IMG/VR virus record: IMGVR_UViG_2585427757_000006
Direction: 5' to 3' (one strand)
Length of the DNA: 64,000 bases
Origin: a virus
Taxonomy: Duplodnaviria; Heunggongvirae; Uroviricota; Caudoviricetes
Shown here: positions 1 through 64,000 of the stretch, one piece after another
Layout of the letters: every line of letters starts with the position of its first letter
Position numbering within the stretch: position 1 is the stretch's first letter
Notes under the pieces: model-generated
Database searches by the model: none
What the model was told of the DNA's origin: nothing
What the model saw: the letters and a program-made list of their open reading frames with translations, nothing else
Program-made: the position numbers and the translations under genes

Positions 1-57
1 TGTCAGCGGTGACGACTATGAAATATGACTGCGGAACGTGCCGCAGTCAGTTTGCAT

Positions 58-270
58 TTAGTGTATTTTCTTTAACAGACCCCAAAGTGTTCCGGCTTTT
101 GTAGTCAGTTTTCCTGTTTCTGGATCGTACATACGCCATTCACGCCGCTGGTGGACGATATACCCATCTTCACGTTCCAGACGCTCAAGAATGCCAGGCT
201 GCTTGAAACCCTTAGCACGCCAGTAGCCGCTTGTTTTCTCGATTTCCAGACCTGCCAGTGTTAATGCCAT
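58..270 (-). CDS. hypothetical protein (70 aa), last gene of a small minus-strand operon
   Basis: ORF track; start overlaps the stop of the upstream gene; stop at 58-60 followed by a 9-bp-stem hairpin at 26-49. Confidence 0.4.
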   Translation of the reverse strand: MALTLAGLEIEKTSGYWRAKGFKQPGILERLEREDGYIVHQRREWRMYDPETGKLTTKAGTLWGLLKKIH

Positions 271-605
271 TACCCAACCTCCTTGCAGTCATCGAAAAGG
301 TAGCTGTCGTTCTTCGCGTGAACGCCGTATACATCACCCGATTTGTTGTAAACGAACCTATCTTTACCTACGCCAGATAGTTCGCCGTTACGTTTAGTGA
401 GAAACGGGGAAGACAGGACGCGATCATCGCGTACCACATAAAACTGTTCGCCACGGTCCACAACCATCGCGCCGTAATTAGCTTTAACGGCGTTGCGGAT
501 CAGGCCGTTTTTCGCTTCGACCACAAACATTTCGCACTCATAGACATGTGTGTCCGCAAAGACGGGGAGAGTGAGCAGCGCCAGTACCAGGGCTGTTTTC
601 TTCAT
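270..605 (-). CDS. secreted/periplasmic protein with N-terminal signal peptide (111 aa)
   Basis: N-terminus MKKTALVLALLTLPVFA is a classic Sec signal; two Cys in mature part. Confidence 0.5.
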   Translation of the reverse strand: MKKTALVLALLTLPVFADTHVYECEMFVVEAKNGLIRNAVKANYGAMVVDRGEQFYVVRDDRVLSSPFLTKRNGELSGVGKDRFVYNKSGDVYGVHAKNDSYLFDDCKEVG

Positions 606-781
606 GCCACGACTCCTTTGAAAACGCCTAATGCTGAGTCGAAGACCAGTACTACGGCCAGCGCATTGATCATCACATCATTAACAGGCGCCAGCGCTTT
701 ACGGATTGCCCCTGTGAAGATGCAGTCGAGCACAAAGGCTATCGAGATAATAAGTAACGTGATATCTAATAAAATTTTCAC
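602..781 (-). CDS. possible small hydrophobic protein (59 aa, GTG start), below ORF-track size cutoff
   Basis: Hand-translated frame MKILLDITLLIISIAFVLDCIFTGAIRKALAPVNDVMINALAVVLVFDSALGVFKGVVA; its TGA overlaps the ATG of the downstream secreted-protein gene (ATGA). Confidence 0.25.
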   Translation of the reverse strand: MKILLDITLLIISIAFVLDCIFTGAIRKALAPVNDVMINALAVVLVFDSALGVFKGVVA

Positions 782-820
782 GATAGGTAAATGCTAACTT
801 ATATATTTTTGCTGTAAATA

Positions 821-1096
821 TCACTCAAAAGTGCTGATACCCAAAATGCGCTCAAGATGGGCCGCGTCTTCATCGCTTACCAGCATTGTGTCGTCTACGT
901 ACCAGCAGCTACCGTTGTGCCAACAAACACCGTCATCATCGATATAAATAGAATCCGCATCCATTCCTGTGTATTCAACTAGATTGCGTTCAATTGCCGC
1001 TTGAATTTCTTCATCGTTCAGCCCGTCGCACTTGATCATGAACAACGGGTAAACGTCATAGTCGGTACTAGATGAAATGCGAACCAAAGTCTTCAT
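821..1096 (-). CDS. hypothetical protein (~91 aa; start MKTLVRISS)
   Basis: AAGGAG Shine-Dalgarno 7 nt upstream of the ATG at 1096; ORF-track start at 1159 is probably too long; the recurring dyad motif sits just upstream at 1113-1130. Confidence 0.5.
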   Translation of the reverse strand: MKTLVRISSSTDYDVYPLFMIKCDGLNDEEIQAAIERNLVEYTGMDADSIYIDDDGVCWHNGSCWYVDDTMLVSDEDAAHLERILGISTFE

Positions 1097-1275
1097 GTGT
1101 TTTCTCCTTGTTGGTAAGTACTTATCTATCTTAATGGACGCTATAAGGCGCACAATCATTGTGTTCAGGCTGGTGGAAAGAACTTCTCCAGCGTGTGGTT
1201 GATAGCCTTATCAATGTGCATCAGGTGCCAGACGACCATATCTTTGCTTCCAATGCCGCGAGTGTAGATGAAGTG

Positions 1276-4994
<3,719 letters not shown>

Positions 4995-5008
4995 AATTGT
5001 AAATTCCC

Positions 5009-6172
5009 TTAATCAAAATTCTTCTGTTTCATTGCCTCAGCCGCTTTTTGCAGCGGTCCTTTCAAGGCTTTTTCTAACTTTGTCATCTGCTCTAAGTGCC
5101 ACGCAACCGCTTGGGGCCACGTCTCTTTATTAAACCCATCAGCTTTGGTCGAAAACTGAATACGGCAAGATTTCTTCTCATCCAGCCTCATCCACTCAAG
5201 TTCTGCACCAAAAGCATGTTCAATGTCCTGTTTGGACTGACTCAACAAGTCAAAAAGGTATTTATTCTCTTCGGTAACCCCACGGCTGATCCAAAGCTCT
5301 ACTCGAAGCTCTTTTTGCAGAAATATCAGGTTATACGGACACCCACTTAACCCTGAGCCTGCTGATAACCAGTGATCTTTGCTTGGGCTAATGTTGTTAT
5401 AGAGTTGGCAAACGCTTTTCTGAAACGCCTCTAAGGCACGCTCCCAGTACTCGCGACGCACCGTATGGCGGTTTTTAAGGACCACTTCGGTGGTTTTTTC
5501 TTCCGCTTCCTTGGCATTAATGCCGATCATCAACTCTTTCGCTTCTGGCGTTGGAATGATCTGGTCAATATTAATCAGTAGCTGTTCACCCAGTGAATAA
5601 GGCGTGATTTTGAAGCAGGCAATGCTAATGCCTTGACCCAATAACCACAGCGCGGTGCTGGTCACTTCTTTGCGAAAGTTTGCCGCAACTAGCATAATAC
5701 GCTGGCTGTTACCCAGGTTGAGCTTTAACTCATCCAGATCGGGCGCATCCAAAAATTCACATATTCTCGCCGAAGCACTTGCAGGGGCATTTAACAGGTC
5801 AACCTCTGCTGTTACAGGCTCATAGCGATCTAAGTACTGCTGGTAAATGTCAACTATTTGTGCTTTGGTTAAACTGGCACAGTAAGAGGCATATTTAAGG
5901 GCCTGCCACACCACATCTCGGCCACTGTCGTCCAGCTTATTTTCAATAATGACCAAGTTGCCATCTTTATCCAGTGCCAGTAAATCTAATCGTTCACGGG
6001 TGTCATCAAAGCCATCGAACTCTTTTTGAATAATCAACAACTCTTCACCCAATGCGGAAGGTTCGTGTGCCAACCACTCCTGAAGATGCTTGCGCTCAGT
6101 AAAGCCCAACTCACTGAACTTCTTTGTCCTAACAGGACTAATCCTGTTAGTTTGATGATTTACCGTGAACAT
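5009..6172 (-). CDS. uncharacterised 387-aa protein embedded in the hsd operon; N-terminal PD-(D/E)xK-like nuclease motif
   Basis: Tightly packed between hsdS stop (6182) and hsdR start (4994); motif RLDLLALDKDGNLVIIENKLD resembles a D..E-x-K nuclease core; no Walker A. Confidence 0.5.
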   Translation of the reverse strand: MFTVNHQTNRISPVRTKKFSELGFTERKHLQEWLAHEPSALGEELLIIQKEFDGFDDTRERLDLLALDKDGNLVIIENKLDDSGRDVVWQALKYASYCASLTKAQIVDIYQQYLDRYEPVTAEVDLLNAPASASARICEFLDAPDLDELKLNLGNSQRIMLVAANFRKEVTSTALWLLGQGISIACFKITPYSLGEQLLINIDQIIPTPEAKELMIGINAKEAEEKTTEVVLKNRHTVRREYWERALEAFQKSVCQLYNNISPSKDHWLSAGSGLSGCPYNLIFLQKELRVELWISRGVTEENKYLFDLLSQSKQDIEHAFGAELEWMRLDEKKSCRIQFSTKADGFNKETWPQAVAWHLEQMTKLEKALKGPLQKAAEAMKQKNFD

Positions 6173-6181
6173 ATTCGCGTC

Positions 6182-7462
6182 CTATTGCTCAACCATTTCT
6201 GGGGTGATTTTTATTTTTCCTGTCACGGCGCTGTTGATCAGGGTGGTTTTGTATTCTTTAAGCTTTTCAATCTGCGACTTTTGGATATCAATCGTGCGAT
6301 TCAGATCTGGCTCAATTCCTTCAATGAACGAAATTATTTCTTGAATTTCATCTTTTGGTGGCACTGGAACCAATACACTTGCAAGACGATCCCTTGTTAA
6401 TTTTGGCTGTGCCGCACCAGAAATATATACCGTATAGTCCAATCCGCTTAATAATTCGGCCCAGTATTTAAAACCATGAAATTTTGGCTTAATAATATGT
6501 GCATGGTTATTCACCCAATACTTTCCAGTTGCAACAAAAGCCAATGGTGTTGACTTGCTTAGCAAATTCGCGCCATCTTCAGCGATCAAGATTAAATCTT
6601 CATCAAAGATGTAGTCATCAACATAATCGATAACACCACTTGCTCCGTAATACGGATATACGCCCTGTCTCGACTCTCTCTCAACTGCGCTTATTGGAAC
6701 TCTTCTACTGTTAAGAAACTCAAACGCATATCTCAATGACATTAAGTTCCAATGCGCTGGAATCTTACCAATCCAATCCACACCGGAGTCTTTCATTGGC
6801 ACATTGGGATCAAGCCCTTGGGTCACCGCCTGTTGGATGATGATCTGCTTACGCTCTTTCAGCAGGCTAATTTGCTGCTCTTTGATCGAAATCGCTTCGT
6901 CGATTAGAGCGGTTTTCTTGTCGAGAAAATTTGCAATTAGGGACTGCTCTTCTTCTGAAGGCAGAACAAAAGGAATCACCTTCATCCGTGCTTTTGAAAG
7001 GTCCCACTGACCAATCCTTACACCATCTGATGCACTACCAAAAAACGATACATATAACTTACTGCGTATCGCCCAATTGAAAAACTCAGGATTTATTGCC
7101 TTTGTAAAATCAAAAATAAAATACGCAGGACTTACAATTCCAGTGAACTTTGATACACCGTAAGAACCCTGCCACGCTTTCATTTTATTCATTCCAAATT
7201 GACCTTTCTCAAGCTTTTTATAGCCGCTAAGATCATCTGGTATAAAATTGTGATTTGACTCTTGATTATCCACGTCTCTCTCGATAACACCTTGTTCGCG
7301 TGTTATCGAAAGTAGTGGCAATTCAGGGCAGTTTTTGACCGACACCGGAGATAGGCACGAGCCTAACTTAACCAAGTCCCAATGCTCTGGAATCTCGCCA
7401 ATCCACTCATAACCAGAGTCACTATATTGATCATACTTTAGCGTTGAGGTAATGCTTTCCAT
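6182..7462 (-). CDS. hsdS: type I restriction-modification specificity subunit (426 aa, two target-recognition domains)
   Basis: Size and bipartite architecture; position between hsdM and hsdR; start overlaps hsdM stop. Confidence 0.85.
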   Translation of the reverse strand: MESITSTLKYDQYSDSGYEWIGEIPEHWDLVKLGSCLSPVSVKNCPELPLLSITREQGVIERDVDNQESNHNFIPDDLSGYKKLEKGQFGMNKMKAWQGSYGVSKFTGIVSPAYFIFDFTKAINPEFFNWAIRSKLYVSFFGSASDGVRIGQWDLSKARMKVIPFVLPSEEEQSLIANFLDKKTALIDEAISIKEQQISLLKERKQIIIQQAVTQGLDPNVPMKDSGVDWIGKIPAHWNLMSLRYAFEFLNSRRVPISAVERESRQGVYPYYGASGVIDYVDDYIFDEDLILIAEDGANLLSKSTPLAFVATGKYWVNNHAHIIKPKFHGFKYWAELLSGLDYTVYISGAAQPKLTRDRLASVLVPVPPKDEIQEIISFIEGIEPDLNRTIDIQKSQIEKLKEYKTTLINSAVTGKIKITPEMVEQ

Positions 7463-9891
7463 TAGGCTTCTCCCTGAACTTCCGCCACTTTCACGCCTAA
7501 TATTTGTGCAATCAAACCATCAGCCTTCTGCTCTAGATTGATAATGTCAGTTGCTACTTCTTCAAGACTACGTAATGGCTTATGCAGATAGAAATACTTA
7601 TTGAAGCTGATTTCATAGCCAATTTTTACCGTATCTAGGTTTATCCATGCTTCATCGACATGAGGCTTCACTTCATCTAGGAAGTACTGGTAAATGCTTT
7701 GCTTTAATGGAACAGATTCTGTATCTCGCAGGTCTGAATTGGTCTCGTAAGTGATATACTCGCCTTTTTTACCGCCTTCTGCTGAAGGAACGGGGTAATA
7801 ACCAAAATCTGGCAAGTCAGCGACTTCACACTCATAGCGCTCCAGCAGGTCGTTTAATTTATCACCCGTTAATTTAACTACCTTTTTAACCACTTTCTTG
7901 GCGGTTTCGTCATACCAGCTCACCGCGTGAAGAATGGCATTTTTCTCAGGTGCTGAAAGCTTAATAGCATGGGCTTTTAGCGATTTATCAACTTGGGTTT
8001 TAAAGCTATTGAAGTCATCAAATTCAATGCTACCGATGTCAGCCATCAGCGTTTGTGCAGTTTCAAGCAATGCTTTTAGCGCCAGCCAGTGTTTCACATC
8101 AAGCAGTTTGGCCTTAGCCTTAGCATTGAGACTGATGTCGTTATCTTCACACCAAGAAAGAATGTCTTTCTCGATGGATTTTAAGAAGCTCTTTTTCTGA
8201 TCTGACCCGTAGCCAGTTTTTTCGTAAACACGTTCGCCGTGCTCTGCGTACACGTACTCCATCACTTCACTAAGTTGCTTATCAAAACGCAGTGGGGCTA
8301 TGGCATCTTGAGTAAACTTGGCTTTGCGGCGATCTGGGCGCTCGATAGTGACTTTGTAGTAGCCAAAATCGTCATTGCTGAATACCTTACTGGCGATGCC
8401 AACAGGATCATTGTTTGCATCCAGTGCTCTTTCAACATCCTTACACGCGAGGTAAGTATCGGTAATTTCCGTGATGTGCTCAGGCGCAAATTCGCAGTTT
8501 TTGTTACCTAAGTTCTTGCGCAACTTACGGTAGAGCAAGCTGGCATCAATTAATTGCACCTTACCTTTACGCGCCTCAGGTTTATTGTTGCTCAACACCC
8601 AAATGTAAGTGGTAATGCCAGTGTTATAGAACAGGTTATTAGGTAACTGAACGATGGCATCTAGCATGTCGTTTTCAATGATGAAGCGACGAATATTACT
8701 TTCACCACCGCCCGCATCTCCGGTAAAGAGCGATGAGCCGTTATGAACAGAGGCAATCCGGCTGCCTAATGGACTTACGCTCGGATCTTTCATCTTGTTG
8801 ACCATCTCCATTAAGAAAAGCAGCTGGCCATCACTCGAACGTGGCGTGGCATCCACCACTTCGAGATTTCCCCAATAGTCTTTCAGGCTAACCTTAAAAC
8901 GCGGGTCAATCACATCACTGCCGTCTTTAATGTACTTCTGTTCAGACGCCCAACTCTTACCGTATGGCGGGGTAGACAACATAAAGTCAAAGCGTGAAGC
9001 CGCAAACTCGTCGGTAGACAAGGTTGAGCCTACCTTGATGTTCTCAGGGTTGTTACCTTTGATCATCATGTCCGATTTACAAATCGCGTAGGTCTCGTCA
9101 TTGATCTCTTTGCCGTAAAGGTAAATATCTCGGCTGTCGTTCGGGTATTTCTCTTCAATGAAGTTTTGAGATTCAGTGAGCATACCACCGCTACCACACG
9201 CAGGGTCGTAAACGGTCATGGTCAATGGTAGCTGCTCTTTCACTGGGTCAAAAACCAAGTGTGTCATCAGCTCAATCACTTCCCTAGGTGTAAAGTGCTC
9301 ACCGGCTTCTTCGTTATTCTCCTCGTTGAACTTACGGATCAACTCTTCGAACACGTACCCCATACCCAGGTTAGTAAGGGCTGGCATCTTGTTGCCATCT
9401 GGGTCTTCGATCGTTTCATGAGTTAAGTTGATGTAAGGGGAAACAAACTTTTCGACGACATCAAGAAGGACTTGCTTTGAGGCCATGTGACGAATTTGCG
9501 ACTTGAGGTTAAAGCATTCAATGATTTCTTTAACATTATCGCTAAAGCTAAGCAGGTACTCTTCAAAGTTGGCGAGTAATATCTGTTGGTTATTCGTTGC
9601 GGTGTTGAACAGGGATTTCAGGGTCCATTTAGATGTATTGTAAAAAACATAACCACTAGCCGCCTTCAATGGTTCATCATCAAGCTCCGTGGCTTGCATC
9701 TCTTCTTTTTGGAACTTGACCTCTTCAAGCACGGCTTCTTTGGTGGGTTCAAGTAACGTATCTAAACGTCGTAATACCACCATAGGTAAAATCACATCGC
9801 GGTACTTACCGCGAACGTACACATCACGTAAACAGTCGTCGGCAATGTTCCATATAAATGAGATGAGCTTGTTATGTACACTATGATCCAT
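7462..9891 (-). CDS. hsdM: type I restriction-modification N6-adenine DNA methyltransferase, long form (~809 aa)
   Basis: HsdM N-terminal motif FIWNIADDCLRDVY; SAM motif VYDPACGSGGML; catalytic FDFMLSTPPYG; likely start MDHSV at 9891 (ORF-track start at 9927 is a TTG). Confidence 0.9.
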   Translation of the reverse strand: MDHSVHNKLISFIWNIADDCLRDVYVRGKYRDVILPMVVLRRLDTLLEPTKEAVLEEVKFQKEEMQATELDDEPLKAASGYVFYNTSKWTLKSLFNTATNNQQILLANFEEYLLSFSDNVKEIIECFNLKSQIRHMASKQVLLDVVEKFVSPYINLTHETIEDPDGNKMPALTNLGMGYVFEELIRKFNEENNEEAGEHFTPREVIELMTHLVFDPVKEQLPLTMTVYDPACGSGGMLTESQNFIEEKYPNDSRDIYLYGKEINDETYAICKSDMMIKGNNPENIKVGSTLSTDEFAASRFDFMLSTPPYGKSWASEQKYIKDGSDVIDPRFKVSLKDYWGNLEVVDATPRSSDGQLLFLMEMVNKMKDPSVSPLGSRIASVHNGSSLFTGDAGGGESNIRRFIIENDMLDAIVQLPNNLFYNTGITTYIWVLSNNKPEARKGKVQLIDASLLYRKLRKNLGNKNCEFAPEHITEITDTYLACKDVERALDANNDPVGIASKVFSNDDFGYYKVTIERPDRRKAKFTQDAIAPLRFDKQLSEVMEYVYAEHGERVYEKTGYGSDQKKSFLKSIEKDILSWCEDNDISLNAKAKAKLLDVKHWLALKALLETAQTLMADIGSIEFDDFNSFKTQVDKSLKAHAIKLSAPEKNAILHAVSWYDETAKKVVKKVVKLTGDKLNDLLERYECEVADLPDFGYYPVPSAEGGKKGEYITYETNSDLRDTESVPLKQSIYQYFLDEVKPHVDEAWINLDTVKIGYEISFNKYFYLHKPLRSLEEVATDIINLEQKADGLIAQILGVKVAEVQGEA

Positions 9892-10051
9892 TTTCTTTTC
9901 CTGTTCAGTGTTGGTTGCACCCCACAAAGTTGCTGCAACGGCTTCACTATAAATTTAAAATTCTGTTCTTTCTGTAACGCCTAAATGGCCTCTACATCGT
10001 TCGATTAACTTGTTCTACCCGGCGCTAGATTTAAGTTTATGACACCATAAA

Positions 10052-10100
10052 GTGAATCGCCACAGGTTTAATAGACTGAATCGCCACAGGTTTAACAGAC
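10052..10100. repeat. tandem direct repeat, 2 x ~24 bp (TGAATCGCCACAGGTTTAAYAGAC)
   Basis: Two adjacent near-identical copies in the intergenic region between the lipoprotein gene stop (10124) and hsdM start. Confidence 0.8.
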
Positions 10101-10123
10101 ACCTCAGAGTCATTTAAGATGAC

Positions 10124-10315
10124 TTAAAGAGAGGTGTACAGCTCGGTATTCAGACCAGTCCACTGACGGCCAACGCCGACAACTTCACCGATACCTTTGT
10201 CTTCACCCAATTTGTTTACTTTGATGCCAACGTACCCAGGCTCAACACGATCGCAGCCTGTAAGACCCATTGTGCAAACAGCAGCCACGATCACTGCCAG
10301 TAAACCTTTCTTCAT
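10124..10315 (-). CDS. small lipoprotein (63 aa)
   Basis: Signal peptide with lipobox LTGC (MKKGLLAVIVAAVCTMGLTGC). Confidence 0.5.
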   Translation of the reverse strand: MKKGLLAVIVAAVCTMGLTGCDRVEPGYVGIKVNKLGEDKGIGEVVGVGRQWTGLNTELYTSL

Positions 10316-10318
10316 TAC

Positions 10319-10519
10319 TTACTTCCCCTTCGAATTAATTAGTGACTTCAGAAAGTTACGACCAACATTAAAGCCGATAACAGGAGCGCCAAAAGCAACA
10401 ATGATTCCAAGCATTACGGCAATATCGCTTTTAGCCGAGATCAGCGACGGAACCAGCAAACAGTAGATGAAAACTACAGATATACCTGTAGCCACTGCCA
10501 TCAGATAGAGTTTGATCAT
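10319..10519 (-). CDS. small membrane protein (66 aa, two predicted TM helices)
   Basis: Hydrophobic segments LMAVATGISVVFIYCLLV and VMLGIIVAFGAPVIGF. Confidence 0.45.
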   Translation of the reverse strand: MIKLYLMAVATGISVVFIYCLLVPSLISAKSDIAVMLGIIVAFGAPVIGFNVGRNFLKSLINSKGK

Positions 10520-10609
10520 GTGTTTTCCTATGTGGCTATTGTGTGTAGATGGTGAGTAAGTGTTTATATATTTTCAAGGTATAAAGGCGTCCATTCGGAC
10601 GCCTGAAAA

Positions 10610-11683
10610 TTAATCTTCTAATTCATCTGTCGGTGATGTCTTCTCGCGCCTGTCATCTATTGCCTGTAACGCAGCAATGATTTCAGCTAATGGCTTCTCC
10701 CGGTACATCTCGACGATCTGTGATTTGGTGTATTTCTTCTCGCCAATTTCCACACGCCCGCTGGCGCTCTTGGGCAGGTATCCTTCCTCCAGCATGTATT
10801 CAACCAGAGACTCGACGACGTCCAGCCCGCGAGTCGGGTCGAAGTAGAATTTCCATGAGCATTTGCCAAACGGAGGCGCGACTTTGTTTTTAATGCACTC
10901 GGCGCCAACGTCCTGTCCGATCTTCTCTTTGCCATCCTTCATGACGGATGCACCCAGACGGATGCGCACCGACGCGTAGAACTTCGGAGAGTCGCCACCC
11001 GGAGACGTAGTCGGATCGCCAAACATCACACCAATTTTGGTACGCACCTGGTTCAAGAAGATGATGCACGCGTTGTACTTACGCGCCCAAAGCGCCAGAG
11101 TAGGGAAGTTCGCACTTGTCGCGCGCGCCAGCGCCGTGTTGTCGTTCATGTTCAGCTGATCTTTGTCTTTCGCAGTGCCTTCTGCCATCTTGTCGAACTT
11201 CTCAGCCTTCGAGTTCGGAACCATCGACGCCAGAGAGTCGGCTACGATGCAGATAGGGGCTGTTTCCGGAATAAGCTCTTCGTCGCGCACCAGCTTGAGG
11301 ATTGTGCCGATCAGCTCTACGGAGTCTTCGAAGGTATCCGGCTGTTTGTAGACCCACTGACCGTCATCCTCATCTGCGTTCAGGCCATTGGCTACAGCCA
11401 GGCCAACGTCAAAACTGTTTTCATGATCGAGGAATACCGCCAGACCATCTTGTTTTTGAGCGGAGATCATCGCTGCTGTTGCAAGGAACGTTTTCCCTGC
11501 ACTTGGAGGACCGAATACTTCGACGATACGACCACATGGGAAGCCGCCATCGTAACGACCAGAAATAGCTTTGTTTAACGGTGGAAAGCCTGTATCAATC
11601 CAATGAGTTACTTTCTGAATTTCGTCGTTGCTACCGATTTTCTTTTTCAGAGCAAGTGCCAGTGCGGATTTTCCTTTTGCCAT
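10610..11683 (-). CDS. RecA/UvsX-family recombinase
   Basis: RecA-like Walker A GPPSAGKTFLA and RecA-type N-terminal region FPPLNKAISG...GRIVEVFGP. Confidence 0.8.
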   Translation of the reverse strand: MAKGKSALALALKKKIGSNDEIQKVTHWIDTGFPPLNKAISGRYDGGFPCGRIVEVFGPPSAGKTFLATAAMISAQKQDGLAVFLDHENSFDVGLAVANGLNADEDDGQWVYKQPDTFEDSVELIGTILKLVRDEELIPETAPICIVADSLASMVPNSKAEKFDKMAEGTAKDKDQLNMNDNTALARATSANFPTLALWARKYNACIIFLNQVRTKIGVMFGDPTTSPGGDSPKFYASVRIRLGASVMKDGKEKIGQDVGAECIKNKVAPPFGKCSWKFYFDPTRGLDVVESLVEYMLEEGYLPKSASGRVEIGEKKYTKSQIVEMYREKPLAEIIAALQAIDDRREKTSPTDELED

Positions 11684-11685
11684 GA

Positions 11686-11958
11686 TCAGGCTCCTTTTGT
11701 TTCGTTGATTCGTTTTAAAGCGGCGGATTCGTCGAATACAATCGCATCGTGGTTAAGGAGTCTGGATACACGAGCGAGGATTTTTACGACCTGCTCGCTG
11801 ACTAATCCAAACTCGCGATCTGTCGCTTTCATTCCGGCAGCGCCTAGAATTGACGGCAGTGCGATGACAGCGTACTCACCGTGATAAAAGACAATCTCTT
11901 TTGCCAGTTGGGCAGGGGTGGTTGTAGCGCCATTGATAATCGATTTAAGCATTAGCAA
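11686..11958 (-). CDS. hypothetical protein (90 aa)
   Basis: ORF track; packed between recombinase and exonuclease genes. Confidence 0.4.
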   Translation of the reverse strand: MLMLKSIINGATTTPAQLAKEIVFYHGEYAVIALPSILGAAGMKATDREFGLVSEQVVKILARVSRLLNHDAIVFDESAALKRINETKGA

Positions 11959-12947
11959 TACCTTTCGAATGGAAGAACAAACACTTCAAGGTCTTCAAGG
12001 AACGAACGGAAATTCAGCTCGTAGCACAGTTGCTCGAATGCTTTCACGTCACGATTGCCTTTGATTGTTTCGATTTCGGTAGGCGGAAACTTCGTCTCAA
12101 TCAGGTTCATTAGCGTGATGTTTCTCTTGAACGCTTCGAGCATTCGACAGCCTGTTTTCTCGTTGAAGGCATTCTTCGCTAGTTTGTTGAAGGCGGTCTT
12201 ATGGCGTCCTTTGTCAACCACGATTGAGCCGTCGTTGATGCCGCGTACCATCGTTGCGACACTTCCCCATTCATGCAGCAGCTCTTTCGCACCGCCAGCA
12301 CCAATGCCACCAACACCGCTAATGTTGTCCGATTTATCGCCTTGTAATGCTTTTGCTTCCAAAAATGCGCGAGGAGTAGCGAATCCTGTCAGCTCCGCAA
12401 ATTGCTCAAAATTAACCTGCTTGTTTTTGGCGTCTTCGCGCAGGCTTACCCAGCTTACGTTTTCGCGAACTAACTGAAGCCAGTCGCTATCGCCTGTTAA
12501 CAGATAGATGTGTTCAACGATTGGCTGCGGTGCAATGCTGGCTACCAGCAGCCCGGCCAGATCATCCGCTTCTGCATCTTTTGCAATGAGTTGGGTAACT
12601 CCAAGCGCGGTCATCATTTTGAGGATGTATGGCTTCTGGATAGCAAAGCCTTCCTTCATCTTTTTCATATCAGGATCGTCGTCGCGATTTGCTTTGTAGT
12701 CCGGGTAAAAGTCGCGACGCTTGTCACTAAATCCATCCCAAAGAATCATAGGTCGGGCATGGAGGATGGAGGCATAACGACGGACGTTCTTAACAAAGCC
12801 GAAAGCAGCCTGTACTTCCATTTCGCCGTTGTGCAATTTGTCAGATTGTTGGTGGTAATAACCCAGGCTATTGCCATCTACGAAGAGATAATTCACCGGT
12901 ACATTCCTTCCAAAAAGTAAGGCGTCCGTAGACGCCTTACTGGTCAC
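11952..12947 (-). CDS. 5'-3' exonuclease / flap endonuclease (T4 RNase H / T5 D15-like)
   Basis: LFVDGNSLGYY, GDSDWLQL and helix-hairpin-helix GDKSDNISGVGGIGAGGA motifs. Confidence 0.85.
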   Translation of the reverse strand: MTSKASTDALLFGRNVPVNYLFVDGNSLGYYHQQSDKLHNGEMEVQAAFGFVKNVRRYASILHARPMILWDGFSDKRRDFYPDYKANRDDDPDMKKMKEGFAIQKPYILKMMTALGVTQLIAKDAEADDLAGLLVASIAPQPIVEHIYLLTGDSDWLQLVRENVSWVSLREDAKNKQVNFEQFAELTGFATPRAFLEAKALQGDKSDNISGVGGIGAGGAKELLHEWGSVATMVRGINDGSIVVDKGRHKTAFNKLAKNAFNEKTGCRMLEAFKRNITLMNLIETKFPPTEIETIKGNRDVKAFEQLCYELNFRSFLEDLEVFVLPFERYC

Positions 12948-12956
12948 GTAATGGGA

Positions 12957-13985
12957 TTACAGAGAGTCCAGCTCTCTCAGTAGGTCATCCAGACCTTCAT
13001 CTTCCGTCGCAGATGCGGCTGCTACAGATGTCGCTGCGACTGCTTCAGACTCTTTGACTGATACTGCAACGGCAGCGGGACTTGCTTCTGGTTTAAATTC
13101 AGTTTCAACGGCACGGAGGATTTCTTCATCAACCAGACTGGTTGGTTCAGAAGCTGGGGTATGAGCGGTAGCTACAGCAGTCGCACCCTCCGTATGACCA
13201 GTGACAGAGCCAAATCCAGGTAGTGCCGCAGCCGATGTTTTCGCGGTTGAGGAAATTGCTGGTGCAGATGCTGCGGCAGTTGGTGCAGCGATGCCAATCA
13301 GACGACCCATAGTGCGAACTGTCGACAGAAGACGAGTTTCATCAGCCTGATTTGCGTATGCGATCAGATCATGCTGGGTGTTCCAGAATTTATCTTCGAT
13401 ATCGCCTTTGTAGACTTTACGCTTAGGCGAGACGTCATATTTGGTATCGCGACCAGAGCCAGTACGTTTAATCAGGAATGCGTAGCCTTCCTCTTTGCTC
13501 AGTGGATTGCCGATATCATCAGCGATGTCTTCGGTGATTGCTTTGCAGATATCATCGAATACAGTAGACGGCAGCTCGATTAACTGGCATTTCTCAGCAT
13601 CTGCGAAATCCTCACGAGCAGAAAGAATGCCGTTGACCAGGTAGCGAGGAGTGGCACGCATTTGACCGATGCGTTCTTCCATTGCTTTGTTACCCTTGTG
13701 ACGAGCGCGACCTTCCATCACCATTTCGCATAGCTGACAAGCGCGACCGTGAGTATGTTGCTCACAAATATAAGCGTTGGTTGCTTCTTTACCTTCCTCG
13801 TTCTGATACTTAACGTAGTGCATACCGAAAGTCTGGAAGAACTTACCGTTTGGGTCGTCTTTATTCGGGAAGATGCGGATATAGTTGACGCCGTCTTTTA
13901 AGCGAGTCAGATCAACGTTGTTACCACGTTTGGCGGCAATGTCTTCACGAGTTTTGTTAAGCAAATCAAGTAATGTCTTAGACAT
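12957..13985 (-). CDS. T4 gp32-like single-stranded DNA-binding protein
   Basis: IRIFPNKDDPNG and zinc motif CEQHTHGRACQLCE resemble gp32; Ala/Ser/Thr-rich linker; acidic C-terminal tail EDEGLDDLLRELDSL. Confidence 0.7.
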   Translation of the reverse strand: MSKTLLDLLNKTREDIAAKRGNNVDLTRLKDGVNYIRIFPNKDDPNGKFFQTFGMHYVKYQNEEGKEATNAYICEQHTHGRACQLCEMVMEGRARHKGNKAMEERIGQMRATPRYLVNGILSAREDFADAEKCQLIELPSTVFDDICKAITEDIADDIGNPLSKEEGYAFLIKRTGSGRDTKYDVSPKRKVYKGDIEDKFWNTQHDLIAYANQADETRLLSTVRTMGRLIGIAAPTAAASAPAISSTAKTSAAALPGFGSVTGHTEGATAVATAHTPASEPTSLVDEEILRAVETEFKPEASPAAVAVSVKESEAVAATSVAAASATEDEGLDDLLRELDSL

Positions 13986-14102
13986 GTGTTTCTCCTTGTT
14001 GTGATTTGGCCGATGGCGCTATGCGCGTTGGGCTTTCGTTCATTCGTGGCTCTTTCGAGCTGTTAAATGATAGATCAGTACTTACTTATTATCTATCAAA
14101 AA

Positions 14103-14558
14103 TCAACGGGGAGTAATAAAGCGTTCAGAGCCTAATCGCTCTAATTCAACGATGGCCATCTTTGACGCCTGAACGATCATGTCTCGGCGATGCGAAAAGG
14201 CGGCGACAGCATGTTTGTATATGTCTGCGATGTGCCGTGCTTCATCCAACTTCTGCCTTTTAGACAGATACTGTGGGTTTGTTTTAACCTTAGCGTCCAG
14301 TACAGATTCGTTGAACTTAATGCCGTTCATACTCAAGTTCTTACGCTCTGTGTCGTATAGCTTTGCTTCAACAGCTTCAAGGTTAAGTTTTGCCTCTGCG
14401 ACACTTCTTTCTGCATGAGCGAGTTTTGAGCCATACTCCATTAAAAGGCGGGGTTGTCTACGCCAGACTTCCTCCAGATTGTCTCGGTCAAACTCGAGAT
14501 CAGACATTATTTTCTCGTAAATATCGGCGATCATGCACATTTCCTTATCACTTATCAT
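14103..14558 (-). CDS. hypothetical coiled-coil protein (151 aa)
   Basis: ORF track; same strand and operon context. Confidence 0.45.
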   Translation of the reverse strand: MISDKEMCMIADIYEKIMSDLEFDRDNLEEVWRRQPRLLMEYGSKLAHAERSVAEAKLNLEAVEAKLYDTERKNLSMNGIKFNESVLDAKVKTNPQYLSKRQKLDEARHIADIYKHAVAAFSHRRDMIVQASKMAIVELERLGSERFITPR

Positions 14559-14660
14559 TTTGTATTGATTATATCATTGTAATGATGAGGCAATGAGCTT
14601 GAAGATAGGGGGGGTGAGGGGATAAGGGAAAACATGGCCTTTATGGCCATGTTTATTGGA

Positions 14661-15830
14661 TCACGTCTTAATAGTTTCTGCTACGTCGGCTAATATCGCT
14701 TCTAGTCGTTCTCCCTCTTCAGGTCTGAAGTAAAGAATGTTGGGGTTAAACCCGTAAAAGACAGTAACGTCAAGGTCTGGAAGATACTCCTTCCTGCCGA
14801 CCAAATCGGATGGCTTGTTTTTGTTGTTAAACAATGAAGTTGCCCGGCTGCCACACGTCAGCACATAGGTCGGACGCACCAGATTGATCTCTTCACGCAT
14901 AAAGTCGGTGAACTGGCCGATCTCGTCTTTGGTGTAGTCTTTTTCTTTGTCTTTAACCTTCTTGCAAACACCTGTGACATAGAGATCGCCCATGCGTAAA
15001 TCTCCAGCCGTCAATAGCTTGGCCTTAAAGTCGTCGTATCCGTTCTCCATAAAGTAACCGGTTCGAGCATCATTGCCGTTCGCATTGTCCAGAATGATCA
15101 TGATTTTCGGCTTAATACCAATGCTGGGGCGGATTAGTTCATCACCTAAGCCCATTTCAGCCGCCATCCGCGTCATGAGTACGTTAATTTCAGCCGAACG
15201 TTTGGGGTTCATCTCAAACGGACGTGAGGCTTTAACTGCGTCTATGACAAGGTTTCCCATCAATTCAGCCTGGTCGCGTAGGCGCTCTGGATCAGTTGCT
15301 GGCAGACTGCCTGGCTCGATGGATGCAAACGCCCCTACTTTTTGCAGCGATTCGCGCACTCGACTATTACAGGCACGTTTCTCGACAGCTTCTTCGAATT
15401 GCGCCAGTGACTCGAATTTGCCGCCAACTTTTTCTCGCGCTCTCATGATGGCTTGGCAGCCATTCTCAGAACACCCCTTCACAGCAGAGAAGGGCGCATA
15501 CAGCACCTGGCTGCCATCTTCAAGCGTGCGGATCTCGATTCGGTTAGATGACACGTTAACGTCTGGTGGCAATACGCGAATGCCATAGGTCAGCGCATCT
15601 TTAACCAGCCCCTGGTGTTTATCTTCGCCAAGAATAGTGAGAGCAGCAGCGAAAAACTCTGCGGGATAATGAGTTTTCAACCACATAGATTGATAACTGA
15701 TTAAGGAGTAAGCAACAGAGTGTGATTTGTTGAAGGCATACGCGCCGGATTTCTCAAACATATTCCAGATTTCTTCGGCTCGTTCGTGCGTCAGGCCATT
15801 GCTCTCTTCGACAACACCGGTAATTTTCAT
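14661..15830 (-). CDS. dnaE: DNA polymerase III alpha (DnaE-type) C-terminal segment
   Basis: FNKSHSVAYSLISYQSMWLKTHYPAEF matches the conserved DnaE motif; ATG overlaps the HNH gene stop. Confidence 0.8.
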   Translation of the reverse strand: MKITGVVEESNGLTHERAEEIWNMFEKSGAYAFNKSHSVAYSLISYQSMWLKTHYPAEFFAAALTILGEDKHQGLVKDALTYGIRVLPPDVNVSSNRIEIRTLEDGSQVLYAPFSAVKGCSENGCQAIMRAREKVGGKFESLAQFEEAVEKRACNSRVRESLQKVGAFASIEPGSLPATDPERLRDQAELMGNLVIDAVKASRPFEMNPKRSAEINVLMTRMAAEMGLGDELIRPSIGIKPKIMIILDNANGNDARTGYFMENGYDDFKAKLLTAGDLRMGDLYVTGVCKKVKDKEKDYTKDEIGQFTDFMREEINLVRPTYVLTCGSRATSLFNNKNKPSDLVGRKEYLPDLDVTVFYGFNPNILYFRPEEGERLEAILADVAETIKT

Positions 15831-16561
15831 GCAGTCACCTCATCAATCTTCACGAACTCATCCCCATTGGAGGCCAGCCAGTTCCGTTGGCGCTCCCAGC
15901 TCCATATCTCTTCACGCATTTCACTATGCAGGCGAATGTGGGCGTCTTCTGGAAGTGCTACAAGATTCCCAGGGGCGTTATCTATCGTATCGCGGTTAAT
16001 ATGGTGGACATGTTCATCGTCACGTAGCTCCCGACCGAGACGTTCTTTCGCTATCAATCGATGAACGTATTCGTATTGCGAAACGCCATTGTTACCAACC
16101 AGCTGCATCATGTAGCCGTTGGTTTTTACGATGATGCCACCTTTGTAGTTGTTCGCTTCTTCTCCGATCTTTCCGCGTTTGGCAGCCGCCAGCTTTTCCT
16201 TCGTCTCCGCGCGGATTGTTCTGCCGGTTAGCTTTTTCGAAACGGTGGCCACTCGCTCATCGATATCAGCACGCAGACCGGCATTCCACGAGGTTTTCCC
16301 ATACATAGGGTTGCCAGTGCCAGTCCGGGCTTCGGAGAGACGCTTCATACGTTCGTCATTATTTTTGTTTTTGCCACGATTCCAGGCTGGGGTAGCGGAG
16401 ATCCGCGCGCTTCCGCGCCTGATCCCCCATTTGGCTAATAAGCGGTCAATATTTGCCTTGCTGCAACCAGCTTCGGCGGCAATGTCTTCTTTTCTCATCA
16501 GGTCAACCATGTAACGCTGACGTAACCATTCTTCTGTGATTTTGTACTTCGTACTCGGCAT
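15827..16561 (-). CDS. HNH homing endonuclease inserted between the two dnaE segments
   Basis: HNH motif HVHHINRDTIDNAPGNLVALPEDAHIRLH; N-terminal NUMOD-like repeats (NPMYGKTSWNAG, GRTIRAETKEKLAAAKRGK). Confidence 0.85.
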   Translation of the reverse strand: MPSTKYKITEEWLRQRYMVDLMRKEDIAAEAGCSKANIDRLLAKWGIRRGSARISATPAWNRGKNKNNDERMKRLSEARTGTGNPMYGKTSWNAGLRADIDERVATVSKKLTGRTIRAETKEKLAAAKRGKIGEEANNYKGGIIVKTNGYMMQLVGNNGVSQYEYVHRLIAKERLGRELRDDEHVHHINRDTIDNAPGNLVALPEDAHIRLHSEMREEIWSWERQRNWLASNGDEFVKIDEVTA

Positions 16562-16609
16562 TTCTAAGACTCACTAAACAAATTGTTTTCTTATCTTATA
16601 AATTAATTC

Positions 16610-18973
16610 TCAAATATCGAAGCTCGTTATGTCGGCATTTATTGCCATTGCTTCGGCATAAGTGCGACGCTCACCATCAGCACAAAGTAGGCGTGCTGCT
16701 TTATGGATTTTTCTCGTAGAACCATCATCCAGTGACACTGTCACCCAGCCTTCCTCCGCTCGCTTAATGAAGTCGCCGCCAATGGATTTCATTTTCTCCA
16801 TATCTTTTTTCCCGATCGCTTTCCTGACCGAGTCTGCTTCCGCCATTGAGAACCCCGCCAAGATTCGCGTAGCAGCCATGATCTGTTCCTGATAAATCAG
16901 AACTCCGTTTGTGTCGCGAGAGATGTCGTCCAGCATTGGGTGTAAGGAATGTGGGGCCATGAAGCCTTTGGCCACGGACACATAATCGTCCAACATGCCG
17001 GATTGAATCGGGCCAGGTCGGAAGAGCGCAGTTGTAGCGACGACCGTTTTAAAGCTCATTGGCTCAATTCCACCACCTAAATCTTTAAGCAGCTTGCGCA
17101 TTGGGCCTGATTCAAGCTGGAATACGCCCTGTGTATACCCTGCAGCAAAACCATCCAGCACCTTGCGATCTTCAAGAGAAATGGCATCAAGATTGATATC
17201 TTCACCTGTGTTCTCTTTTATGTAGCGTTTTGCACTATCGAGCAAATCGAGAGTTGCCAGGCCAAGCACGTCCAGCTTAATTAGGCCCATAGCCTCGCAG
17301 TAACGCTTGTCAAATGCGATACAACGCGCGTCACCACGGCGTTCAACCGGTGTACGTTCTGTCAGAGGAACACCTGCTACGATCATCCCTGCCGCATGTC
17401 TACCAAAGCCACGCATAAGGCTTTGTAACTTGCAGGCTGCATTGAATGCATCAGGATATTTTGTTGCGTATTTGTCGAGACTTGCCAGTTGTTCGCGCAG
17501 CTCTTCCAATGGAAGGCTATCATCCTCGACGTTCTTCAGTTCTTTTGATACCGCCATATCTGCGGACTCCACACCATAAATACGAGCGGTGTCACGTAGT
17601 GCAGAGGCTGCGCCCAGGTAGGTGAAGTTCGGAATGCCTGCAACGTAATCTTCGCCGTAGCGTTCATTCAGATACTCGATCACCTCATGGCGACGTGCCT
17701 GGCTGAAGTCCAAGTCCGCATCCGGCAAGTCGAGACGCTCAGGGTTGATGAAACGCTCAAACAGAAGACCGTGACGGATTGGGTCGACGTTGGTTATGCC
17801 TATGCACCACGCCACCAGAGAACCGGCAGAGGAACCACGACCAGGCCCAACGGGAATGCCAGTTTCACGACTATGATTCATCAGATCGCGCACCATCAGG
17901 AAGTAACCACAGAATCCCAGGCGAGTCAGCGTGTCCATTTCGTACTTTAGCCGCTCAACATAAACCCTGTTCTCAGAAGCAGGTGGTGTGTATCCAAACT
18001 CTTTTGTGGTAAGACGTTTACGCAGCCCTGCAACAGCCAGTTTCATCAGCGTTGCAGGTTCGTCGTCTGCCATCTTGGGCAGTGCTGGTGGCAATTCATG
18101 CCAGCGCCATGTGCAGGCATCGATAATGGAGTCCTGCGTTGTTGAGGCCATTGCAGCTGTTACCGGCACATCCATGCGAACGGAGAAGGCTTTAAGCGCC
18201 TCAAGGAGATGGCGACGACCATTGATGGCGTTATCTCGCTGGTGGGGGATACGCAGACGATGCGGCTGGTCGATTTTTATGTTGTTCGTAACCATGTGCG
18301 CAATGTCTTTAATGTCTGCATCGTCGATCGATTCGTAATAAGCGGGATAGAACGCCACTGGCTCTATTTTCAATGCGCTGGCGACTTTCATCGCCCGGAC
18401 GTTAATCTGGTCGTAGAATGGGGTAGGGTGCGGATAAACCACACTATAGAAGTTGTCTTTTCCACCCGCTGTAATCAGTGTGCTTATGATTTTTGCAAAA
18501 TCGTTGCGTTGGAACACGCTACCGATGTCGGAAGTAAGCAGGATGATGTTGCCTTTGGCATATGTAGAAACCAACTGTTCGAGCGAGAGACGCGGCACAA
18601 AGTAGAACTGTTCTCGTGTGTTGGCCACCGTCATTAGTTCGCAGATGTCGCGATATCCTTGCTCATTTTTAATTAGAGCGGTAAACGAGTAGTTACGTCC
18701 CCGCTCTAATGATTCCATACATCTCATAGATTCTTTAGCAAGTTTAGCCCGGTGCTCGTATGTGGGATCATCAACAATGTTTAGTTTCACACCACAAATA
18801 ACCGCCATGTCGTCACCAGCGGCACGTTGTAGTGGAATAACGCTCGCAATATTCATGCTATCTGCTGAAATTACAGCGGTGTAGCCAGCTTCTCTGGCAA
18901 TCTTCACCGCGTTTTCAGCTTTTAGAGCCGACTCCCCAAGTGAGAAGTCAGTTCGAACCATCAGTGCCTTCAT
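16610..18973 (-). CDS. dnaE: DNA polymerase III alpha (DnaE-type) N-terminal segment (PHP plus polymerase core)
   Basis: GPGRGSSAGSLVAWCIGITNVDPI and LIKLDVLGLATLDLL match conserved DnaE core motifs. Confidence 0.85.
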   Translation of the reverse strand: MKALMVRTDFSLGESALKAENAVKIAREAGYTAVISADSMNIASVIPLQRAAGDDMAVICGVKLNIVDDPTYEHRAKLAKESMRCMESLERGRNYSFTALIKNEQGYRDICELMTVANTREQFYFVPRLSLEQLVSTYAKGNIILLTSDIGSVFQRNDFAKIISTLITAGGKDNFYSVVYPHPTPFYDQINVRAMKVASALKIEPVAFYPAYYESIDDADIKDIAHMVTNNIKIDQPHRLRIPHQRDNAINGRRHLLEALKAFSVRMDVPVTAAMASTTQDSIIDACTWRWHELPPALPKMADDEPATLMKLAVAGLRKRLTTKEFGYTPPASENRVYVERLKYEMDTLTRLGFCGYFLMVRDLMNHSRETGIPVGPGRGSSAGSLVAWCIGITNVDPIRHGLLFERFINPERLDLPDADLDFSQARRHEVIEYLNERYGEDYVAGIPNFTYLGAASALRDTARIYGVESADMAVSKELKNVEDDSLPLEELREQLASLDKYATKYPDAFNAACKLQSLMRGFGRHAAGMIVAGVPLTERTPVERRGDARCIAFDKRYCEAMGLIKLDVLGLATLDLLDSAKRYIKENTGEDINLDAISLEDRKVLDGFAAGYTQGVFQLESGPMRKLLKDLGGGIEPMSFKTVVATTALFRPGPIQSGMLDDYVSVAKGFMAPHSLHPMLDDISRDTNGVLIYQEQIMAATRILAGFSMAEADSVRKAIGKKDMEKMKSIGGDFIKRAEEGWVTVSLDDGSTRKIHKAARLLCADGERRTYAEAMAINADITSFDI

Positions 18974-19151
18974 GTGTTTTTACCTTTCTGGTTTTTTTGA
19001 TTTTGTCATTGGGGAAGCCTACGAACTTCCCATGCATCGAAATCGCAACTTCTTTTGCTGATTGGTGACAATCGGGCTTGTCTGGACACACCAGACAAGC
19101 CTTACCAGTTTCAGAAGCAGCGATAAGAGAGCCGAAACATCCTTTACGCAC
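18948..19151 (-). CDS. small Cys-rich protein (67 aa)
   Basis: ORF track; CLVCPDKPDCH cluster. Confidence 0.3.
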   Translation of the reverse strand: MRKGCFGSLIAASETGKACLVCPDKPDCHQSAKEVAISMHGKFVGFPNDKIKKTRKVKTHEGTDGSN

Positions 19152-19153
19152 GA

Positions 19154-20389
19154 TTAACCAAATATTTTTTGAACAACTTCACGAGCCGCTTGTGCAGAAG
19201 CTGAAGGGAGTTTGTTAATGAAAGAACGCTCAATACCTGTCACAAAGTCGCCTCGCATCATTCCAATCTTGGCCGACAACAAAAGTTCACGAGGGCCAAT
19301 TGGCTGACTAATAAGGTGTTCTTCGTATCCATCGCGAACGATACCGGCAAACTTAACCATCTTTTCAGCGTATTCATCCACGATGCCTGCATTTGTCAAC
19401 ATGTTGATCTCTGCGTCTTTGCTCATGTATTTCACATTCGAAACGATGCCAAAACGCGAAAAGTTCGCGGCGTTCTGGATGTTTGTACCCTGGTACAAGC
19501 CGGTTTCATCACCAGATCCGTTCGTGTTGCCAGTGCCAATGAAAGCAAACCGTTCATGCGGAGTAATGCGACGCCATTCTGGAGTTGCCTCTTTGATGAC
19601 CAACGCTTCACCTTCCAGCACTGGCTGATACACGCCAAGAATTTGTGGAAACGCAAAGTCGTATTCATCCGCGAGGTAAACCCAGCCATGCTTCATTGCG
19701 AGCGCAAGCAAGCCAGGTTCGAAATACGTAGAGCCATCACGCGCCAGAATTTGCCCCGTAACATGTGCCTCTTCCATTGATGCTGTATGTTGGGCACGGA
19801 TCAACGGACGATTGAGCAAAGCACATAGCTGTGTAGGCAATGACGATTTGCCTGTTCCTGCATGACCCCACAAATAGCCAGGTATGCCAAGTTCAAGCAT
19901 CATGAAAATATCTTTGATCAGTTCGAAGTCGCCATATACGTAGCCTTTCTTCACTTCGGGAACGAACTCTGGATACGGCGTATTGACGTTGACGCTAACC
20001 ATGAGCGGCGTCCCACGTTTTGTTCCGAGTTCTTCCACCGTTACGTTTAGCAGTTCGTGAGCTGCGACCAGATCTGTCTTGTACTCAACTGTGCCTGTGT
20101 AGCCAGGGCTACTGGTCAAGCCAGAAGATTTGGCCATTTCGCTTTTTTGCTCGGCACGTTTAGCTTGAATTGCATCAAGTGCCTTTTTCGATAGCGTTGG
20201 TTCATCTGGAAACTGCGTTGTGTACATTTTCAGTACGGTGTCAGGATCGGCATCTTTTACTGACTCAGGAATGCCCTCGCAATTACCATTGGCTACATGG
20301 GACTTAAAATAGTGAAATGATTTGCCGCACCACTTGCAAACAAGGTAATCAGAAGGATTTTTTTCATTTTGCAGTGCAGTAGTCGTCAT
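19154..20389 (-). CDS. AAA+ ATPase, CobS/MoxR-like
   Basis: Walker A GHAGTGKSSL; N-terminal Cys cluster CKWCGKSFHYFKSH; paired with a vWA protein upstream. Confidence 0.8.
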   Translation of the reverse strand: MTTTALQNEKNPSDYLVCKWCGKSFHYFKSHVANGNCEGIPESVKDADPDTVLKMYTTQFPDEPTLSKKALDAIQAKRAEQKSEMAKSSGLTSSPGYTGTVEYKTDLVAAHELLNVTVEELGTKRGTPLMVSVNVNTPYPEFVPEVKKGYVYGDFELIKDIFMMLELGIPGYLWGHAGTGKSSLPTQLCALLNRPLIRAQHTASMEEAHVTGQILARDGSTYFEPGLLALAMKHGWVYLADEYDFAFPQILGVYQPVLEGEALVIKEATPEWRRITPHERFAFIGTGNTNGSGDETGLYQGTNIQNAANFSRFGIVSNVKYMSKDAEINMLTNAGIVDEYAEKMVKFAGIVRDGYEEHLISQPIGPRELLLSAKIGMMRGDFVTGIERSFINKLPSASAQAAREVVQKIFG

Positions 20390-20484
20390 GCGTTTTTCCT
20401 TTGTTCTCTAATGAGCGTTCAACTTCTTATATAAATATATCATCATCTATCGTAAGTAGTTACTTATCGTTAAGGCTGTTTTGT

Positions 20485-22593
20485 TCACTTTAAAATGATA
20501 CGAGATAGTTCAGTAACTACAGATGAACCAAGACTATCAACGCTCGTTACCAGGGCATGATTTGAGTAAAATCTCTCCGGTGCGTCAGTCATGATGCCAA
20601 TTGCCATCAAATCAATATCAGTCTGCGTTTCAATTTGCTTCGCAACTGAACGCAAATGAGCGTCAAAACCTCTCCCAACAGCCCACGGCGCGCCATCACT
20701 CAGAACAAGCATGATCTTCCTGTCCTCCATGCGACCGGAAAATAACGATGCAAGGCTGGCTATGCTTTCACCATCCACGTTATTAAGAAGTGGGAATGTG
20801 TAGCCTACGCACCCCATACGTGAGCGAACTTCGCGAGAATTTACCTTTTCATTCCAATTTTTGATGATAGGTAGCATTAAAGATTCAAAGCGAGAGAACT
20901 CATACTTGACAGCCTTAAGTTCTCCTGCCGCCATATGACTACCAAATGTAGTGAAGCCGGTGATAATGTTGGGAACATTTATTCGATCAAGGGCATCGGC
21001 GATGGTATATGCACTTGCAAGAGCCAGTTTAATCGTTATACCACTCATTGAACCTGATAAATCAATCACTTGTTGAACACAGGCGTTAACGGCTTTAGAT
21101 TCTTCTTTTTTACGAAACACGCGAGCATCATTCATTGCTAATCTGTAGATACTAGAACCATGAATGCGCCCCCGACGCTGGCCCGGTATAAACTGAACTC
21201 TGTTTCTGCTTGCTATTGCTCGCTCCAGGTCTTTTGCCAGCGTCGACGAAACACCTGACGAAAGATGCTTTTCAATATATTTGTCGAAGAGCTGGTTGCC
21301 TTCAGGAACGATGCGATAGCGGCTGATTGGATATCCTCCCAAATCAATATCGGAGAATGTTTTAATAAGCCGTTTGATATGGGCTTCTGCCTGATCAATG
21401 GAGCCGATGAAGTCGTATGAGCGATTGTATGGCCTGTATTCGCTTTTCGAGCTTTCTGTTAACTCGCTTTTAATCGTTTCGGATAGCGCATCTTCTGTCA
21501 TGCCTCCGACTTCATCTTCCATGCTATCCAACTCCTCTAAAGCCTCTTCCAGACTCATTTTTGACGGAGTTGGGATATCTGAAGAGCCGTCTTCTGTCGT
21601 TTTTCTTTTTTCGTGGTCAGCGGTTAATGATTCTGACGCCGCGTTATCAGAAGCATCAGAATCTGATACCTCTTTATCATTTTCTGTATCATCGAATATT
21701 GTTTCTGATGATTCAGAATTATCTGAATCATCACTGTCGTTATTATCATGTTTGTGCTTACTATGTGATTCTGATTTGATAGATTTGTGGTTATCTAACA
21801 CTGAGGGTGTCTCATGATCTTCGTTGTCTTCACTGTTTTCTCCAGAGGCATCCGTCTGGTCAGCGTCTGAAGGATCGGAAGTTTTTCCCGGAGCTGACTC
21901 CTTACCTTTGCTTTCACTTTCAGTGTCTTTGAGGATCTTAGCTATGGTCGCAGCCACCTTTACACAATCCTCGGTGCAAGACATGTTACGCACGGCCACA
22001 TCGATACCATGTTCTTTTAATAATGAAATTGGTTTCTCAATGACAGGCCAATATTCATCCATGAAATCTACGAACGGTGCTTGGCCATCCCAGGCTCTTA
22101 CAACCGGACAGAGAAAGAAGTTTAGAAAAAGCGCGCGCTGATCTTTGCCACAATAAGCAATAGCCTCTGAAGCCTTTGGTTTAAAGACTTTTTCGATTAT
22201 AAGGCGCTGAGTTGCCATCAGATTACGTCTTGTTCCGTTAAAGACCTGACCCATTTTTCGCTCGATGAACACGTCTTCTAAGGCATTCCATAGCGACCAG
22301 GAAGGAACGCGTCCTTTTTCTCTCATTTTGTTGGACACACGAATATCGGTAAACAAAATGTGAGCAACCTCATGATCGAGAAATCCGCGCACAGCATTCA
22401 TCAATGCCGGTGTTGCGTTATCCGGGATTGATGGGATGTTTACGAGAATTGGCTCTCCATCATCGTTATAGCGTACATAAGCGTCGTCCCCTCGTTCTGC
22501 AACAGGGATGTTTTTACCTGAAAGGAGAGCGACTACTCGTTTTACACTGTCACGGAAGTCCTGAACCTCTTTGATGGAACGTTTTTTAGACAT
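20485..22593 (-). CDS. von Willebrand factor A domain protein, CobT-like, with long acidic Ser/Asp-rich linker
   Basis: MIDAS motif VIDLSGSMSG in C-terminal domain; central low-complexity acidic region. Confidence 0.8.
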   Translation of the reverse strand: MSKKRSIKEVQDFRDSVKRVVALLSGKNIPVAERGDDAYVRYNDDGEPILVNIPSIPDNATPALMNAVRGFLDHEVAHILFTDIRVSNKMREKGRVPSWSLWNALEDVFIERKMGQVFNGTRRNLMATQRLIIEKVFKPKASEAIAYCGKDQRALFLNFFLCPVVRAWDGQAPFVDFMDEYWPVIEKPISLLKEHGIDVAVRNMSCTEDCVKVAATIAKILKDTESESKGKESAPGKTSDPSDADQTDASGENSEDNEDHETPSVLDNHKSIKSESHSKHKHDNNDSDDSDNSESSETIFDDTENDKEVSDSDASDNAASESLTADHEKRKTTEDGSSDIPTPSKMSLEEALEELDSMEDEVGGMTEDALSETIKSELTESSKSEYRPYNRSYDFIGSIDQAEAHIKRLIKTFSDIDLGGYPISRYRIVPEGNQLFDKYIEKHLSSGVSSTLAKDLERAIASRNRVQFIPGQRRGRIHGSSIYRLAMNDARVFRKKEESKAVNACVQQVIDLSGSMSGITIKLALASAYTIADALDRINVPNIITGFTTFGSHMAAGELKAVKYEFSRFESLMLPIIKNWNEKVNSREVRSRMGCVGYTFPLLNNVDGESIASLASLFSGRMEDRKIMLVLSDGAPWAVGRGFDAHLRSVAKQIETQTDIDLMAIGIMTDAPERFYSNHALVTSVDSLGSSVVTELSRIILK

Positions 22594-22691
22594 GGCTAAT
22601 CCTTTGTTATGAAAACAAATTATTTACTAGTGTGTTTAATGTAGCACTGCGCGAACAGGGAACTAAGCCATTCGCGCAGGGAGAAGAGGGG

Positions 22692-22904
22692 TTAACAGAT
22701 TCTGACGGCTAAAGACCCGGAGCCGATATTGAGAAGCGTGAAGCGTTTGTTGTTAAGTTCGAATATAAAGCCAGTTGTGTCATTCACACCAACCTGAATC
22801 TGCTCATTCGGTAGATCGGTGAGGATGTCAGCTACACACTCATCAGCTAATTTCTGTACGTGTCCGATCTCAAGAGCGATTAGGCTGGAAATAGTGGTGT
22901 TCAT
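22692..22904 (-). CDS. hypothetical protein (70 aa)
   Basis: ORF track only. Confidence 0.3.
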   Translation of the reverse strand: MNTTISSLIALEIGHVQKLADECVADILTDLPNEQIQVGVNDTTGFIFELNNKRFTLLNIGSGSLAVRIC

Positions 22905-23154
22905 TCAATCAATCCATTCTAACTTATACTATGGTAAGGAATACTACTAAAATTTATATCAATACTGAATACATTCATATCATATGCAAGTTAATTTTCT
23001 TACCTGTTTTGGGCTAATTTTTCTCCGTGCAATGGCCTTTAACCGGTCTTTTAAGTGTCTATCGAAAAAATGATAATAGCTTTACAACCCTAACCTTTGA
23101 TGTAATATCGGTAAGCACTTACCAGAGAGAATTGAACGCGCAAAGGTTGTAACA

Positions 23155-31138: not shown

Positions 31139-31915
31139 TTACCAACTTCCCCAGCTAATCATCTTGCGCTGATCGCTTTCTAAGCGATAGGGGACAAGAA
31201 GCTCTGTGACATGATTGGTGGCGTATGATTTAGCCTCTTGCTCTATCATCGGTAATTCGTTAGCAATCCTGACCATCTTCCCAGCAAACTCCGCCATTAC
31301 GCCATCACATGCCTTCCCAGCATCAATAACGATATGCACCAGATCCAACTGGCTTTTGCACATGTCGCAAAGAGACGCATACTCACTCTCTCTGATTACA
31401 TTTACGGCATCATTGGCCCCTTTATTAAGCAAGACTTCCAACAGGTTTGTCGGGGTAACGAAATCTGCTTTCAGAGATAATGTCTTTTCACCACTTATCG
31501 AACGCAAGTACTCTTCGTAGTTATTCTTCATCAAACCGCTGCTGCGCATTGCTAGAACTGCTTCTTGAATGGCCGCTTCAATAGTTTCGTCGTTTGAAAG
31601 ACAAAAAACGGTATTTGTGTAGATCACTCTGCCATCAAGCCATGCTCCAACCTGCACTTTAAGACTGAGCGGGTTTTCTTTGCTAATAAAAACAACTAAT
31701 GCAGAACGCCGTGCACAAGAAGGTTCGCCCCATACGTGTAACTCAACTTTCAGATAAGGCAACCCTGGTAGCGGGATCTCGTCCATACGAGCAGCGATAT
31801 GATTCATTGCTGTATTGACGGCCTTTCCAATGATGTCTAGTCGACTGCCCTCGCTGATTTCTAAACCTGTTTTATCAATGATGTCACAGGCCAATTTCTG
31901 AATTTCGTCTTTCAT
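31139..31915 (-). CDS. hypothetical protein (258 aa)
   Basis: ORF track; dyad motif ~40 bp upstream of start. Confidence 0.5.
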   Translation of the reverse strand: MKDEIQKLACDIIDKTGLEISEGSRLDIIGKAVNTAMNHIAARMDEIPLPGLPYLKVELHVWGEPSCARRSALVVFISKENPLSLKVQVGAWLDGRVIYTNTVFCLSNDETIEAAIQEAVLAMRSSGLMKNNYEEYLRSISGEKTLSLKADFVTPTNLLEVLLNKGANDAVNVIRESEYASLCDMCKSQLDLVHIVIDAGKACDGVMAEFAGKMVRIANELPMIEQEAKSYATNHVTELLVPYRLESDQRKMISWGSW

Positions 31916-32040
31916 ACCAACTCCTAGCTAACAGATGAAAGTATTCTTACAAAAAACTAAGTATGTATCTACTTATCATTTTAGGCGCAATAGTTCCCTA
32001 TACGAAGATGCCGGGCTTATAGTCTGCCCGGCATTCACCA

Positions 32041-32455
32041 TTAATGAGCTACAGCCTCACTGTTGCACATCTTTCTGTAGACCTGCTTATAACGCTGTAA
32101 GTCATGAGGATCATTAGGTGCCAACGACTTCGATAGGATTTTGTATACCACCCCTTTCGAAAACATGCCCTTTGGCTTCATTTCGAGTTCAACAACATAT
32201 GAGTGATAGCCCACGTATGCACCAAAGCCCATTTTTGGCGTTCAATTCTCCGCACACAAAGCCTGTCACACTCCCATCGTCATGATCAGTCCTGACAAAC
32301 TTATCTTTCCTAAACATCACCGACGTGGGATCTTTCATATCATCCGCAATTGCTTGTTGGCCCAGAGCAATAGCCTTCTCGTCTGTAGGCTTACACCCCA
32401 CTAAAGCAAACAAAGACAATAAAGCTCCTGTTAAAATCAGCTTATTTTTGCTCAT
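32041..32455 (-). pseudogene. lipoprotein gene apparently split by a frameshift at an A5 run near 32225
   Basis: N-terminal ORF 32189-32455 has lipobox LVGC; a second ORF (32041-32232) in another frame continues from the same point. Confidence 0.35.
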
Positions 32456-32688
32456 GTTGGCTTCCCTTTATTTATATTTATCGCAGGTATTAGTTAATCA
32501 AAACACGAGCAGTGCCACAATAATTAAATGGCGTACTATTTCTTATGGTTATTAGTTTCCTAGTAACTTTACCGACCATAAACTAAATCAACAAAGCTGA
32601 CATATTAACTAAATTTAAGTACCCTTTTTCGCACACTTGACGCTTGCCGCGTCTAAACTGTTCATCCTATATCAACAGAACAAAAAAT

Positions 32689-33834
32689 ATGAAATACATA
32701 AAATCTTCATCGTTGCTGGCATTAACTTTGCTTTTTAGCTCTGGATTCGTTAACGCAGACAATAAACAAACGCTGATAGAAGCCGCTACCGCAGGGGATA
32801 CCGCAGCACAAAGTGAGTTAGGGACAAATTATTTTGATGGTATCAATGGTTTTGATAAGGATGTAGTTGAGGCCAAGAAGTGGATTGATCTCGCTGCAGA
32901 AAAGGGAGACAAAGTAGCATATTATGCACTTGGGGTTATGTACACATTTGGCGAGGGTGTAGATAAAGACCTAAATAAAGCTGTTGAGTACTACAAACTT
33001 GCGGGGGATGCTCGTGAAGGTAGAGCCTACAACAATCTTGGTGCTATTTATCAAAAGGGGTTGCTTGGTAAAGTAGATCATGCACTCGCCATTAAATACT
33101 TCAAACTAGCCTCTGATGCCGGGTATGTTAAAGCAACTTCAGTTCTTGGGGCGTATTACCAATATGGTAAAGGCGTTAAAAAGAATTATAAAAAGGCTTT
33201 TACTTATTACAAAAAGGCGGCAGACCAAGGCAGTTCAGAAGCTATGATAGGATTAGGAATACTATACGATGATGGGTTAGGCGTTAAACGCAATGATGCA
33301 GAAGCAGTTAAGTGGTATAAAAAGGCAGCGGAACTTGGAAACGCCGACGCCATAACCAATCTTGGCATTATGTATGAGAATGGGGAAGGTGTAAAAAAGG
33401 ACTATAAAAAAGCAGCCGACCTTTATCAGACTGCTTGCGATAAAGGAGAAAAAAGAGGCTGCGATTACATTGCAGAACTGAAAGAAAGCGGCAAATATCG
33501 AGCGCCGGCTTCCAAAGCCAAAACAAAATCCGCCACCCAGCGACTTATTGCTAAATCCATTGATAAGGGCGTTAACGCTACATTTACCTGGCAGGGTGAT
33601 GATGCTACCTTCACCGCTAATGATGGCAAAGTTGACTGCACATTCCTGAAGGATTTTTCAGAGAAAGGAGGCAATCTGGCTACCTCGTTTGTTTGCACAG
33701 ATAACGTTCAAATCATCCTGAAGCAATTCAGAGATACCAAAAATGCCTACCTCGCGGTAATGACTGACAACTTCAATACTGAAGTTAAATCATTTTCGGT
33801 CAATGTGTATGTGACTAATACTGGTTCAAACTAA
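32689..33834 (+). CDS. secreted Sel1-like repeat protein (signal peptide plus ~8 Sel1 repeats plus ~100-aa C-terminal domain)
   Basis: Signal peptide MKYIKSSSLLALTLLFSSGFVNA; repeated A..WYKKAA..G...A...LG.MY..G.GV.KD units; plus strand, opposite to neighbours. Confidence 0.8.
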   Translation: MKYIKSSSLLALTLLFSSGFVNADNKQTLIEAATAGDTAAQSELGTNYFDGINGFDKDVVEAKKWIDLAAEKGDKVAYYALGVMYTFGEGVDKDLNKAVEYYKLAGDAREGRAYNNLGAIYQKGLLGKVDHALAIKYFKLASDAGYVKATSVLGAYYQYGKGVKKNYKKAFTYYKKAADQGSSEAMIGLGILYDDGLGVKRNDAEAVKWYKKAAELGNADAITNLGIMYENGEGVKKDYKKAADLYQTACDKGEKRGCDYIAELKESGKYRAPASKAKTKSATQRLIAKSIDKGVNATFTWQGDDATFTANDGKVDCTFLKDFSEKGGNLATSFVCTDNVQIILKQFRDTKNAYLAVMTDNFNTEVKSFSVNVYVTNTGSN

Positions 33835-35007
33835 TGCAGCTATGCCTTTTACCTTGCTTAAAAGTTCAAGCTGTCGTGAGTAAGGTTTTGCGCAATAGTA
33901 GGCTTTGATAATCTGCCCGGGGGTCGCATCGCCGGGGTCGAGTCCTTCCTCGCCCAAACATGCAATTTTCACATTAAGACCAATACTGCTCAGTCGCCTG
34001 GCTGCGGCCATAGTGTTGCGTATAGCCTGCTTTTCACTATCCCACATCATAATCACATTACGTAGCCCACGCGCCTTGAGCGTCAGGAACGCGCCCAGCT
34101 GATCTTCTGCATCCTGAGTGGTGTTACCAGATAGATGCATCCCGAACGTTCCTATTGGTTCCACGTAATCACGTAATGTTTCTTCGTCAAAAATAGCTCG
34201 TTTGACCCCCATAACATCGAACGCCCCCTCACAGACAACTACAGTCTGTTTGCCGACTGCATTATGGCCGTTGTAGAGAAACCTACCTGAAGCTGGAAGC
34301 TGCATAGGAAAGAGGTAGCGACGTTCTGCTGCACCGGTAATGTCACGCCCCTGGAAGGTCTTCATCACGCCATCCAGATCGTAAACCGGTATCAGGATGC
34401 GCATATCAAACACCTGCCCTTTGACCTGGTCTGTGTACGGATCGACGTATGCGTGCTTGCCTTCGACGCAGTAACGCAGATCAAAGTATTTGGCCAGATC
34501 CGGGGAGATATGGCGCTCCACCAGATAATCAGGAAGACGACCGTCAATGGGGAGTTCGTAATGTCGAGGGAGAGCTACTGGCCCTTCGAGTTCAACCTTG
34601 CTGGCCAGCACGACCTCTTCCTTCTTCGGCGCCCATCCTTGTGAGATCAGCGCGTTCTGCACATATTCCTCGAACTGTCGTCGTGATTTACCGCTGTAGT
34701 GCTTGAGGAAGACCAGCTTATTGAACTGAATCTCTTCGGGATGATCACCAGCAAAGCATTTGCCGACGCCACTGGTCAGATTGAAATATACCTTCCAGTT
34801 GGAGCTGCCACATACCGGACACTCCTTGATATTCACTTCACGACCGCGAGCACTCACGCCTCCACGTCGATAAACGATACCTTCAGTGTCCAACCATTGT
34901 TCAAAATCTAATTCGGTAATTAGCTCTTTCAGCTCGCTCACGATAATTCCACTTTTAATAGGCAATATTGTGACCAACCTAAATGTTGATATAATATAAA
35001 GGTTCAT
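33826..35007 (-). CDS. DNA primase (zinc-binding plus TOPRIM domain)
   Basis: Zinc motif CPVCGSSNWKVYFNLTSGVGKCFAGDH; TOPRIM VVVCEGAFDVMG; start uncertain (ATG 35007 or GTG ~34944; ORF track 35079). Confidence 0.8.
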   Translation of the reverse strand: MNLYIISTFRLVTILPIKSGIIVSELKELITELDFEQWLDTEGIVYRRGGVSARGREVNIKECPVCGSSNWKVYFNLTSGVGKCFAGDHPEEIQFNKLVFLKHYSGKSRRQFEEYVQNALISQGWAPKKEEVVLASKVELEGPVALPRHYELPIDGRLPDYLVERHISPDLAKYFDLRYCVEGKHAYVDPYTDQVKGQVFDMRILIPVYDLDGVMKTFQGRDITGAAERRYLFPMQLPASGRFLYNGHNAVGKQTVVVCEGAFDVMGVKRAIFDEETLRDYVEPIGTFGMHLSGNTTQDAEDQLGAFLTLKARGLRNVIMMWDSEKQAIRNTMAAARRLSSIGLNVKIACLGEEGLDPGDATPGQIIKAYYCAKPYSRQLELLSKVKGIAALV

Positions 35008-35088
35008 GTGTTTTTCTTTTGTGGTTTGGCAAAAGAAAAGTTGTTTCACCAATGAATCAAGCGTGGAGGTGTTCTCCACGCTTATTTT

Positions 35089-36429
35089 TTAGGTAACGTC
35101 TAAGATTCGCTCAATGAAGCGCATTTGTTCGAGGTTTTGTTTAACGCGAATGCTGACCCCTCCCTGCTGGTTACGAGAACCAGCAAAGTAGAGACGAGCC
35201 TCTCCTTTCGCTTCTTCTTCTTCGGTTTTGTTGATCGTTATTACCAGGTCAGCAATACGTACTTTTTCGATGTTGTCGGCGGCGTGCATCATTGTGGCAA
35301 CTTCTGACGCGCCACCTTCACGGTTTGTCTGCGATGCCGTGATCCCAGCAACGTTATGCTTGTCATAAAGAGCACGTAAATCGGTGTAGATACTACGAAT
35401 GTTAGCGCGATCATCACGAAGGTCATAACTGGCACGCATCAAATCTGCGTAGTCGACAACAACCATATCAGGCACCATGCCATTGGCTTTCATGCTGTTA
35501 AGCATACGGTCCAGATCTGCCGGTGACATACTTCCTGACGGACGCTCAACAACCCACAAACTACCAATCCCCTTCGTGGCTCCCAACTCTGCCAACTTAC
35601 GATGAACCTCATCGCGCCGTTCAACCAGCTTGGACATTTCCGTCTCCGACAATCTTGCATCAAAACGGTCGGATAAAATGGTGGTGTGAACCTCCAGCGA
35701 GAGATACAGAACATTGTAGCCAGCAAGCGTTGCGTTTATGGAAAACTCACCCATTGCGGTCGATTTACCGGATTTAGCGAACCCCATGAAGAGCACCATT
35801 TCACGCTTCGCCCAGCCTTTTTGGTACAGCAACCTATCGAGCAGAGGGAGTCCAGTTGTAATGCTGTTTGGCACATACTCCTCTGAAGCCTCATATTCAC
35901 GCGCTTTCAATCGCTCACTTGCGGAGGTGTAGTAGTCATAGATTCCGGTCGCTTCGTTCGATCCAATCTGCTGAACCTTGGCCATGATTGCCATCGCCCC
36001 CTGAAAGTCGCCCTTCTCTTTCAGTTCAGCAGCCTTAATCAGAGCATCATCAAACGCTACGCTTTTTGCGAAGGTTGATACCTGGTCAACCATGTACGAG
36101 GTATCGGACAATTTTTCTGCAAGGATGCGCTTAAACGCAGCAACAACATCGGCGAATAGTTCCTCACGGATGGTCTTATCGCGTTTAGCACGTTTAAGCA
36201 TATCCAGAATCGCAGATGAAGAAGGCGCGCTCTTGTACATACGGTAATAGCCCGAAACCATATTAACCAATATGGCATTGGCCGCATTGGCAAATTGGCT
36301 AGGCACAACCAGATCTCCCGCACGAGTAAGAAACTCGTGATCACGACAAAAATATGCCGTCAGTCTGTTCTGGAAATCTTCATCAAACTCTTCGGACAGC
36401 CCGCGTCCTGTATGGCAAAGTTCGGTCAT
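35089..36429 (-). CDS. replicative DNA helicase (DnaB-like)
   Basis: RecA-fold C-terminal domain with Walker A MGFAKSGKSTAMG and Walker B region MVVVDYADLM. Confidence 0.85.
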   Translation of the reverse strand: MTELCHTGRGLSEEFDEDFQNRLTAYFCRDHEFLTRAGDLVVPSQFANAANAILVNMVSGYYRMYKSAPSSSAILDMLKRAKRDKTIREELFADVVAAFKRILAEKLSDTSYMVDQVSTFAKSVAFDDALIKAAELKEKGDFQGAMAIMAKVQQIGSNEATGIYDYYTSASERLKAREYEASEEYVPNSITTGLPLLDRLLYQKGWAKREMVLFMGFAKSGKSTAMGEFSINATLAGYNVLYLSLEVHTTILSDRFDARLSETEMSKLVERRDEVHRKLAELGATKGIGSLWVVERPSGSMSPADLDRMLNSMKANGMVPDMVVVDYADLMRASYDLRDDRANIRSIYTDLRALYDKHNVAGITASQTNREGGASEVATMMHAADNIEKVRIADLVITINKTEEEEAKGEARLYFAGSRNQQGGVSIRVKQNLEQMRFIERILDVT

Positions 36430-36472
36430 GTGCTTTCCTTTGTTTTTTAAACAAATTGTTTTCTAGTATTAG

Positions 36473-37213
36473 TTAATTAGATAGGGGATCAATAAACCGC
36501 CGTGCTTCTTCCAGTTCTTCTGGAAAGTGGGCGGAAATAAGGCGCTCTGGAACGATTTCCATTAGCCAGATAGCGGAGAAAATTGCGCGTATGCGCTTGC
36601 TGCGAGGGATGGTGCGCAAACGCTCCAGAATCCACTCAAAATAGCTTTCCTGAATCGGGTTGAACTGCATGTCTCCCATATGCTTAAAGCTAACAAGAGA
36701 GTCATCCAGACGGGTTGTTGCGCGTCTGGCTAATTTCTCTTCAAATATCTCAATCAGTTCTGGCTGCCACAAATGCTGTGGGCGCGGCAGCTTGTCCCAC
36801 AGCCGTCGTGCAGCTGCGGAAAGAACGGTGGAGATAAAGTAGTCGTATGAGCAGCAATAGCGATCCGCAAACTGGCGTGCTTTCCATAGCGACGTTTTAT
36901 TGGCAGTCGACAACTCCTGATAAGGCAGGCGTTTTAACCCGGTGGTGAACGGAGCTGTTTCAAAGTGTTCGCGACCGTGCGTCAGCATGATATTTGAGTA
37001 CTGACGTTTGTATGCCTCCGTAAAAAGGCAGGTGGCCATGAGAGGATGCATGTCGCGGTAATCAAACCACTTCGTCTCGAAGAGTTCAGCCTCGTCTTTG
37101 CAGCGCGACAAACCAATGTTTTCAGCAACCCACTTGTCCATAACAGCGGTATTCCACTCTGTCATGAAGTCGTACTGGTTGTTGTCGATGGTATCGAAAA
37201 AGATTTGGCTCAT
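36473..37213 (-). CDS. hypothetical protein (~246 aa) immediately upstream of helicase
   Basis: ORF track; likely ATG at 37213 with AGGTGA Shine-Dalgarno; dyad motif just upstream. Confidence 0.5.
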   Translation of the reverse strand: MSQIFFDTIDNNQYDFMTEWNTAVMDKWVAENIGLSRCKDEAELFETKWFDYRDMHPLMATCLFTEAYKRQYSNIMLTHGREHFETAPFTTGLKRLPYQELSTANKTSLWKARQFADRYCCSYDYFISTVLSAAARRLWDKLPRPQHLWQPELIEIFEEKLARRATTRLDDSLVSFKHMGDMQFNPIQESYFEWILERLRTIPRSKRIRAIFSAIWLMEIVPERLISAHFPEELEEARRFIDPLSN

Positions 37214-37327
37214 GTGGCTCACCTGGTAGGTAGTTACTTACTTATCACAATGAGCGGATGATAGCGACTGGTGGCAGTTTTTGGAAGTGGAAACAGAAGG
37301 GAGTTGTTCTGGTGGGTGTCTTTAAAA

Positions 37328-37382
37328 GACCTGCTTCCGTATATATATATACTAAGATACTTATTATATACGGAAGCAGGTC
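37328..37382. terminator. 18-bp perfect inverted repeat hairpin (GACCTGCTTCCGTATATA / TATATACGGAAGCAGGTC), 19-nt loop
   Basis: Lies 23 nt downstream of the DUF2971-like gene stop; loop contains a TAAGATACTTAT dyad-like core. Confidence 0.6.
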
Positions 37383-37404
37383 ATAATTGTTGATACTACC
37401 AATA

Positions 37405-38160
37405 CTAGTATCCAAGAAAATCAGTATCTTTCTCTAATCTTATTTTTTCCAGCTTATACGATCCTGGAGGGCACTTCATTTTGTAGATTTCGATACCTGA
37501 ATCAAATAGTTGATGAACATAATTTTGAAGTTGACTGCTAGCCTTACAACCTATTGTTATTTCCTTAATTAAGGATTTATCAAATAATTTCACGCCACAA
37601 TTCTCGGTTACGATTCTAACCTCCTCTTCATATTCCCAGACATCGCTTTTATTTAGGCAAAGAGCCGCTGCAATCTCTTTAGCTGAGTCGGTAAAAAAAT
37701 TTACAACCGGAACATCAGAGGAATATTTGACCTCACCGCGAACAAAAAAAACATCATCAAACGCATTTATAAAACCATCATCAAATCCGATGCAAAAACC
37801 AGAGTGAGAATGCGCATAATGCGACCACATAAGATAATTATCTGGTCTTTTTGTCAAACAAATAACTCCCCGACACTGCAGAAAAGTTGTTCTAATCATA
37901 TAGTTATCAAAACTGCGACTATGTTCTGTTTGACTCAATAACCAGCGTTCAAATTCATCATTGTGATGATTAGGCCAAAGCTCAAAAAATCTTTTCTTAA
38001 TGGCGTCTATATCAGCATCATAATCAAAATTAACTTTAAACTCGGCAGGATCGTTGAAATCATTCGGACGAGTTGCTCGAATTTTCCCATCTTCTAAGTA
38101 ATACTTTAAATACTTTATTGTGTCTTCCGGGACGCTACTTCCAACATATTTGTAAAGCAT
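37405..38160 (-). CDS. DUF2971-like protein (~251 aa), AT-rich cargo gene
   Basis: FNDPAEF and LMWSHYAHSHSGFCIGF match what I recall as DUF2971 hallmarks; likely start MLYKY at 38160; flanked by strong hairpins. Confidence 0.5.
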   Translation of the reverse strand: MLYKYVGSSVPEDTIKYLKYYLEDGKIRATRPNDFNDPAEFKVNFDYDADIDAIKKRFFELWPNHHNDEFERWLLSQTEHSRSFDNYMIRTTFLQCRGVICLTKRPDNYLMWSHYAHSHSGFCIGFDDGFINAFDDVFFVRGEVKYSSDVPVVNFFTDSAKEIAAALCLNKSDVWEYEEEVRIVTENCGVKLFDKSLIKEITIGCKASSQLQNYVHQLFDSGIEIYKMKCPPGSYKLEKIRLEKDTDFLGY

Positions 38161-38174
38161 AAATATACCTTTTA

Positions 38175-38202
38175 AGAGAAGGCGTCTAATCACGCCTTCT
38201 CT
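38175..38202. terminator. hairpin AGAGAAGGCGT-ctaatc-ACGCCTTCTCT
   Basis: 11-bp perfect stem directly after the parG-like stop. Confidence 0.55.
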
Positions 38203-38204
38203 TA

Positions 38205-38564
38205 TCAACCTTTCTTCATCAACTCTCGTTTAATTTCATCGGTACGCATCGTGACATCGGCAGCTGTGATTGCCTCGTTAAGTTTCACGATGTCCTCGAT
38301 TTCCTGCGGTGACTTCTCTGCCAGATGGAAAATGGCTGCGCGAATCACGTCAGAACGGGTGAATTTCTCGAAGCGAGGGATGAACTTCATCATCTCCAGC
38401 AGTTCGAAGTATTCGTCCTCCAGTGACATTGTGCGGCTTTTAATTTTCTCTTTGCCACGAGTCGGGCGTCCCTGTGGTCTGACTGGTTGGCGCAAAGGAG
38501 TTGTGTTCTTAGCCGGTGCATCAGGCTCTTTGCGCTTTGCTAGGTCACCCATTTTCATGGACAT
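38205..38564 (-). CDS. ParG-like small partition protein (putative ribbon-helix-helix centromere binder)
   Basis: 119 aa, basic N-terminal tail; start overlaps the ParA stop. Confidence 0.5.
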   Translation of the reverse strand: MSMKMGDLAKRKEPDAPAKNTTPLRQPVRPQGRPTRGKEKIKSRTMSLEDEYFELLEMMKFIPRFEKFTRSDVIRAAIFHLAEKSPQEIEDIVKLNEAITAADVTMRTDEIKRELMKKG

Positions 38565-39232
38565 TATTCTTCTTCCTCCAGACTCAACAGATAATCTACA
38601 AATTCTTCAAACTCGGCTTCCGCCTTTTTGTCGCGCTCGCTACCGGTCATTTCAAAGATAGAACGACCAGACTCTTCCGCATCATCATAGACGTTGCGGT
38701 TATATAGATTGACTGGCGCAGACTCGATTCCAAACGTCTCAACAATCTCTTTAGCCGCCAGAATGCGAGACACTTGTGATGGCAAAGCCGGGCACTGGTT
38801 CATGACCGCGCGGACCTTCACTTTATCGTTTACATTGCGAACATTGTCGATAATAGGATCGATGTCACGCAGAGATTTCAAATCACGACGCTTAGGACGA
38901 AGCGGGATAATGATAACGTCGGCCATCAGCATCGCTTGTCGCTGAATTTCGGAGTCGAAGCCACCAGCATCTACCACTACAAACTCAGCTCTACCCTGAA
39001 GCGATTTTAGGTGCTTAATGATGTCATCCTGAACGTATGCAAAAGGAATCAGCTCAAGGTCTTCGTTCTGTCGACGGTCTTCACACCAGCTCGTTGTCGT
39101 GCGCTGAATATCTATATCGGTAATATAAACCTTCTTCTTCTTTTTGACTTTCAGGCAAACGGCAATTTGCTGGGCAACGGTGGATTTGCCAGGCCCGCCC
39201 TTTGTGCCGCCAACCACAAAGATCTTGGTCAT
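38564..39232 (-). CDS. parA: ParA-family partition ATPase (small type)
   Basis: Deviant Walker A GGTKGGPGKSTVA; 222 aa with no N-terminal HTH. Confidence 0.85.
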   Translation of the reverse strand: MTKIFVVGGTKGGPGKSTVAQQIAVCLKVKKKKKVYITDIDIQRTTTSWCEDRRQNEDLELIPFAYVQDDIIKHLKSLQGRAEFVVVDAGGFDSEIQRQAMLMADVIIIPLRPKRRDLKSLRDIDPIIDNVRNVNDKVKVRAVMNQCPALPSQVSRILAAKEIVETFGIESAPVNLYNRNVYDDAEESGRSIFEMTGSERDKKAEAEFEEFVDYLLSLEEEE

Positions 39233-39550
39233 TGGAGAGTTCCCTTTGCGTATATAATTATCGTCTGAAACAACTTGTTTTCTTATATGTGATATAGCCT
39301 AAATGCCTACGGCTGCGGTGTAAAGGTTAAATGGTAGGTTGTGATTAACAATTGGCAAACATAGCTTGTATTTGTCTGTTGAAAAAAGTAACAATGACCT
39401 CTATATTACAAGTACGGTGATATGCCGTACACAATTTGATAATGCACACGTAATGGGCTATAGCCTTTTAAAGTAATTTTTGAGTCGAAAACTCAGTTTG
39501 AACAGAGGAGATTGATGGCCTTCCTACATCACGGCCATCAGGAGGAATAC

Positions 39551-39820
39551 ATGTCAGCACTAAAAAAGCAGCGCATCGATTTGAGATTAACCGATGACGA
39601 TAAAAGCATCATCGAGGAAGCTGCCGCAATGTCTAACCAGAGCATTACTCAGTTTATGGTTAGCAGTGCATCTGAACGTGCCGTGAAAGTTATAGAGCAA
39701 CACCGTAGACTAGTTCTGAATGAAGAATCCTGGAATCTGGTTATGGACGCTATAAGCAATCCTCCGGCACCGAACGACAAGCTGAAACGAGCTGCTGATC
39801 GTCTGAAAAGCATGGAGTAG
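39551..39820 (+). CDS. TacA-like (DUF1778) ribbon-helix-helix antitoxin
   Basis: AGGAGG Shine-Dalgarno before the ATG at 39551; C-terminal NPPAPNDKL as in DUF1778 antitoxins; immediately upstream of a GNAT gene. Confidence 0.7.
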   Translation: MSALKKQRIDLRLTDDDKSIIEEAAAMSNQSITQFMVSSASERAVKVIEQHRRLVLNEESWNLVMDAISNPPAPNDKLKRAADRLKSME

Positions 39821-39827
39821 TTTACTC

Positions 39828-40349
39828 GTGGATAATATAAAGATAGAAATTTTCTCTGGAGAGAAAGATTATGATTTGAATGGTTTTGATTGCGGTGAAG
39901 AATCACTAAATGCCTTTTTAACCAACCACTTAAAAAGGCAGCATGAGGGAAAAATTCTTCGCGCTTATGTGCTTTGCACGAAAGAAGGCAGACCAAAAGT
40001 GTTAGGGTATTACACTTTGTCAGGTAGCTGCTTTGAAAAGGAGTCCTTACCTTCAAGAAGCCAGCAAAAGAAGGTACCTTATCGGAATGTTCCAAGTGTT
40101 ACTTTGGGTAGGCTGGCTTTGGACAAGTCCCTTCAAGGTCAAGGATTTGGCTCAATGCTTGTAACACATGCAATGCGCGTTGTGTACAATGCATCTCTTG
40201 CTGTAGGCATTCATGGACTTTTCGTTGAGGCGTTAAATGACAAAGCCAAGGCGTTTTATAAAAGTTTAGACTTTATCCAGCTGGTTGGTAACAACGAGCG
40301 TTCTTTGTTCTATCCTACAAAATCTATCGAAAAATTGTTCGAAGAATAA
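39828..40349 (+). CDS. GNAT-family acetyltransferase toxin (TacT/AtaT-like)
   Basis: Acetyl-CoA binding motif GRLALDKSLQGQGFGSMLV; 173 aa; GTG start 8 nt after antitoxin stop. Confidence 0.75.
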   Translation: MDNIKIEIFSGEKDYDLNGFDCGEESLNAFLTNHLKRQHEGKILRAYVLCTKEGRPKVLGYYTLSGSCFEKESLPSRSQQKKVPYRNVPSVTLGRLALDKSLQGQGFGSMLVTHAMRVVYNASLAVGIHGLFVEALNDKAKAFYKSLDFIQLVGNNERSLFYPTKSIEKLFEE

Positions 40350-40380
40350 TGTACTCCCCTCAAGTGAGGGGAACTTCGCA

Positions 40381-40596
40381 TCACCAACCGCAAACTCTCT
40401 CTCCCATCGTATTGTGAAAAAGGATTTGGCGTTCGGTTTCTTCGGTCATCACATCATTATTGCTGATATAGATAGGCCCAGCTCCATCGCAGAACAATAC
40501 GCTGGCGGTTTGTGGTTTAATGACGCACCCACTTATCATACAACTCACGATGAACGGCAGAAGCATCTTTCTGACGTATTTTATTGCTCGTCTCAT
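40381..40596 (-). CDS. outer-membrane spanin lipoprotein (Rz1-like), overlapping the i-spanin gene in another frame
   Basis: Lipobox MISGC; ~80 bp overlap with the i-spanin ORF. Confidence 0.5.
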   Translation of the reverse strand: MRRAIKYVRKMLLPFIVSCMISGCVIKPQTASVLFCDGAGPIYISNNDVMTEETERQILFHNTMGERVCGW

Positions 40597-40768
40597 TCAC
40601 CACTTCCACTGTGCTTTGAAGTCGTTTTCTGTCTTCCTGTTTTGCCTTCTCTTCCATTGCTCGTCGCGCCGCATTCCCGCCCATCGTGTAAGCGCCGACA
40701 AGAACGAAAAGAACGGCAGCCAGCGTAATCAAAGCAACTTTTAGCTTTGTCATCAGGCTGCCTAGCAT
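40517..40768 (-). CDS. inner-membrane spanin (Rz-like)
   Basis: N-terminal TM helix ALITLAAVLFVLVGAY then charged coiled-coil region. Confidence 0.55.
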   Translation of the reverse strand: MLGSLMTKLKVALITLAAVLFVLVGAYTMGGNAARRAMEEKAKQEDRKRLQSTVEVVNETSNKIRQKDASAVHRELYDKWVRH

Positions 40769-40769
40769 A

Positions 40770-41489
40770 TTAGACCATCCCTTTCTGGTGTTTTCTTACC
40801 TGCGACCAGGCAATGAATCCGGCCACAACAATAGTGGCAATACCGAAGATGATGCGTACTGTATCCCCGCTAGAGATATGACCTTGTGCTTTATCCATAG
40901 CAGCGGAAACCTGCGGCATAACATCGGCCAGCTGCGCCAGACCAATACCTGCTGTAACAGTTGCGCCTGCGGTTTCTTTAGTTACAGGAACAGCCTTCAC
41001 GGTTTTCACCGGCTTAACAACGCCAGCTCGACGCAGACCTTCCTCAATAACTTCTGCCGCATACCAGGTGTTCAGCGTTTTTAGCGGACCTCGCCCATTC
41101 TCATGGCGAATGATTGCCTCAACCAAAGGTCGAAGAATGTCGTAATCATGCAGATCGATAATCATGTCTGCGGTTACACCAACGGCTTTAGACACCTCAT
41201 TAATGTAGGCGTCAGTATTGTTTTCATTCGGCGGTGCCCAACGTTCAATAACTTCACGAATGGTATCGATACTTGAGCCGTCTTTTGCGCGACGTTTGTC
41301 GTGGTAGGTAATTAGAGTCACCGCCAGCGCACGAATCCCCCAAACAGGGTCTTTAAACGTGCAAAAGCGCGGTTCGTCTGGATTCGCAACCAGACCTTGC
41401 CACGGTGATCCTTTATCAAGATTACCGGGGTTATTATTACGAATGCCTCTCGGAGTCTTCATCCTTGATCTCCTGTTATTGCAGTCCAC
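40770..41489 (-). CDS. putative endolysin / peptidoglycan hydrolase with a C-terminal hydrophobic segment
   Basis: Directly upstream of the spanin pair; N-terminal GIRNNNPGNL motif; C-terminal IIFGIATIVVAGFIAW. Confidence 0.4.
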   Translation of the reverse strand: MDCNNRRSRMKTPRGIRNNNPGNLDKGSPWQGLVANPDEPRFCTFKDPVWGIRALAVTLITYHDKRRAKDGSSIDTIREVIERWAPPNENNTDAYINEVSKAVGVTADMIIDLHDYDILRPLVEAIIRHENGRGPLKTLNTWYAAEVIEEGLRRAGVVKPVKTVKAVPVTKETAGATVTAGIGLAQLADVMPQVSAAMDKAQGHISSGDTVRIIFGIATIVVAGFIAWSQVRKHQKGMV

Positions 41490-41811
41490 TTTTTACGCCA
41501 TACGCGGCTAACCCCAAAAGCAGTGCGGTAATAATGAACGACGTTATTTTAGAAACAATGCCGCCAAAGAACCCACTTGAGATGGAATCTAACCGGTTAA
41601 GGAGTTTGTCCAGATTGGAGTGTTGAATACTATGTTGCGCCGGGGTCATATCACCAAAGTAGGTTTTCAGCTGATCATTGACCTCCTGGCCAATTTCTTC
41701 ACGTAGCTCTTTACCTAATTTGCCAACAACCTCCCGAGCAACGATCGCGGCAATACGCTCAACTTGCTCTGTTGTAACGCCCGCCATCTCGTTCGACATG
41801 TTTTCCTCCAT
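41476..41811 (-). CDS. putative holin or lysis-associated membrane protein (single C-terminal TM)
   Basis: First gene of the lysis cluster; C-terminal FFGGIVSKITSFIITALLLGLAAYGV. Confidence 0.3.
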   Translation of the reverse strand: MEENMSNEMAGVTTEQVERIAAIVAREVVGKLGKELREEIGQEVNDQLKTYFGDMTPAQHSIQHSNLDKLLNRLDSISSGFFGGIVSKITSFIITALLLGLAAYGVKSGLQ

Positions 41812-41880
41812 GAAAAGTCAAATCGGGATGGCGGATTTATATCACATTTCACCCTTTTGTTGTAGGTGTGTACTTACCTA

Positions 41881-42114
41881 TCATTCAGCATTGCAACCGA
41901 TTGATGAGAAAGCACCTACTCCAACCCATCGCCAGTTATAGATGCTACCCGCTTTGTATAAGGTATAGTCGTTCACTTTTTTAACAGCATATATGGGTAT
42001 GACTGTCTCCTGTCCACCAATGATAGCTTCACCATAACATATAGGTGTCGGCAATTTCTGGCAGCCAGTAAGAGAGAGAACAACAGCTATTGTTAGAAAT
42101 AATCTTTTCATCAT
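41881..42114 (-). CDS. small lipoprotein downstream of the tail-fibre genes (possible Llp/Cor-like exclusion lipoprotein)
   Basis: Signal peptide with lipobox LTGC; 77 aa. Confidence 0.45.
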   Translation of the reverse strand: MMKRLFLTIAVVLSLTGCQKLPTPICYGEAIIGGQETVIPIYAVKKVNDYTLYKAGSIYNWRWVGVGAFSSIGCNAE

Positions 42115-42121
42115 TTACTCA

Positions 42122-42730
42122 TCAGTTATACAGATTTCTATTTATTACCGGTACTCTGCCATTTACGCTAAAACTATGGCCGCCATTAAGTTGGTTTACG
42201 AATATCGAGCTAACAGTATTTCCATATGCCGCATATCCATAAACCATTGTCATGGCTCCGCCCGGTACTGGAACAGCGAACACATTCGCATATGTTGGGA
42301 TTATCGCTGGAGGGTAATCAAAAACATGCCCTCCAGAGCTGTTCCACTCCGTATTATTAAGAAAGGTAAATGAAAGTGGGATATTTGCCGTATTATAGAT
42401 TTCCCCCCCTTGTGCATTGAAAAAACTCATGCCCCAAGTTTCTTTTTTGGCTATACCTTTCGAAAATACGTATATCGTGGCACTAGAGTCGCTACCCTGA
42501 CCTCCGAAACTGTAAATCACCTGGTTGTTACGCACTATTCTGTTGGCTATTAATGAAACAGCTTTCGAATAGGCAACAAAAATAATCGGTGAACGATCTG
42601 GAGATATTTTGGTGTTAAACTCTGTCCCGCCGGACAAAGAAACAACCTGCTTTCTCTGAAAAACGATAGGAGACAAAGAAGGAGACATCCAGACCTTCCC
42701 GTCAGATCGATATATCTTGCTTCCGTACAT
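42122..42730 (-). CDS. tail-fibre-associated protein (202 aa)
   Basis: ORF track; follows the tail-fibre gene; Gly/Ser/Asn-rich. Confidence 0.4.
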   Translation of the reverse strand: MYGSKIYRSDGKVWMSPSLSPIVFQRKQVVSLSGGTEFNTKISPDRSPIIFVAYSKAVSLIANRIVRNNQVIYSFGGQGSDSSATIYVFSKGIAKKETWGMSFFNAQGGEIYNTANIPLSFTFLNNTEWNSSGGHVFDYPPAIIPTYANVFAVPVPGGAMTMVYGYAAYGNTVSSIFVNQLNGGHSFSVNGRVPVINRNLYN

Positions 42731-42984
42731 TATTTTTGAAAAACCAATATGTTTAAATTACCACTAGCTCCAGACCACGAAATGGTATTTCCAGAAACCG
42801 TAAGACTTGTGTACTTTCCATTGGTTACGTCCATTATGTAATAGTCGATTCCCAATCCCGCCTCAACCTCATATGTTCTACTTCCTGAACCAGAGGGAGT
42901 AAAATAATCGAGGTAATAAACAGGGGCCAACGCATTGACCATCTCCTGTCTTGATGGCGACCAAACCTGTGCACCATAGCTCAT
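42730..42984 (-). CDS. tail-fibre-associated protein (84 aa)
   Basis: ORF track; start overlaps neighbour. Confidence 0.4.
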   Translation of the reverse strand: MSYGAQVWSPSRQEMVNALAPVYYLDYFTPSGSGSRTYEVEAGLGIDYYIMDVTNGKYTSLTVSGNTISWSGASGNLNILVFQK

Positions 42985-43044
42985 AAATATATCCTTATAC
43001 TTTTAAGCAGGGGCTGGTTTAGCTCCAGCCCCGATTGAAGTTGT

Positions 43045-46000
43045 TTATTCTTTAGGTGAATTTAACTTCGTTTCAAGCTCCTCAACCCTTTTGGTCAATT
43101 GCTGAATATGATGAATGAGTGGTACAACCAAACGCTCATACATCACTCCTTCAGCGACCATACCATTTGAGGAAATATCTTCTGGAGAATCATTATTTGT
43201 TGGTTCACGCCAATGGACATATTGCGGGGCAATCTCACCAACCTCTTCAGCAATAAGGCCGTAATACCCCCAATCCTTTCGGTCACCTCGACAAATTGAA
43301 CGATACCAAACAGGTCTTAATGACAAAAGTTCATCAGCATATCGATCTTGTAATGTTTCAATATCCTTTTTATAGCGCCTTGAAGACGTTGAACGCCAAA
43401 CTGTATTGATACCTGGGTTTGGATCAATGTACATATTGGCACCGCTAGTAGTTGTGCCAATATCCCATATAGCAAACCCTCCACTACCGCCTGATTTGAC
43501 AACCAGTGTTTCAGCAACAATATCCAGGTTGCCACTATAGCCTGTCAGTGATGATCTGCTTGCATAGGAGCTTAGAAGGTTTGCTACCTCTGTTTTCGTG
43601 TAAGCATTAAGGTTAGCCGCAGTCAAAGTTATATCGGCAGAGCCATCAAACGCCACACCAGCAATTTTCCTTGCTGTCTGCAATTTTGTGGCGGTTGCGG
43701 CATTACCAGTAGTGTTCTGATTACCAGTTGTATTCACACCAGGGATTGAATCCTTAGCGGTATATACCTGCGCCCACGCTGACCATGCTGCACCTGTGTT
43801 ATCTCTTCGTGAGCGAATGAAAACTGGCGCATGTGCACCGCTCGTACCACTCCAGCCAATAAGCAACTCGCCCTCACCAGCAGCACTCGCACCTTTCATG
43901 TGCAATACGTTGCCATACGTGGTCGGGTAGCTATTGTTGTACGCCTCATACATTTGAATGCCAGCAGTGCCTTGAGTAGAGCCGCTTAACGCCGTAACTC
44001 GGCCACGAGATACCAATGTATTAATGTTGATATCGCCTGAACCATCAAACTTAACACCATTGATGTTTCTCGCTGTTTGCAACTTCGTAGCTGTTGAAGC
44101 ATTACCGTTCAAACTACCATTTACGCCACCAGTCACATTTAGTCCATTACCAATTGATACAGCACCGCTGGTATTATTAATTGTAATCGGTCGCAAACCG
44201 TTCCATGAACCTAATGTGTCTCCTGATGCTGTTAGCAGGAAATATGTGTTCGCCCCATCATTACGGATAAAGAACCCATAGTTACCGTAAGCAATGCGGA
44301 AACCATTTGCATATTTTGAAACGATCTCACCAGAAGACGTTACCCCCCCAGATAATGTGCCACCTGAAAGCGGTAATGCTCCTACATCAGAAGCTGTTGG
44401 TTTGTTTCTGGTGTTATAAGAACGACGCCAGCCTGGCGCATAATCACTTCCATTGTACACATAAATAAATTCCGCATTATTAACACCACCATGACCCGAT
44501 GTTGTTGTCGTTGTAACACGAATAGTGTAATGGCTTGTTGCCTTATTACTAAACACCTCAATCACGGAACCAGATAGATCGATCCTACCGCAACCAGTGT
44601 CGTCTATATAATTATTGTTGGCGTAAGCCCATGAGCACCGTGCAATCCAATATTTGTTTGAAAATGCACCCTGATTATTTAGCCACGTTATAAACTGAGC
44701 AGTCGTAAATGCTGTTCCGTTACCACTATTTAACCATCCGGCGGCAGCGGTTGGTGCGTTTATATCAGCCGGCTGAGGCATAAATCCAGTCGTGTAAACC
44801 TGCTCCCAACCACTTTCAAAACCATAGCCATCTCTTGAGGAACGGTAGAACAGACCACCATTTTTATAGTGAGCTTTAATTTGAAGCGTACGGCAACTAC
44901 CTACACCGGTATAAAAGTTGGCAAGAATATAACTAGCGCCTGCTCTAGTTACATTGTAAGCACCAGATTCAGCATTCCACGGCACGCCACCATCAGCATC
45001 CGCATATGTATCCGTTGCCCTTCTGGCAAAAGCAGCCACATGCGCGGCGGTTAAAGTGATATCTTTGGAACCATCAAACTCAACACCAGAAACCCGTCTT
45101 GGCGTTTGCAGCTTTGTTGCTGTTAATGCATTACCGTTCAGACTTGCGGACAGTTTGGTTCCAATAACCAGTTCGCCGGTTGCGTTATCAATAGCAAACG
45201 GTCTTAATGTATTCCAGCCACCATAAACATCACCTTGATTGGTAAGCAGCAGGTAAGTTTTAGCGCCATCATTACGCCATAATGCCCCATACTCCCCACC
45301 TATCATTCGAATCTGATTACCACCACGCGCTACAATTTCGTCTGTGGCAAAAAGTTTTTTGCACGACAAGTTATCGTTAACGATTAACGAATGAGACTCA
45401 TAAAAACCACGCCCACTCTTAAAATCAAGGATAACGTCCGCCGCGATACATTCAATCGCCGGATTTGTTGCCCCAAACTTATAGGTCGTATCATTAACAA
45501 CGAGATCCGCACCAGGTGCGGATATTGACAGGCCATCTTCAATAAACGCAAAAACAGGGAAAGCAGCACCATCAACATAGAACACAGAGCGCAAATCATC
45601 GCCCTTATTACTCATCATTATTGAGTGGATGGCTCGTTCATTGTTTTGATATTGCCAGAACATTCCATAAGCATAACGCCCCCTGTCAGTCCAGCCACCA
45701 GGCATAACAAATCCGTTAAACTCGCAGTTATTCATCGGATCGCCTGCGGTTCGCGTTGCCGTGGTGATAATGACCCTTGATGCCAGTTCGCTTACTGAGC
45801 CAGCAGAACGCATAACAACAACAGGGTAATATTTTCCAGATGTTGCACCTGCAGGAGCGTTAACCCGCACATAACGCATACCACGCTTATCAGCAAAGTC
45901 TGTTTTACTGACCGCGTTAATGTTGTTCAGGAAGCGTCCCTTATCGGGTATATCAGCGCCGTTCTGGTCTTTCTGCAGACGTTTCTCTGCATTGTCATAG

Positions 46001-47466
46001 GCTGATTTTACTGCCTTTGGCGTTGCCGCCAGCGTCTCAGACGTACTGTTGGTCGCACTGCTGAGCTGTACTATCCCCTTTTTCGTCGTACTTGCATCCT
46101 CAAGCGCCACGGCGGATGCAATATCCTCTGCCCGTTTTGCCGCTGTCTCGGCGCGCGTTGCCGCGGATTCCGCCGTACTTTTGCTCTGTGCTGCCGCCGT
46201 CGCACTGCCAGCTGCCTCTGTCGCCTTCGTGGATGCTGTCGTGGCGCTGCCCTTCGCTGCGGACGCTTGTCTGGTCGCCTCATCTTTTGAAGCAGACGCC
46301 GATGATGCCGATGACGCTGCCGAACTGGCGGACGATGCGGCTGCCGTTTTTGAGGATTCTGCACGGGTTTCCGACGCTTTCGCGTTCGTTTCGGATGTCT
46401 TCGCTGCGGAAGCAGACCTCGCTGCTGCGCTGGCCTGTTCAGTGGCTTCGCCAGCCTTCGTTGTGGCTGTTGAAGCAGACGATGCGGCACTTTCTGCCGA
46501 TTTTCCGGCGGCGGTGGCACTGGCTGAGGCCTGCCCGGCACTTGTTGACGCGGCACTTGCAGACGACGCAGCCGCTGTTTTTGAGCCTGCCGCAGCCGAG
46601 GCGCTCTGTCCCGCTGCCGTTTCAGAAGACCTGGCGTTCGTCTCGGACGTTTTTGCCGCCTTCGCGGAATTTCCTGCCGCCGTTGCCGAGGAAGCGGCAT
46701 TACTGGCGCTCGAGGCTGCGTTCGTTTCTGATGATTTCGCTGCCTCTTTTGAGGCCGCCGCATCCCGGGCTGAGGTGGCAGCTTCTGACGCCTTCGTGGT
46801 CGCGGTGGATGCAGAAGTGGCTGCAGATTTTTGTGACGCTGCAGCATTCGTTTCAGATTTTTTCGCAGCAGTTGCACTCGCACTTGCGGCACTTTGTGAG
46901 GATGCCGCAGCGGATGCACTTTGAGACGCTTGAGAGGCTTTTTCTCCAGCGGCATTGGCGCTTTTTGCTGCTGCGGCAGCACTGGCCGCCGCCTCACGAG
47001 CTTTGTCGCCAGCAGCATCAATCGCGTCAGTGTTATTTTTATACCACTCAACGTTTTCGTTGTGCTCGTTGACGATCTGCATTAGCGGCTTAACGGTCAC
47101 TTCTGTACCGTCTTCACGCTCGATTGTCACCTCATCCAGCGCAGTCAACCAACTGCGTATGGACTTGGAATCAGCCGACATACGCGACATTAGCGCAGTA
47201 AAACGCGCGCTAAACTGTGTTAAGTCGCCTTCATAGGTCGTAATGATTCGGCACGGAACCTCAGACTGAGTTTCGCCGGTATAAGGTTCTGAGAGAACAA
47301 TATTCGTATCGCTTATTACGCGCTTGATCTCATACAGCTTATTGTCGGGGCCAATGACGATCATCCCCGGCAACACACCATTAGCTGTTACGTTCCAGGC
47401 TGTCCCTGCCCCAACCAGAGTATTGCTACCATGTGTAAATGTGATAGTACCTTCCCTGTACCACAT
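43045..47466 (-). CDS. long tail fibre protein (1473 aa) with Ala/Ser-rich repeat region, three tail-fibre repeat units and a C-terminal self-cleaving chaperone (peptidase S74-like) domain
   Basis: ~320-aa low-complexity SETNA-type repeats; three ...TATKLQT.R...GV.FDGS.DI... units; C-terminal SSRRYKKDI and YYGLIAEEVGEIAPQYV. Confidence 0.85.
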   Translation of the reverse strand: MWYREGTITFTHGSNTLVGAGTAWNVTANGVLPGMIVIGPDNKLYEIKRVISDTNIVLSEPYTGETQSEVPCRIITTYEGDLTQFSARFTALMSRMSADSKSIRSWLTALDEVTIEREDGTEVTVKPLMQIVNEHNENVEWYKNNTDAIDAAGDKAREAAASAAAAAKSANAAGEKASQASQSASAAASSQSAASASATAAKKSETNAAASQKSAATSASTATTKASEAATSARDAAASKEAAKSSETNAASSASNAASSATAAGNSAKAAKTSETNARSSETAAGQSASAAAGSKTAAASSASAASTSAGQASASATAAGKSAESAASSASTATTKAGEATEQASAAARSASAAKTSETNAKASETRAESSKTAAASSASSAASSASSASASKDEATRQASAAKGSATTASTKATEAAGSATAAAQSKSTAESAATRAETAAKRAEDIASAVALEDASTTKKGIVQLSSATNSTSETLAATPKAVKSAYDNAEKRLQKDQNGADIPDKGRFLNNINAVSKTDFADKRGMRYVRVNAPAGATSGKYYPVVVMRSAGSVSELASRVIITTATRTAGDPMNNCEFNGFVMPGGWTDRGRYAYGMFWQYQNNERAIHSIMMSNKGDDLRSVFYVDGAAFPVFAFIEDGLSISAPGADLVVNDTTYKFGATNPAIECIAADVILDFKSGRGFYESHSLIVNDNLSCKKLFATDEIVARGGNQIRMIGGEYGALWRNDGAKTYLLLTNQGDVYGGWNTLRPFAIDNATGELVIGTKLSASLNGNALTATKLQTPRRVSGVEFDGSKDITLTAAHVAAFARRATDTYADADGGVPWNAESGAYNVTRAGASYILANFYTGVGSCRTLQIKAHYKNGGLFYRSSRDGYGFESGWEQVYTTGFMPQPADINAPTAAAGWLNSGNGTAFTTAQFITWLNNQGAFSNKYWIARCSWAYANNNYIDDTGCGRIDLSGSVIEVFSNKATSHYTIRVTTTTTSGHGGVNNAEFIYVYNGSDYAPGWRRSYNTRNKPTASDVGALPLSGGTLSGGVTSSGEIVSKYANGFRIAYGNYGFFIRNDGANTYFLLTASGDTLGSWNGLRPITINNTSGAVSIGNGLNVTGGVNGSLNGNASTATKLQTARNINGVKFDGSGDININTLVSRGRVTALSGSTQGTAGIQMYEAYNNSYPTTYGNVLHMKGASAAGEGELLIGWSGTSGAHAPVFIRSRRDNTGAAWSAWAQVYTAKDSIPGVNTTGNQNTTGNAATATKLQTARKIAGVAFDGSADITLTAANLNAYTKTEVANLLSSYASRSSLTGYSGNLDIVAETLVVKSGGSGGFAIWDIGTTTSGANMYIDPNPGINTVWRSTSSRRYKKDIETLQDRYADELLSLRPVWYRSICRGDRKDWGYYGLIAEEVGEIAPQYVHWREPTNNDSPEDISSNGMVAEGVMYERLVVPLIHHIQQLTKRVEELETKLNSPKE

Positions 47467-47559
47467 GTTGAATATGCTCCTTGATTTGGCGGGTTATCCT
47501 TGCCCGCCATTAAGTAAATACTTACCTATTTTTACCGATATAAAATTTTTTTTCCACCA

Positions 47560-50500
47560 TCACAGACGGCCAATTCTTACTCGTAGGACGTTGTTATCGT
47601 CATAAACGTCAATCCGCTGACCATTTATAACCAATCGCCCATTGCCGCCGCTATTACCGTTGATCTCCAGCGTTCCATTTTTGCCGAACCGCCATCCAGA
47701 TCTACCGCTAACAAAATTGGTAGATTGCAGATCGCCTACTTTTGCATTGGTGATTGTGCCATCCTTGATATACGCTCCATTCATATAGGCGATACTGTTT
47801 TCGATAACAAATGGCGTTGTGATCTTCCCGTTAACAGAGTTGACCAAACCAAACCTGTCCGCCTGAACCAAAAACTGAGATAGCCCAGTGGTGTCAATAC
47901 CAAGCGCAATACCGGCAACATACTTCTGCCCTCCGCTCGTTGAAGTCTCCATTTTCAACGTCCACGCGGTTGACACTTTTTTGTTGGTATCAGCAATAGC
48001 TGTTGCCTGCTGTTGAATTGTCGCGGTATTTCCATTCACCTCTGCTTTCAGAGTATCGATTCGCCCACTCAGAGCATTATCTGCCTGCGTTCTCGCTTTC
48101 GTTTCAGTTGTGACCGCCGCGGAAATGTTGGCTGCCGTTTGAGACTCTAAGTTTGTGATTTGAGTCGCCAATGCAGCATCTTGCTCTGTACGCGTTTTCG
48201 TTTCGGTTGCTACAGCCGCTTTAATATCCTCTTTGTATTGAGAGGTCAGCTTGGTGATCTGAGACGACAACGCCGAGTCAGCATCAGTTCGAGCCTGCGT
48301 TTCAACTGCAACGGCCGCACTAATATCTTTCGCTGTCTGTGCTTTTAAACTTGAAACCTCTTTTGTTAAAGCGGTATCACCATCTGCACGAGCCGTTGTT
48401 TCTCTGGCAAGAGACGCCTTGAGATCATTAGCTTTTGCTGTAAGAGACGTAATCTGGGTAGACAATGCACTATCGGCATCAGTCCTTGCTTTTGTCTCTA
48501 CAGCAACCGCTGCGGCAATATCAGTTCCGGTTTGTGCTCGCAGGCTGTTAATTTCTCGTGAGAGCGCCTGGTCAGCACTTGCTCTGGCCTCCTGCTCCTG
48601 AGTGATGGCAGCGGATATATCACCGTCAACCTTTGACTGAAGCTGGTTTATTTGTTTGGCTAACGCAGAGTCCCCGCTTGCTCGGGCCTCCTGCTCACTA
48701 CGTATTGCAGCAGAAATATCATCATCAACCTTTGCCTGAAGTTGGGTGATCTGGCTTGCCAGAGCCGAATCTTCCGTTACTCGGGCTTCTTGCTCTTCCT
48801 TAATAGCTGCGACGATATCGTTGCTTACTTTCGACTCAAGCTGAGTGATCTGTGTCGTCAGAGCTTCATCGGCAGATGTACGAGCCTCCTGCTCTGTACT
48901 AATCGCCGCGCTGATATCTCCTTCAAACTTAGATTGCAGCTGAGTGACACGCTTTGCCAACGCTTCATCGCCATCGGCACGAGCGGTGGACTCTTCCAGA
49001 ATACTGGCCTTAATGTCTTCGCCAATTTCTACGCGAATTTCCTCAACCTTCGTGGCCATTGCAGACATATCATCAGCAAAGGTTTTCTGTGTTGTTGCGA
49101 TCTTCGCGTTATTGACCATCTGCTTGTGCTGGTCTTCATCTTGACGAAGAGCCAGGTCAATATTTGTTTTGGCCAAAGCCTCAATGTTCGTAGTCAGTTC
49201 TGCACTGGCACGATCGACCTCTGCAACCGTCTTTTTCATTTCTTCAACGGCAGCGGAGCTTTCCTCTACCGTTGACTGCAACACTTCCAGTTGTTTAGCG
49301 TTTGCAGCATCCCCTTCAACACGAGCCTCGCTTTCCTTAGCAATAAGAGCCGCCGCTTCGTCTCTTGCAGCCTTTATTGCCTCGACTGTATTAGCGAGAG
49401 CTTTATCGTGTTCAGATACGGTGTTTTCGATTTCAACAATTGCAGCATCAGTAGCATCAATTTTTTCAAACGCTTCATTGACCTTGTCGATCGTTGCCGA
49501 AACCTCACCTTTAAGCTCGGTTTGTGCGTTCTCCAAAGCATCGCTACGCTCGTTGAATTTTATTTCAAAACCCGCGAGGTTATCGCTGAACTGCTTATCT
49601 AATTCAGCTATATCTTCCTTAACGTCGTTTACCGACCCCTCCAAAGATTCGACGCTCTGGTTGATATGCTCATTTAACTCGTCAACTGCTTCTTGAGAGA
49701 CTTTGCTGTTGATGTCCTCAAGCAGAGCCTGACCAAGCTCGGAAGATGTAATTTTGCCAGTCAGGAACGACAGTACATCGCGAGTTGTCGCCTCTGTTCC
49801 CAAGTTTGAGTTCGGAGGACTTAACATACCTCGCTTGTTCGATGCTCGAACCCAGTAATACCACGTTTCGCTATCCCCAAGACCAGCATGTGTAAAGGTG
49901 GTGCTTGCAGACTCTGCGATCAGTTTCGCCGTATCCAGATTGTTGGTCTGGGATGCGTAAACATTAATGTGATCAAGGTCTACCGAATCTGGATTAACCC
50001 AATTCAGTATCACATTACGATAGTCTCCAACGGCCGTTAATGACGTTGGGGCATCTGGCGGTGTCATTGTGCCCAACACCTGATAAACGGTACTGATAAT
50101 CTCTGTTTTTTTACCGTTGAATGAAACCGCATACAGCTGGAAGTCGTAGCGTCCATTCTCCGCGACATTAACGATTTCGTATTGCTCTTCGGTTACACGC
50201 GCCGATTGCCAGTTCGATACATTGTTTTCATCAGAACGTCGCCAACTGATCCAATACTCTGGAGATTTCCCTTCCCATGTTGCAGTCAGTTTTACTGACA
50301 GGTTGCCCGGGCTTGAGAGGTAAGTCCCTTCAGTGATTTGCAAATTAGACGGCTTGGAGTAAGTCGGGTCCAATACCGTCGTATTCTGCGGGATAAGCGT
50401 TGCACCATTGTCGATCGCCTCATATTTAGACGGATTGTTTTCAACAGCGGTGATGTCAAAGCTACCCGACGTTTCCCCCTGAGCGATGTTAACGATGCGA

Positions 50501-52290
50501 ACGCGCATAGGTTCGAGATCTGGTTCTGTAATTGTCCAGACACCGTTCAAAACAGGCGTTTCCGCTGACGACAGGGCTTTTGAAAACGTAACCTTTGTTA
50601 TGTTTTCGCCAGTTTCAAGAACATCGCGCTCAACGATTTTGCCTTCCTGATTCAATATCCGAATAAAGCTGCCGCTTTTAGCTAACGACACAGGCGCATC
50701 GAGAGTGATGCTGTTTTTGGTAAACTCCACAATTCGACCGGAGTTACGTTTACCTGCACGATATTTGTTCTGAATCAGAACGGTTTCACCAGGCATCAGA
50801 AATGAGGCGTCTAAGCCGGCAGTAAATGTAATTACATCCGACTCCATTCTGGCGGTATACAAAAGCCACAAACCAACTCGGTGAGCCTGGCCTCGGCTTG
50901 TACATCCAAATGCTACGACTTCTGTTTTACGCTCACCATAACGGCGCATTGCGTCCTGATCTTCAACGTATTCGATGTTTTGCTTATAACCGTCCTCCTT
51001 GTTGTTGTAGGTTACGAGCGCAACGGATGGGCGATCTTTACGCGCAGAACCTTTATAGGTAAACAGTCCATCTTTGACGTTGGAGTTGGTAAACATCATT
51101 ACCGGATCTGATGGGCTATCCTGCATGATGTTAACCATGCCACCAGCCCAAAACACCATGCCGCGGAATGCACCGGCAATATCCTGAATTAATCGGTATG
51201 CGTCTTGTCGACTGGTGATCTGCGTATTGATTGCAAAGCGTTTCTCTTTACCCCCAAAGCCATCATCGACCTCTTCGTCACAATATCGACCAATCTGGTA
51301 GAGCTGGCCGAGGTCAATCATGGATTCCGACACAAATTGCCCAAGACCATACCGAGTATTGGTAAGCAAATCGTAGAGAATCCACGCAGGGTTTGAAGAA
51401 GACAACAGCTTAAAAGTACCGTCCCATACGCCGACATAAGTATTGGTGTATTCGTTGTAGTTTGACGGTACTCGGATTTTGATACCGCGCACCAAATACG
51501 AACGGGAAGGCATTGTGCTACCAAACTGCTCTGAATTGACCTTCAAGCCAACAAGAGCAGAGTTAGGGTAGTTCATTGGCGTGTCGACAATCTCACCGAT
51601 GGAATCAACCCATGTGTCGTTGTAGAGGTACTGGCTACTATTATCATCTGTAAGACGAATCACCCTAACCTTGTATGCACGACCAGGCTTAGGCAGTTTC
51701 AGCTCATAGCTACGGTAATACACGCCGGTTTTCTTTGCCGTTAGCGTGATATCAACGCTTTTCTCACCTTCTGCCACTACATCAGAAAATGTTGCGTCTG
51801 CGTTGGCGATCTGGAATTTGTACTTCACCGTAGTGTCATTTGTATCGCCAGAGCTTTTATCAACGCTACGTAAAGAGGGGAATTTCATGATGACACGAAC
51901 GCGATCAGCTTCATCGTTATCGATTGAAACCGTAACGTCGTGGGTTTTTTTAAGGTGAATATTTACGGACTTAGGCGTTTCAACAAAATCAAAACCAGCC
52001 ATTGGCGTCTGGTCTTGTGAGCCGTCACGAAAATCCCATGTAATACCGCTGAAGTTGGAAGAGCCATCTTCATTCAAGATCGGTAAATCGTCGATGAAGA
52101 TCGACTTTGCGCCATTTACCAGGCCACCGATAACCCCCTCGCCAAGAAGGTCGAGGATGGCTGCCATAGCACGAGAATTGACAGTATCATCAGCTTCAAC
52201 CGGGGTACGGCTGGAGCTTTTACTTTTCTTGCCACCAGCACCGGCAATAAGAAGCGGTAATTTTTTCTTCTTGAACTGTTCCATGTCCAA
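47560..52290 (-). CDS. lambda J-like central tail fibre / host-specificity protein (1576 aa) with a long coiled-coil repeat array
   Basis: AFGCTSRGQAHRVGLWLLYT and FLTGKITSSELGQALLE align with lambda J as recalled; ~15 tandem ~25-aa repeats; J-like C-terminal block. Confidence 0.9.
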   Translation of the reverse strand: MDMEQFKKKKLPLLIAGAGGKKSKSSSRTPVEADDTVNSRAMAAILDLLGEGVIGGLVNGAKSIFIDDLPILNEDGSSNFSGITWDFRDGSQDQTPMAGFDFVETPKSVNIHLKKTHDVTVSIDNDEADRVRVIMKFPSLRSVDKSSGDTNDTTVKYKFQIANADATFSDVVAEGEKSVDITLTAKKTGVYYRSYELKLPKPGRAYKVRVIRLTDDNSSQYLYNDTWVDSIGEIVDTPMNYPNSALVGLKVNSEQFGSTMPSRSYLVRGIKIRVPSNYNEYTNTYVGVWDGTFKLLSSSNPAWILYDLLTNTRYGLGQFVSESMIDLGQLYQIGRYCDEEVDDGFGGKEKRFAINTQITSRQDAYRLIQDIAGAFRGMVFWAGGMVNIMQDSPSDPVMMFTNSNVKDGLFTYKGSARKDRPSVALVTYNNKEDGYKQNIEYVEDQDAMRRYGERKTEVVAFGCTSRGQAHRVGLWLLYTARMESDVITFTAGLDASFLMPGETVLIQNKYRAGKRNSGRIVEFTKNSITLDAPVSLAKSGSFIRILNQEGKIVERDVLETGENITKVTFSKALSSAETPVLNGVWTITEPDLEPMRVRIVNIAQGETSGSFDITAVENNPSKYEAIDNGATLIPQNTTVLDPTYSKPSNLQITEGTYLSSPGNLSVKLTATWEGKSPEYWISWRRSDENNVSNWQSARVTEEQYEIVNVAENGRYDFQLYAVSFNGKKTEIISTVYQVLGTMTPPDAPTSLTAVGDYRNVILNWVNPDSVDLDHINVYASQTNNLDTAKLIAESASTTFTHAGLGDSETWYYWVRASNKRGMLSPPNSNLGTEATTRDVLSFLTGKITSSELGQALLEDINSKVSQEAVDELNEHINQSVESLEGSVNDVKEDIAELDKQFSDNLAGFEIKFNERSDALENAQTELKGEVSATIDKVNEAFEKIDATDAAIVEIENTVSEHDKALANTVEAIKAARDEAAALIAKESEARVEGDAANAKQLEVLQSTVEESSAAVEEMKKTVAEVDRASAELTTNIEALAKTNIDLALRQDEDQHKQMVNNAKIATTQKTFADDMSAMATKVEEIRVEIGEDIKASILEESTARADGDEALAKRVTQLQSKFEGDISAAISTEQEARTSADEALTTQITQLESKVSNDIVAAIKEEQEARVTEDSALASQITQLQAKVDDDISAAIRSEQEARASGDSALAKQINQLQSKVDGDISAAITQEQEARASADQALSREINSLRAQTGTDIAAAVAVETKARTDADSALSTQITSLTAKANDLKASLARETTARADGDTALTKEVSSLKAQTAKDISAAVAVETQARTDADSALSSQITKLTSQYKEDIKAAVATETKTRTEQDAALATQITNLESQTAANISAAVTTETKARTQADNALSGRIDTLKAEVNGNTATIQQQATAIADTNKKVSTAWTLKMETSTSGGQKYVAGIALGIDTTGLSQFLVQADRFGLVNSVNGKITTPFVIENSIAYMNGAYIKDGTITNAKVGDLQSTNFVSGRSGWRFGKNGTLEINGNSGGNGRLVINGQRIDVYDDNNVLRVRIGRL

Positions 52291-52301
52291 AAAATCCTTG
52301 A

Positions 52302-52892
52302 TTACATAAGCTGGTCGATGGTGATAGAAGAACTCACGACCTGTGAGCCAACTAAAATTTCCTCGCCATAGATAAGCTGTACAGGGTTCCCCTGGTTTGT
52401 TGTGTTTTGAGGTCCATCAAAGTAATAAGAGTTCGAGTTATCCGCCTGCCTCACACTTTCGTTAGTGGCTTGCGGAGATATGATTTGCGCTATACCGCCC
52501 ATCATCAGTGACAAACCGAGAGGCGCAAGAGCGGGCACCCATATCGAGGCAACCATTAATACTGCTCCAACAACCGTCTGAAACCATCCAAAAGCAGATC
52601 CACCGCTTCCTCGCGGAACAGGTGTAATGCGGATTTTGGCTATGTTGTCAGACTGCCCCATCATCTGATATTCACTCTCGTCCACAGACCACTTGTGGCC
52701 CTGTTTATTGGTGATCTGGATGTGGTATCTGTCATAGGTTTTGATGTTGCGCTTCATCCATGCTTTAAACCCAGGCTTGTTGGCCTCAATTAAATCCAGA
52801 GCCTGTTTTGTATTGCGCACCTTTAGATGCCAGTGGCGGCCAAAATGTTTGGCCATAGGACCGCCAAGCTGCACATGAACTAACTCAGACAC
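52302..52892 (-). CDS. tail assembly protein I-like
   Basis: ITPVPRGSGGSAFGWFQTVVGAV and QGNPVQLIYGEEILVGSQVV resemble lambda gpI. Confidence 0.8.
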   Translation of the reverse strand: MSELVHVQLGGPMAKHFGRHWHLKVRNTKQALDLIEANKPGFKAWMKRNIKTYDRYHIQITNKQGHKWSVDESEYQMMGQSDNIAKIRITPVPRGSGGSAFGWFQTVVGAVLMVASIWVPALAPLGLSLMMGGIAQIISPQATNESVRQADNSNSYYFDGPQNTTNQGNPVQLIYGEEILVGSQVVSSSITIDQLM

Positions 52893-53704
52893 GTCTCATC
52901 TCCCTTGAGCAAGTCTCTGTGACGCAAGTGATGCGTCGTATGTTTCTGATACATCCCGCCGTAATAAGCACGACAACTAAGGCGGTCGATCTGGTGATGA
53001 AGAATCATTCCATCGCCGATATAAACCGCACAGTGGTCAGGCATTTTTCCGTATTGGATAAAGAAGACGTCCCCACGTTGAGGTTCTGTCCCGGGCGCAA
53101 GCCGTACCAATCCTTCGTTTCGGTAGTTCTGGTCGAGAATGTCGTTATCGCCGGTGTACCACGATGGAATATGCAGGTGTGCGTTCGGGTTTAGTTCGAC
53201 GTTAAACTCACGCTTCAAATAGTCCCGACACAACATCCAGCAATCGAATACGCCAAATACATACGGTCTGCCCAGGTATGGCATTTCGAAACCATCAGGT
53301 GTGATCACATTCATCTCGCTAAAATGGAAAGGGGCATCTCCCTCAACATTCTTGCGAATAGCCAGAATCATCCACGGAACTTCCGTCGCTTCGCAGCCTG
53401 CACGATCGGCATCAGATGCTTCTGCTGATTCATCAGTATGTGAATGCCAGATTGCGATTACGTCACCTGCATCCTCTGCCGCTATAATGTCGTCAACGTG
53501 CATTACAAAAGTGTTCTGCGGGTTCTCCGAAACATTTCGCGCTTCCATAAAGCGATATTTGTCGCCATTAGTTCTCACCAGAAAGCCACACGCTTCATTA
53601 GGGTAGCGATTTATGGCGCAGAGATAGATTTGCTGCATAACATCAGAGCCAAGCTCAGGGATTGCTTTATTACCCATATCGCGTAGCTCCAATAAACCCG
53701 CCAA
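52880..53704 (-). CDS. tail tip assembly protein K-like (JAB/MPN plus NlpC/P60 domains)
   Basis: EACGFLV...AIWHSHT (JAB metal site) and GVFDCWMLCRDYL (NlpC/P60 Cys). Confidence 0.85.
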   Translation of the reverse strand: MAGLLELRDMGNKAIPELGSDVMQQIYLCAINRYPNEACGFLVRTNGDKYRFMEARNVSENPQNTFVMHVDDIIAAEDAGDVIAIWHSHTDESAEASDADRAGCEATEVPWMILAIRKNVEGDAPFHFSEMNVITPDGFEMPYLGRPYVFGVFDCWMLCRDYLKREFNVELNPNAHLHIPSWYTGDNDILDQNYRNEGLVRLAPGTEPQRGDVFFIQYGKMPDHCAVYIGDGMILHHQIDRLSCRAYYGGMYQKHTTHHLRHRDLLKGDETCLS

Positions 53705-54368
53705 AATGGATCACTCCGTTGGCAAAATAATTCCGACGCGCATTACAGGCGTCATAACGTTTTGTGCAGTAATCAGCACCAGACATAGACGTCTGCTGGT
53801 TATTTTTGTCGAAATATGGACCGGTATAGCCGCATTCTGGCCCTCGGTATTTCCACGGGCAGGTGTTTTTAATGATCTGACGATACGGCAGTTGCACCCC
53901 CATCAAATCGAACACACTGGACAACTCAAACTCGACAACCTGATGAGTTTCGAGCGTTTTCTGTTCGATAAACCACATTTCATCCGGGAAATGTTGGTTT
54001 GGATCTGCTGTTGGGTTGCCGTCTTTAAAATTAACGGCATCGAGGAAGCGAGCCAGCGTCATCTTGCGAATAATGCGGCAGCCAACAAGATCGTCGTTCG
54101 CCTGAACTTCCGCAGAGACGGTTCCGGCAAAGTTCGATACCTGAATTTTTGGACGTGGCAACGTTCCCTGGCCAGTTTTGTCAAAGCCTGATGCTTTGAT
54201 TGGCCACGGCTCGTATGTCACTCCTTGCCAGACGACCGGTTGCATCAGTTCGTTTGTTCCGGCGTGGAAGAATAGCTTCCCCCCTGAAGTTGTGTTCGAC
54301 ATATCCAGTACGAACAACTCAATGAGTGCAGAGGGAGATAAGCTCTGAATATCAGCTTTAATTCCCAT
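53670..54368 (-). CDS. minor tail protein L-like
   Basis: ARFLDAVNFKDGNPTADP and CPWKYRGPECGY resemble lambda gpL. Confidence 0.85.
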   Translation of the reverse strand: MGIKADIQSLSPSALIELFVLDMSNTTSGGKLFFHAGTNELMQPVVWQGVTYEPWPIKASGFDKTGQGTLPRPKIQVSNFAGTVSAEVQANDDLVGCRIIRKMTLARFLDAVNFKDGNPTADPNQHFPDEMWFIEQKTLETHQVVEFELSSVFDLMGVQLPYRQIIKNTCPWKYRGPECGYTGPYFDKNNQQTSMSGADYCTKRYDACNARRNYFANGVIHFGGFIGATRYG

Positions 54369-54450
54369 TGTTTCATCCTTGATATAAGTAGGCGCTAAAA
54401 TCCTGTTAGCGCCACAATGATAGTAAATTAGTACTTACTTATCCAGATGC

Positions 54451-54786
54451 TTAAGCCTCAAATACTTGTCTGAATGTAGCAGTTAAGACACAGTACCCCT
54501 GATATCGCTTGACCGTATGACTGTCACATACAACTACAATCTGCTTGCCTCTTGGATTAACCCAATAGAACGATTCAACACCTGATCGCTCAGTCAGGAA
54601 ATCATCGATTGCATTAATTTCGTTGTATGATCTGGTAAAGGTTAACGACCATTCTTCTTTAATACGATTAAGACCTTGAGCCTGTCGCTGCTCGTAGTCA
54701 TCACCAAAATTAAGTACCGTTACATTCGGTTTTACGCTCTTTTCAGATTCGTAATCTGGATACCAATTAAACGTTTGTCTTTCCAT
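54451..54786 (-). CDS. minor tail protein M-like
   Basis: 111 aa, FGDDYEQRQAQGLN as in lambda gpM; position between tape measure and L. Confidence 0.75.
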   Translation of the reverse strand: MERQTFNWYPDYESEKSVKPNVTVLNFGDDYEQRQAQGLNRIKEEWSLTFTRSYNEINAIDDFLTERSGVESFYWVNPRGKQIVVVCDSHTVKRYQGYCVLTATFRQVFEA

Positions 54787-54828
54787 CTCACATCCTTGTG
54801 AGACTGCCCCGGTCGGGGCAGTCGATAG

Positions 54829-57800
54829 TTAGTTACGTTGAGTGTTTGGGTTGAGTGATCCGCCAGGGCGTTTCTCTTGAGCGATAGTCTCAAGCGCGAT
54901 TGCTTTCATCCGTTGAGCGGCATTGTTCCATATGCTTTCTGTATCGCCGGATTCTGTCGTGCTACCGTCACTATGGACGTTGATCTCAATTGATACAGGA
55001 GAAAGAACATTTCCGCCTCCACTCATACCATCGGTACTGAGCGTTACAGGGATTGTTCGACCATCAGGCAATGGAACATACGCCTCATTCATATCGCCTT
55101 CCCCAAACAACGCCAATTGAGGTGAGTTAGCAATACCGCCTTTCTGGTATGCCCGGAGCGGGATCACGCCGTCTTTTCCGAATATTCCTCCATTTGCAAA
55201 CTTCGGGATTGCAGGAATGCCTTTAGTTCCGTCAGCCACACTGCTGGTTGCGGTTTTAGCAGAGCTTGATGTCACGCTGTCGAAACCACCGCCAGCCCAA
55301 GCTGAAACAAGACCAGATGCAACCGTTGCTCCAAAACTCAACCACTTATTACCAGAGCCGGAAGCATTAGCTCCAAGCATTGCAAACGCGGCAGACAGCG
55401 CGCCGGTAACAGAGCTGAGGTTCTGCATCGAGAAGATGGAGTCCTTCACGGCTTTTGTCTCGGCATCTTTGGCTTCAGTGCTATCAAATAGCCCCGATAC
55501 CCAGCTACCAATCGCATTTGTTGCAGTGCCAATTGCGCTGGTGGTCTGCTGTGTTGTTTGCCCCAATCCAGTTACCGAACTGGACGTCTCCTTCGTGGCT
55601 TCTCCTACCGACTTGTCGCCGTTAACAGTGTTGCCCATTCGTACCCCTTGATTGGCAACGGCGGAAGCAACCCCGGTCAGCAAATTACCACTCTGTGAAC
55701 TACCAGCTGCGGTGGTTCCCATCCCCAACATGTTCATTAGAGGCAGCGTGATCTGCGACTTCACGACCATATTGGTGATATCTTTCAAAATGGACTGAGA
55801 TAGGCTGGAGAAGCTCATCTTCCCGTTAATAACGAAATCAGTCAGGACATCAGTTAAGCCACTAAACAAATCAGTCCAGGTGCTTTCGATCTGCTCTGCC
55901 AGGTTTTCGTATTCCAGTGCCAACTTCTGCGTCGCAGTCCCCGTCTCTTTAATAAGCGCGGTATTGCCAGCAGCAATCAGTTGATTGATTTTCTTTGTAT
56001 AAAGCGCCACAACTTTAGGATCAGACGCCTTATCACGAAGTTCTATCAACGCTTTGAGATTGCGGTTGTAGGTGTCTTCGAAATCAGCAACTTTCTCTTC
56101 ACGAGACGGCGTATAGCCAGCACTAATAATGGAATCCGCCTCCGGTGCCCAAGTGGAGATCATCTGCTCAACATTGCGGCGATTAAACATCTCGCGATAT
56201 TCAGGTGTCGCATTTTTGAGGTCTTCAAGACGTTTTTTCGCCTTGTCGATCATCTCTTGAGTGATGAACTCGTTAGGAACCGCATTAGCCAAATCCGTCA
56301 GCGATTTCGTTGTATCGCGTAGAGACTGATCAAACGATACCGTAGCCTTAGAGCTTTCACCCATTTGCCCCATAAGCTGATCGGCTTTATCCAGAGCCTT
56401 CTGGTATCCGGCTGCCAGTTTCTGTTGCGCTGCCTGTTCTTTCTTGGCCGCACGCTGCGAGGCATTAGCTGATCGTTGGGCTGCTTTCTCGGCGGCTGCG
56501 GCATCCTGTTCACGAGCTTTAGTCAGTGCGGCAATGGCTGCGGTACGCTCTTCATCGCTCATTTTCTCCAGAGAGCTGGCACTGGATGCTTTCTGCAAAT
56601 TAAGCTGCGTCTTGAGTTGTTTAGGCCCAATAATCGGCTTACCTTCGAAGTCCATCATCGGAGTGCCGTCAGGCAAAGTACGTTGATAAGTCGCAGAATC
56701 CATCTGGTTTCGCATGTATTGCGCCAGCGCCTTCTGAGCAGCTTTATCAGTTGTACCTAACCCAAGAACAGTCCCCTGGTTTGACATTACGCCCTTACCA
56801 GTTTTGGCCGCGTTATCTCTCTCGAACTCTGCCTGAGTAAGTTCCTGAGCAACGGCTTCCAAATGCTCCTGATAACCACGAATACTGCCTTGCAGTTTCT
56901 GGATTTGCTCGGTATTGCCATCCTTTTTGGCTTTTTCAAGCTGATCATTAAGAGTCGCAATTTGCTTCTCGGTCGCATTCTTACGAGAAGAAAGTGAATC
57001 AACCAGTTTTTGCGCAGGCTCCAGATAGCTTTTGTTTACCGTTTCACGTAACGGTGCCAATAGCTTGTTCTTTTCGTCATCTGAAAGTGAACCGTCATCA
57101 TTGATTTTCTGGATCTTATCCAGAGCCTCCTGCCGGGCTTTCACGAATGTTGCCGCGAAAATCTGGTTTTCCGCTCGAATTTTCTCAATCTGAGATTCGG
57201 CAGCCTCTTTAGCCAAACGCTTTGCTACAGCGCCGTCACCAAGAGCTATCGTGCCGGTTATCTTTTGATACTCTTCCTGATTTTTTTTCAGGCGTGCTTC
57301 GATGTCAGCCTTCGACTCTTTGTGAGTAATAACACCGGCAGAGTTAGATACGTAATTAACACCCTCACCAGTTTTTAATGCTCGTTGATCAGCAAGAATC
57401 TGCTTTTCGAGCTTTTCTGCGCGGTCGGCCATTTGTGCACGTTTGGCCGCTGTCATCGCTTCTGGTATTTTCCTAATCTCGTCAACGACCTTTGAAGTTT
57501 CGCTGCGGAGCATGGTCATGTACGTGATTAGGCCAGCAACAGCTACAGTGGCAACTGTAAATGCTGCCCCTATAGGGTTTGCTACAATGAACGCCGTTAA
57601 TCCAGCAAAAGCGCCTTTAAGCCCCGTAATCGCCCCACGGATGGCGAAAATAAGAGAGGGGATCGGAGCCAGCCCCATACGTGCCGCACGATTGAATCGA
57701 GTTACTGCTGTAGCGCCGAGGTTAAATGGAGTCTGTATGGCGGTCGCCATCGTGGCAAAGGTGCTAACCATCTGGCTCCCAGCGCCAACTACCCCCATGA

Positions 57801-59403
57801 TCCCTGCTCGCATCAGTTTGAACGCAACCATCGCGGCCACGACCTTACCGAGATTAATTACCAGCTCTTGGTTCTTTGCTAACCATTGAGCAAGCTGACG
57901 CAACCCATCGATTGCCGTTGTTAACCCCGAACCTAAAGAATTGGCAAACGAAATCCCTTCGGCGCTATTCATGATTGAAGCCAGTTCTTTCATCCCCTTC
58001 GATAGAGAATCCAGATATCCGGCCTGACCAACCCGATCAGCAAATAACGTGAATGACGTCTGAAGTTGCGCCAGCGCACCTGTGTAGGTTTGCATCATGT
58101 CTTTCGCTGCGTTCTCATTCTCCGCACGCAGACCAACAAACATCAGAGACAACGCCTGTTTTGCCTCAACCGTACCGCTGGCAACGGCTTTAGTCAGTTC
58201 CCCCATAGTGATGCCTGCGGCGTCTGCCATTGCCTGCATCGCGTTAGGAACGGCTTCACCTAATTGCTGACGTAGCTCTTCCATTGACACGACGCCCTTA
58301 CCGGACATCTGCTGAACGGCCACAGCCGCACGTTTCAACAGCTCACTATCACCACCAAAACGAGCAACGGAGTCCACCAGCGCCTTCAGAGAACCATCGG
58401 TTGGATCTAAGCCAGCAGAACGAAACTTCACGAAGGAGTCTGTTAACGCCTGCATCGCGAACGGCGCATTTTGAGCCATGTCTACGATGTACTTCATATC
58501 ATCAGCGGCAGCCTGGCCCGGGTTGGACTTCTCCTTATTCAACCCTCGAAGCATCACCCGCATACGTTCCATTTCGGCCGCAGCTTCAACAATAGGCTTC
58601 TGCCACCCAAACATGATGTCAGTAACCGTTCTGGCTGCATCTCCGATCTCGCCAAGCAGGAAAATGTTGCCACGAAGGCCAGAGAACATACCTTCTTCGT
58701 TACTTTTACCGCTATGGCCAGAAGCGCCGCTACGCCGCCCGCCACCACCATCGCCACTTCCAGATGTACGAACGCGTACCGGCTTGCTAATCAGTTGCTG
58801 ACGTCCGATAACTTCGTCCATCTGCTCACGAACCTTTTTCAGTCCCTCGGCAGCCTGACTCGTTGTGACACCCCAATTACTGAGTCGCTTCGTCGTGGTA
58901 TTAAGGCGCGTATTCATGCCACTCACGGACGCAGAGGCTTCTTTGACCTCCGTACCAAAGCGGCTTGCGCTTTTGCTTGCATAGGTCGCCCAATCAGAGA
59001 AATCATTTAGCTCTGATTGCACTTTACGTAATGACGCGGTGAGTTTATCTACTGAAGAAGTTGTCGTATCGACGCGCTCAATCAGGGCTTTAAGACCAGA
59101 ATTGAGGCTGGTGATGTTGCCACGCATTTTACGCGTAGCATCTGAAGCAAGCTCAAAACCGGCAGCTACATCCTGTAGTTTATCTGCCGTAGAATCGAGC
59201 TTGCTTTCCAGAACGCCAATGATACGGGCGACCGAACCCAAAGAGCGTTCAAAGGTTTGGATTTTTTGAGCAGGCTTTGTTACCTGCTCACCAAATCGAG
59301 TAAGCAGTTTCCCCGCACGATCGATTGACGCTGTAAACTGTTTGTCTTCCAGCGACAGGATAAACTCTACGTTTTGTGACATTCCCTTGTCATCCTCTGC
59401 CAA
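54829..59403 (-). CDS. tail tape measure protein (1524 aa)
   Basis: Size, position after G/T chaperone genes, long helical Ala/Gln/Lys-rich body, hydrophobic segments. Confidence 0.85.
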   Translation of the reverse strand: MAEDDKGMSQNVEFILSLEDKQFTASIDRAGKLLTRFGEQVTKPAQKIQTFERSLGSVARIIGVLESKLDSTADKLQDVAAGFELASDATRKMRGNITSLNSGLKALIERVDTTTSSVDKLTASLRKVQSELNDFSDWATYASKSASRFGTEVKEASASVSGMNTRLNTTTKRLSNWGVTTSQAAEGLKKVREQMDEVIGRQQLISKPVRVRTSGSGDGGGGRRSGASGHSGKSNEEGMFSGLRGNIFLLGEIGDAARTVTDIMFGWQKPIVEAAAEMERMRVMLRGLNKEKSNPGQAAADDMKYIVDMAQNAPFAMQALTDSFVKFRSAGLDPTDGSLKALVDSVARFGGDSELLKRAAVAVQQMSGKGVVSMEELRQQLGEAVPNAMQAMADAAGITMGELTKAVASGTVEAKQALSLMFVGLRAENENAAKDMMQTYTGALAQLQTSFTLFADRVGQAGYLDSLSKGMKELASIMNSAEGISFANSLGSGLTTAIDGLRQLAQWLAKNQELVINLGKVVAAMVAFKLMRAGIMGVVGAGSQMVSTFATMATAIQTPFNLGATAVTRFNRAARMGLAPIPSLIFAIRGAITGLKGAFAGLTAFIVANPIGAAFTVATVAVAGLITYMTMLRSETSKVVDEIRKIPEAMTAAKRAQMADRAEKLEKQILADQRALKTGEGVNYVSNSAGVITHKESKADIEARLKKNQEEYQKITGTIALGDGAVAKRLAKEAAESQIEKIRAENQIFAATFVKARQEALDKIQKINDDGSLSDDEKNKLLAPLRETVNKSYLEPAQKLVDSLSSRKNATEKQIATLNDQLEKAKKDGNTEQIQKLQGSIRGYQEHLEAVAQELTQAEFERDNAAKTGKGVMSNQGTVLGLGTTDKAAQKALAQYMRNQMDSATYQRTLPDGTPMMDFEGKPIIGPKQLKTQLNLQKASSASSLEKMSDEERTAAIAALTKAREQDAAAAEKAAQRSANASQRAAKKEQAAQQKLAAGYQKALDKADQLMGQMGESSKATVSFDQSLRDTTKSLTDLANAVPNEFITQEMIDKAKKRLEDLKNATPEYREMFNRRNVEQMISTWAPEADSIISAGYTPSREEKVADFEDTYNRNLKALIELRDKASDPKVVALYTKKINQLIAAGNTALIKETGTATQKLALEYENLAEQIESTWTDLFSGLTDVLTDFVINGKMSFSSLSQSILKDITNMVVKSQITLPLMNMLGMGTTAAGSSQSGNLLTGVASAVANQGVRMGNTVNGDKSVGEATKETSSSVTGLGQTTQQTTSAIGTATNAIGSWVSGLFDSTEAKDAETKAVKDSIFSMQNLSSVTGALSAAFAMLGANASGSGNKWLSFGATVASGLVSAWAGGGFDSVTSSSAKTATSSVADGTKGIPAIPKFANGGIFGKDGVIPLRAYQKGGIANSPQLALFGEGDMNEAYVPLPDGRTIPVTLSTDGMSGGGNVLSPVSIEINVHSDGSTTESGDTESIWNNAAQRMKAIALETIAQEKRPGGSLNPNTQRN

Positions 59404-59659
59404 ATATTTGCATCAGTTGCTCTTTGGCGTCAGGGTCTGCCTTATCCTGGCTTGGATCGTAGACTTTATCTGTTACGACTGGTCTTCCAATCCTGAGTTG
59501 CAAACCCTCCATGAACGCCTTCACAGCCTCGCCATCCGCCTGGGACGCACGAGCGACTTGTAAGTTGCGGACATCCTCTTCCGCACGCAGACGGTCTATA
59601 TTGCGACTGAGCATCCAGAACATCGTGAGAGGAACGTTCAGTAGCTCTAATGGCGACAC
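59390..59659 (-). CDS. tail assembly chaperone T-like segment (probably expressed as a G-T frameshift fusion)
   Basis: Frame stays open upstream across the G stop codon in the -1 frame (hand-checked). Confidence 0.5.
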   Translation of the reverse strand: MSPLELLNVPLTMFWMLSRNIDRLRAEEDVRNLQVARASQADGEAVKAFMEGLQLRIGRPVVTDKVYDPSQDKADPDAKEQLMQIFGRG

Positions 59660-59739
59660 GGCGTAGTGAGCAACTACACGACTGAAATAGAATCCGAGAT
59701 CTATTGAGACGGTCCTTGTCCCGGATTCATCGCGGGAAA

Positions 59740-60057
59740 TTACTTTGCCCCTTCGCCAGCCGCTTTTTCGTTTTCTTCATCAATCACTTCCATAGCGAAG
59801 GTGAAGATCTGCTGGAGTTGCGGAACGGTCAGTTTTTCAAGAACTTCATCAGGTACTGAAGGGATAACCTTACGAACCAGATCTGCATAAGCTGTCACTT
59901 GCTCAACAGGAGACATGTTCATGAGATCTTTGCCTTCCATCTGCTTGATGGAAACGAACAGACCTACCGTCATTTCAACGATGGGATATTCCTGACCGCC
60001 AAATTTGATGCTTTTCTTCGGAGGCAGAATGGAATCTAGATCGAGTAATTTGGTCAT
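59740..60057 (-). CDS. tail assembly chaperone G-like
   Basis: 105 aa, acidic C-terminus, between major tail protein and tape measure. Confidence 0.6.
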   Translation of the reverse strand: MTKLLDLDSILPPKKSIKFGGQEYPIVEMTVGLFVSIKQMEGKDLMNMSPVEQVTAYADLVRKVIPSVPDEVLEKLTVPQLQQIFTFAMEVIDEENEKAAGEGAK

Positions 60058-60112
60058 TGGTTAAAATCCTTTTAAAAGAGAGGCCCATCCTGAGCCTCTG
60101 CTTAATTACTGA

Positions 60113-60859
60113 TTAATCTGCGGGGTTAATCGTTACTGACTTAGTTGCCTTCTTACCACCGCTATTGCTGGTGAAGGAGATATTTGTAGAACCCTGCGCC
60201 ACACCACGTACCAGACCCGTTTGATCTACCGTGGCCTTTTTCTGGTCTTCGGATTCCCAAACACCGGTTTTGTCTGCGGCATCAGCTGGAGTGATTTCGG
60301 CTGTCAGTTGCACAGTCTCCCCTGCTTTTACAGTTGGAGATTCCTGTTTGATCGACACGGTTTTTACCGGTTTAGGACCGCTCATTTTGCCCAGAACGCC
60401 TTCATCATCCGGGTATGCGCTGAACTGAACAGAGAACACACGAACATCATCAGACTGGTAGGTCATAGTGAAGTTGCCCGCGGTTGCCGCTTTCGGGATG
60501 GTCAACACATAGTCGGTGGTGTCCTGCGGAGTCAGAACCAGCTCCTTCGCCACATCAATCAGGTTAACGCCCTGTGCAGATGTGATCGTGACAGAGCTGT
60601 CATCTTCGCTCAGAGTAGAACCAGGCATCAGGTCAACCATGTTTTGGAGTACAGACTCAGCCAGAGGCGCGGTGATGGTAATGTTGCGCCCCTGAACTAA
60701 TTCGGAAATTACGGTCTGCCCCAACTGATCGACGGTGACTTTCAGCGTTTCAGTGGCTACTTCAACCTGAACACCACCTTTGGTGTAACCCAAATCCACA
60801 CCACCAAACGACACCTTACAGGCACCAAGTTTGATGTTTTTTACATGGGTATTAGACAT
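60113..60859 (-). CDS. major tail tube protein (V-like) with C-terminal Ig-like (Big_2) domain
   Basis: C-terminal Big_2-like sequence TVKAGETVQLTAEITPADAADKTGVWESEDQKKATVDQTGLV; likely start MSNTHVK at 60859. Confidence 0.75.
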   Translation of the reverse strand: MSNTHVKNIKLGACKVSFGGVDLGYTKGGVQVEVATETLKVTVDQLGQTVISELVQGRNITITAPLAESVLQNMVDLMPGSTLSEDDSSVTITSAQGVNLIDVAKELVLTPQDTTDYVLTIPKAATAGNFTMTYQSDDVRVFSVQFSAYPDDEGVLGKMSGPKPVKTVSIKQESPTVKAGETVQLTAEITPADAADKTGVWESEDQKKATVDQTGLVRGVAQGSTNISFTSNSGGKKATKSVTINPAD

Positions 60860-60933
60860 TGATGGAAAACTCCTTTTTCCGTTAATTCTACGCATTCATT
60901 GCGCCAACAGTAAGTATATACTTACCGATTAAC

Positions 60934-61290
60934 CTAATTCAATAAATAGCCAGCAAATTCAACAGGAATGCCTGCTTCTATTAATGCTCCATCATTTTTG
61001 GGATAAATGATTGGCATCGCCATCGGTCGTACCAGTCGAAAATAAACACCACCAGATTCCGTTTCCTCTACTGGAAACATCTCAATGATTTTATTAGCTT
61101 TCTCAACCGTCGTAGTAATTGACGAACCACGCACAATTATTGTGAATGATTCGTGGTAAAAGCCCTGTAGCTCATGATCGATGCTGATACCGGTATTTGG
61201 GTTAATAAGCAGGACGCCAGATTTCACATTGGCAGGCAAGTAGTGACAGAAAATGTCAGTCCCGACCGTGCCAATCTTTGCCTTCTGCAT
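60934..61290 (-). CDS. putative tail terminator / completion protein (~118 aa from MQKAK)
   Basis: Gene directly upstream of the major tail protein; ORF-track start overlaps the previous gene. Confidence 0.4.
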   Translation of the reverse strand: MQKAKIGTVGTDIFCHYLPANVKSGVLLINPNTGISIDHELQGFYHESFTIIVRGSSITTTVEKANKIIEMFPVEETESGGVYFRLVRPMAMPIIYPKNDGALIEAGIPVEFAGYLLN

Positions 61291-61318
61291 CAAACTTGCA
61301 AACGCTTCAATAAACACA

Positions 61319-61792
61319 TTAACCTCTCGTAAAACCGGCTTTTCTGGCAGCCTCAAGAATCGCTTCTGAGAACTGCTTCTCGCTAATTTCCACCGCTCTT
61401 TCCAGAAAGTGTGGCCCAACACGAGGTTTAACACCGGCAATTGGTGGGTTTGTCACGTTCTTCATTCGAGAAAGATAACCGAGTCGGTATTTACCCAGCT
61501 CCATGTACTTAGCATAGTCACCGACTTCTACGCCCGGATGCCCCTGACGTGGTTTTGCTCCAGACACAGAAAGCTCAATGCGCAGCCCTGAATAACCTTC
61601 TTTAATCACCCTGGCAAAGATGGCTGTCTCCAGAGATCCGGTTTCCAGCGGGGCCATTGCACGGCTGAGACGCTCAACCAAACGCGCCAGCTTTTCCATG
61701 TCCCGAATAAGATATCGCTTAAATGCTTTCTGGCTGTTATTGAGTCTATTCCCCGCACGTTTGAACTGATGCGCATCGTATTTCAGACCCAT
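61319..61792 (-). CDS. putative head-tail joining / tail completion protein (157 aa)
   Basis: Position in lambda-like morphogenesis order. Confidence 0.4.
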   Translation of the reverse strand: MGLKYDAHQFKRAGNRLNNSQKAFKRYLIRDMEKLARLVERLSRAMAPLETGSLETAIFARVIKEGYSGLRIELSVSGAKPRQGHPGVEVGDYAKYMELGKYRLGYLSRMKNVTNPPIAGVKPRVGPHFLERAVEISEKQFSEAILEAARKAGFTRG

Positions 61793-62223
61793 ATATTCGC
61801 CCCCACTTCAAGATGCCCAGGTCTTCCTCGTAGCCCCCAGCGGCGATGAACACTGGACACCTTTAATTTTTGACCTTCAAGGATCAGCACATCATCAAGT
61901 TGTACAGCCGCTTCTAAAGGGACAACTAACACAGCATCAAACAGCTCCAGACTCGCCTTACCACGACTACCAGAGCTATCAGCACGAACTGACGATTTCT
62001 CATTACTCTGTTCGAACTTAACCACGCCGACATTCGTCTTCCTGACGAATTGTAATTGCGCCTCGCCGTAAACGTTCTTTGCGCCAAAGCGGTAGATCGC
62101 AATTTCTGTTTGCCACGAAATATTCATGCTCTCTCTCTGTTGTTGTCGGTCGCTCTCATTACTGGCCAAAAAACCTTTCGACCAAAAGTAAATAATGCGA
62201 CTGGCGTTACGCACGGCGAACAA
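61783..62223 (-). CDS. putative head-tail connector protein (start uncertain; possibly ATG at 62127)
   Basis: ORF track; position. Confidence 0.4.
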   Translation of the reverse strand: MFAVRNASRIIYFWSKGFLASNESDRQQQRESMNISWQTEIAIYRFGAKNVYGEAQLQFVRKTNVGVVKFEQSNEKSSVRADSSGSRGKASLELFDAVLVVPLEAAVQLDDVLILEGQKLKVSSVHRRWGLRGRPGHLEVGANIWV

Positions 62224-63040
62224 TCATACGGTTGTTGATGTAACTGACCAGCAAGCGCCAGGTACTACGAGCCACATGCACGTTTGCAGCTTTACCGGTA
62301 CGGTACATGTTGGTTGTTTCACCGATGGACTCTGACAAAATGCCATCCTCTCGTGCTGCGGCTACATCATTGCCATTTGCGATCTCACACGCTTCGTTGA
62401 CAACGGCAAGCATCAACGCTTCTTTGAAGTAGTCAGGGAACTCTTCAAACTTCTCCTGCGTCATCTTTTCCCAATCGACTAAATCATGCCGGTACGCTCC
62501 ATCTGCTCCCCACGGAATGTCATACACATTCAGCATATTTTGAGGGCGATCGTATCGGTCAAAGTCGATACGTAGAATTTTGCGGATTGAGAACGGTAAA
62601 GTTTTAATTCGTCTGGTAGCCTCAATGAGACGCTTGCGCATTAAGCCTTCACCATCCGACAGCAAAGTGTCCCCATTCAGCATATCGATCGCCTGCATTT
62701 GAGCATCAGCGACAGTTGCAAACGACTGTTCTGGTATCGACAGTTCAAAACTATTCAGCAGAACATACATTTGCCGCTCTTCATGCGTCAGACCCGATGC
62801 AACAGCCTTCACAATGACGTACCGCAGATCTCGCTCTTTCTCAGAGAGCTGGTTATATTCAGCCGACACGACAACCGGAATCGACATTTGACCGCTGGTA
62901 ATTTCTAGCGGCTCGCCCTCAACGAGAATAGCCCCGGGGCTGTCCTTTACTGTGTAGGTAGCAGATTCGATATCCAGCACGTTGAAGGCAAATGAAAGGG
63001 AAACAGCTTCACCGCTACGATACGAGTCGATCTGCGCCAT
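62207..63040 (-). CDS. hypothetical structural protein (277 aa)
   Basis: ORF track; within morphogenesis module. Confidence 0.45.
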   Translation of the reverse strand: MAQIDSYRSGEAVSLSFAFNVLDIESATYTVKDSPGAILVEGEPLEITSGQMSIPVVVSAEYNQLSEKERDLRYVIVKAVASGLTHEERQMYVLLNSFELSIPEQSFATVADAQMQAIDMLNGDTLLSDGEGLMRKRLIEATRRIKTLPFSIRKILRIDFDRYDRPQNMLNVYDIPWGADGAYRHDLVDWEKMTQEKFEEFPDYFKEALMLAVVNEACEIANGNDVAAAREDGILSESIGETTNMYRTGKAANVHVARSTWRLLVSYINNRMIVRRA

Positions 63041-63474
63041 TACTCACCGCCTTGTGCTTTCAGGATGCCTTCAATCATCTCGACAATTCCTTTCGCTTTG
63101 ACACCAACCTGATTACCAATCACACGTAGACCGGCAATGCCTTCATTGTCTGCAATTGACTCCAACTCTTCTCGTGTGAAAGTCTGGATCTGTTTGGCCG
63201 GTTCATCTGGTGTCCCACGTTTCATTGGCACAATGTCAGGTGCTGCTGGCTCGGTAATCAGGTCTGCGGTCAACTCGCCACGATCACTGTATGCGGCAGA
63301 CGGAGAAACATTTTTGCCCTCGACTGTTGATGCTCGCATTGAGGCACAAATCCTTTGCTGATCGATAAAAGGCAACTCCGCTACGGACACCCCGTTCTCG
63401 AACTGAACGCCGCACAGCATTCCCGAATAACCGGAAAATTGCGGTTCTAATAAAACAATTTTTGCTGGTTTCAT
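63040..63474 (-). CDS. hypothetical structural protein (144 aa)
   Basis: ORF track; start overlaps neighbour. Confidence 0.45.
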   Translation of the reverse strand: MKPAKIVLLEPQFSGYSGMLCGVQFENGVSVAELPFIDQQRICASMRASTVEGKNVSPSAAYSDRGELTADLITEPAAPDIVPMKRGTPDEPAKQIQTFTREELESIADNEGIAGLRVIGNQVGVKAKGIVEMIEGILKAQGGE

Positions 63475-63518
63475 AACGCTTTCTCTCCTCTTGGGCGGCT
63501 TTCGCCGCCCAATGTCGG

Positions 63519-64000
63519 TTATTCCTGTGCGGCAGTGACCTCTACGGTCGCTGTCGCTTTGTGGCTACCATCTTGGGTAGTAACCTCGATTGTGGCAGTA
63601 CCAGCCGCAACACCAGTTACAACACCGGTTTCGCTGTCCACCGTTGCAAACTCGGTATTTTTAGATTCCCAAGTAACGGTTTTATTTGTGGCTCCTGCCG
63701 GCTCGACATTTGCGGTCAGCTGAACAGTTTTGCTTGCCTCAACGGTTGTGCTATTTGGGTCGATTTCGACGCCTGTAACAGCCACAACAGGCGCAGTTAC
63801 TTCCACCGTTGCAGTTGCCTTTTTGCTACCATCTTGGGAAACGATCTCAATCGTCGCAGTGCCAACTTCTACACCAGTTACGTTCCCGCTCTGGTCTACC
63901 GTTGCCTTATCTTCATTTTTGGAAGACCAGGTAACAGCCTTATTCGTCGCATTTGACGGCTGAACATTCGCTTTCAGACTGACTGATTTCCCTTTCTCAA
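63519..64000 (-). CDS. Ig-like (Big_2) tandem-domain protein, C-terminal part; gene continues beyond the window edge
   Basis: Hand translation of the frame upstream of the ORF-track GTG (63806) stays open to 64000 and gives a second Big_2-like unit (...KAVTWSSKNEDKATVDQSGNVTGVEVGTATIEIVSQDGSKKATATVEVTAP). Confidence 0.6.
   Translation of the reverse strand, partial: EKGKSVSLKANVQPSNATNKAVTWSSKNEDKATVDQSGNVTGVEVGTATIEIVSQDGSKKATATVEVTAPVVAVTGVEIDPNSTTVEASKTVQLTANVEPAGATNKTVTWESKNTEFATVDSETGVVTGVAAGTATIEVTTQDGSHKATATVEVTAAQE

Follow-up and report, generated by a model that had tools for sequence, protein, structure and literature searches.

A probable late-operon lysis cassette in an SSU5-like phage-plasmid of Escherichia coli, with a C-terminally anchored endolysin and a tail-anchored protein of family phrog_5093

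Endolysins that carry a membrane anchor at the C-terminal end form a published class (Siskin 2019, M4Lys 2020, Enc34 2022), represented by ORF39 of Hafnia phage Enc34 (PDB 7Q47), M4Lys of Salmonella phage BSPM4, gp38 of phage Chi, and the endolysin of Siskin. In this class the isolated catalytic domain is muralytic, full-length members are toxic or lytic without a holin or Sec, and lysis is lost upon deletion of the last 13 aa (PMC7143992, PMC8943055). M4Lys lyses E. coli by itself, without its neighbouring gene and without Sec, and its transmembrane domain (TMD) alone is bacteriostatic; when the neighbouring gene is co-expressed, lysis occurs slightly later. The 2022 report on Enc34 considered the architecture to be limited to Chivirus and close relatives. 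Acidovorax phage AP1 has a comparable system (described as 'C-terminal SAR'), in which the C-terminal TMD of the endolysin LysAP is required for lysis, while its partner of about 110 aa, HolAP, is non-toxic when expressed alone. In phage Mu, gp25 (DUF2730) is needed because of basic residues beside the TMD of the SAR endolysin gp22. We know of no pathway that exports an N-terminal domain by means of a C-terminal anchor, and for this reason the C-terminally anchored endolysins are a recognised puzzle.

The DNA analysed in the current study is a stretch of 64,000 nt (the window) that shows 99.9% identity to E. coli plasmids; the value is 98% for phage Cyrano and 82% for SSU5. By this DNA-level comparison it is an SSU5-like phage-plasmid of E. 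coli. Between nt 40381 and 41811 are four closely spaced genes on the minus strand (Table 1), encoding, in order, a 107-aa protein with one C-terminal TMD, a 230-aa endolysin, an 83-aa i-spanin and a lipoprotein o-spanin. This region had been identified as a lysis cassette from its sequence, and all four of the predicted ORFs are present. Three of the four proteins match lysis-annotated PHROG families (phrog_873, phrog_1026 and phrog_1275; E-values 6e-89 to 2e-24), and the remaining one, the 107-aa protein, matches phrog_5093 (2e-68), a family without an assigned function. The GenBank record of Cyrano labels the corresponding genes Holin, Endolysin, Rz and Rz1; that of SSU5 lists a putative holin, an endolysin and Rz-like spanins. 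These matches and annotations bear out the original prediction. At the DNA level the cassette was found in 408 plasmid and 6 phage records, and its retention in all of these, together with PHROG matches for all four proteins, indicates that the gene arrangement did not arise by chance. Scans for related loci returned almost exclusively SSU5-like elements. It is very probable that nt 40381 – 41811 represent the lysis cassette within the late operon of this SSU5-like phage-plasmid, consisting of an endolysin, a tail-anchored 107-aa protein and spanins. No experimental work on an SSU5-type cassette was found in the literature; the gene identities, architecture, active-site conservation and genomic associations of the upstream family given below were computed in the current study.

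Table 1. Features of the lysis cassette and the hairpin that follows it (positions within the 64,000-nt window).
Feature	Position (nt)	Strand	Evidence
107-aa tail-anchored membrane protein, phrog_5093	41476..41799	-	ORF, Shine-Dalgarno sequence, PHROG match
Family signature of the 107-aa protein, F48-G-D-M-T-P-A-Q-H56-S-I-Q-H60	41620..41658	-	Alignment A2
Sole hydrophobic stretch in the 107-aa protein, F77-V102; 5-residue tail KSGLQ after it	41494..41571	-	Hydropathy and AF2
Enc34/M4Lys-type endolysin, 230 aa	40770..41462	-	phmmer, PHROG, identity to Chi gp38, AGGAG before the ATG
Endolysin catalytic domain, aa 1-150, PHA02564 family, lysozyme alpha-lobe-like fold; W75, Y86, E121	41013..41462	-	Alignment with 7Q47 and Chi gp38
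Endolysin C-terminal helix 1, aa 165-189	40896..40970	-	Composition and hydropathy; kept in Chi gp38 and the L094 endolysin
Endolysin C-terminal helix 2, aa 202-222, strong predicted TMD	40797..40859	-	Hydropathy
Basic tail RKHQKGMV after helix 2	40773-40796	-	Sequence
i-spanin, 83 aa, N-terminal TMD	40517..40768	-	phrog_1026 Rz-like spanin, 9e-25; hydropathy
o-spanin lipoprotein, 71 aa, signal peptide, lipobox ISG-C24	40381..40596	-	phrog_1275, 2e-24
Terminator-like hairpin, which would close the late operon	40353..40374	-	Consensus scan: 9-pair stem, then T-rich tail; weak evidence, as chance alone would give 1.8 such sites in this region

The first two genes had originally been described as ORFs of 111 and 239 aa. 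Both ORFs exist, but the proteins are likely to be 107 and 230 aa in length, with the real starts of both genes at internal ATGs preceded by Shine-Dalgarno sequences. For the upstream gene, the longest ORF extends to nt 41811, where the ATG has no ribosome-binding site; the ATG at nt 41799 is preceded by GGAGG with a spacer of 5 nt. The longest endolysin ORF begins with a GTG at nt 41489, and the preferred ATG is at nt 41462. Both internal starts agree with the annotations of Cyrano and SSU5 and with the N-termini of homologues. The upstream in-frame ATG of the first gene (MEENM...) was considered as part of a lambda-like dual start and rejected, as no ribosome-binding site precedes it and the family as a whole does not retain it. 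Only 13 nt separate the stop codon of the first gene from the endolysin start.

By homology, the 230-aa protein is an Enc34/M4Lys-type peptidoglycan hydrolase with a C-terminal membrane module. Residues 10 – 160 of the 239-aa ORF match the endolysin domain of Enc34, which has been crystallised and is enzymatically active (7Q47_A; phmmer, E=1.5e-54), the PHROG match is to the endolysin family phrog_873 (6e-89), and identity to Chi gp38 is 55% over residues 2 – 228, the membrane module included. Residues W75 (in ERW), Y86 and E121 (in RHENG) align with Trp79, Tyr95 and Glu131 of Enc34, active-site residues whose roles have been described (PMC8943055). The motif GIRNNNPGNL noted originally is present, and the presumption that the protein is the endolysin is upheld by the match to 7Q47 and the conserved active-site residues. 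No second endolysin is annotated in the approximately 100 kb examined of the 103-kb SSU5 genome.

A C-terminal TM-like segment, in place of an N-terminal SAR or signal sequence, had also been predicted for this protein. Hydropathy is consistent with this, except that the C-terminal helices number two rather than one. The strongest hydrophobic window of the 239-aa ORF, IIFGIATIVVAGFIAWSQV (mean 2.07), lies near the C-terminus. The N-terminus, MKTPRGIRNNNPGN, is polar, and no N-terminal SAR or signal peptide was found, no window in the first 160 residues having a mean Kyte-Doolittle (KD) value above 1.1. The first C-terminal helix is weakly hydrophobic (mean KD 1.0), and 52% of its residues are Gly, Ala, Ser or Thr. 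The module carries the conserved motif ISSGD-x-V-R/K-I-x-FG ... W ... R/K-K, and when aligned with the modules of Chi gp38 and of the endolysin of locus L094 it shows 23 invariant columns. Not only the catalytic domain and the active-site Trp, Tyr and Glu are common to the Enc34/M4Lys class, but also the linker, the two-helix C-terminal module and the basic tail, and in that class, too, the endolysin gene is flanked by a gene for a small membrane protein on one side and by overlapped spanin genes on the other. The topology of the endolysin is not new, as it belongs to this published class, but the element that carries it is a phage-plasmid of about 110 kb rather than a virulent Chi-like siphovirus of about 60 kb. 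The AP1 system also combines an endolysin having a C-terminal TMD with a small single-TMD partner, but LysAP has a GH24 lysozyme domain, HolAP, with its N-proximal TMD, belongs to Phage_holin_2_3, and neither is related in sequence to the proteins described here.

Two possible origins of the membrane module were considered and rejected. The first, set aside for want of evidence, was that it derives from a free-standing small membrane protein by fusion. The profile search (A6) gave only short proteins, and P0092 and P0094, which have apparently genuine starts, are at the ends of contigs and so are truncated endolysins. A phmmer comparison of the endolysin with the small TMD proteins of other cassettes gave no match. 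The second was a common origin with the 107-aa protein, suggested by an 'ISSG' preceding the TMD in both, but the similarity is not significant (hhalign probability 37%, 28 columns).

The two distal genes are predicted to specify a two-component, Rz/Rz1-like spanin pair of the Chi family, with overlapped architecture. Their coding sequences overlap by 80 nt in different reading frames and, together with the lipobox and the PHROG matches, this agrees with the overlapping Rz/Rz1-like spanins originally proposed. Identity between the o-spanin and Chi gp40 is 51%, and the i-spanin (83 aa) differs by one residue in length from Chi gp39 (84 aa). The published list of the Chi spanin family includes SSU5 (PMC6139136).

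The 107-aa protein is 95 – 99% identical to the 'holin' of Cyrano and SSU5 but matches nothing in Pfam or NCBIfam, and the label 'holin' derives solely from the position of its gene. The original description of a protein that is hydrophilic apart from a C-terminal helix is in accord with hydropathy, as the 111-aa ORF has a single, C-terminal hydrophobic stretch (best 19-residue window 85 – 103, mean KD 2.0) and a maximum KD of 0.56 in its first half. The N-terminal domain has a net charge of -4. Among the SSU5-like versions of the protein the TMD is the best conserved part, and it is rich in small residues. Structure prediction (AF2) with a shallow alignment gave a pLDDT of 45, and with an alignment of 34 sequences (A2) a pLDDT of 78; the latter model consists of only two long helices, with residues 53 – 103 forming one unbroken helix. 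A Foldseek search of the model against BFVD found nothing (best E=3.2). Charges flanking the TMD do not settle the orientation of the protein, and an N-in orientation is suggested only by the extreme C-terminal position of the TMD.

A profile search of 1.84 billion representative proteins recovered 53 clusters with the same architecture as the 107-aa protein. The 34 family members in alignment A2 share 23 – 90% identity, and all of them, when tested, fall into phrog_5093, which is listed in PHROG as 'unknown function'. No variation is seen within the family at G49, H56 or H60. Each of the 34 has a single TMD, 5 – 14 residues from the C-terminus, followed by a tail that averages 9.4 residues with a net charge of +1, and the mean net charge of the N-terminal domain is -3.2. 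Distant members are encoded directly upstream of Peptidase_M15_3, GH108 and Enc34-type endolysins, and in one further context the gene lies one gene upstream of a phrog_669 endolysin, with a phrog_8226 'holin' in between. It appears, from these neighbourhoods, that phrog_5093 is a lysis-cassette family serving many endolysin types. A further small membrane protein is specified by every non-SSU5-type cassette examined that reached past the endolysin gene, raising the possibility that the family is not a holin. In the approximately ten loci compared, one separate small TMD protein accompanies phrog_5093 wherever the endolysin has no C-terminal TMD, and none does so where the endolysin has one; these extra proteins include the phrog_8226 'holin' of locus L086 and its homologue in L108.

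What appears to be new in the current study is that the 107-aa 'holin' is unrelated to the Chi-type partner and belongs to phrog_5093, with its G...H...H motif. The layout of the two partners is reversed, the TMD being near the N-terminus in the Chi type and at the C-terminal end in the 107-aa protein. Relationship to Chi gp37, whether direct or by circular permutation, was rejected (hhalign probability 0.5%; nothing by blastp).

From these comparisons we infer how the proteins are placed in the membrane, in what order they act and what the 107-aa protein does, as follows. By homology with M4Lys and Enc34, the endolysin would accumulate attached to the inner membrane, and its membrane module, rather than Sec or an N-terminal signal, would let it reach the cell wall. 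The 107-aa protein would place an acidic, helical domain of about 75 aa in the cytoplasm and only about 5 residues in the periplasm, and would be a membrane-level timing component of lysis. The Chi-related i-spanin/o-spanin pair would then disrupt the outer membrane.

How the 107-aa protein might contribute can be explained in two ways. According to the first, which we consider to have nearly an even chance of being correct, there is no separate holin. The C-terminal module of the endolysin would itself be holin-like or self-exporting, as in M4Lys, and the 107-aa protein would be a cytoplasmic regulator tethered to the membrane, acting on the TMD and basic cytoplasmic tail of the endolysin either as a brake, like an antiholin, or as a helper, like a releasin. 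The properties of M4Lys described above (lysis unaided, a TMD that is bacteriostatic alone, and slight delay by the neighbour) are consistent with this, as is the layout of the module, which would resemble that of a class II holin or pinholin in having a weakly hydrophobic helix rich in Gly, Ala and Thr, then a strong TMD, and finally a basic tail. The distribution of separate small TMD proteins also favours this explanation, but the pattern comes from only about ten loci. A possible parallel is found in phage Mu. Mu gp25 is a membrane-tethered, mostly anionic cytoplasmic protein of 99 aa that has two histidines and hardly extends into the periplasm; a similar make-up is predicted for the 107-aa protein. 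Its partner gp22 is membrane-anchored with basic residues on the cytoplasmic side of the anchor, an arrangement predicted also for the endolysin described here. Partners of soluble endolysins are also known within the releasin family, as for phrog_5093. The SSU5-type pair would be a topological mirror image of gp25/gp22, reversed in both proteins, and the Mu releasin gene is downstream of the endolysin gene rather than upstream. Against this explanation, the 107-aa protein shows no sequence relationship to DUF2730 (no Pfam match at E≤0.1, and a C-terminal TMD in place of an N-terminal one with N-out/C-in topology), the endolysin module has no detectable similarity to the small TMD proteins of other cassettes or to the phrog_5093 TMD (the hhalign value given above), and stand-alone copies of the module were not found.

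The second explanation, a serious candidate that we nevertheless place on the doubtful side of even, is that the 107-aa protein is a hole-forming holin with a new topology, tail-anchored and with a single TMD, which would oligomerise through its conserved TMD and trigger. Triggering would then free the tethered endolysin or give it passage, and the membrane module of the endolysin would merely be an anchor. In its small size, single TMD and a gene adjoining that of the endolysin, the protein has what is expected of a holin, and it is annotated as such in Cyrano ('holin') and SSU5 ('putative holin'). Its family occupies the canonical holin slot upstream of the endolysin, both here and beside M15, GH108 and Enc34-type enzymes, and the M15 and GH108 endolysins, being soluble, require a holin. 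The conserved, small-residue-rich TMD is also compatible with this role, and the 64-kb window, which covers part of the element, contains no small ORF with two or more TMDs, nor is a multi-TMD holin annotated in the approximately 100 kb of SSU5 examined. Small single-TMD membrane proteins are known from other lysis cassettes: T4 T is a class III holin, and a class IV holin has been proposed for Siskin. However, T4 T has a large periplasmic C-terminal domain where the 107-aa protein has the 5 post-TMD residues of a tail-anchor layout, and the Siskin/Chi type has an N-proximal TMD with a predicted N-out, C-in topology. No published holin with a tail-anchored, C-terminal-TMD layout was found in the literature. 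Several observations argue against a holin: there is no match to a described holin family in Pfam, NCBIfam or PHROG; the charged C-terminal cytoplasmic tail typical of holins is absent, the tail being 5 residues long; the N-terminal domain is acidic; another small TMD protein, such as those of L086 and L108, is always alongside when the endolysin has no TMD; and the positional counterparts in Chi-like and AP1 cassettes are non-toxic when expressed alone.

It is very improbable that the 230-aa protein is instead a virion-associated cell-wall hydrolase used at infection, as the old PHA02564 label 'virion protein' might suggest: many phages do carry its catalytic domain inside tape-measure, ejection or internal virion proteins (with matches to phrog_7182, phrog_2276, PDB 9vvp Gp29 and many T7-like internal virion proteins), but here it is a stand-alone protein whose gene has the holin-slot gene on one side and the spanin genes on the other, its homology to M4Lys and Chi gp38, which lyse from within, extends from end to end, TMD included, and SSU5 has no other annotated endolysin in the portion examined.

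Phage-plasmids of the SSU5-like kind are common among E. coli, Klebsiella, Salmonella and Enterobacter. They often bear resistance genes, and so the manner in which they lyse their hosts affects the spread of these elements. The gain in knowledge is incremental, as public records already carry the annotation and the endolysin class has been published, but it would be larger were the tail-anchored family to turn out to be a novel type of holin, or of holin regulator. Rather tentatively, and as something possible rather than probable, we suggest that phrog_5093 represents an unrecognised class of lysis protein, tail-anchored and with a cytoplasmic helical hairpin bearing the invariant G...H...H, that times lysis for at least four unrelated endolysin types. 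If so, in SSU5-like phage-plasmids both of the proteins acting early in lysis would enter the membrane post-translationally by their C-termini. The same endolysin module is found here with a second, unrelated partner, whose family also serves soluble endolysins, and this offers a natural comparison between the module's own action and the contribution of the partner. Comparison of the SSU5-type and Chi-type partners could then provide an experimental handle on how C-terminally anchored endolysins reach the cell wall.

With E. coli plasmids of ~110 kb the region shares 99.9% identity; with Escherichia phage Cyrano it shares 98%, and with Salmonella phage SSU5 82%. Plasmid records that match it number 408 (Escherichia, Enterobacter, Salmonella, Citrobacter and other genera), and the window therefore represents an SSU5-like phage-plasmid. 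The four genes of interest are labelled Holin, Endolysin, Rz spanin and Rz1 spanin in the GenBank entry of Cyrano, and putative holin, endolysin and Rz-like spanins in that of SSU5. Public phage records thus carry annotation for the cassette already, and the class to which its endolysin belongs has been published and studied experimentally. RefSeq plasmid records list the same proteins as hypothetical, consistent with the absence of Pfam and NCBIfam models for them. Matches to PHROG families (phrog_873, phrog_1026, phrog_1275) and the phage annotations bear out the original prediction of a lysis cassette, and we hold the identity of both the cassette and the endolysin class to be secure, with high confidence.

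The sizes first given for the upstream protein and the endolysin, 111 and 239 aa, are correct for the ORFs but probably not for the proteins. Internal ATG codons at 41799 and 41462, each with a good Shine-Dalgarno sequence, give products of 107 and 230 aa, agree with the Cyrano and SSU5 annotation and with the N-termini of homologues, and are most likely the true starts. The endolysin ATG lies 13 nt after the stop of the 107-aa gene, the i-spanin ATG 1 nt after the endolysin stop, and the spanin genes, read in different frames, have 80 nt in common, a spacing typical of translational coupling. From their sequences, the i-spanin (83 aa, N-terminal transmembrane domain (TMD), phrog_1026) and o-spanin (71-aa lipoprotein, lipobox ISG-C, phrog_1275) make up an overlapped two-component spanin.

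Inserted ahead of the cassette, the Cor-like and phrog_425 genes separate it from the tail fibre genes, an arrangement found also in SSU5. In the 1473-aa tail fibre, low-complexity repeats rich in Ala, Ser and Thr take up a long stretch (about aa 150-460). On the other side, the toxin-antitoxin pair is labelled 'putative antitoxin' and 'KacT acetyltransferase-type toxin' in Cyrano; in SSU5 the site is occupied instead by SSU5_031 and SSU5_032, both hypothetical and unrelated to the pair. Beyond the pair lies parA, and the position and basic N-terminus of the adjoining 119-aa ORF suggest a candidate small ParG/ParB-like partition adaptor instead of the annotated toxin. SSU5 also carries, far from its lysis cassette, an annotated 'lysozyme inhibitor LprI family protein'.

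Coordinates of the lysis cassette, its surroundings, the endolysin membrane module and genes of related loci
Feature	Position	Strand	Remarks
119-aa ORF	38205-38564	-	Directly downstream of parA, stop/start codons overlapping; Cyrano: 'RelE/ParE putative toxin'
Toxin-antitoxin pair (102-aa antitoxin-like ORF, 173-aa GNAT acetyltransferase)	39512-40349	+	Downstream of, and convergent to, cassette
Terminator-like hairpin	40353-40374		3' of last cassette gene
Lysis cassette, four closely packed ORFs	40381-41811	-	111, 239, 83, 71 aa maximal
Cor-like superinfection-exclusion lipoprotein (77 aa, phrog_1119) and phrog_425 'membrane associated protein' (202 aa)	41881-42730	-	Upstream of cassette
Tail fibre protein, 1473 aa	43045-47466	-	Cyrano: homologue of P1 S tail fibre
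Endolysin membrane module, part 1	aa 165-189		Weakly hydrophobic helix, Gly/Ala/Ser/Thr-rich
Endolysin membrane module, part 2			Conserved ISSGD loop
Endolysin membrane module, part 3	aa 202-222		Strong TMD, then basic tail RKHQKGMV
Small membrane proteins accompanying phrog_5093	L086 1417-1740; L108 3822-4127; L088 5906-6241; L090 1422-1712
Enc34-type endolysin of a metagenomic relative	L094 5368-6063
SSU5_101	NC_018843.1, 86898-87596

The 230-aa protein is matched by the endolysin of Hafnia phage Enc34, over the catalytic domain whose crystal structure is PDB 7Q47 (E=1.5e-54), and by phrog_873 'endolysin' (6e-89). In the alignment E121, Y86 and W75 are conserved, corresponding to Enc34 Glu131, Tyr95 and Trp79, which the Enc34 authors regard as catalytic or substrate-positioning (PMC8943055). 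No second endolysin is annotated in the ~100 kb examined of the 103-kb SSU5 genome, so the alternative of a protein lacking a hydrolase fold, with a canonical endolysin elsewhere, falls away. Similarity runs beyond the catalytic domain, with 55% identity to Chi gp38 (residues 2-228), and 23 positions of the C-terminal 80 residues are invariant among the 230-aa protein, Chi gp38 and one metagenomic relative. As had been proposed, the membrane segment is C-terminal, and hydropathy shows no hydrophobic segment at the N-terminus; the module has two helices, however, and not one. Candidate stand-alone homologues of this module proved to be contig-end truncations, and an ISSG motif common to the endolysin and the 107-aa protein, considered as a sign of shared origin, is not significant. 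The endolysin of L094 retains an intact C-terminal membrane module and its place between the phrog_5093 gene and the i-spanin, and has lost all three active-site residues (W to F, ERW to LDF; Y to T; E of RHENG to Y, VMYNG). Judged from these changes, the protein may be inactive, or its catalysis may depend on other residues.

Endolysins of this kind have been described before. A genome note on phage Siskin (2019) singled out chi-like endolysins bearing a C-terminal TMD as possibly a new class, and a GH24 endolysin with a C-terminal TMD has been described in Acidovorax phage AP1. For M4Lys of Salmonella phage BSPM4, Bai et al. 2020 (PMC7143992) found that the domain without the TMD degrades peptidoglycan, with N-acetylglucosaminidase activity, that the full-length protein by itself lyses E. 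coli and is not blocked by sodium azide, that loss of the last 13 residues abolishes lysis, and that the TMD by itself is bacteriostatic; ORF_37, the gene upstream, shows no toxicity and delays lysis slightly. Cernooka et al. 2022 (PMC8943055) solved the structure of the Enc34 domain, which is active, noted that export of an N-terminal domain by a C-terminal signal has no known mechanism, and considered the architecture apparently confined to Chivirus and close relatives. The non-canonical topology of the cassette endolysin is therefore real but known; the SSU5 lineage widens the range of the class to phage-plasmids.

The spanins also resemble those of Chi: the o-spanin is 51% identical to gp40, the i-spanin equals gp39 in size, and Kongari et al. 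(PMC6139136) placed SSU5 in the Chi spanin family. Thus three of the four cassette genes are common to Chi-like phages, and the sole part unlike the Chi-like cassette is the 107-aa 'holin'. Its counterpart, Chi gp37 (112 aa), carries its TMD close to the N-terminus, with a ~68-aa hydrophilic domain after it, and no similarity between the two was detected by hhalign or blastp.

Hydropathy of the 107-aa protein agrees with the prediction of a hydrophobic C-terminal end only: there is a single stretch, F77-V102, 5 residues before the C-terminus, preceded by an acidic N-terminal domain that is predicted helical. To our knowledge, a TMD so near the C-terminus is out of reach of the machinery for co-translational insertion. 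Bacterial tail-anchored proteins suggest, by analogy, that the most likely orientation is N-in, with only a very short tail in the periplasm; the charges on either side of the TMD do not discriminate between orientations. Close relatives occur in 12 of 50,697 phage records, all SSU5-like elements. Searching 1.84 billion representative proteins with a profile returned 53 clusters, 94-144 aa in length, that have the layout of the 107-aa protein and carry the signature FG(D)M.P..H..QH.R.D..L...D, in which G49, H56 and H60 are invariant. All 34 members tested were assigned to phrog_5093 ('unknown function'); in the 34 aligned, 5-14 residues separate the TMD from the C-terminus, and the net charge of the N-terminal domain averages -3.2. 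An AlphaFold2 model from this alignment (pLDDT 78) has two long helices, 10-48 and 53-103, the second unbroken into the TMD, and had no structural match in BFVD.

Broad locus scans returned mostly SSU5-like elements, and the neighbourhoods of distant members were sorted into four arrangements, listed by gene order after the family member. Type A (window, SSU5-likes, L109, L094) has an Enc34-type endolysin with a C-terminal TMD and no further small membrane protein before the spanins. Type B (L086, L108) has a 3-TMD protein (phrog_8226 'holin' in L086, a homologue in L108), an endolysin with a hydrophobic N-terminus (phrog_669 and a homologue, respectively), then spanins. Type C (L088, L090, L092, L093; L089 truncated) has a soluble Peptidase_M15_3 endolysin, a small 1-2-TMD protein and i-spanin-like proteins, and type D (L087) a soluble GH108/PG_binding_3 endolysin followed by a 58-aa single-TMD protein. 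Among these small proteins, a 2-TMD family has the conserved C-terminal motif V.STI..L...F..GY..D..LNKD and no Pfam or PHROG assignment. phrog_5093 retains its place beside endolysins of non-homologous types, which argues strongly that it is a lysis protein and means that it is not a specific partner of TMD-bearing endolysins. Among contigs extending past the endolysin gene, a separate small membrane protein accompanies each endolysin that has no C-terminal TMD; where the endolysin does bear one, no such protein is present.

This co-occurrence fits two readings. In one, to which we give close to an even chance, the holin-like element would be the separate small protein (in type A, the C-terminal module of the endolysin), and phrog_5093 a membrane-tethered regulator. 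The behaviour of M4Lys argues for this, as do the ways in which the 107-aa protein departs from a typical holin (it has an acidic domain and lacks a charged C-terminal tail) and the precedent of the Mu releasin gp25. The latter (99 aa, membrane-tethered, with an anionic cytoplasmic domain) is required because of basic residues next to the membrane anchor of its endolysin, and its relatives also accompany soluble endolysins; the SSU5 pair would be a topological mirror image of that system. Alternatively, phrog_5093 members could be holins of a new tail-anchored topology and the extra small proteins antiholins or accessory factors, a reading that we rate only slightly lower. The 107-aa gene does occupy the canonical holin position, soluble endolysins require a holin, and the 64-kb window has no other small multi-TMD ORF. 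Any other role for the phrog_5093 protein is improbable. The interest of the cassette lies in an uncharacterised tail-anchored family in the holin slot, and phrog_5093 and Chi-type cassettes offer a natural comparison for how C-terminally anchored endolysins work.

Follow-up and report, generated by a model that had tools for sequence, protein, structure and literature searches.

A Cor lipoprotein gene and a putative receptor-binding gene pair as a probable host-recognition and self-exclusion cassette of an SSU5-like phage-plasmid

Introduction

Among the systems closest to the locus described here, that of phi80 consists of gp22, gp23 and cor, a trio whose three families recur in the same order in N15 (gp22-gp23-cor), in HK022 (gp25-gp26-cor) and also in T1 and ES18. 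In the account given in PMC13164509, which cites Wietzorrek 2006, the trio follows the tail genes of T1, HK022, N15, ES18 and phi80, all of them FhuA-dependent. The annotation of phi80 itself equates its genes with N15 gp21-gp23 and Cor. In the literature, Cor proteins are reported to inactivate FhuA, and models of these proteins to share the fold of the T5 lipoprotein Llp (bioRxiv 10.64898/2026.03.26.714494; PMC13164509). As regards the exclusion of FhuA-dependent phages, the statement made in bioRxiv 10.64898/2026.03.26.714494 names the Cor proteins of phi80, N15, HK022, mEp167 and T1 as the only ones for which it is known. In Salmonella phage SSU5, SSU5_025 was annotated as Cor-like in 2012.

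The association of a separately encoded receptor-binding protein (RBP) with a cognate receptor blocker is also found in T5, in which these roles fall to pb5 and to the small outer-membrane lipoprotein Llp. The same logic, with the genes for a separate RBP and, next, an exclusion lipoprotein placed behind that of a J-like protein, holds for Rtp44/Rtp45 and for the Oekolampad RBP/SE locus of small siphophages that depend on LptDE (PMC8594841, PMC12685063), and Maffei et al. have proposed that loci downstream of gpJ encode dedicated RBPs together with cognate exclusion proteins (PMC8594841). The cor gene, the cassette and the logic of the cassette have thus already been annotated and published. 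What is added here is modest, namely a terminal motif shared by J proteins, alternative loci for the gene pair and an architecture with a conserved N-terminal and a variable C-terminal part.

A tail-adjacent cassette in an SSU5-like phage-plasmid

The window, which is the whole 64,000-nucleotide stretch of viral DNA analysed (IMG/VR record IMGVR_UViG_2585427757_000006), matches ~110-kb non-mobilizable plasmids of E. coli, pECAZ162_2 for example, at 99.9% identity, and its relatives include Salmonella phage SSU5 and the E. coli phage-plasmid Cyrano (pLF82), which was induced by ciprofloxacin. The element is an SSU5-like phage-plasmid of ~110 kb, in contrast to the lambdoid prophage of phi80. 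The order of features on the minus strand around the three genes, here called ORF84, ORF202 and cor, is as follows.

Start of the order, minus strand: tape measure protein, then homologues of lambda M, L, K and I
47560-52290, minus strand: J-like central tail-tip protein, 1576 aa, next after the lambda M/L/K/I homologues
47563..48162, minus strand: C-terminal ~200 aa of J, ending in ...LVINGQRIDVYDDNNVLRVRIGRL; putative docking platform for ORF84 and ORF202
43045-47466, minus strand: lateral tail fibre, 1473 aa, with Gp34_trimer and Peptidase_S74 domains, next after J
43010..43032, minus strand: G+C-rich hairpin (stem of 8 bp), behind the stop codon of the lateral fibre gene and ahead of ORF84; marks where the cassette begins on its upstream side
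42730-42984, minus strand: ORF84, first gene of the cassette, 84 aa, homologue of phi80 gp22, N15 gp22 and HK022 gp25 (phrog_557)
42122-42730, minus strand: ORF202, second gene of the cassette, 202 aa, homologue of phi80 gp23, N15 gp23 and HK022 gp26 (phrog_425)
41881-42114, minus strand: cor, third gene of the cassette, 77-aa lipoprotein (NF047972, phrog_1119)
41812..41880, minus strand: conserved cor/holin spacer; downstream edge of the variable region
After cor, minus strand: holin-like protein, endolysin, Rz, Rz1, a toxin-antitoxin pair and ParA

The ORF listing and a direct reading of the sequence gave three minus-strand ORFs that agree exactly with the span and the sizes stated in the earlier note, and its placement of the cassette behind the fibre gene is likewise correct, the gene for the 1473-aa lateral fibre being followed by a spacer of 60 nt. 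The stop codon of ORF84 overlaps the start of ORF202 (TAATG), and 7 nt separate ORF202 from cor. All three ORFs match established phage families (E 2e-24 to 3e-48) and are therefore real genes and not chance ORFs. No paralogues of the cassette proteins were found within the window.

Both edges of the cassette carry sequence features of their own. The hairpin at the upstream edge reaches -17.3 kcal/mol when taken alone (centroid structure), and a 66-nt stretch containing it has a minimum free energy of -18.4 kcal/mol (z = -3.3 versus shuffles). It is not a canonical terminator, as no U-run follows it and the terminator scan made no call there. The spacer at the downstream edge is identical in the window and in Cyrano, which has no cassette at this place, and is largely kept in SSU5. 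No significant RNA structure was detected in this spacer; it contains the sequence TGaTATAAA, which resembles an extended -10 element and may be a promoter. A promoter/terminator scan of 41300-43300 called promoter-like sites in smaller number than chance alone would give, yielded no convincing terminator and found no promoter that would explain expression of cor in the plasmid state.

The three genes are orthologous to SSU5_023, SSU5_024 and SSU5_025 (68%, 75% and 57-59% identity, respectively), which occupy the same position before the holin gene in the same type of genome. The two loci differ in that a separate gene for a fibre adhesin, SSU5_022, precedes the cassette of SSU5, whereas the fibre of the window ends in an S74 chaperone domain. 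The phi80 trio is similar in size to that of the window (100/224/77 aa in phi80) and also lies downstream of tail-tip genes whose J protein has the same type of C-terminus, but the pairwise identities are low, at 18-29% for the two proteins of the pair and 42-43% for Cor. Furthermore, J and the cassette are separated by a lateral fibre gene in the window and SSU5, whereas in phi80 and HK022 the order is J, small gene, large gene and cor, with the side fibre gene coming later.

The lipoprotein

The earlier note had likened the lipoprotein to T5 Llp and lambdoid Cor, a comparison that is well supported: by sequence the protein belongs to the Cor family, and its predicted fold is closest to that of T5 Llp. 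Judged from its sequence, the 77-aa product is a clear Cor family member, scoring 80.1 bits against the NCBIfam equivalog NF047972 lamb_exclu_cor (cutoff, 31 bits) over model positions 1-77 of 78 and matching the PHROG Cor family, phrog_1119, with an E-value of 7.8e-30. It is 57-59% identical to SSU5_025, 47-49% to HK022 Cor and 42-43% to phi80 Cor (41-49% across phi80 and HK022), and its alignment with FhuA-type Cor spans the entire protein. RefSeq names the gene "phage exclusion lipoprotein Cor" (cor) on near-identical E. coli plasmids, and the cassette is present in 74 of 5426 complete E. coli genomes, on plasmids every time. The protein keeps Cys18, Cys26, Cys74, Tyr53, Arg62-Trp63, Phe69 and the NWRW motif. 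The Cys triad, Tyr53, Arg62/Trp63 and Phe69 are invariant in a 7-sequence alignment of the family and at least 90% conserved in a 97-sequence alignment, with Arg62 absent from the conserved columns listed for the latter.

The N-terminus, MMKRLFLTIAVVLSLTGC, contains the lipobox L-T-G-C that had been noted before and that direct reading places with its Cys at position 18. As the Cor family requires, a lipoprotein signal peptide with a lipobox Cys precedes a mature protein of ~60 aa. The signal peptide would be cut between MMKRLFLTIAVVLSLTG and this Cys, which leaves Gln and not Asp at position +2. Under the E. coli lipoprotein sorting rule, Gln rather than Asp at +2 directs a lipoprotein to the outer membrane, and outer-membrane sorting of Cor is therefore predicted. 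Pfam LPAM_1 matched weakly (16.6 bits, under the cutoff of 20). The true start of cor may be the second ATG, at 42111.

An AlphaFold2 model of Cor, built from 97 homologues, was confident (pLDDT 87) and showed the fold of a small beta-barrel lipoprotein that is nearest to T5 Llp. A Foldseek comparison of the model with Llp gave the same pairing, with a TM-score of 0.60 normalised to Llp and a non-significant E-value. On this modelling, Cor has an Llp-like fold, in agreement with recent reports on other Cor proteins. At the sequence level, phmmer searches of all PDB chains, including the Llp entries 8A60 and 7QJF, gave no hit for Cor at E <= 10, and membership of the T5 Llp family by sequence homology was for this reason discarded. 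None of the three cassette proteins gave a meaningful match in sequence searches of the PDB.

[quoted passage not shown]

ORF84 and ORF202 match phrog_557 (E 2.4e-24) and phrog_425 (E 3.4e-48), respectively, over their full length. The same two families include phi80 gp22 (E 2.4e-36) and gp23 (E 1.6e-80), SSU5_023 with SSU5_024, and SECphi27 gp73 with gp72, while HK022 gp25 and gp26 occupy positions equivalent to those of ORF84 and ORF202 and can be aligned with them. The start that yields 202 aa for ORF202 is backed by conservation of the first 14 residues. The Gly/Ser richness pointed out in the earlier note is moderate, Gly and Ser together making up 23.8% of the 84-aa protein and 21.8% of the 202-aa protein. 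No signal peptide, lipobox, Cys, hydrophobic segment or transmembrane segment was found in either protein; both N-termini are polar, and the maximum hydropathy over 19 residues (Kyte-Doolittle) is 0.54 for ORF84 and 1.38 for ORF202. The names that databases attach to phrog_557 and phrog_425, outer-membrane or membrane-associated protein, were rejected since signal peptide, lipobox and transmembrane segment are all missing. Pfam gave only sub-threshold noise for the two proteins. An identity as tail fibre assembly (Tfa) protein or gp38-type adhesin was also rejected, as searches of Pfam, PHROGs and NCBIfam returned nothing of the kind; the adhesin of SSU5, SSU5_022, falls into another family, phrog_1121.

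The AlphaFold2 model of ORF202 was of moderate quality (pLDDT 60), residues 20-125 forming a confident beta-sandwich and residues 128-191 being of low confidence, and a Foldseek comparison with the PDB gave no significant match; therefore, no function can be claimed for ORF202 from its fold. No solved or predicted structure resembling ORF202 was found, and the authors of the KanT1 study likewise found no structural homologues of the pair (PMC13164509). The other systems of similar logic also stand apart. In T5, Llp is without detectable sequence similarity to Cor and pb5 is one large protein, and the PDB chains, pb5 among them, yielded no significant match to ORF84 or ORF202 by sequence or to ORF202 by fold. 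Rtp44/Rtp45 and Oekolampad differ in having another RBP family (a single protein of ~309 aa), another receptor and another blocking mechanism, and ORF202 had no structural match to an RBP of the Rtp/Oekolampad type in a PDB copy extending to April 2026, which postdates the June 2025 deposition of those RBP entries (dates from PMC12685063).

An exhaustive HMMER search for the ORF202 family over 1.84 billion representatives returned 187 cluster representatives, almost all of them stand-alone proteins of about 200-240 aa; fusions of ORF202 to J-like proteins, as sought by a Rosetta-stone search, numbered zero among the 187. Of 150 remote relatives listed, 27 match the profile only from position 1 to about 128. 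This boundary at ~128 coincides with the confidence boundary of the AlphaFold2 model and with the division of ORF202 into an N-terminal domain 81% identical to its SSU5 counterpart and a C-terminal domain 66% identical. ORF202 is thus made of a conserved N-terminal domain and a variable, swappable C-terminal domain. Receptor-binding proteins are usually built in this way, from a conserved part for attachment and a variable distal one. ORF84 and ORF202 have no match to each other by direct BLAST; a relationship is suggested only by profile comparison, in which the ORF84 family can be aligned with the N-terminal half of that of ORF202 (hhalign probability 69%, E 4.5e-5). Together the two proteins contain three copies of the motif [YW]G-x2-[IVF]-[WYF]-x3-G. 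A literature search turned up neither experiments nor virion proteomics on members of the two families.

Relation to the central tail tip

The C-terminal ~200 aa of J share 38-40% identity (E about 1e-36) with the J C-termini of phi80, HK022, SECphi27 and JenP1 and are more distantly related to that of Zar3M (29% identity, E 1e-20), and the pair is present in all five of these phages. Every pair-bearing phage examined has a J C-terminus of this type, which lambda J lacks. The similarity of J to lambda J ends at lambda residue 931, and the C-terminal ~200-residue domain of lambda J, which is the LamB-binding region, has no counterpart here. Over its last 24 aa (LVINGQRIDVYDDNNVLRVRIGRL), J shares 62% identity with the end of a fibre protein of phi315, an Stx-type podophage in which this 422-aa fibre protein directly precedes the pair. 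J could thus serve as a docking platform for ORF84 and ORF202.

The proposed docking motif, ..V-x-D-x-N-x-L-R-V-x-I-G-R-L, occurs both in siphovirus J-like tail-tip proteins and in the fibre protein of an Stx-type podovirus.

The order of small gene and then large gene next to tail-tip genes is observed in the window, SSU5, phi80, HK022, SECphi27, JenP1, Zar3M and phi315, the exceptions to this adjacency being the pairs that Cyrano and PhiR41_1 carry at a second locus. In the former, J is 97% identical to that of the window and the fibre gene runs straight to the holin gene with no cassette there, and the pair, CYRAN_88/89, about 80% identical to JenP1 proteins, lies far from there, flanked by CYRAN_87 and a DUF4942 gene. 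In the window-type plasmid this second locus is an empty spacer of 142 nt. The missing cassette of Cyrano was considered as evidence against an essential role and rejected, given that Cyrano holds the second-locus pair. No paper describing PhiR41_1 was found in the literature search.

These observations bear on the proposal of the earlier note that the two small proteins could be the distal tip of the preceding lateral fibre, or factors for its assembly. In its favour, the pair comes directly after the lateral fibre genes in the window and SSU5, and both proteins show the moderate Gly/Ser richness of many fibre proteins. The pair nevertheless comes after J and before the side fibre gene in phi80 and HK022, any fibre gene of Cyrano and PhiR41_1 is about 55 kb away from it, Pfam, PHROGs and NCBIfam give no match to a fibre-assembly or adhesin family, and ORF202 and ORF84 are 75% and 68% identical to their SSU5 counterparts despite the unrelated fibre ends of the two elements (a separate adhesin versus S74). 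Nothing points to a chaperone role either, the lateral fibre having an intramolecular chaperone domain, Peptidase_S74, at its own C-terminus. A role in the lateral fibre is accordingly very improbable; what stands of the proposal is the likeness to host-recognition proteins, but with a tie to J and not to the fibre, as indicated by the C-terminal motif of J, the location of the genes right after J in phi80, HK022 and N15 and their distance from the fibre in Cyrano. ORF84 and ORF202 are best read as separately encoded receptor-binding proteins of the central tip.

Distribution of the pair with and without Cor

In PLSDB, 241 plasmids carry the pair in 252 copies, about one per plasmid, which divide into about 69 of window type, 57 of SSU5 type and 115 of JenP1-like type. 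Cor occurs in 145 PLSDB plasmids, and the counts match the window-type and SSU5-type classes, leaving the JenP1-like class without Cor. In SSU5-like plasmids, Cor accompanies the pair at the tail-adjacent locus only. Two pairs are present in about 11 plasmids, and no pair was detected, at the sensitivity of this search, in about 140 SSU5-like plasmids.

The authors of the KanT1 study assumed that the two proteins are accessory factors, absent from the virion, which aid Cor in superinfection exclusion (PMC13164509), and the location of the pair immediately upstream of cor in the window, phi80, HK022, N15, T1 and SSU5 is in line with this (partly PMC13164509). Several findings make such a role improbable. 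The pair occurs without detectable Cor in about 115 plasmids, Cyrano, PhiR41_1 and JenP1; conversely, Stx-type podophages have Cor with no pair alongside. Each phage genome record examined holds a single pair, as do about 95% of the matching plasmids, even after a change of location, and the fact that the element keeps about one pair at whatever locus, whether Cor is present or not, is explained better by a required virion function than by an exclusion helper. In addition, the lack of export signals, lipobox or hydrophobic segments in ORF84 and ORF202 leaves no evident route to the envelope, so that a helper located there is hard to reconcile with their sequences. The comparative patterns, that is, the shared terminal motif of J, the alternative loci and the N-conserved/C-variable layout, favour the receptor-binding reading.

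Proposed mechanism and receptor

Taken together, the three genes probably constitute a host-recognition and self-exclusion cassette of the SSU5-like phage-plasmid. ORF84 and ORF202 would be made in the cytoplasm from their overlapping, translationally coupled genes and built into the virion at the end of J, which here has no receptor-binding domain of the lambda type and terminates in a short conserved motif. Attachment to J would be through ORF84 together with the N-terminal, conserved domain of ORF202, leaving the variable C-terminal domain of ORF202 to bind a host outer-membrane protein, most probably the TonB-dependent transporter FhuA. Cor would bind the periplasmic face of the same receptor and make it unusable, as T5 Llp does with FhuA, and carrier or infected cells, as well as lysis debris, would then stop adsorbing this phage and other users of the receptor. 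In this scheme we infer the virion location, the docking on J, the identity of the receptor and the exclusion phenotype.

FhuA is probably the receptor, with another TonB-dependent transporter as a serious alternative. It can be called only the most likely candidate because the nearest lytic-phage relatives of ORF202, the warwickviruses (about 30% identity), are reported as not FhuA-dependent (PMC10373560) and because SSU5 is described as a user of LPS core: the account in PMC12312913, citing Kim 2014, has SSU5 use LPS core through its fibre adhesin gp22 and reports no protein receptor. The cassette might then work as modelled on a different target, such as BtuB, YncD or another outer-membrane protein. 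Besides the warwickviruses, the existence of Cor-like lipoproteins in BtuB-dependent phages (PMC13164509) and the identity of just 41-49% between this Cor and the experimentally studied ones agree with this option, which is still rather unlikely. The protein passes the NCBIfam Cor equivalog well above cutoff and aligns end to end with the Cor of FhuA-dependent phages, the lipoprotein of warwickviruses shares with it the signal peptide only (pairwise BLAST), and reports of the complete trio have so far been confined to phages that depend on FhuA (PMC13164509).

A more specific and tentative arrangement can be considered, in which ORF84 and ORF202 might form a two-protein receptor-binding cap docked on the conserved ~25-residue C-terminal motif of J. 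The presence of the pair at either of two loci could in that case act as a receptor switch, with only the tail-adjacent version possessing a cognate Cor.

Implications

The gp22/gp23-like pair occurs widely, has no name of its own and has been interpreted in two ways, as a set of receptor-binding proteins and as a helper in exclusion. Bacteria carrying the plasmid-prophage are predicted to be resistant to phages that use the same receptor, probably FhuA users such as T1, T5 and phi80, and they may show altered FhuA-dependent uptake. Carriers of the cassette include relatives of the clinical plasmid pECOH89. Window-type and Cyrano-type plasmids, which have near-identical J proteins and different pairs at different loci, constitute a natural experiment.

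Relationship and extent of the two small proteins

The small and large proteins that precede Cor, ORF84 (window 42730-42984, minus strand) and ORF202 (42122-42730, minus strand), appear to be related to each other. Profile comparison aligns the 84-aa family with the N-terminal half of its 202-aa counterpart (hhalign probability 69%, E 4.5e-5), and the motif [YW]G-x2-[IVF]-[WYF]-x3-G occurs in three copies across the two proteins:

ORF84 residues 3-13, single copy
ORF202 residues 2-12, first copy
ORF202 residues 99-109, second copy

Together, this profile alignment and the thrice-found motif suggest that the two genes are paralogous. The larger protein is annotated as 188 aa, with Met15 as its start, in RefSeq and in the SSU5 record (the region concerned is window 42689-42730). 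Since residues 1-14 of ORF202 are kept among its relatives, and since the stop codon of the preceding gene shares bases with the upstream ATG, the product is likely to be the 202-aa form and not the annotated one.

Edges of the cassette

Both borders of the cassette formed by this pair and cor carry intergenic features:

43010-43032, stable G+C-rich hairpin with an 8-bp stem, just past the lateral fibre stop codon
41812-41880, spacer separating cor from the holin gene, containing TGaTATAAA

The 66-nt stretch around the hairpin gives a z of -3.3. No U-run follows the hairpin, which is therefore not a canonical terminator. On the other side, the cor stop codon marks the exact end of the variable region, and the spacer beyond it is identical in Cyrano and mostly conserved in SSU5. 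Its TGaTATAAA element is similar to an extended -10 element, and the spacer may serve as a promoter for the lysis genes.

Cor, the pair and a shared fibre ending in podophages

A Cor homologue, 58% identical to that of the window, is encoded in Stx-type podophages directly after a tail fibre adhesin gene. In phi315, cor is not adjacent to the pair, of the gp22/gp23 type: some 3.5 kb separates the two, and the pair immediately precedes lom. The sequence retrieved for POCJ13 covers cor but ends short of the equivalent position. The C-terminal ~25 residues of J-like proteins form an ending, ..VxDxNxLRVxIGRL, that is common to pair-carrying siphoviruses and is absent from lambda J. It is also found in a 422-aa fibre protein of phi315, whose gene lies directly upstream of that phage's pair.

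L013:2762-2989, phi315 cor
L013:6217-7118, phi315 pair
L008:2986-3213, POCJ13 cor
47563-47640, J C-terminal motif in the window
L013:4934-6202, phi315 fibre protein

A second locus and neighbouring genes

In SSU5-like E. coli phage-plasmids without the tail-adjacent cassette, a small/large pair of JenP1-like type is found at another locus, ~55 kb from the cassette site, and no cor accompanies it there. This second locus is flanked by a 189-aa gene on one side and a DUF4942 gene on the other. A few plasmids have both pairs together.

L014:3717-4615, second-locus pair in Cyrano (CYRAN_88/89)
L011:3714-4615, second-locus pair in PhiR41_1
L015:9119-9261, empty locus, 142-nt spacer, in the window-type plasmid pECAZ162_2

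Between parA and the lysis genes lies a toxin-antitoxin pair; the Cyrano genes at this position carry the annotations putative antitoxin and KacT acetyltransferase toxin. The spanin genes share 80 nt, read in different frames. One of their products, Rz1, is also a lipoprotein encoded near Cor, distinct from it and not to be mistaken for it.

39512-39820, plus strand, 102-aa antitoxin-like protein
39828-40349, plus strand, 173-aa protein
40381-40596, Rz1-family spanin
40517-40768, Rz-family spanin

At 46049-47072, where the lateral fibre gene encodes Ala/Ser-rich repeats, there are several long ORFs of 291-326 aa, some on each strand. They seem to be a side effect of the biased repeat sequence rather than genes.

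Follow-up and report, generated by a model that had tools for sequence, protein, structure and literature searches.

A mosaic side tail fibre of an SSU5-like E. coli phage-plasmid with an Ala/Ser coiled-coil shaft and a predicted self-cleaving chaperone

Results

Within the stretch of phage DNA analysed here (64,000 nucleotides, hereafter the window), we find a 1473-codon gene whose product is a large but otherwise ordinary side tail fibre, belonging to an SSU5-like E. coli phage-plasmid and built of modules familiar from lambda, Mu, T4, T5 and F-type pyocins. Taken jointly with the steps we propose for its working, the reading of this gene as the side (lateral) fibre of an SSU5-like siphovirus kept as a roughly 110-kb E. 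coli plasmid is one that we hold with high confidence. As a protein it is nothing new: the exact sequence is already public (NCBI/Logan) as a generic tail fibre protein, and the near-identical WP_349664960.1 bears the name "tail fiber domain-containing protein".

The fibre gene and its neighbours

The gene opens with an ATG behind an AAGGAG Shine-Dalgarno sequence and reads through to its stop codon with no internal stops; we consider the start call correct because homologues share the initial MWYREGT. PHROG tail fibre families match the ORF with E-values down to 0 and, together with Pfam fibre domains, support the original prediction of a tail fibre, which we narrow to a side fibre, encoded beside a J-like central fibre gene and bearing an apparent F-pyocin-type N-terminal anchor. 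The fibre gene lies directly downstream of this J-like gene, starting 93 nt past its stop. In the PDB, the J-like protein best matches the F2-pyocin central fibre (25vf_A, E 2e-153), and it carries 33-residue repeats and a proline-free helical shaft of ~590 residues (no Pro in 830-1420). The DNA itself is best matched by E. coli plasmids of ~110 kb that are non-mobilizable, and by the phages CMS-2020a, Cyrano and SSU5.

Table 1 Features of the fibre gene and its surroundings (window coordinates)
Feature	Residues	Window	Strand	Basis or comment
Whole side tail fibre ORF	1473 aa	43045..47466	minus	PHROG tail fibre families
Small beta-barrel, probable tail-tip anchor	2-76	47239..47463	minus	profile matches, AF2
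Two helices, hairpin, start of long helix; possible "stem"	77-150	47017..47238	minus	AF2 secondary structure
Ala/Ser coiled-coil shaft, 43 heptads, ~45 nm	155-455	46102..47004	minus	heptad register, homology
Phage_fiber_2 repeat (PF03406), GIVQLSSATNSTSETLAATPKAVK	459-499	45970..46092	minus	Pfam on fragment
Domain common to lambdoid Stf proteins	500-660	45487..45969	minus	homology
Gp34_trimer copy 1 (triple beta-helix / beta-prism shaft module)	661-759	45190..45486	minus	PF21446, E 2.7e-28
TATKLQT...FDGS.DI unit 1	782-803	45058..45123	minus	
gp37_C-like small domain	824-915	44722..44997	minus	PF12604
Mu S/S'-like domain (homologue of residues 202-329)	902-1030	44377..44763	minus	phmmer vs PDB
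Gp34_trimer copy 2	997-1096	44179..44478	minus	PF21446, E 2.8e-32
TATKLQT unit 2	1125-1146	44029..44094	minus	
Small domain paralogous to residues 804-893	1147-1236	43759..44028	minus	internal duplication
TATKLQT unit 3	1258-1279	43630..43695	minus	
Distal tip of mature fibre, presumed receptor-binding end	1280-1360	43387..43629	minus	ends at predicted cleavage site Thr1360|Ser1361
Peptidase_S74 intramolecular chaperone, predicted release (13.3 kDa)	1361-1473	43048..43386	minus	PF13884
J-like central fibre	1576 aa	47560..52290	minus	FNIII-A_GpJ, Phage-tail_3, Phage_Tail_Tip (Pfam)
Three long overlapping ORFs, other frames		46049..47072	both	Ala/Ser codon composition by-products
Overlapping ORF	291 aa	46049-46924	plus	
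Overlapping ORF	326 aa	46071-47051	minus	
Overlapping ORF	326 aa	46092-47072	plus	

Attachment to the tail

The N-terminus, for which AF2 models six strands across residues 7-71, finds its best match in the N-terminus of the F2-pyocin side fibre PyoF13 (alignment profile A3 against 25ve_A residues 3-74, E 2.7e-6). The F2-pyocin side fibre docks on the helical shaft of its central fibre (PMC13455828), and the likeness suggests that the barrel here may dock in the same way on the shaft of the J-like fibre. The docking site could also be elsewhere, because the likeness to PyoF13 is limited to the ~75-residue barrel, ending at residue 76 and excluding the stem, because the same profile matches the N-terminus of "distal tail protein gp20" (23gd_B, E 9.5e-6), and because Foldseek with the barrel model gave no significant match, only generic small beta-barrels. 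Attachment would then follow lambda or T5, with a collar (from the fibre's own N-terminus or a separate protein) around the distal tail protein or tube, a mode described for Ur-lambda and T5-like phages (PMC12617516, PMC13455828). To this collar arrangement we give somewhat less than an even chance: the lambda StfN collar domain is not detectable in the N-terminus by sequence comparison, the PyoF13 N-terminus outranks 23gd_B, and the adjoining J-like protein, with its very long helical shaft, has the F2-pyocin central fibre as its nearest match. Conservation of the possible stem (AF2 pLDDT low to moderate) extends over SSU5-like plasmids from E. coli, Enterobacter and Yersinia pestis.

A C-terminal Peptidase_S74 chaperone

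The C-terminus had been proposed to be an S74 intramolecular chaperone, and Pfam places Peptidase_S74 at residues 1361-1417 with 26.9 bits in the whole protein and 30.6 bits on the fragment, above the curated cut-off of 22 bits; SSRRYKKDI starts at residue 1361 and YYGLIAEEVGEIAPQYV occupies 1401-1417. An alignment profile (A1) also matches the L-shaped tail fibre 8hqz_d (E 3.8e-5), and AF2 models the domain with a block-mean pLDDT of 81-93 from about residue 1375, the top Foldseek matches of this model being the solved intramolecular chaperones 7dc3 (E 1.5e-4), 3gud and 3gw6. Counting against our reading are the modest Pfam score (27-31 bits), the weak Foldseek E-values for 3gud and 3gw6 (0.05-1), and a single-sequence PDB search that reached E 0.027 at best. 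The SSU5 fibre likewise ends in S74 (E 6e-11).

In T5 pb1, the chaperone is released by cutting the Thr1263-Ser1264 bond, with Lys1269 as partner and Arg1250 and Asp1239 described as upstream sensor residues (PMC4690869). Thr1360-Ser1361...Lys1366 in our fibre has the same spacing, and Ser1361, Ser1362, Tyr1365 and Lys1366, like the motifs RSTSS.RYK, RPVWYRS and GLIAEEV, are invariant in 34 homologues (31-99% identical). We thus predict that the chaperone cuts itself off. The modest Pfam score would also fit a non-cleaving S74-like remnant, retained by the mature fibre to serve in trimerisation or as a tip domain, which we consider improbable in view of the Thr-Ser...Lys spacing, of residues and motifs held invariant down to 31% identity, and of T5, in which an uncleaved chaperone blocks receptor binding (PMC4690869).

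Shaft modules and their duplication

Between the coil and the tip, the fibre is a chain of domains, several of them with structural relatives. Phage_fiber_2, which the original prediction had named for a Pfam check, is present at residues 459-499 (E 1.2e-21, 76.5 bits, fragment scan; missed by the whole-protein scan) rather than at the TATKLQT units, and this region can in addition be aligned to residues 91-172 of the Mu tail fibre S. Residues 500-660 are 98% identical to PhiR34_1 Stf, with PHROG families 36614, 6578 and 745 as their only matches and none by sequence in Pfam or the PDB. The gp37_C-like domain scores 27.9 bits (cut-off 22.5) and also resembles Mu S residues 324-421 in the PDB 8ju3 alignment. 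Against 8ju3_A, phmmer gives E 2.4e-74 for the whole protein and 5e-36 for the 902-1030 domain, and the second Gp34_trimer copy aligns with T4 gp34 residues 1026-1116 (9x3r_M, 4uxe, 5nxf; E 1e-22).

The duplication reported earlier is present (residues 707-893 vs. 1044-1236, 37% identity across 193 columns, E 2e-31), at about 190 residues instead of the ~90 first proposed, each copy consisting of a T4-gp34-type Gp34_trimer domain, a TATKLQT unit and a further small domain, the second of which (1147-1236) has no Pfam match. The pattern TATKLQT.R...GV.FDGS.DI is found in three places and no more, residues 782, 1125 and 1258, the last being the third copy already anticipated (1251-1291 vs. the first unit, E 6e-13). 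At the distal tip, the motif TTTSGAN...RSTSS is conserved through the 34 homologues; AF2 monomer models (mean pLDDT 63-64) render this tip poorly and with low confidence.

An Ala/Ser coiled coil and its overlapping frames

The original prediction had described ~320 residues around 46050-47000 as low-complexity Ala/Ser/Thr/Lys/Glu repeats. The composition of residues 151-460 (window 46087-47016) agrees, with Ala at 39%, Ser 23%, Thr 11%, Lys 7% and Glu 6.5%, ~87% in total, but the stretch is more than low complexity: the heptad S-A-(S/T)-x-A-A-x recurs in 43 copies without interruption, a strict coil homologous to that of lambda Stf. Fourier power reaches 33.2 at period 3.5 and 17.7 at period 7.0 (shuffle maximum 9.8), and in the heptad register Ala occupies position 4 in 42 of 43 heptads, Ser position 0 in 33 and Ala position 1 in 30. 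Lambda orf-401 matches two coil segments within parts of its Ala-rich half, at 58% and 72% identity, and PhiR34_1 Stf is 98% identical over residues 269-897, which take in the coil from residue 269 onward. In lambda Stf, residues 102-393 make up the proximal coiled coil of the trimeric side fibre (PMC12617516), and these alignments make the Ala/Ser stretch its homologue; in cryo-EM/ET of Ur-lambda, the homologous part of Stf is resolved as coiled-coil structure (PMC12617516). Counting against our reading, a core of Ala and Ser is smaller than is usual in coiled coils of three chains.

An assembly error in this region, a possibility raised at the outset, is excluded: Tandem Repeats Finder detects no DNA tandem array scoring >46 in the gene, the coil DNA is 95-96% identical in many independently sequenced lambdoid phages and 94% in sibling plasmids, and most differences from relatives (34 of 44 and 76 of 121) hit the third base of a codon in the fibre frame.

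The three long ORFs that overlap the coil had been called spurious, and they are indeed by-products of Ala/Ser codon composition. In two of them (the +1 sense and register-2 antisense frames), synonymous-to-non-synonymous counts against relatives are 5:39 and 3:41, with protein-level conservation absent; for the ORF at 46049-46924, which has 2 stops vs. 1.8 expected, wobble positions are shared with the fibre frame, so the substitution test cannot judge. One antisense frame is stop-free where synonymous-codon shuffles expect 8.3 stops, yet it contains 9 stops in SSU5. That the Ala/Ser stretch arose from faulty assembly or sequencing, or is a disordered linker, with an overlapping ORF of 291-326 codons as the real gene, has a negligible chance: the extreme composition, the stop-free frame and the analogous antisense orf206b annotated at the homologous place in lambda speak for it, and it is already contradicted by the exact 43-heptad register, the conserved and repeat-free DNA, the substitution pattern, the loss of the open frame in SSU5 and the Ur-lambda structure.

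Mosaic origin

By sequence identity along its length, the gene is a recombinational mosaic of phage-plasmid and lambdoid-prophage modules. Residues 1 to about 175 are SSU5-group-specific, the DNA of residues ~179-884 is about 96% identical to lambdoid prophage stf genes, and residues ~778-1473 share 98% identity with phage-plasmid siblings from E. coli. Where the gene departs from pTW10722, the differing stretch has its right boundary at residue 768 (gene nucleotide 2332, codon 778), just upstream of unit 1.

Proposed working of the fibre

We propose that three 154-kDa chains associate and that the S74 domains trimerise and act as a template on which the beta-structured distal tip folds. With correct folding of the tip complete, Lys1366-activated Ser1361 would cut the Thr1360-Ser1361 bond, and departure of the 13-kDa chaperone would expose the receptor-binding end on a mature chain of 1360 residues and 140 kDa; with its own S74 chaperone, the fibre should therefore not need a separate Tfa-type assembly gene. 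The shaft would be a chain of trimeric modules: the 43-heptad coil (~45 nm, as in lambda Stf), Phage_fiber_2, the two ~190-residue modules and the Mu-S-like domain. The barrel would anchor the fibre at the tail tip, with the J-like helical shaft as the probable site, as in the F2 pyocin; the fibre itself would make the initial reversible contact at the cell surface and thereby help to set host range.

Comparison with known fibres

As in lambda, Ur-lambda and PhiR34_1, the gene comes after J; it shares with lambda Stf the long Ala/Ser coil, with PhiR34_1 Stf the near-identical stretch that spans the Phage_fiber_2 repeat and the first Gp34_trimer module, and with lambdoid Stf genes the long antisense ORFs in the coiled-coil DNA. 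Unlike lambdoid Stf, it lacks the StfN collar domain and has a different distal half without the gp37-like His-rich tip. Its S74 end contrasts with the separate Tfa (Caudo_TAP) gene there, which comes next after PhiR34_1 Stf; the ORFs downstream of our fibre gene contain no Caudo_TAP or Gp38 domain. The lambda lom gene is absent between J and fibre here.

With the T5-like L-shaped fibre (pb1; 8hqz_d, entry "L-shaped tail fiber assembly"), our protein shares the form of a long lateral siphovirus fibre, the C-terminal S74 chaperone with its Thr-Ser...Lys cleavage motif and, in 8hqz_d, an Ala-rich helical stretch, whereas its tip is far shorter (~80 residues) and unrelated to the pb1 "bullet" domain, and in T5 a separate collar protein carries the fibre (PMC13455828). 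The F2-pyocin PyoF13 (25ve) resembles it in the N-terminal barrel and in a gene position downstream of the central fibre PyoF10 (25vf), the closest relative of our J-like neighbour, which has a long helical shaft. All past residue 76 is unrelated, PyoF13 being a 363-residue protein with an R-pyocin-like receptor-binding domain that requires PyoF14 and PyoF15; the two ORFs 3' of our fibre gene are of other sizes than these partners, and their homologues occur irrespective of fibre-tip type.

Mu S/S' (8ju3, 5yvq) and T4 gp34 (4uxe, 5nxf) share the shaft domains aligned above (Mu S 91-172, 202-329 and 324-421; gp34 1026-1116), but they belong to phages with contractile tails, have different N-termini and tips, and rely on separate chaperones. 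Salmonella phage SSU5 gp021 carries the same anchor at its N-terminus (~77% DNA identity), together with an Ala-rich coil in heptads, Gp34_trimer and the C-terminal Peptidase_S74, and is followed by the same 84-aa ORF, roughly 200-aa ORF and cor; it differs in its diverged middle and distal parts, its length of 1260 aa, and a Gp38_N adhesin gene right after the fibre gene, of which this window has none.

Identity of the fibre gene and its source element

The gene predicted to encode a 1473-aa tail fibre proved to be a single open reading frame of 1473 codons that opens with ATG, preceded by an AAGGAG ribosome-binding site and beginning 93 nt past the stop of the ORF for the 1576-aa J-like central fibre. 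All features of the original prediction were found, and its interpretation was essentially right. The start codon is correct, since homologues share the same N-terminal beginning, MWYREGT. At the DNA level the gene is most similar to non-mobilizable plasmids of ~110 kb from E. coli and Shigella and to phages CMS-2020a, Cyrano and SSU5, which identifies the element as an SSU5-like phage-plasmid. Gene order runs from the J-like gene through the fibre gene, an 84-aa ORF and a 202-aa ORF to cor (100% identical to cor of the plasmid pTW10722), with holin and endolysin genes coming next in pTW10722 and SSU5, both close relatives. The exact fibre protein is already present in public collections, a near-identical entry (WP_349664960.1) being named ‘tail fiber domain-containing protein’, and NCBIfam returned no match for it. 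As side tail fibres go, this mosaic is an ordinary one: all its modules are known, and it already sits in databases under a generic name. Significance outside annotation is slight; the outcome is a map of the domains at residue level, with a predicted cleavage site, for a family of fibres present in hundreds of phage-plasmids from E. coli, Shigella, Enterobacter and Yersinia.

Two observations concern the database records of relatives. The RefSeq CDS of this gene in pTW10722 starts at position 6385 of the plasmid locus (L001 6001-10299), 128 codons past the MWYREGT start; annotation pipelines often choose an internal start codon for this gene, and its cluster includes proteins of 978, 1275 and 1345 aa. 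Database entries therefore frequently lack the N-terminal anchor domain, and its clipping by gene callers is a practical trap. The closest relative, pTW10722, also has its J-like gene interrupted by an IS100 (istA/istB) insertion (L001 828-2629), whereas that of the window is intact; split in this way, the pTW10722 phage-plasmid is probably defective.

Domain architecture of the shaft

Shaft domains were called by running Pfam on protein fragments (see table), as a scan of the whole 1473-aa protein returned only Gp34_trimer and the C-terminal Peptidase_S74 (S74) domain and did not report Phage_fiber_2 or gp37_C. The compositionally biased coil probably suppresses the latter two matches, so that masking of Pfam domains by an Ala-rich coil is a practical trap in whole-protein scans. 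Phage_fiber_2, which had been proposed as a check, is thus present, but it does not match at the three TATKLQT units, for which Pfam holds no model of their own. A third copy of the TATKLQT unit had likewise been predicted, and three occurrences were found. The duplication of a surrounding module is real as well, but it extends over ~190 aa, roughly double the ~90 aa originally estimated.

Features of the fibre gene, its product and its neighbourhood
Feature	Fibre residues	Window coordinates	Evidence
Fibre gene	1-1473	43045-47466 (-)	Single ORF
J-like gene		47560-52290 (-)	
Ala/Ser-rich stretch	151-460	46087-47016	39% Ala, 23% Ser, 11% Thr, 7% Lys, 6.5% Glu
Phage_fiber_2 (PF03406)	459-499	45970-46092	Pfam on fragment, E 1e-21, 76.5 bits, cut-off 22
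Gp34_trimer (PF21446), copy 1	661-759		Pfam on fragment, E 3e-28
gp37_C	824-915		Pfam on fragment, 27.9 bits, cut-off 22.5
Gp34_trimer (PF21446), copy 2	997-1096		Pfam on fragment, E 3e-32
Internal duplication	707-893 and 1044-1236		37% identity, E 2e-31
TATKLQT.R...GV.FDGS.DI units	782, 1125, 1258		Motif occurrences
Peptidase_S74 (PF13884)	1361-1417		Pfam, 26.9 bits whole protein, 30.6 bits fragment, cut-off 22
Second antisense frame		46092-47072 (+)	No stops
84-aa and 202-aa ORFs, between fibre gene and cor		42122-42984 (-) and 41881-42114	PHROG 557 ‘outer membrane protein’, 425 ‘membrane associated protein’

Between Phage_fiber_2 and the first Gp34_trimer copy, residues 500-660 carry no assigned fold. 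By sequence search of the PDB, the whole protein matches the Mu fibre S/S' entries 8ju3 (E 2e-74, aligning query residues 438-518, 812-909 and 902-1030) and 5yvq (E 1e-44), while matches to T4 gp34 entries (4uxe, 5nxf, 9x3r) span gp34 residues 1026-1116, in agreement with the Gp34_trimer call; this part of gp34 comprises triple beta-helix on either side of the P4 beta-prism domain (PMC5537660).

An Ala/Ser-rich coiled coil of lambda Stf type

The predicted Ala/Ser-rich stretch was located and its composition confirmed, and it is the proximal coiled coil of a lambda-type Stf fibre. Fourier analysis of Ala positions showed sharp periodicity at 3.5 (power 33) and 7.0 (power 18), whereas none of 100 shuffles exceeded 9.8, and when residues 155-455 are written in rows of seven they form 43 heptads without a stutter, with Ser at position 0 in 33 of the 43, Ala at position 1 in 30 and Ala at position 4 in 42. 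Two coil segments align at 58% and 72% identity with stretches from the Ala-rich half of lambda orf-401, which represents the N-terminal half of the frameshifted stf gene, and residues 269-897 of the fibre are 98% identical to Stf of the lambdoid phage PhiR34_1. By cryo-EM and ET, Stf of Ur-lambda was described as a trimer that begins with a collar domain (1-91) at the N-terminus and continues through a linker, a proximal coiled coil (102-393) and a hinge into a distal part (PMC12617516), and the Ala/Ser stretch is homologous to the 102-393 segment. At ~0.15 nm per residue, the coil would be a rod ~45 nm long.

An assembly error, which the original prediction had named as an alternative for this region, can be excluded because Tandem Repeats Finder found no DNA array above score 46 in the fibre gene (and none of note in its Ala-rich part), because many independent genomes carry the coil DNA at 94-96% identity, and because differences fall mainly at third codon positions of the fibre frame (34 of 44 versus pTW10722 and 76 of 121 versus lambda; codon analysis used the pTW10722, lambda and SSU5 sequences).

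Spurious overlapping frames and depletion of T|A codon junctions

As predicted, three long spurious ORFs in other frames (291, 326 and 326 codons) overlap the coil, a further practical trap of Ala-rich sequence. The +1 sense frame and the antisense frame that shares wobble positions with the fibre frame are as open in codon shuffles as observed, because Ala, Ser and Thr codons rarely make stops there; lambda carries an annotated antisense ‘orf206b’ at the same place. The second antisense frame contains 0 stops against 8.3 expected from synonymous-codon shuffles, and none of 2000 shuffles reached zero. This frame lacks stops because no NCT codon precedes an A-starting codon in the coil (0 of 55, versus 31 of 150 ahead of other codons). 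The observed-to-expected ratio of T|A codon junctions is 0.25 in the coil and 0.17 in the lambda segment, compared with 0.86-1.16 in the remainder of the fibre gene and 0.88 in the J-like gene, and a milder avoidance of NCT|A runs throughout the fibre gene.

We reject a real antisense gene in the coil: protein-level conservation is absent from the second antisense frame (synonymous to non-synonymous ratios of 3:41 and 17:104), the diverged SSU5 coil has 9 stops in it, and T|A depletion accounts for the missing stops. We read the open frame as a compositional quirk rather than a gene.

Mosaic exchange with lambdoid stf genes

Comparison with the closest plasmid, pTW10722_119, showed 94% identity over nucleotides 1-1478 of the gene and 98% over 2332-4422, with the middle unalignable at the DNA level, while lambdoid phages are 95-96% identical over nucleotides ~536-2651. 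The right-hand boundary of the pTW10722 comparison lies just upstream of TATKLQT unit 1. The position of this boundary fits the long-standing idea that conserved fibre motifs act as recombination joints. Exchange of the fibre middle with stf genes of lambdoid prophages bears on host-range evolution in phage-plasmids able to carry resistance genes.

C-terminal chaperone and variation of the fibre end

The predicted C-terminal self-cleaving chaperone domain passed the Pfam check above the curated cut-off, with the motif SSRRYKKDI at residue 1361 and YYGLIAEEVGEIAPQYV at 1401-1417. In an alignment of 34 homologues (31-99% identical), Ser1359, Ser1361, Ser1362, Tyr1365 and Lys1366 are invariant, as are RPVWYRS, GxIAEE and GVxYxR, so that a catalytic-type Ser1361 stands at the domain start with Lys1366 five residues on. 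In T5 pb1, cleavage falls between Thr1263 and Ser1264, with Lys1269 activating Ser1264; the S1264A substitution abolishes it, and a chaperone that has not been cut off prevents inhibition of adsorption (PMC4690869). Thr1360, Ser1361 and Lys1366 of the fibre correspond to these three pb1 residues, with the same spacing and the same preceding Thr. Self-cleavage at this position is predicted from the sequence to give a mature chain of 140.5 kDa (1-1360) and a 13.3-kDa chaperone.

Because a single-sequence PDB search of the C-terminus reached only E 0.027, we searched with a profile of the S74 homologue alignment, which matched the C-terminal part of 8hqz_d, an L-shaped tail fibre (E 3.8e-5). The AF2 model is confident from about residue 1375 (block-mean pLDDT 81-93) and shares the fold of solved chaperone domains, in which an alpha/beta part is joined by a long C-terminal helix. 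Its best Foldseek matches are the MyRF ICA domain 7dc3 (E 1.5e-4, probability 1.0), 3gud and 3gw6, all of them intramolecular chaperones, with weak E-values for the two phage entries.

What accompanies the fibre end differs among relatives. PhiR34_1 carries a Caudo_TAP gene directly after Stf, whereas neither a Tfa (Caudo_TAP) nor a Gp38 gene follows the fibre gene of the window. In SSU5 (L006 4995-9313), the fibre also ends in S74 (E 6e-11), but the next gene encodes a 178-aa Gp38_N adhesin that the window lacks, and the Cyrano fibre has no S74. T2-type phages similarly pair a processed gp37 with a gp38 adhesin. Since S74 and adhesin content varies among the fibres of the window, SSU5 and Cyrano, the fibre end is a swappable cassette within this phage group. 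In the T1-like phage Jahat_MG145 (L005 686-3627), the homologous S74 module stands alone as a 231-aa ORF (‘chaperone of endosialidase’) two genes beyond that of a 651-aa tail fibre, rather than being fused to a long fibre.

The 84-aa and 202-aa ORFs match only their two PHROG families, with no Pfam or NCBIfam match. The pair also occurs in SSU5 (202-aa homologue 76% identical) and pTW10722, and the 202-aa protein has homologues of 26-32% identity adjoining the J gene in T1-like Drexlerviridae. These ORFs are possibly exclusion or moron genes. Judged by size and gene position, a role as fibre accessories like PyoF14 and PyoF15 of the F2 pyocin (~100 and 75 aa) is unsupported: the sizes do not fit, the ORFs are unchanged between SSU5 and the window although the fibre ends differ and SSU5 has an extra adhesin gene, and in Jahat_MG145 their homologues, including that of the 202-aa protein, adjoin J apart from the fibre gene.

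Probable N-terminal anchor and possible attachment to the central fibre

Conservation of residues 1-159 extends across SSU5-like elements from E. coli, Enterobacter and Yersinia pestis. BLASTP of residues 1-150 against lambda orf-401 and the N-terminus of PhiR34_1 Stf gave no alignment, and the Ig-like collar domain of Stf was not recovered in this comparison. At the profile level, the N-terminus instead matches the anchor domain of the F2-pyocin side fibre PyoF13 (25ve_A residues 3-74, E 2.7e-6), and the same profile also detects the N-terminal part of a distal tail protein (23gd_B, E 9.5e-6). AF2 models the N-terminus with moderate confidence as a barrel of six strands (7-71) leading through two helices and a hairpin into the long helix; Foldseek with this model returned only generic beta-barrels, none at E <= 0.001, from a library probably older than the F2-pyocin entries.

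N-termini like that of PyoF13 had already been described from various phages, in genes downstream of that for the central fibre (bioRxiv 10.1101/2021.02.16.431561). In the window, the fibre gene likewise follows a gene for a central fibre with a long alpha-helical shaft. The best PDB match of the J-like protein is the F2 central fibre PyoF10 (25vf_A, E 2e-153, versus 3e-127 for lambda J). The J-like protein exceeds lambda J in length (1576 versus 1132 aa) by a proline-free helical region of ~590 residues (830-1420), which contains about nine 33-residue repeats with the pattern DISAAI..EQEAR...D.AL..QI.QL.SKV. In the related F7 pyocin, part of the central fibre leaves its trimeric alpha-helical form and adopts a different fold (PMC12874032).

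Side fibres of this element could dock on the helical shaft of the J-like protein or attach through a collar, and we consider the two about equally probable, preferring shaft docking because the J-like protein is closest to the F2 central fibre and contains the proline-free helical region. For SSU5-like phage-plasmids as a group, we only tentatively suggest that side fibres may hang on the J-like alpha-helical shaft by a PyoF13-like N-terminal barrel, and this possible attachment of the F-pyocin type in a genuine phage is the sole mildly new point of the analysis. If true, a lambda-Stf-type shaft with an S74-tipped distal end could ride on a different anchor, and shaft attachment, a mode so far seen only in the F2 pyocin, would be a normal phage design rather than a peculiarity of tailocins.

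Follow-up and report, generated by a model that had tools for sequence, protein, structure and literature searches.

Ten tandem 33-residue units in the central tail fibre of an SSU5-like Escherichia coli phage-plasmid: a modular and probably fold-switching shaft

The analysed stretch of viral DNA (64,000 nt, hereafter the window) carries on its minus strand a gene for a central tail fibre, or tail tip, protein of the TipJ family (47560..52284; 1574 aa from the ATG at 52284). The ORF listing extends the frame to a TTG at 52290 (47560..52290), and the residue numbers used here count from that TTG; the ATG at 52284 is the start in the RefSeq-type annotation of near-identical alleles. The Pfam domains FNIII-A_GpJ, Phage-tail_3, fn3 and Phage_Tail_Tip were found in the protein, with E values of 1.6e-28 for PF24801 and 2.4e-35 for PF13550. 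PDB sequence matches included lambda gpJ 8iyk (E = 2.7e-127, aa 22-861) and the F2-pyocin fibre (E = 2.1e-153). The tail genes are ordered TMP-M-L-K-I-J-side fibre, as annotated in Cyrano, PhiR41_1 and SSU5, and matching ORFs are present in the window. SSU5 gp20 (YP_006906652), Cyrano CYRAN_20 and the RefSeq 'TipJ family phage tail tip protein' of E. coli phage-plasmids are orthologues with the same architecture; the Cyrano protein is 96-100% identical to that of the window, region by region. The gene product is thus a central tail fibre protein of the TipJ family, and the element that encodes it an SSU5-like E. coli phage-plasmid. An earlier note on this DNA had read it as a J-like tail tip protein with an array between a J-like body and a C-terminal block, and PF24801, PF13550, fn3 and PF09327 bear this out.

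All parts of the protein are given here with their minus-strand coordinates. The hub body and FNIII domains (aa 3-830, 49801..52284) are 91-100% identical among SSU5-like relatives and are followed by a conserved linker, DVLSFLTGKITSSELGQALLEDI (aa 831-865, 49696..49800), which also occurs in lambda J. About 60 E. coli plasmids, and Klebsiella phage-plasmids as well, are similar in DNA up to a point just past this linker (gene nt ~2600), and we therefore regard the linker as a module boundary. A proximal helical segment of heptad type follows (aa 866-945, 49456..49695); it is proline-free, has a hydrophobic period of 3.55-3.58 and is modelled as helix by AF2. This segment is acidic and varies more than any other part of the protein (42-70% identity), with indels of 18-50 aa in relatives. 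Two or three degenerate copies of the array unit, each of 32 aa, lie at aa ~946-1015, a possible third reaching 1041 (49246..49455); the unit HMM matched aa ~981-1009 at 16.8 bits, and motif matches recurred at a spacing of 32 aa (949/981/1013 and 964/996). Beyond them is a near-invariant, non-repeat helical block (aa 1016-1091, 49018..49245) with an acidic 'RQDEDQ' patch and invariant alignment columns. The array itself consists of ten tandem 33-residue units, unit 7 having 32 residues (aa 1092-1420, 48031..49017). The protein ends in the C-terminal tip (central straight fibre) domain PF09327 (aa 1421-1576, 47563..48030; Pfam E = 1.4e-41, match covering aa 1424-1558), which is 92-100% identical among relatives and has PDB matches to the lambda gpJ fragments 8xcj and 8jvm, to T1 gp33 and to the F2-pyocin fibre. 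A lambda-type receptor-binding C-terminus is absent, as the protein stops 18 aa past PF09327 at '...VLRVRIGRL'. The relatives P0030, P0038, P0039 and P0073 run on into a lambda-like extension after the tip.

BLOSUM62 autocorrelation of aa 1092-1420 peaked at lags of 33, 66 and 99, and the value at lag 33 was 2.17, against a maximum of 0.26 across all lags in 1000 shuffles. Each of the ten consecutive units matched the unit HMM (E = 1e-15 to 1e-20), and the unit consensus was DISAAIxxETxARTxADxALxxQITxLxSKxxx, with A4, E9, R13, D17, A19, L20 and L27 invariant. A period of about 25 was rejected, since lag 33 gave a self-identity of 49% in the array and lag 25 one of 11%. The earlier note had given about 15 repeats of about 25 residues; its tandem repeats are real and lie where it placed them, on the minus strand, as ten units of 33, and its consensus string was itself 33 characters long and essentially right. 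The interval it assigned to the array (47950-49750, aa ~848-1447) does hold it, and also spans the whole helical shaft and the start of the tip; the helical stretch of about 225 aa upstream of the array, which includes the two or three degenerate units, is not 33-periodic.

At the DNA level the repeat is far less apparent. The tandem-repeat search proposed in the note shows ten units in the protein and only 2.2 copies in the DNA, where Tandem Repeats Finder detected a single stretch (48578..48795, minus strand, units 3-5, 76% match), the copies being old. Between units, 39-65% of DNA positions are identical (25-48% of third codon positions), and the longest exact in-register match is at most 12 nt. 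Slippage is therefore rare, and a slippage-prone repeat of the contingency type, for which near-identical DNA copies would be expected, was rejected on these values. Judged by this divergence, the units are ancient and not prone to slippage. Three plus-strand ORFs opposite the shaft (48742-49275, 49169-49696 and 49291-49602) are not genes. They arise because two antisense frames are poor in stop codons (11 and 13 per 600 codons), a by-product of shaft codon composition; the first reading had already called such ORFs spurious, correctly.

A unit of 33 residues corresponds to three hendecads, or nine helical turns. In the helical state I2, I/V6, L20, I24, L27 and V31 face the core, together with a buried E9-R13-D17 salt-bridge ladder. 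Invariant small residues face outwards (A4, A12, A19, S/A21, S/A29); their angles from the core are 152 degrees for A4, 120 for A19 and 142 for S/A29. The unit family is present in at least 2,133 protein clusters (50% identity), and 9-12 positions per unit are near-invariant across 1,400 units. In a Pfam search up to E = 10 every match in the shaft was sub-threshold, leaving the shaft without any model.

The shaft region contains no proline. An AF2 monomer model of five units plus tip (12-sequence alignment) gave a continuous helix through the units with pLDDT of about 92, and a model of the whole shaft (6-sequence alignment) gave helix at aa 866-1054 and 1065-1439. With these shallow alignments of 12 and 6 sequences, the AF2 monomer runs returned the helical state only and no beta state. 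The two models differ at the array-tip junction (aa ~1409-1439), which is helix in one and strand in the other. The only predicted helix break, at aa 1055-1064 (window 49099-49128), lies inside the block at aa 1016-1091, with AF2 pLDDT below 50 at aa 1048-1065. The models thus predict a helix of about 555 residues after the hub body with one kink, which at full extension would measure about 82 nm; as in the rest of the family, the shaft is assumed to be trimeric. Hydrophobicity in the array has two periods, 2.06 (beta) and 3.65 (hendecad helix), and in the proximal segment only one, 3.55.

The number of units differs between relatives, as had been expected at first reading. Among SSU5-like proteins the window allele, Cyrano and CMS-2020a have 10 units; PhiR41_1 has 9, as do two independent deletion alleles; some alleles from E. 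coli and Salmonella have about 6, SSU5 has 5, and an E. coli allele of 1229 aa has a single unit. Outside this group the count rises to about 18-21. Natural alleles with 9 units are carried by AH04 (NZ_CP081707) and 2013C-4991 (NZ_CP027358). Indels inside the array are of whole units only. The two independent deletions are exactly 99 nt long, in alleles more than 98% identical, and both have their junctions at 10-12-nt microhomologies between units 3/4 and 4/5. SSU5-like phage-plasmids occur in 228 of 5,426 complete E. coli genomes. Of the 164 E. coli plasmids in which this allele family covers 80% of the gene or more, most have the same length. The shaft is the most divergent region among relatives, with 42-78% identity, compared with the body (91-100%) and the tip (92-100%).

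We compared the protein with known central fibres. Lambda gpJ (8iyk, 8xcj) shares the hub body, the FNIII domains, the linker and the PF09327 central straight fibre domain. However, it has only about 40 helical residues between its GKITESHLGKELLEK linker and the tip, compared with about 555 here, and extends into a LamB-binding C-terminal domain that the window protein lacks. The 33-aa unit is absent from it (0 unit HMM matches), in agreement with the earlier note, which had lambda J without such an array. In phage T1 gp33 (9l9p) a J-like body is followed by 33-residue units of the same family (DIQASLTDIREVIATETEALSREIDQLKAQIGD) and by the same tip domain, ending '...LRVQIGRL'. The T1 protein has three units rather than ten, and its C-terminal 350 residues are unresolved in 9l9p, so the units are not visible there. 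The array plus tip matched 9l9p with E = 4e-31. In Klebsiella relatives, CBM_4_9 modules stand in place of array and tip. A literature search found no earlier description of tandem repeats in J proteins.

A close parallel is provided by the F-type pyocins. The coiled coil of the F7 pyocin (921-1083) turns into a beta-prism, which opens the tail tip, and mutants in which this change is blocked no longer kill (He et al. 2026). The same study reported a shaft motif, SxSxxMxxLxS, in alternating orientation with D/E at M paired with R at i+-4, and predicted both folds for 21 of the 24 siphophage central fibres examined; the words repeat, heptad and hendecad do not occur in its text (He et al. 2026). 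The F-type pyocin fibres (F7 CFP; F2 PyoF10, PDB 25vf; PA0641) resemble the window protein in having a hub, FNIII domains, a helical trimeric shaft and a beta-prism tip, in lacking a lambda-type receptor-binding domain, in having side fibres encoded nearby, and in carrying the SxSxxMxxLxS motif with buried D/E-R pairs. Array plus tip matched the F2-pyocin fibre 25vf over aa 246-518 of a query made up of the C-terminal 546 residues (E = 8.5e-24), and homology to the C-terminal ~400 residues of the F-pyocin fibre, by which He et al. defined their set, was found through this F2 chain. By sequence comparison the array unit and the coiled-coil shaft in the central fibres of F-type pyocins are homologous, and the window array is a longer member of a known family. 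The differences are also clear. The pyocin shaft is about 163-180 aa long and has been described as mostly heptad with one stutter and not as a tandem repeat, whereas the window protein has 329 aa periodic in ten 33-aa units plus about 225 more helical residues. Pyocin side fibres dock inside the switching segment, and pyocins encode the small PyoF11/F12 adhesins just downstream; J here is not directly followed by any counterpart of these, the next gene encoding a 1473-aa side fibre. The fold switch has been shown for the pyocin only.

The SxSxxMxxLxS motif was found twice in each of the ten units, reversed at position 4 and forward at position 19. The array contained 27 matches, compared with 5.8 +/- 2.3 in shuffles. 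By alignment count, the motif S positions of the array were 70% Ala, 15% Ser, 13% Thr and 2% Val; the published composition of the S position is 68/11/7/8 (He et al. 2026). The helical phases of the motif S, L and M positions also agree with the published description.

We then analysed covariation in a set of 1,449 unique units from 183 proteins. Mean-field DCA of 1,446 units was dominated by i+3/i+4 pairs; the 166 complete units were an underpowered sample for the same method. An analysis of charge complementarity was more informative. In it the three strongest long-range couplings between opposite charges were 11-22, 5-28 and 10-23, all with i+j=33; their mean z was 3.9 compared with 0.6 overall, and 0 of 100,000 permutations reached the observed mean. 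The i+j=33 pair 3-30 was also coupled. Among short separations, i,i+2 charge pairs had the highest mean z. The pattern recurred when the proteins were split into two non-overlapping halves, when weights were set per protein and when inner units alone were used. Within the units, therefore, helical couplings (i+3/4/5) are accompanied by couplings of the beta-hairpin type (i+2 and i+j=33). This covariation demonstrates an antiparallel contact between positions i and 33-i at some point in the history of the family. As evidence for a beta state it is indirect and concerns the whole unit family, and it is not proof that the window protein switches. The strongest pair with i+j=33, 11-22, doubles as an i,i+11 pair.

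As homology, motif content and covariation all point to a shaft of the pyocin type, we favour, with some reservation, the reading that the array is a modular, length-adjustable, spring-like coiled-coil shaft, probably fold-switching as in the F-type pyocins. In the virion the shaft would hold the beta-prism tip domain at the C-terminus well away from the tube mouth, and the conserved kink would probably be where side fibres dock. Receptor engagement would most likely refold the coiled coil of the array into a beta-prism, with each unit forming one beta-hairpin (strands 4-14 and 19-29, turns 15-18 and 30-3'). The array would contract from about 49 nm to about 10 nm, drawing the tube towards the outer membrane and opening the tip. 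Whole units are gained or lost by rare unequal recombination, and unit number would then fix both reach and stroke. Several features speak against this reading, among them the helix-only AF2 models and the presence of the unit, small residues included, in proteins with no detected tip domain. Every unit here is built of hendecads, with the candidate docking site upstream of the array, and the pyocin shaft is reported to differ on both points; moreover, the array would give 20 strands per chain compared with the 5-6 aligned in the published phage set, so that switching may be partial. More tentatively still, the 33-residue unit may be the quantum of a tunable spring, with copy number setting reach, stroke (about 3.9 nm per unit) and the stored energy of a non-contractile tail; it would then be a widespread and so far unnamed dual-fold repeat. 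Tuning of fibre length, as suggested in the earlier note, is then probably half the story, to which homology, motif and covariation add a shaft that would switch fold.

A simpler possibility is that the array is a permanently helical trimeric rod whose sole role is reach, for example across O-antigen or capsule, in steps of about 4.9 nm. AF2 returned helix only, with high confidence; the i+3/i+4/i+5 couplings and the 3.65 periodicity suit a coiled coil, the whole-unit indels keep its register, and between 1 and 10 units are functionally tolerated among close relatives. Nevertheless, a static rod explains neither the near-invariant small residues on the solvent side (A4, A19, S/A29) nor the 2.06 periodicity, a coiled coil that is parallel and in register could not give the i,i+2 and i+j=33 charge couplings, and the homologous pyocin segment does switch. 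We therefore consider this reading unlikely, while giving it serious weight.

Conservation of the Ala-rich outer face might instead reflect other helices, such as side-fibre stems, packing along the array. The shaft's probable partner is the side tail fibre encoded downstream of J (43045..47466, minus strand, 1473 aa), which consists of a conserved N-terminal attachment domain (77-98% conserved over 130 aligned residues), an Ala/Ser-rich region of about 320 aa, Gp34_trimer domains and a C-terminal Peptidase_S74 chaperone. F-pyocin side fibres bind the coiled-coil shaft, forming a six-helix bundle at the F2-pyocin shaft, and both the conserved side-fibre N-terminus and the conserved kink block in the shaft would suit such docking. 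By analogy with the kink and acidic patch of the F-pyocins, the block at aa 1016-1091 is a candidate side-fibre docking site. However, three side fibres require one site and not ten, and packing would leave the i+j=33 and i+2 couplings unexplained. Packing of the Ala/Ser-rich region along the array was rejected, as the length of this region does not track unit number, being about 320 aa with 10 units, 207 with 9 and 293 with 5. A docking scaffold along the whole array, although compatible with the other readings, is thus improbable.

The earlier note had also raised a hypervariable host-range determinant, in which the repeats would bind a receptor or vary fast by slippage in the style of a contingency locus. 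The divergence of the shaft and the variation in copy number among relatives would be in keeping with this. On the other hand, variation is limited to positions that are free in both folds; the conserved positions are structural, comprising the core ladder and the invariant small residues, in units that are ancient. Slippage is rare and length is the same in most of the 164 plasmids, and the parts expected to bind are the distal tip domain and the separate side fibre. We regard this reading as very unlikely. An assembly artefact, in the form of the collapsed repeat that the earlier note had named as a refutation or of an expanded one, can be set aside, because the 4731-nt (or 4734-nt) gene recurs at the same length in dozens of E. 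coli plasmids finished independently, as well as in phage genomes, and the units are too divergent in DNA to collapse. Nothing was found in its favour; many database copies of the protein are fragments stopping in the shaft.

The source of force with which non-contractile tails breach the cell envelope has been an open question. The 2026 pyocin work proposes the coiled-coil to beta-prism switch in the central fibre as that source (He et al. 2026). SSU5-like phage-plasmids are common in E. coli, inducible and genetically tractable, and natural alleles that differ almost solely in unit number (1, 5, 6, 9, 10) offer a ready dose series for reach, stroke and ejection. If the spring reading is true, the energy-storage model of siphovirus penetration could be tested directly with these alleles. 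On the practical side, the unit lacks a Pfam model, and the sharp recombination boundary of the shaft-plus-tip module is useful for annotation and for fibre and tailocin engineering.

Two further observations go beyond the window protein. The fibre is not resolved in virion measurements of Cyrano, whose tail is 259 nm long compared with 230 nm predicted from the tape measure protein. The small-residue unit pattern was not clearly confined to proteins with a tip domain: it was also present where none was detected, although several of these proteins end in a divergent tip motif.

The array lies inside a single long ORF on the minus strand (47560..52290). The mechanical ORF call starts with TTG at 52290, from which we numbered the amino acids of the J protein; annotated near-identical alleles use ATG at 52284 ('MEQFKKKK'), two codons downstream, giving 1574 aa. 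Pfam searches identified the FNIII-A_GpJ (aa 103-237), Phage-tail_3 (aa 359-522), fn3 (aa 746-825) and Phage_Tail_Tip (PF09327, aa 1424-1558) domains. The top solved-structure matches were the F2-pyocin tail fibre (25vf, E 2e-153), phage T1 gp33 (9l9p) and lambda gpJ (8iyk, E 3e-127). PHROGs classed the protein as 'central tail fiber J' and 'tail fiber protein', and the surrounding tail genes followed the order TMP-M-L-K-I-J-side fibre. At the DNA level, the gene shared 95% identity with its counterparts in Escherichia phages CMS-2020a and Cyrano and 98-99.4% with copies on ~110-kb plasmids, and was also related to that of SSU5; it was present in 228 complete E. coli genomes out of 5,426, plasmid-borne every time. 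These plasmid-borne near-identical genes and the relatedness to Cyrano, CMS-2020a and SSU5 indicated that the window comes from an SSU5-like phage-plasmid, and by its sequence relationships the gene encodes the J-type central tail fibre/tip protein (TipJ) of that element. The J gene already carries annotation in hundreds of records. In several complete E. coli genomes, including NZ_CP035843 (TW10722), NZ_CP124394 (AVS0968) and NZ_CP029421 (strain 3385), an insertion sequence (IS100, ISEc23 or ISEc52) disrupted the orthologue; such phage-plasmids are probably no longer infectious and maintained as plasmids.

Autocorrelation of the array reached maxima at lags 33, 66 and 99 (2.17 at lag 33; the maximum for any lag in 1000 shuffles was 0.26), and self-identity was 49% at lag 33 versus 11% at lag 25. 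A unit HMM resolved ten consecutive units (E 1e-15 to 1e-20 each) at aa 1092-1420 (window 48031-49017, minus strand), unit 7 having 32 residues. Their consensus was DISAAIxxETxARTxADxALxxQITxLxSKxxx, with A4, E9, R13, D17, A19, L20 and L27 invariant. The tandem repeat reported in an earlier note is therefore real, but its dimensions of ~25 residues and about 15 copies were a miscount, as the consensus given there is itself 33 characters long. Upstream of the array, aa 866-1091 were helical without a 33-residue period and held two or three degenerate 32-aa copies plus a non-repeat block. As the same note had supposed, lambda J lacks the array: no unit was found in it, and only ~40 helical residues separate the shared linker from the tip domain. 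The spurious ORFs of the note, on the antisense strand, were likewise present as a side effect, arising from two antisense frames that contain very few stop codons.

No Pfam model covered the 33-residue unit. A profile built from the ten units and searched against 1.84 billion cluster representatives matched 2,133 proteins at E <= 1e-3, of which 203 reached E <= 1e-30. The unit periods among these matches were 32 (the most frequent), 33, 36 and 39, all of which can be composed of heptads and hendecads. The longest runs had about 18-21 units, for example in P0121, a 2138-aa J-like protein with the tip domain, so that the ten units of the window make a long array, not an extreme one.

The architecture is of a type that was described in 2026. 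Using cryo-EM and cryo-ET, He et al. (bioRxiv 2026, PMC12874032) showed that the F7-pyocin central fibre, which is homologous to J, has a 163-residue coiled coil that turns into a triangular beta-prism upon contact with the cell; this change opens the tip and frees the tape measure protein, and mutants unable to form the prism assembled and did not kill. They predicted dual folding for 21 of 24 siphophage fibres and described a conserved strand motif, SxSxxMxxLxS, in which S is a small residue, exposed in the coil but buried in the prism, L stays buried in either fold, and M is buried in the coil only; a D/E at M pairs with an R four residues away (PMC12874032). Before ejection, ~30 nm separate the F7 tube from the membrane; the prism measures 10-13 nm in length. 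Two more 2026 studies resolved the pyocin shaft and side-fibre docking.

The F2-pyocin fibre was homologous to the array and tip of the window's protein (E 8.5e-24), as was T1 gp33, which has three 33-aa units of identical type. The motif occurred twice in each of the ten units, reversed at positions 4-14 (A4, I/V6, E9, A12, A/T/V14; R13 at i+4) and forward at 19-29 (A19, A/S/T21, I/V24, L27, S/A29). The array contained 27 motif matches versus 5.8 +/- 2.3 in shuffles, and the proximal coil showed no clear enrichment. Counted on the unit alignment A1, the motif S positions were 70% Ala, 15% Ser, 13% Thr and 2% Val; the published composition is 68/11/7/8 (PMC12874032). A tandem repeat or 33-residue period is not mentioned by He et al. 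(PMC12874032), nor was one found in literature searches. New here are the recognition of a clean 33-residue unit with its hairpin register, its wide distribution, the copy-number series in SSU5-like elements and the covariation support for two folds.

Core-facing positions were derived from 111 units of 16 proteins, at nine turns per 33 residues. They were I2, I/V6, E9, R13, D17, L20, I24, L27 and V/T31, forming a hydrophobic stripe in which an E-R-D ladder is buried. Small residues made up 95-100% at positions 4, 12, 19, 21 and 29, which lay 77-152 degrees off the core; conserved small residues are not expected at solvent-facing sites of an ordinary coiled coil. The strongest Fourier peaks of hydrophobicity in the array were at 2.06 residues (beta-type alternation) and 3.65 residues (hendecad helix), and the proximal shaft had one at 3.55 only.

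We then analysed covariation in 1,449 unique units from 183 proteins, aligned to the unit profile. A hairpin with strands 4-14 and 19-29 would pair residue i with 33-i, both inside a unit and from one unit to the next; 15-35 A separate these residues in a parallel in-register coiled coil. Mean-field DCA returned mostly i+3/i+4 pairs (e.g. 9-13, 20-24, 20-23), confirming selection for helix. Among the ~112-122 testable long-range pairs, the top three by opposite-charge enrichment were 11-22 (z 8.7; also an i,i+11 pair), 5-28 (6.4) and 10-23 (4.5), and 3-30 was sixth; all four belong to the i+j=33 class, which has six members only. The mean z of this class, computed over units that are not independent within one protein, was 3.9 versus -0.7 to 1.3 for all other sums, and 0 of 100,000 permutations were as high. 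The result was stable in two disjoint protein halves, with per-protein weights, with the window's own family removed and with inner units only. At short separations, i,i+2 pairs ranked top by mean z (23-25, z 10; 8-10, z 9.5), a beta-strand signature; couplings at i+4 (11-15, 18-22) and i+5 (23-28, 5-10; g-e' type) matched a coiled coil. As read from these alignments, the unit family as a whole bears evolutionary traces of the two folds, with each unit matching a single hairpin.

The array is almost certainly part of the coiled-coil shaft of the central fibre. In AF2 runs on the monomer with shallow alignments, the last five units formed a continuous helix (pLDDT ~92), and the whole shaft was helical at aa 866-1054 and 1065-1439, with a sole break at aa 1055-1064. 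J proteins are trimers, so the shaft would be a three-stranded coiled coil. A purely static spacer, the main rival reading, is consistent with the AF2 result; it leaves the outward small residues and the beta-type couplings unexplained, and we consider it rather unlikely. On balance, a fold switch probably operates in the window's J protein. In such a switch, the virion shaft, ~82 nm when extended (555 residues x ~0.148 nm, ~49 nm of it array), would carry side fibres docked at its kink. Engagement of the surface by the tip domain or some other adhesin would trigger zipping of the array from its tip-proximal end into a beta-prism with about 20 strands per chain and ~10 nm long, which would draw the tube ~40 nm nearer and open the tip, as in the F7 pyocin.

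The number of units varied between relatives, as the earlier note had anticipated: 10 in the window, Cyrano and CMS-2020a, 9 in PhiR41_1, about 6 in several E. coli, Salmonella and Cronobacter alleles, 5 in SSU5 and 1 in a common 1229-aa E. coli allele. Copy number always changed in whole units. Two alleles >98% identical to the window (AH04/AH02/CT01 and 2013C-4991) were each short by exactly 33 aa (99 nt) at different junctions, units 3/4 and 4/5, where the array has its longest microhomologies (10-12 nt). At the DNA level, the units were 39-65% identical to one another (25-48% at third codon positions), with no in-register exact match longer than 12 nt between them. By this divergence the DNA copies of the unit are old and not a slippery repeat, which is why Tandem Repeats Finder, a check the note had suggested, detected just 2.2 copies where the protein has ten units. 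The proposal that the array is a hypervariable host-range determinant draws on this copy-number variation; with units this old, a hypervariable receptor-binding role is very improbable. A collapsed assembly is excluded by the diverged units and by a gene length of 4731 or 4734 nt shared by dozens of plasmids and phage genomes that were finished independently.

The helix break comes after an invariant acidic 'RQDEDQ', in the block that is the most conserved of the shaft (aa ~1016-1096). Identity among relatives was 42-78% in the helical parts flanking this block, the lowest in the protein, 91-100% in the body and 92-100% in the tip. Downstream of J lies the gene for the 1473-aa side tail fibre (43045-47466, minus strand), whose N-terminus (130 aligned residues) was 77-98% conserved across phages with otherwise different fibres. 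In F-type pyocins, the acidic kink of the central shaft is the docking place of three side-fibre trimers. By analogy, and given the conserved acidic block and side-fibre N-terminus, we propose aa 1016-1091 as a candidate side-fibre docking site.

The side fibre resembled the P1/Mu S fibre and T4 gp34, and comprised the conserved N-terminal domain, a ~320-aa Ala/Ser-rich low-complexity stretch (aa 140-461), two Gp34_trimer matches and a C-terminal Peptidase_S74 intramolecular chaperone; ORFs at 46049-47072 on both strands, overlapping its gene, were apparent by-products. At the array/tip junction (window 47973-48066, aa ~1409-1439), the counterpart of the site of 'seed' strands and a stutter in the pyocin papers, the AF2 models differed, both with low confidence: a short construct gave strands from aa 1412 and a long one helix to aa 1439. 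Many database copies of the protein (P0078-P0119) were fragments 98-99% identical to the window and ending at aa ~940-1090, which suggests that draft assemblies often break within the proximal shaft.

DNA similarity of the J gene to about 60 E. coli plasmids and Klebsiella relatives stopped at nt 2597-2611 (window 49680-49700, aa ~868), just past the conserved 'GKITSSELG' linker. This sharp end indicates that shaft and tip are exchanged as a module. Four relatives from Salmonella, Yersinia and Citrobacter (P0030, P0038, P0039, P0073) had the same units and tip followed by a lambda-like C-terminal extension ('...NVTIAQNCQILGKL...'). Unlike them, the window's protein ends right after the tip domain. 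In Klebsiella SSU5-like phage-plasmids (L006:3-7604, phage GArcari-2022b; also the phage records L007 and L008), the J orthologue had 2534 aa and kept the hub body at 75% DNA identity; after the linker, array and tip gave way to ~1,700 aa in which coiled-coil segments alternate with four carbohydrate-binding domains (CBM_4_9), a replacement that may be an adaptation to capsulated hosts.

Follow-up and report, generated by a model that had tools for sequence, protein, structure and literature searches.

How the reading frame T, which lies between the gene G and the tape measure gene, comes to be translated is the question raised by this locus. The window, the whole 64,000-nucleotide stretch of viral DNA analysed here, is an SSU5-like phage-plasmid; SSU5 itself and a Yersinia pestis contig are among the members of its group. 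Plasmid carriage of such an SSU5-like element was found in 232 of the 5,426 complete E. coli genomes (~4%). In every public record, including the RefSeq PGAP records of the 232 E. coli plasmids, G and T are given as two separate "hypothetical" proteins. The frameshift in tail chaperone genes is a textbook trait of long-tailed phages, and its presence here was thus expected. The literature searched, whose coverage was incomplete and which is weak evidence of absence, contained no report linking SSU5-type elements to a tail-chaperone frameshift.

Gene order and fold at the G/T locus

All the features of the locus are on the minus strand. The four genes are as follows:

60113..60895, minus strand, major tail protein (MTP) with a C-terminal Big_2 Ig-like domain, upstream neighbour of G
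59740..60057, minus strand, G, tail assembly chaperone ORF of 105 aa and 11.7 kDa, from ATG 60057 to the stop TAA 59742..59740
GTG 59659 to TGA 59392..59390, minus strand, the annotated T ORF of 89 aa
54829..59382, minus strand, tape measure protein (TMP), a 1,524-aa gene, downstream neighbour of T

The MTP matched Pfam Big_2 (E 1e-24) together with phrog_1280 and several major-tail-protein PHROGs, and the TMP homologues matched Pfam TMP_3 and Tape_meas_lam_C. The likely start of TMP is ATG 59382, which has a Shine-Dalgarno sequence and is located 8 nt past the T stop; the longest ORF runs from TTG 59403. The gene order MTP, G, T, TMP is the same in Cyrano, SSU5, the Klebsiella, Raoultella and Photorhabdus relatives and the distant loci.

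G tested positive for the tail-assembly-chaperone fold. The Pfam scan of G and T gave zero matches, the curated Phage_TAC_* families included, and only 3 of 140 remote G homologues reached E ~1e-4 with PF10109. The G and T regions correspond to PHROGs 893 and 1131, respectively, both listed as of "unknown function", and the extension of T described below matches phrog_1131; a function is thereby offered for both families. When PDB chains were searched by sequence profile with the G alignment, only noise was obtained and none of the chains fell below E 0.15, and the search of viral contigs with three single distant G proteins returned no matches. The scan of viral contigs with the T alignment chiefly recovered the same SSU5-like loci again, and the few distant lineages came from the metagenome scan.

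Coding signature of the -1 frame between G and T

The last stops in the -1 frame relative to G are a TGA TGA just upstream of 59776, after which this frame is open for 128 codons up to TGA 59392..59390. This confirmed what the first-pass annotation had described as a T-like -1 frame without a stop from inside the 3' end of G through T. By our own arithmetic, the chance of a 128-codon open frame in random sequence is ~(61/64)^128, that is ~0.002, and because the frame is open and conserved in every relative examined, its openness is not due to chance. Scoring covered 246 loci with a full G ORF; in every one T is in the -1 frame of G, and at no locus does a stop close this frame between T and the G stop. 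Ahead of the G stop, it is open over 34 nt in the window and over 10 nt or more in each relative. A +1 shift was rejected, as every locus checked has a stop in the +1 frame within 4-27 codons. The product of the -1 frame beyond G is predicted as follows:

59393..59743, minus strand, T-frame extension after the shift, 117 codons, beginning VISRDESGTRTVSIDLGFYF and followed by the stop TGA 59392..59390

The resulting GT fusion would be of 222 aa and 24.8 kDa. The 28 T-frame codons that separate the G stop from GTG 59659 are conserved without a conserved start codon, and the most conserved motif of the family, SIDLGFYFSRVVAHY, lies inside them. Their pN/pS of 0.2-0.5 indicates purifying selection, and the variable columns are distributed as 12/3/23 over the three codon positions, the third being the most variable.

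These codons bear directly on whether G and T could be separate proteins, with T starting at GTG 59659 or at a downstream ATG and no frameshift taking place, which is how the public records present them and which the 89-codon ORF with its GTG would allow. The selection on the 28 upstream codons and the frame that stays open back to the G stop in all loci argue against such a start. Furthermore, no Shine-Dalgarno sequence was found before the first three in-frame starts of T (GTG 59659 and the next two ATGs), where the duplex dG was at least 0, as compared to -5.4 kcal/mol for G, which has AAGGA upstream of ATG 60057, and -5.8 kcal/mol for TMP. The GTG codon is Ile in the distant Photorhabdus- and Raoultella-type relatives, and the annotated start differs between records, being GTG 59659 in phage Cyrano and a downstream ATG in SSU5. 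An independent start of T, which had also been offered in the first pass as the alternative to frameshifting, is thus considered unlikely. Current records give T inconsistent starts and omit the 28 conserved codons, which is a practical point for annotation.

The proposed slip site at the G stop and a candidate downstream hairpin

The sequences in G that bear on where the ribosome would change frame are as follows:

59743..59746, minus strand, proposed -1 slip site A_AAG, made of the last base of Ala104 GCA and Lys105 AAG, abutting TAA
59763..59769, minus strand, A5 run GAAAAAG, open to the T frame in the window and not regarded as the shared functional slip site

The context of the proposed site is GC A_AAG TAA (59746..59740), a Z_ZZN motif in which the -1 codon is AAA and re-pairing of tRNA-Lys would be cognate. 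All 80 distinct G DNA sequences, which encode 40 distinct proteins with identities as low as 37%, have the motif NNA AAG TAA/TAG; codon 104 is only GCA or GTA in them and codon 105 only AAG. In contrast to this slip motif, the third position varies in 11 of the 13 other invariant-residue codons of G. In the 10 nt that are open in all relatives, A_AAG is the only Z_ZZN motif. The overlap in the window contains no canonical X_XXY_YYZ heptamer and, as tetramers, only A_AAA and A_AAG. The would-be heptamer G_GCA_AAG makes P-site re-pairing impossible because Ala GCA would face GGC in the -1 frame, and hence only one tRNA can slip. At the same position, distant homologues (~30-40% identity) carry G_GGA_AAG followed by TAA, A_AAA_AAG followed by TAG or TAA, A_AAA_AAC followed by TGA, G_GGA_AAA, and G_GGA_AAC. 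In relatives, an "XXA_AAG + stop" arrangement (C_CCA_AAG TAA) also terminates the neighbouring major tail gene, whose Ig domain is read on in the -1 frame.

No -1 tetramer is more efficient in E. coli than A_AAG, which gives up to 5.6% with a stimulator and near background without one; on their own, tetramers hardly shift in reporter assays (PMC4066793). Such an efficiency fits the lambda G:GT ratio of roughly 30:1 (PMC5009743).

The slip had earlier been placed on the A5 run, at about 59762-59768 and ~24 nt before the G stop. The run GAAAAAG is indeed there, but it occupies 59769..59763, one base off, and its last base is 20 nt upstream of the stop. The statement that it is not X_XXY_YYZ held, as its zero frame GAA AAA GCG gives the tetramer A_AAA. 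The A_AAG at the end of G (59746..59740), a better -1 motif, had been overlooked in that first pass, and so had the TGA that many relatives have after the A5 run and before the G stop. A shift at the A5 run, ~8 codons before the G stop, would reach T in the window since the -1 frame is open from 59776, and would yield a 222-aa product with the junction ...NEKSGWRRGKVISR. A_AAA is measurably active with a stimulator, although it ranks last among the six tetramers active in E. coli (PMC4066793). [quoted passage not shown] In 92 of the 240 related loci, a synonymous GGC to GGT change places a -1 TGA past the A5 run and ahead of the G stop, so that no more than the last 10 nt are open, and these loci include G proteins that are 96-98% identical. 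In relatives at 64-71% G identity, GAA AAA is replaced by GAA GCC or GAA GCA. Thus, the relatives that close the -1 frame pinpoint the tetramer-plus-stop site; a shared shift at the A5 run appears very improbable, and slippage would almost certainly occur at the A_AAG by the stop codon. The A_AAA of the A5 run, from which the T frame can also be reached in this window, may make a minor contribution. The two sites predict different peptides: a slip at A_AAG would give the junction GAK-VISRDE and a slip at the A5 run the peptide NEKSGWRRGKVISRDE. For gene finding, a scan for heptamers only would miss the site or choose the wrong A-run.

For transcriptional slippage to be productive, homopolymer runs of at least about 7-9 are required. 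Stuttering of RNA polymerase on an A run, a mechanism found in some bacterial and phage genes (reviewed in PMC5009743), would link T to G in the transcript itself, and A-runs do occur near the junction. The conserved element, however, has three A's only (GCAAAG), the A5 run is not conserved, and a conserved Lys AAG with an A before and a stop after it is the signature of tRNA re-pairing. We regard this as the remotest of the explanations considered.

The region downstream of the stop was found to contain a possible stimulator, composed as follows:

59677..59734, minus strand, candidate stimulatory RNA hairpin, RNAalifold consensus
59734..59729 with 59682..59677, minus strand, hairpin helix 1, 86.7% paired
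59728..59721 (GAAUCCGG) with 59697..59690 (UCGGAUUC), minus strand, hairpin helix 2
59720..59719 with 59699..59698, minus strand, hairpin helix 3

Over 21-30 distinct sequences, pairing in helix 2 amounts to 97.5-100%, with a U-A/G-C exchange, and one pair of helix 3 occurs as A-U (11), G-C (10), or G-U (9) and never as A-C. Over the whole hairpin, 92-97% of cells keep pairing, with a few compensatory changes. Its 3' arm is protein-constrained, as it overlies the D-L/F-G-F codons, and a large share of the hairpin conservation could stem from this encoded motif. In the window, the MFE z-score of -1.17, with 23 of 200 shuffles folding as well, means that the hairpin is not more stable than shuffled controls. 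Helix 1 begins 8 nt past AAG (5 nt past the stop) and helix 2, the strongest, 14 nt past AAG; the canonical spacer of 5-9 nt is given only by the weaker helix 1. Similar stems were seen in four distant loci. A short CCCG/CGGG hairpin right after the stop was set aside because RNAalifold prefers the longer GAAUCCGG/UCGGAUUC stem. The upstream Shine-Dalgarno-like stimulator GGTGA, located 6 nt upstream in many relatives, was dropped because other relatives have CCTGA or GATGA.

Proposed expression of GT and comparison with known systems

Synteny, the chaperone fold, the 28 conserved codons, the lack of a Shine-Dalgarno sequence before T and the heptamers of distant homologues together support the first-pass view of a G/GT-type pair with a -1 shift. 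On these sequence features, we give a probability of about 0.75 that G and T form a tail chaperone pair of the lambda G/GT type whose -1 shift takes place at the stop-adjacent A_AAG. Most ribosomes would finish G (105 aa) at TAA 59742..59740, and a minor fraction would slip back by 1 nt with tRNA-Lys on the last sense codon AAG (59745..59743). The tRNA-Lys would re-pair with the overlapping AAA (59746..59744), and reading would resume at GTA (59743..59741) to produce the 222-aa GT. Both the stop codon next to the motif, by slowing decoding in the A site, and the conserved hairpin that starts 5 nt beyond this stop probably promote the slip. By analogy with lambda, the G part would bind TMP and the T part would recruit MTP, and neither protein would end up in the virion. 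Judged by its sequence, the frameshift is the ordinary G/GT one, unannotated in the SSU5-like group and using a tetramer-plus-stop site.

We also entertain, tentatively and as rather doubtful, a broader idea: that SSU5-like phage-plasmids and their relatives carry a distinct, reusable -1 cassette. It would consist of XXA_AAG against a zero-frame stop plus a hairpin whose 3' arm lies in the first conserved motif of the extension, and would be placed at G/GT and, in some lineages, at the MTP Ig extension. The heptamer of the SSU5 clade would have been reduced to a bare tetramer because termination pausing and the hairpin are enough. If this is true, stop-adjacent tetramers would be a class of -1 programmed sites that is systematically overlooked in phage annotation. 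The locus could also provide a small natural model in which to study the stimulation of single-tRNA -1 slippage by a stop codon and a hairpin.

The tail-assembly-chaperone frameshift was reportedly described by Xu, Hendrix and Duda in 2004 as conserved in long-tailed dsDNA phages. The locus resembles lambda gpG/gpGT in having two overlapping ORFs flanked directly by the major tail protein and tape measure genes, of which the second ORF is in the -1 frame without its own start, and in a proposed shift on Lys AAG close to the end of G. The site should be of low efficiency, matching the ~30:1 product ratio (PMC5009743), and the lambda heptamer G_GGA_AAG is itself carried by distant members of the window G family. 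Unlike in lambda, the G of the window is shorter (105 aa), its G and T show no recognisable similarity to those of lambda at the sequence level, the motif is a single-tRNA tetramer GC A_AAG abutting the stop in place of the G_GGA_AAG heptamer, and a conserved downstream hairpin may be needed. Other close known systems are the tail assembly chaperones with solved structures, namely HK97 gp13, B. subtilis YqbN and G. stearothermophilus Rbstp2171 (2OB9, 3KLU, 3FGX).

The minimal A_AAG motif, on which tRNA-Lys slips from AAG to AAA, is shared with the IS3 and IS1222 transposases; the IS1222 site is G_CGA_AAG (PMC5009743) and that of the window G_GCA_AAG. The A_AAG shift of the IS3/IS1222 type depends on a 3' stimulator (PMC4066793), which in IS3 is a pseudoknot 5 nt downstream, whereas the candidate in the window is a bipartite hairpin and a zero-frame stop directly follows the motif. 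The shift controls the transposase in IS3, and in the window it would set the ratio of structural proteins. The juxtaposition of an A-site stop with a slippery P-site codon is also a feature of the "shifty stop" sites (Weiss et al, 1987; prfB, antizyme), but the classic programmed examples of these are +1, whereas the shift proposed for the window is -1.

Gene order and translation of T

Four genes of the tail region lie on the minus strand of the window:

60895..60113, minus: major tail protein, 260 aa, with a C-terminal Big_2 Ig-like domain; the most 5' of the four
60057..59740, minus: G, 105 codons (ATG 60057, TAA 59742..59740); 3' of the major tail protein gene
59659..59390, minus: T, in the -1 frame, annotated elsewhere from GTG 59659 (TGA 59392..59390); 3' of G
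3' of T, minus: tape measure gene, 1,524 aa; the last of the four

Translation of the window confirmed the first-pass annotation in that the -1 frame is open across the G stop into T; it opens 34 nt before this stop and runs for 128 codons from 59776. The 3' end of G reads as follows in the two frames:

zero frame: GAT GAA GAA AAC GAA AAA GCG GCT GGC GAA GGG GCA AAG TAA
-1 frame: tGA TGA AGA AAA CGA AAA AGC GGC TGG CGA AGG GGC AAA GTA ATT...

The longest-ORF starts of both flanking genes are probably not the real ones. The TTG 59403 of the tape measure gene overlaps T; the start that agrees with the annotation of phage Cyrano, ATG 59382, is preceded by a Shine-Dalgarno sequence. The ATG 60895 of the major tail protein gene lacks such a sequence (dG -1.5), and in the Cyrano record the protein begins 12 codons further on (MSNTHVK).

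The relation of T to G was examined in about 250 related loci spanning 100% to about 30% identity in G. Every one of the 246 scored loci with a full G ORF has T in the -1 frame, and so, on inspection, does the truncated locus L253, which automatic scoring had put at +1. The 28 T-frame codons from the G stop to the annotated GTG (VISRDESGTRTVSIDLGFYFSRVVAHYA) contain the motif that is best conserved in all of T, with pN/pS of 0.21-0.49 against seven relatives and 12, 3 and 23 variable columns at codon positions 1, 2 and 3, respectively. These codons include no start codon in the window and no conserved one in relatives, and the position of the annotated GTG is Ile in Photorhabdus- and Raoultella-type sequences. 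Independent initiation of T is unlikely, because its first three in-frame starts (59659, 59623 and 59614) showed no Shine-Dalgarno complementarity (dG at least 0), in contrast to -5.4 kcal/mol for the G start and -5.8 kcal/mol for the tape measure start. The constrained upstream codons, the Ile in relatives and this lack of a Shine-Dalgarno sequence all argue against translation of T on its own from the GTG.

A search of 1.84 billion representative proteins with a G profile returned 399 homologues, nearly all of 100-130 aa. All 140 of those scanned belonged to the PHROG family phrog_893, and 3 of them weakly matched Pfam Phage_TAC_7. The AlphaFold model of G from this deeper alignment (pLDDT 84.2) showed a beta-hairpin followed by four helices. 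G and T are not sequence members of any curated tail-assembly-chaperone family, the Pfam scan of both gave no match, and their overlap in the window has no canonical heptamer. Synteny, frame, the lack of an own start for T, a conserved shift motif and the fold agree with a tail-assembly-chaperone frameshift, and the general reading of a G/GT-type pair with a -1 shift was right. The predicted products are:

G: 105 aa, 11.7 kDa
GT: 222 aa, 24.8 kDa, junction ...AAGEGAK-VISRDESG...

Position of the proposed slip site

The A5 run proposed earlier as slip site is present (GAAAAAG at 59769..59763), but slippage there did not survive the comparison. In 92 of 240 related loci, some with G protein 96-98% identical, a synonymous GGC to GGT change turns C TGG CGA into C TGG TGA, closing the -1 frame downstream of the run and leaving it open solely over the last 10 nt (A GGG GCA AAG). 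In relatives at 64-71% identity the run itself is replaced by GAA GCC or GAA GCA. The only Z_ZZN motif in the 10 nt open in all loci is the following:

59746..59743, minus: A_AAG, predicted slip motif, with the G stop directly 3' at 59742..59740

The comparison of 80 different G DNA sequences, which encode 40 different proteins with identity down to 37%, shows AAG and no AAA at codon 105, only GCA or GTA at codon 104, with the third base staying A despite the Ala/Val switch, and TAA or TAG as the stop. Of the 13 other G codons whose degenerate residue is invariant, 11 vary at the third position, and all four Ala codons are used for the other Ala that never changes. Judged from these sequences, the A5 run is the wrong site and the predicted slip is at A_AAG adjoining the G stop. 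The run has its AAA codon 8 codons before the G stop (59740-59769). At a spacing of 8-10 codons from a stop, collision with a ribosome pausing there increased -1 shifting in reporter assays (PMC6815119); this near match is probably a coincidence because the run is not conserved.

At the corresponding position, lineages with G or T about 30-40% identical have textbook heptamers, in many cases adjoining the stop.

Motifs at the end of G in distant homologues
G_GGA_AAG TAA: L248
A_AAA_AAG TAG or TAA: L249, L253
A_AAA_AAC TGA: L251
G_GGA_AAA: L101, L250, L252
G_GGA_AAC GAG TAA: L103

Since these heptamers occupy the same position, the site of the SSU5 clade seems to derive from such a heptamer by decay of its first half.

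Candidate stimulators and a possible second shift in relatives

No other -1 tetramer rivals A_AAG in E. coli; it gives up to 5.6% with the IS3 pseudoknot and close to background without a stimulator (PMC4066793), and IS1222 makes productive use of G_CGA_AAG (PMC5009743). As the lambda G:GT ratio is about 30:1 (PMC5009743), a G/GT system needs a few percent shifting. One candidate stimulator is the G stop codon, which would be in the A site while AAG is in the P site, as in the "shifty stop" idea of the stop codon itself acting as stimulator (PMC5009743). The other is a conserved hairpin downstream of the stop:

59734..59729 with 59682..59677, minus: helix 1, outer and weaker, predicted to start 5 nt past the stop and 8 nt past AAG
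59728..59721 (GAAUCCGG) with 59697..59690 (UCGGAUUC), minus: helix 2, paired in 100% of cells (21 distinct sequences) or 97.5% (30)

The spacing of helix 1 from AAG and the stop is canonical. In helix 2, 7 of 8 pairs vary, one with a U-A/G-C exchange, and one pair of a small inner helix 3 is A-U in 11, G-C in 10 and G-U in 9 sequences and never A-C. Pairing fell to 27-54% when the 3' partners were slid by 1-3 columns, in sequences that are phylogenetically related and whose 3' arm is under constraint of the encoded protein. The distant loci L102, L103, L248 and L249 have similar stems with the 3' arm on D-L/F-G-F codons, and the folding energy of the hairpin in the window is not unusual (z -1.17). 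The hairpin is a plausible candidate stimulator.

The major tail protein genes of some relatives also end in slippery motifs. In two Raoultella-type loci (L094:2135-2450 and L092:2135-2450), this ORF of 163 aa ends GCC CCA AAG TAA, which places the highly efficient heptamer C_CCA_AAG directly 5' of the stop, and 254 nt more in the -1 frame code for a Big_2 Ig-like domain. This arrangement suggests another programmed -1 shift, by which no more than a fraction of the tail-tube subunits would receive the Ig domain. The window gene (60113-60895, around 60379) encodes the domain in frame with the rest (GGT CCT AAA CCG GTA AAA), and therefore every tail-tube subunit would carry it. A 38%-identity relative (L099:2270-2410) ends TCA AAA AAA AAG TAA, that is A_AAA_AAG and the stop, with a Pro/Lys-rich -1 extension of 26 aa without an Ig domain.

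Distribution and comparison with known systems

The DNA of the window is that of an SSU5-like phage-plasmid. Escherichia phages Cyrano and CMS-2020a match the region at 99.4-99.7% identity and Salmonella phage SSU5 at about 89%. The G-T segment was found at 80-100% identity in 232 of 5,426 complete E. coli genomes, on plasmids every time and on none of their chromosomes. A scan of species-representative genomes was also positive for Yersinia pestis, Kluyvera and Photorhabdus, and further assemblies of Klebsiella, Salmonella and Raoultella carry the segment. Contigs 74-98% identical in G to this phage-plasmid also occur in a pair of metagenome-assembled genomes (L085 and L089) with the labels Bacillota and Candidatus Fimivivens; these labels on enterobacterial phage-plasmid contigs are most likely a binning artefact.

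G and T are both labelled "hypothetical protein" across all records, the start of T varies by record (270-nt ORF in Cyrano, 234 nt in SSU5, 75-108 aa in other gene calls), and PHROG families 893 and 1131 have no function assigned. None of the papers and database records searched describes a chaperone frameshift in SSU5-type elements. This is an unannotated case of the well-known tail-chaperone frameshift with a less common slip-site design: its architecture and function are those conserved in long-tailed phages, whereas the shift signal resembles the tetramer sites of IS3 and IS1222.
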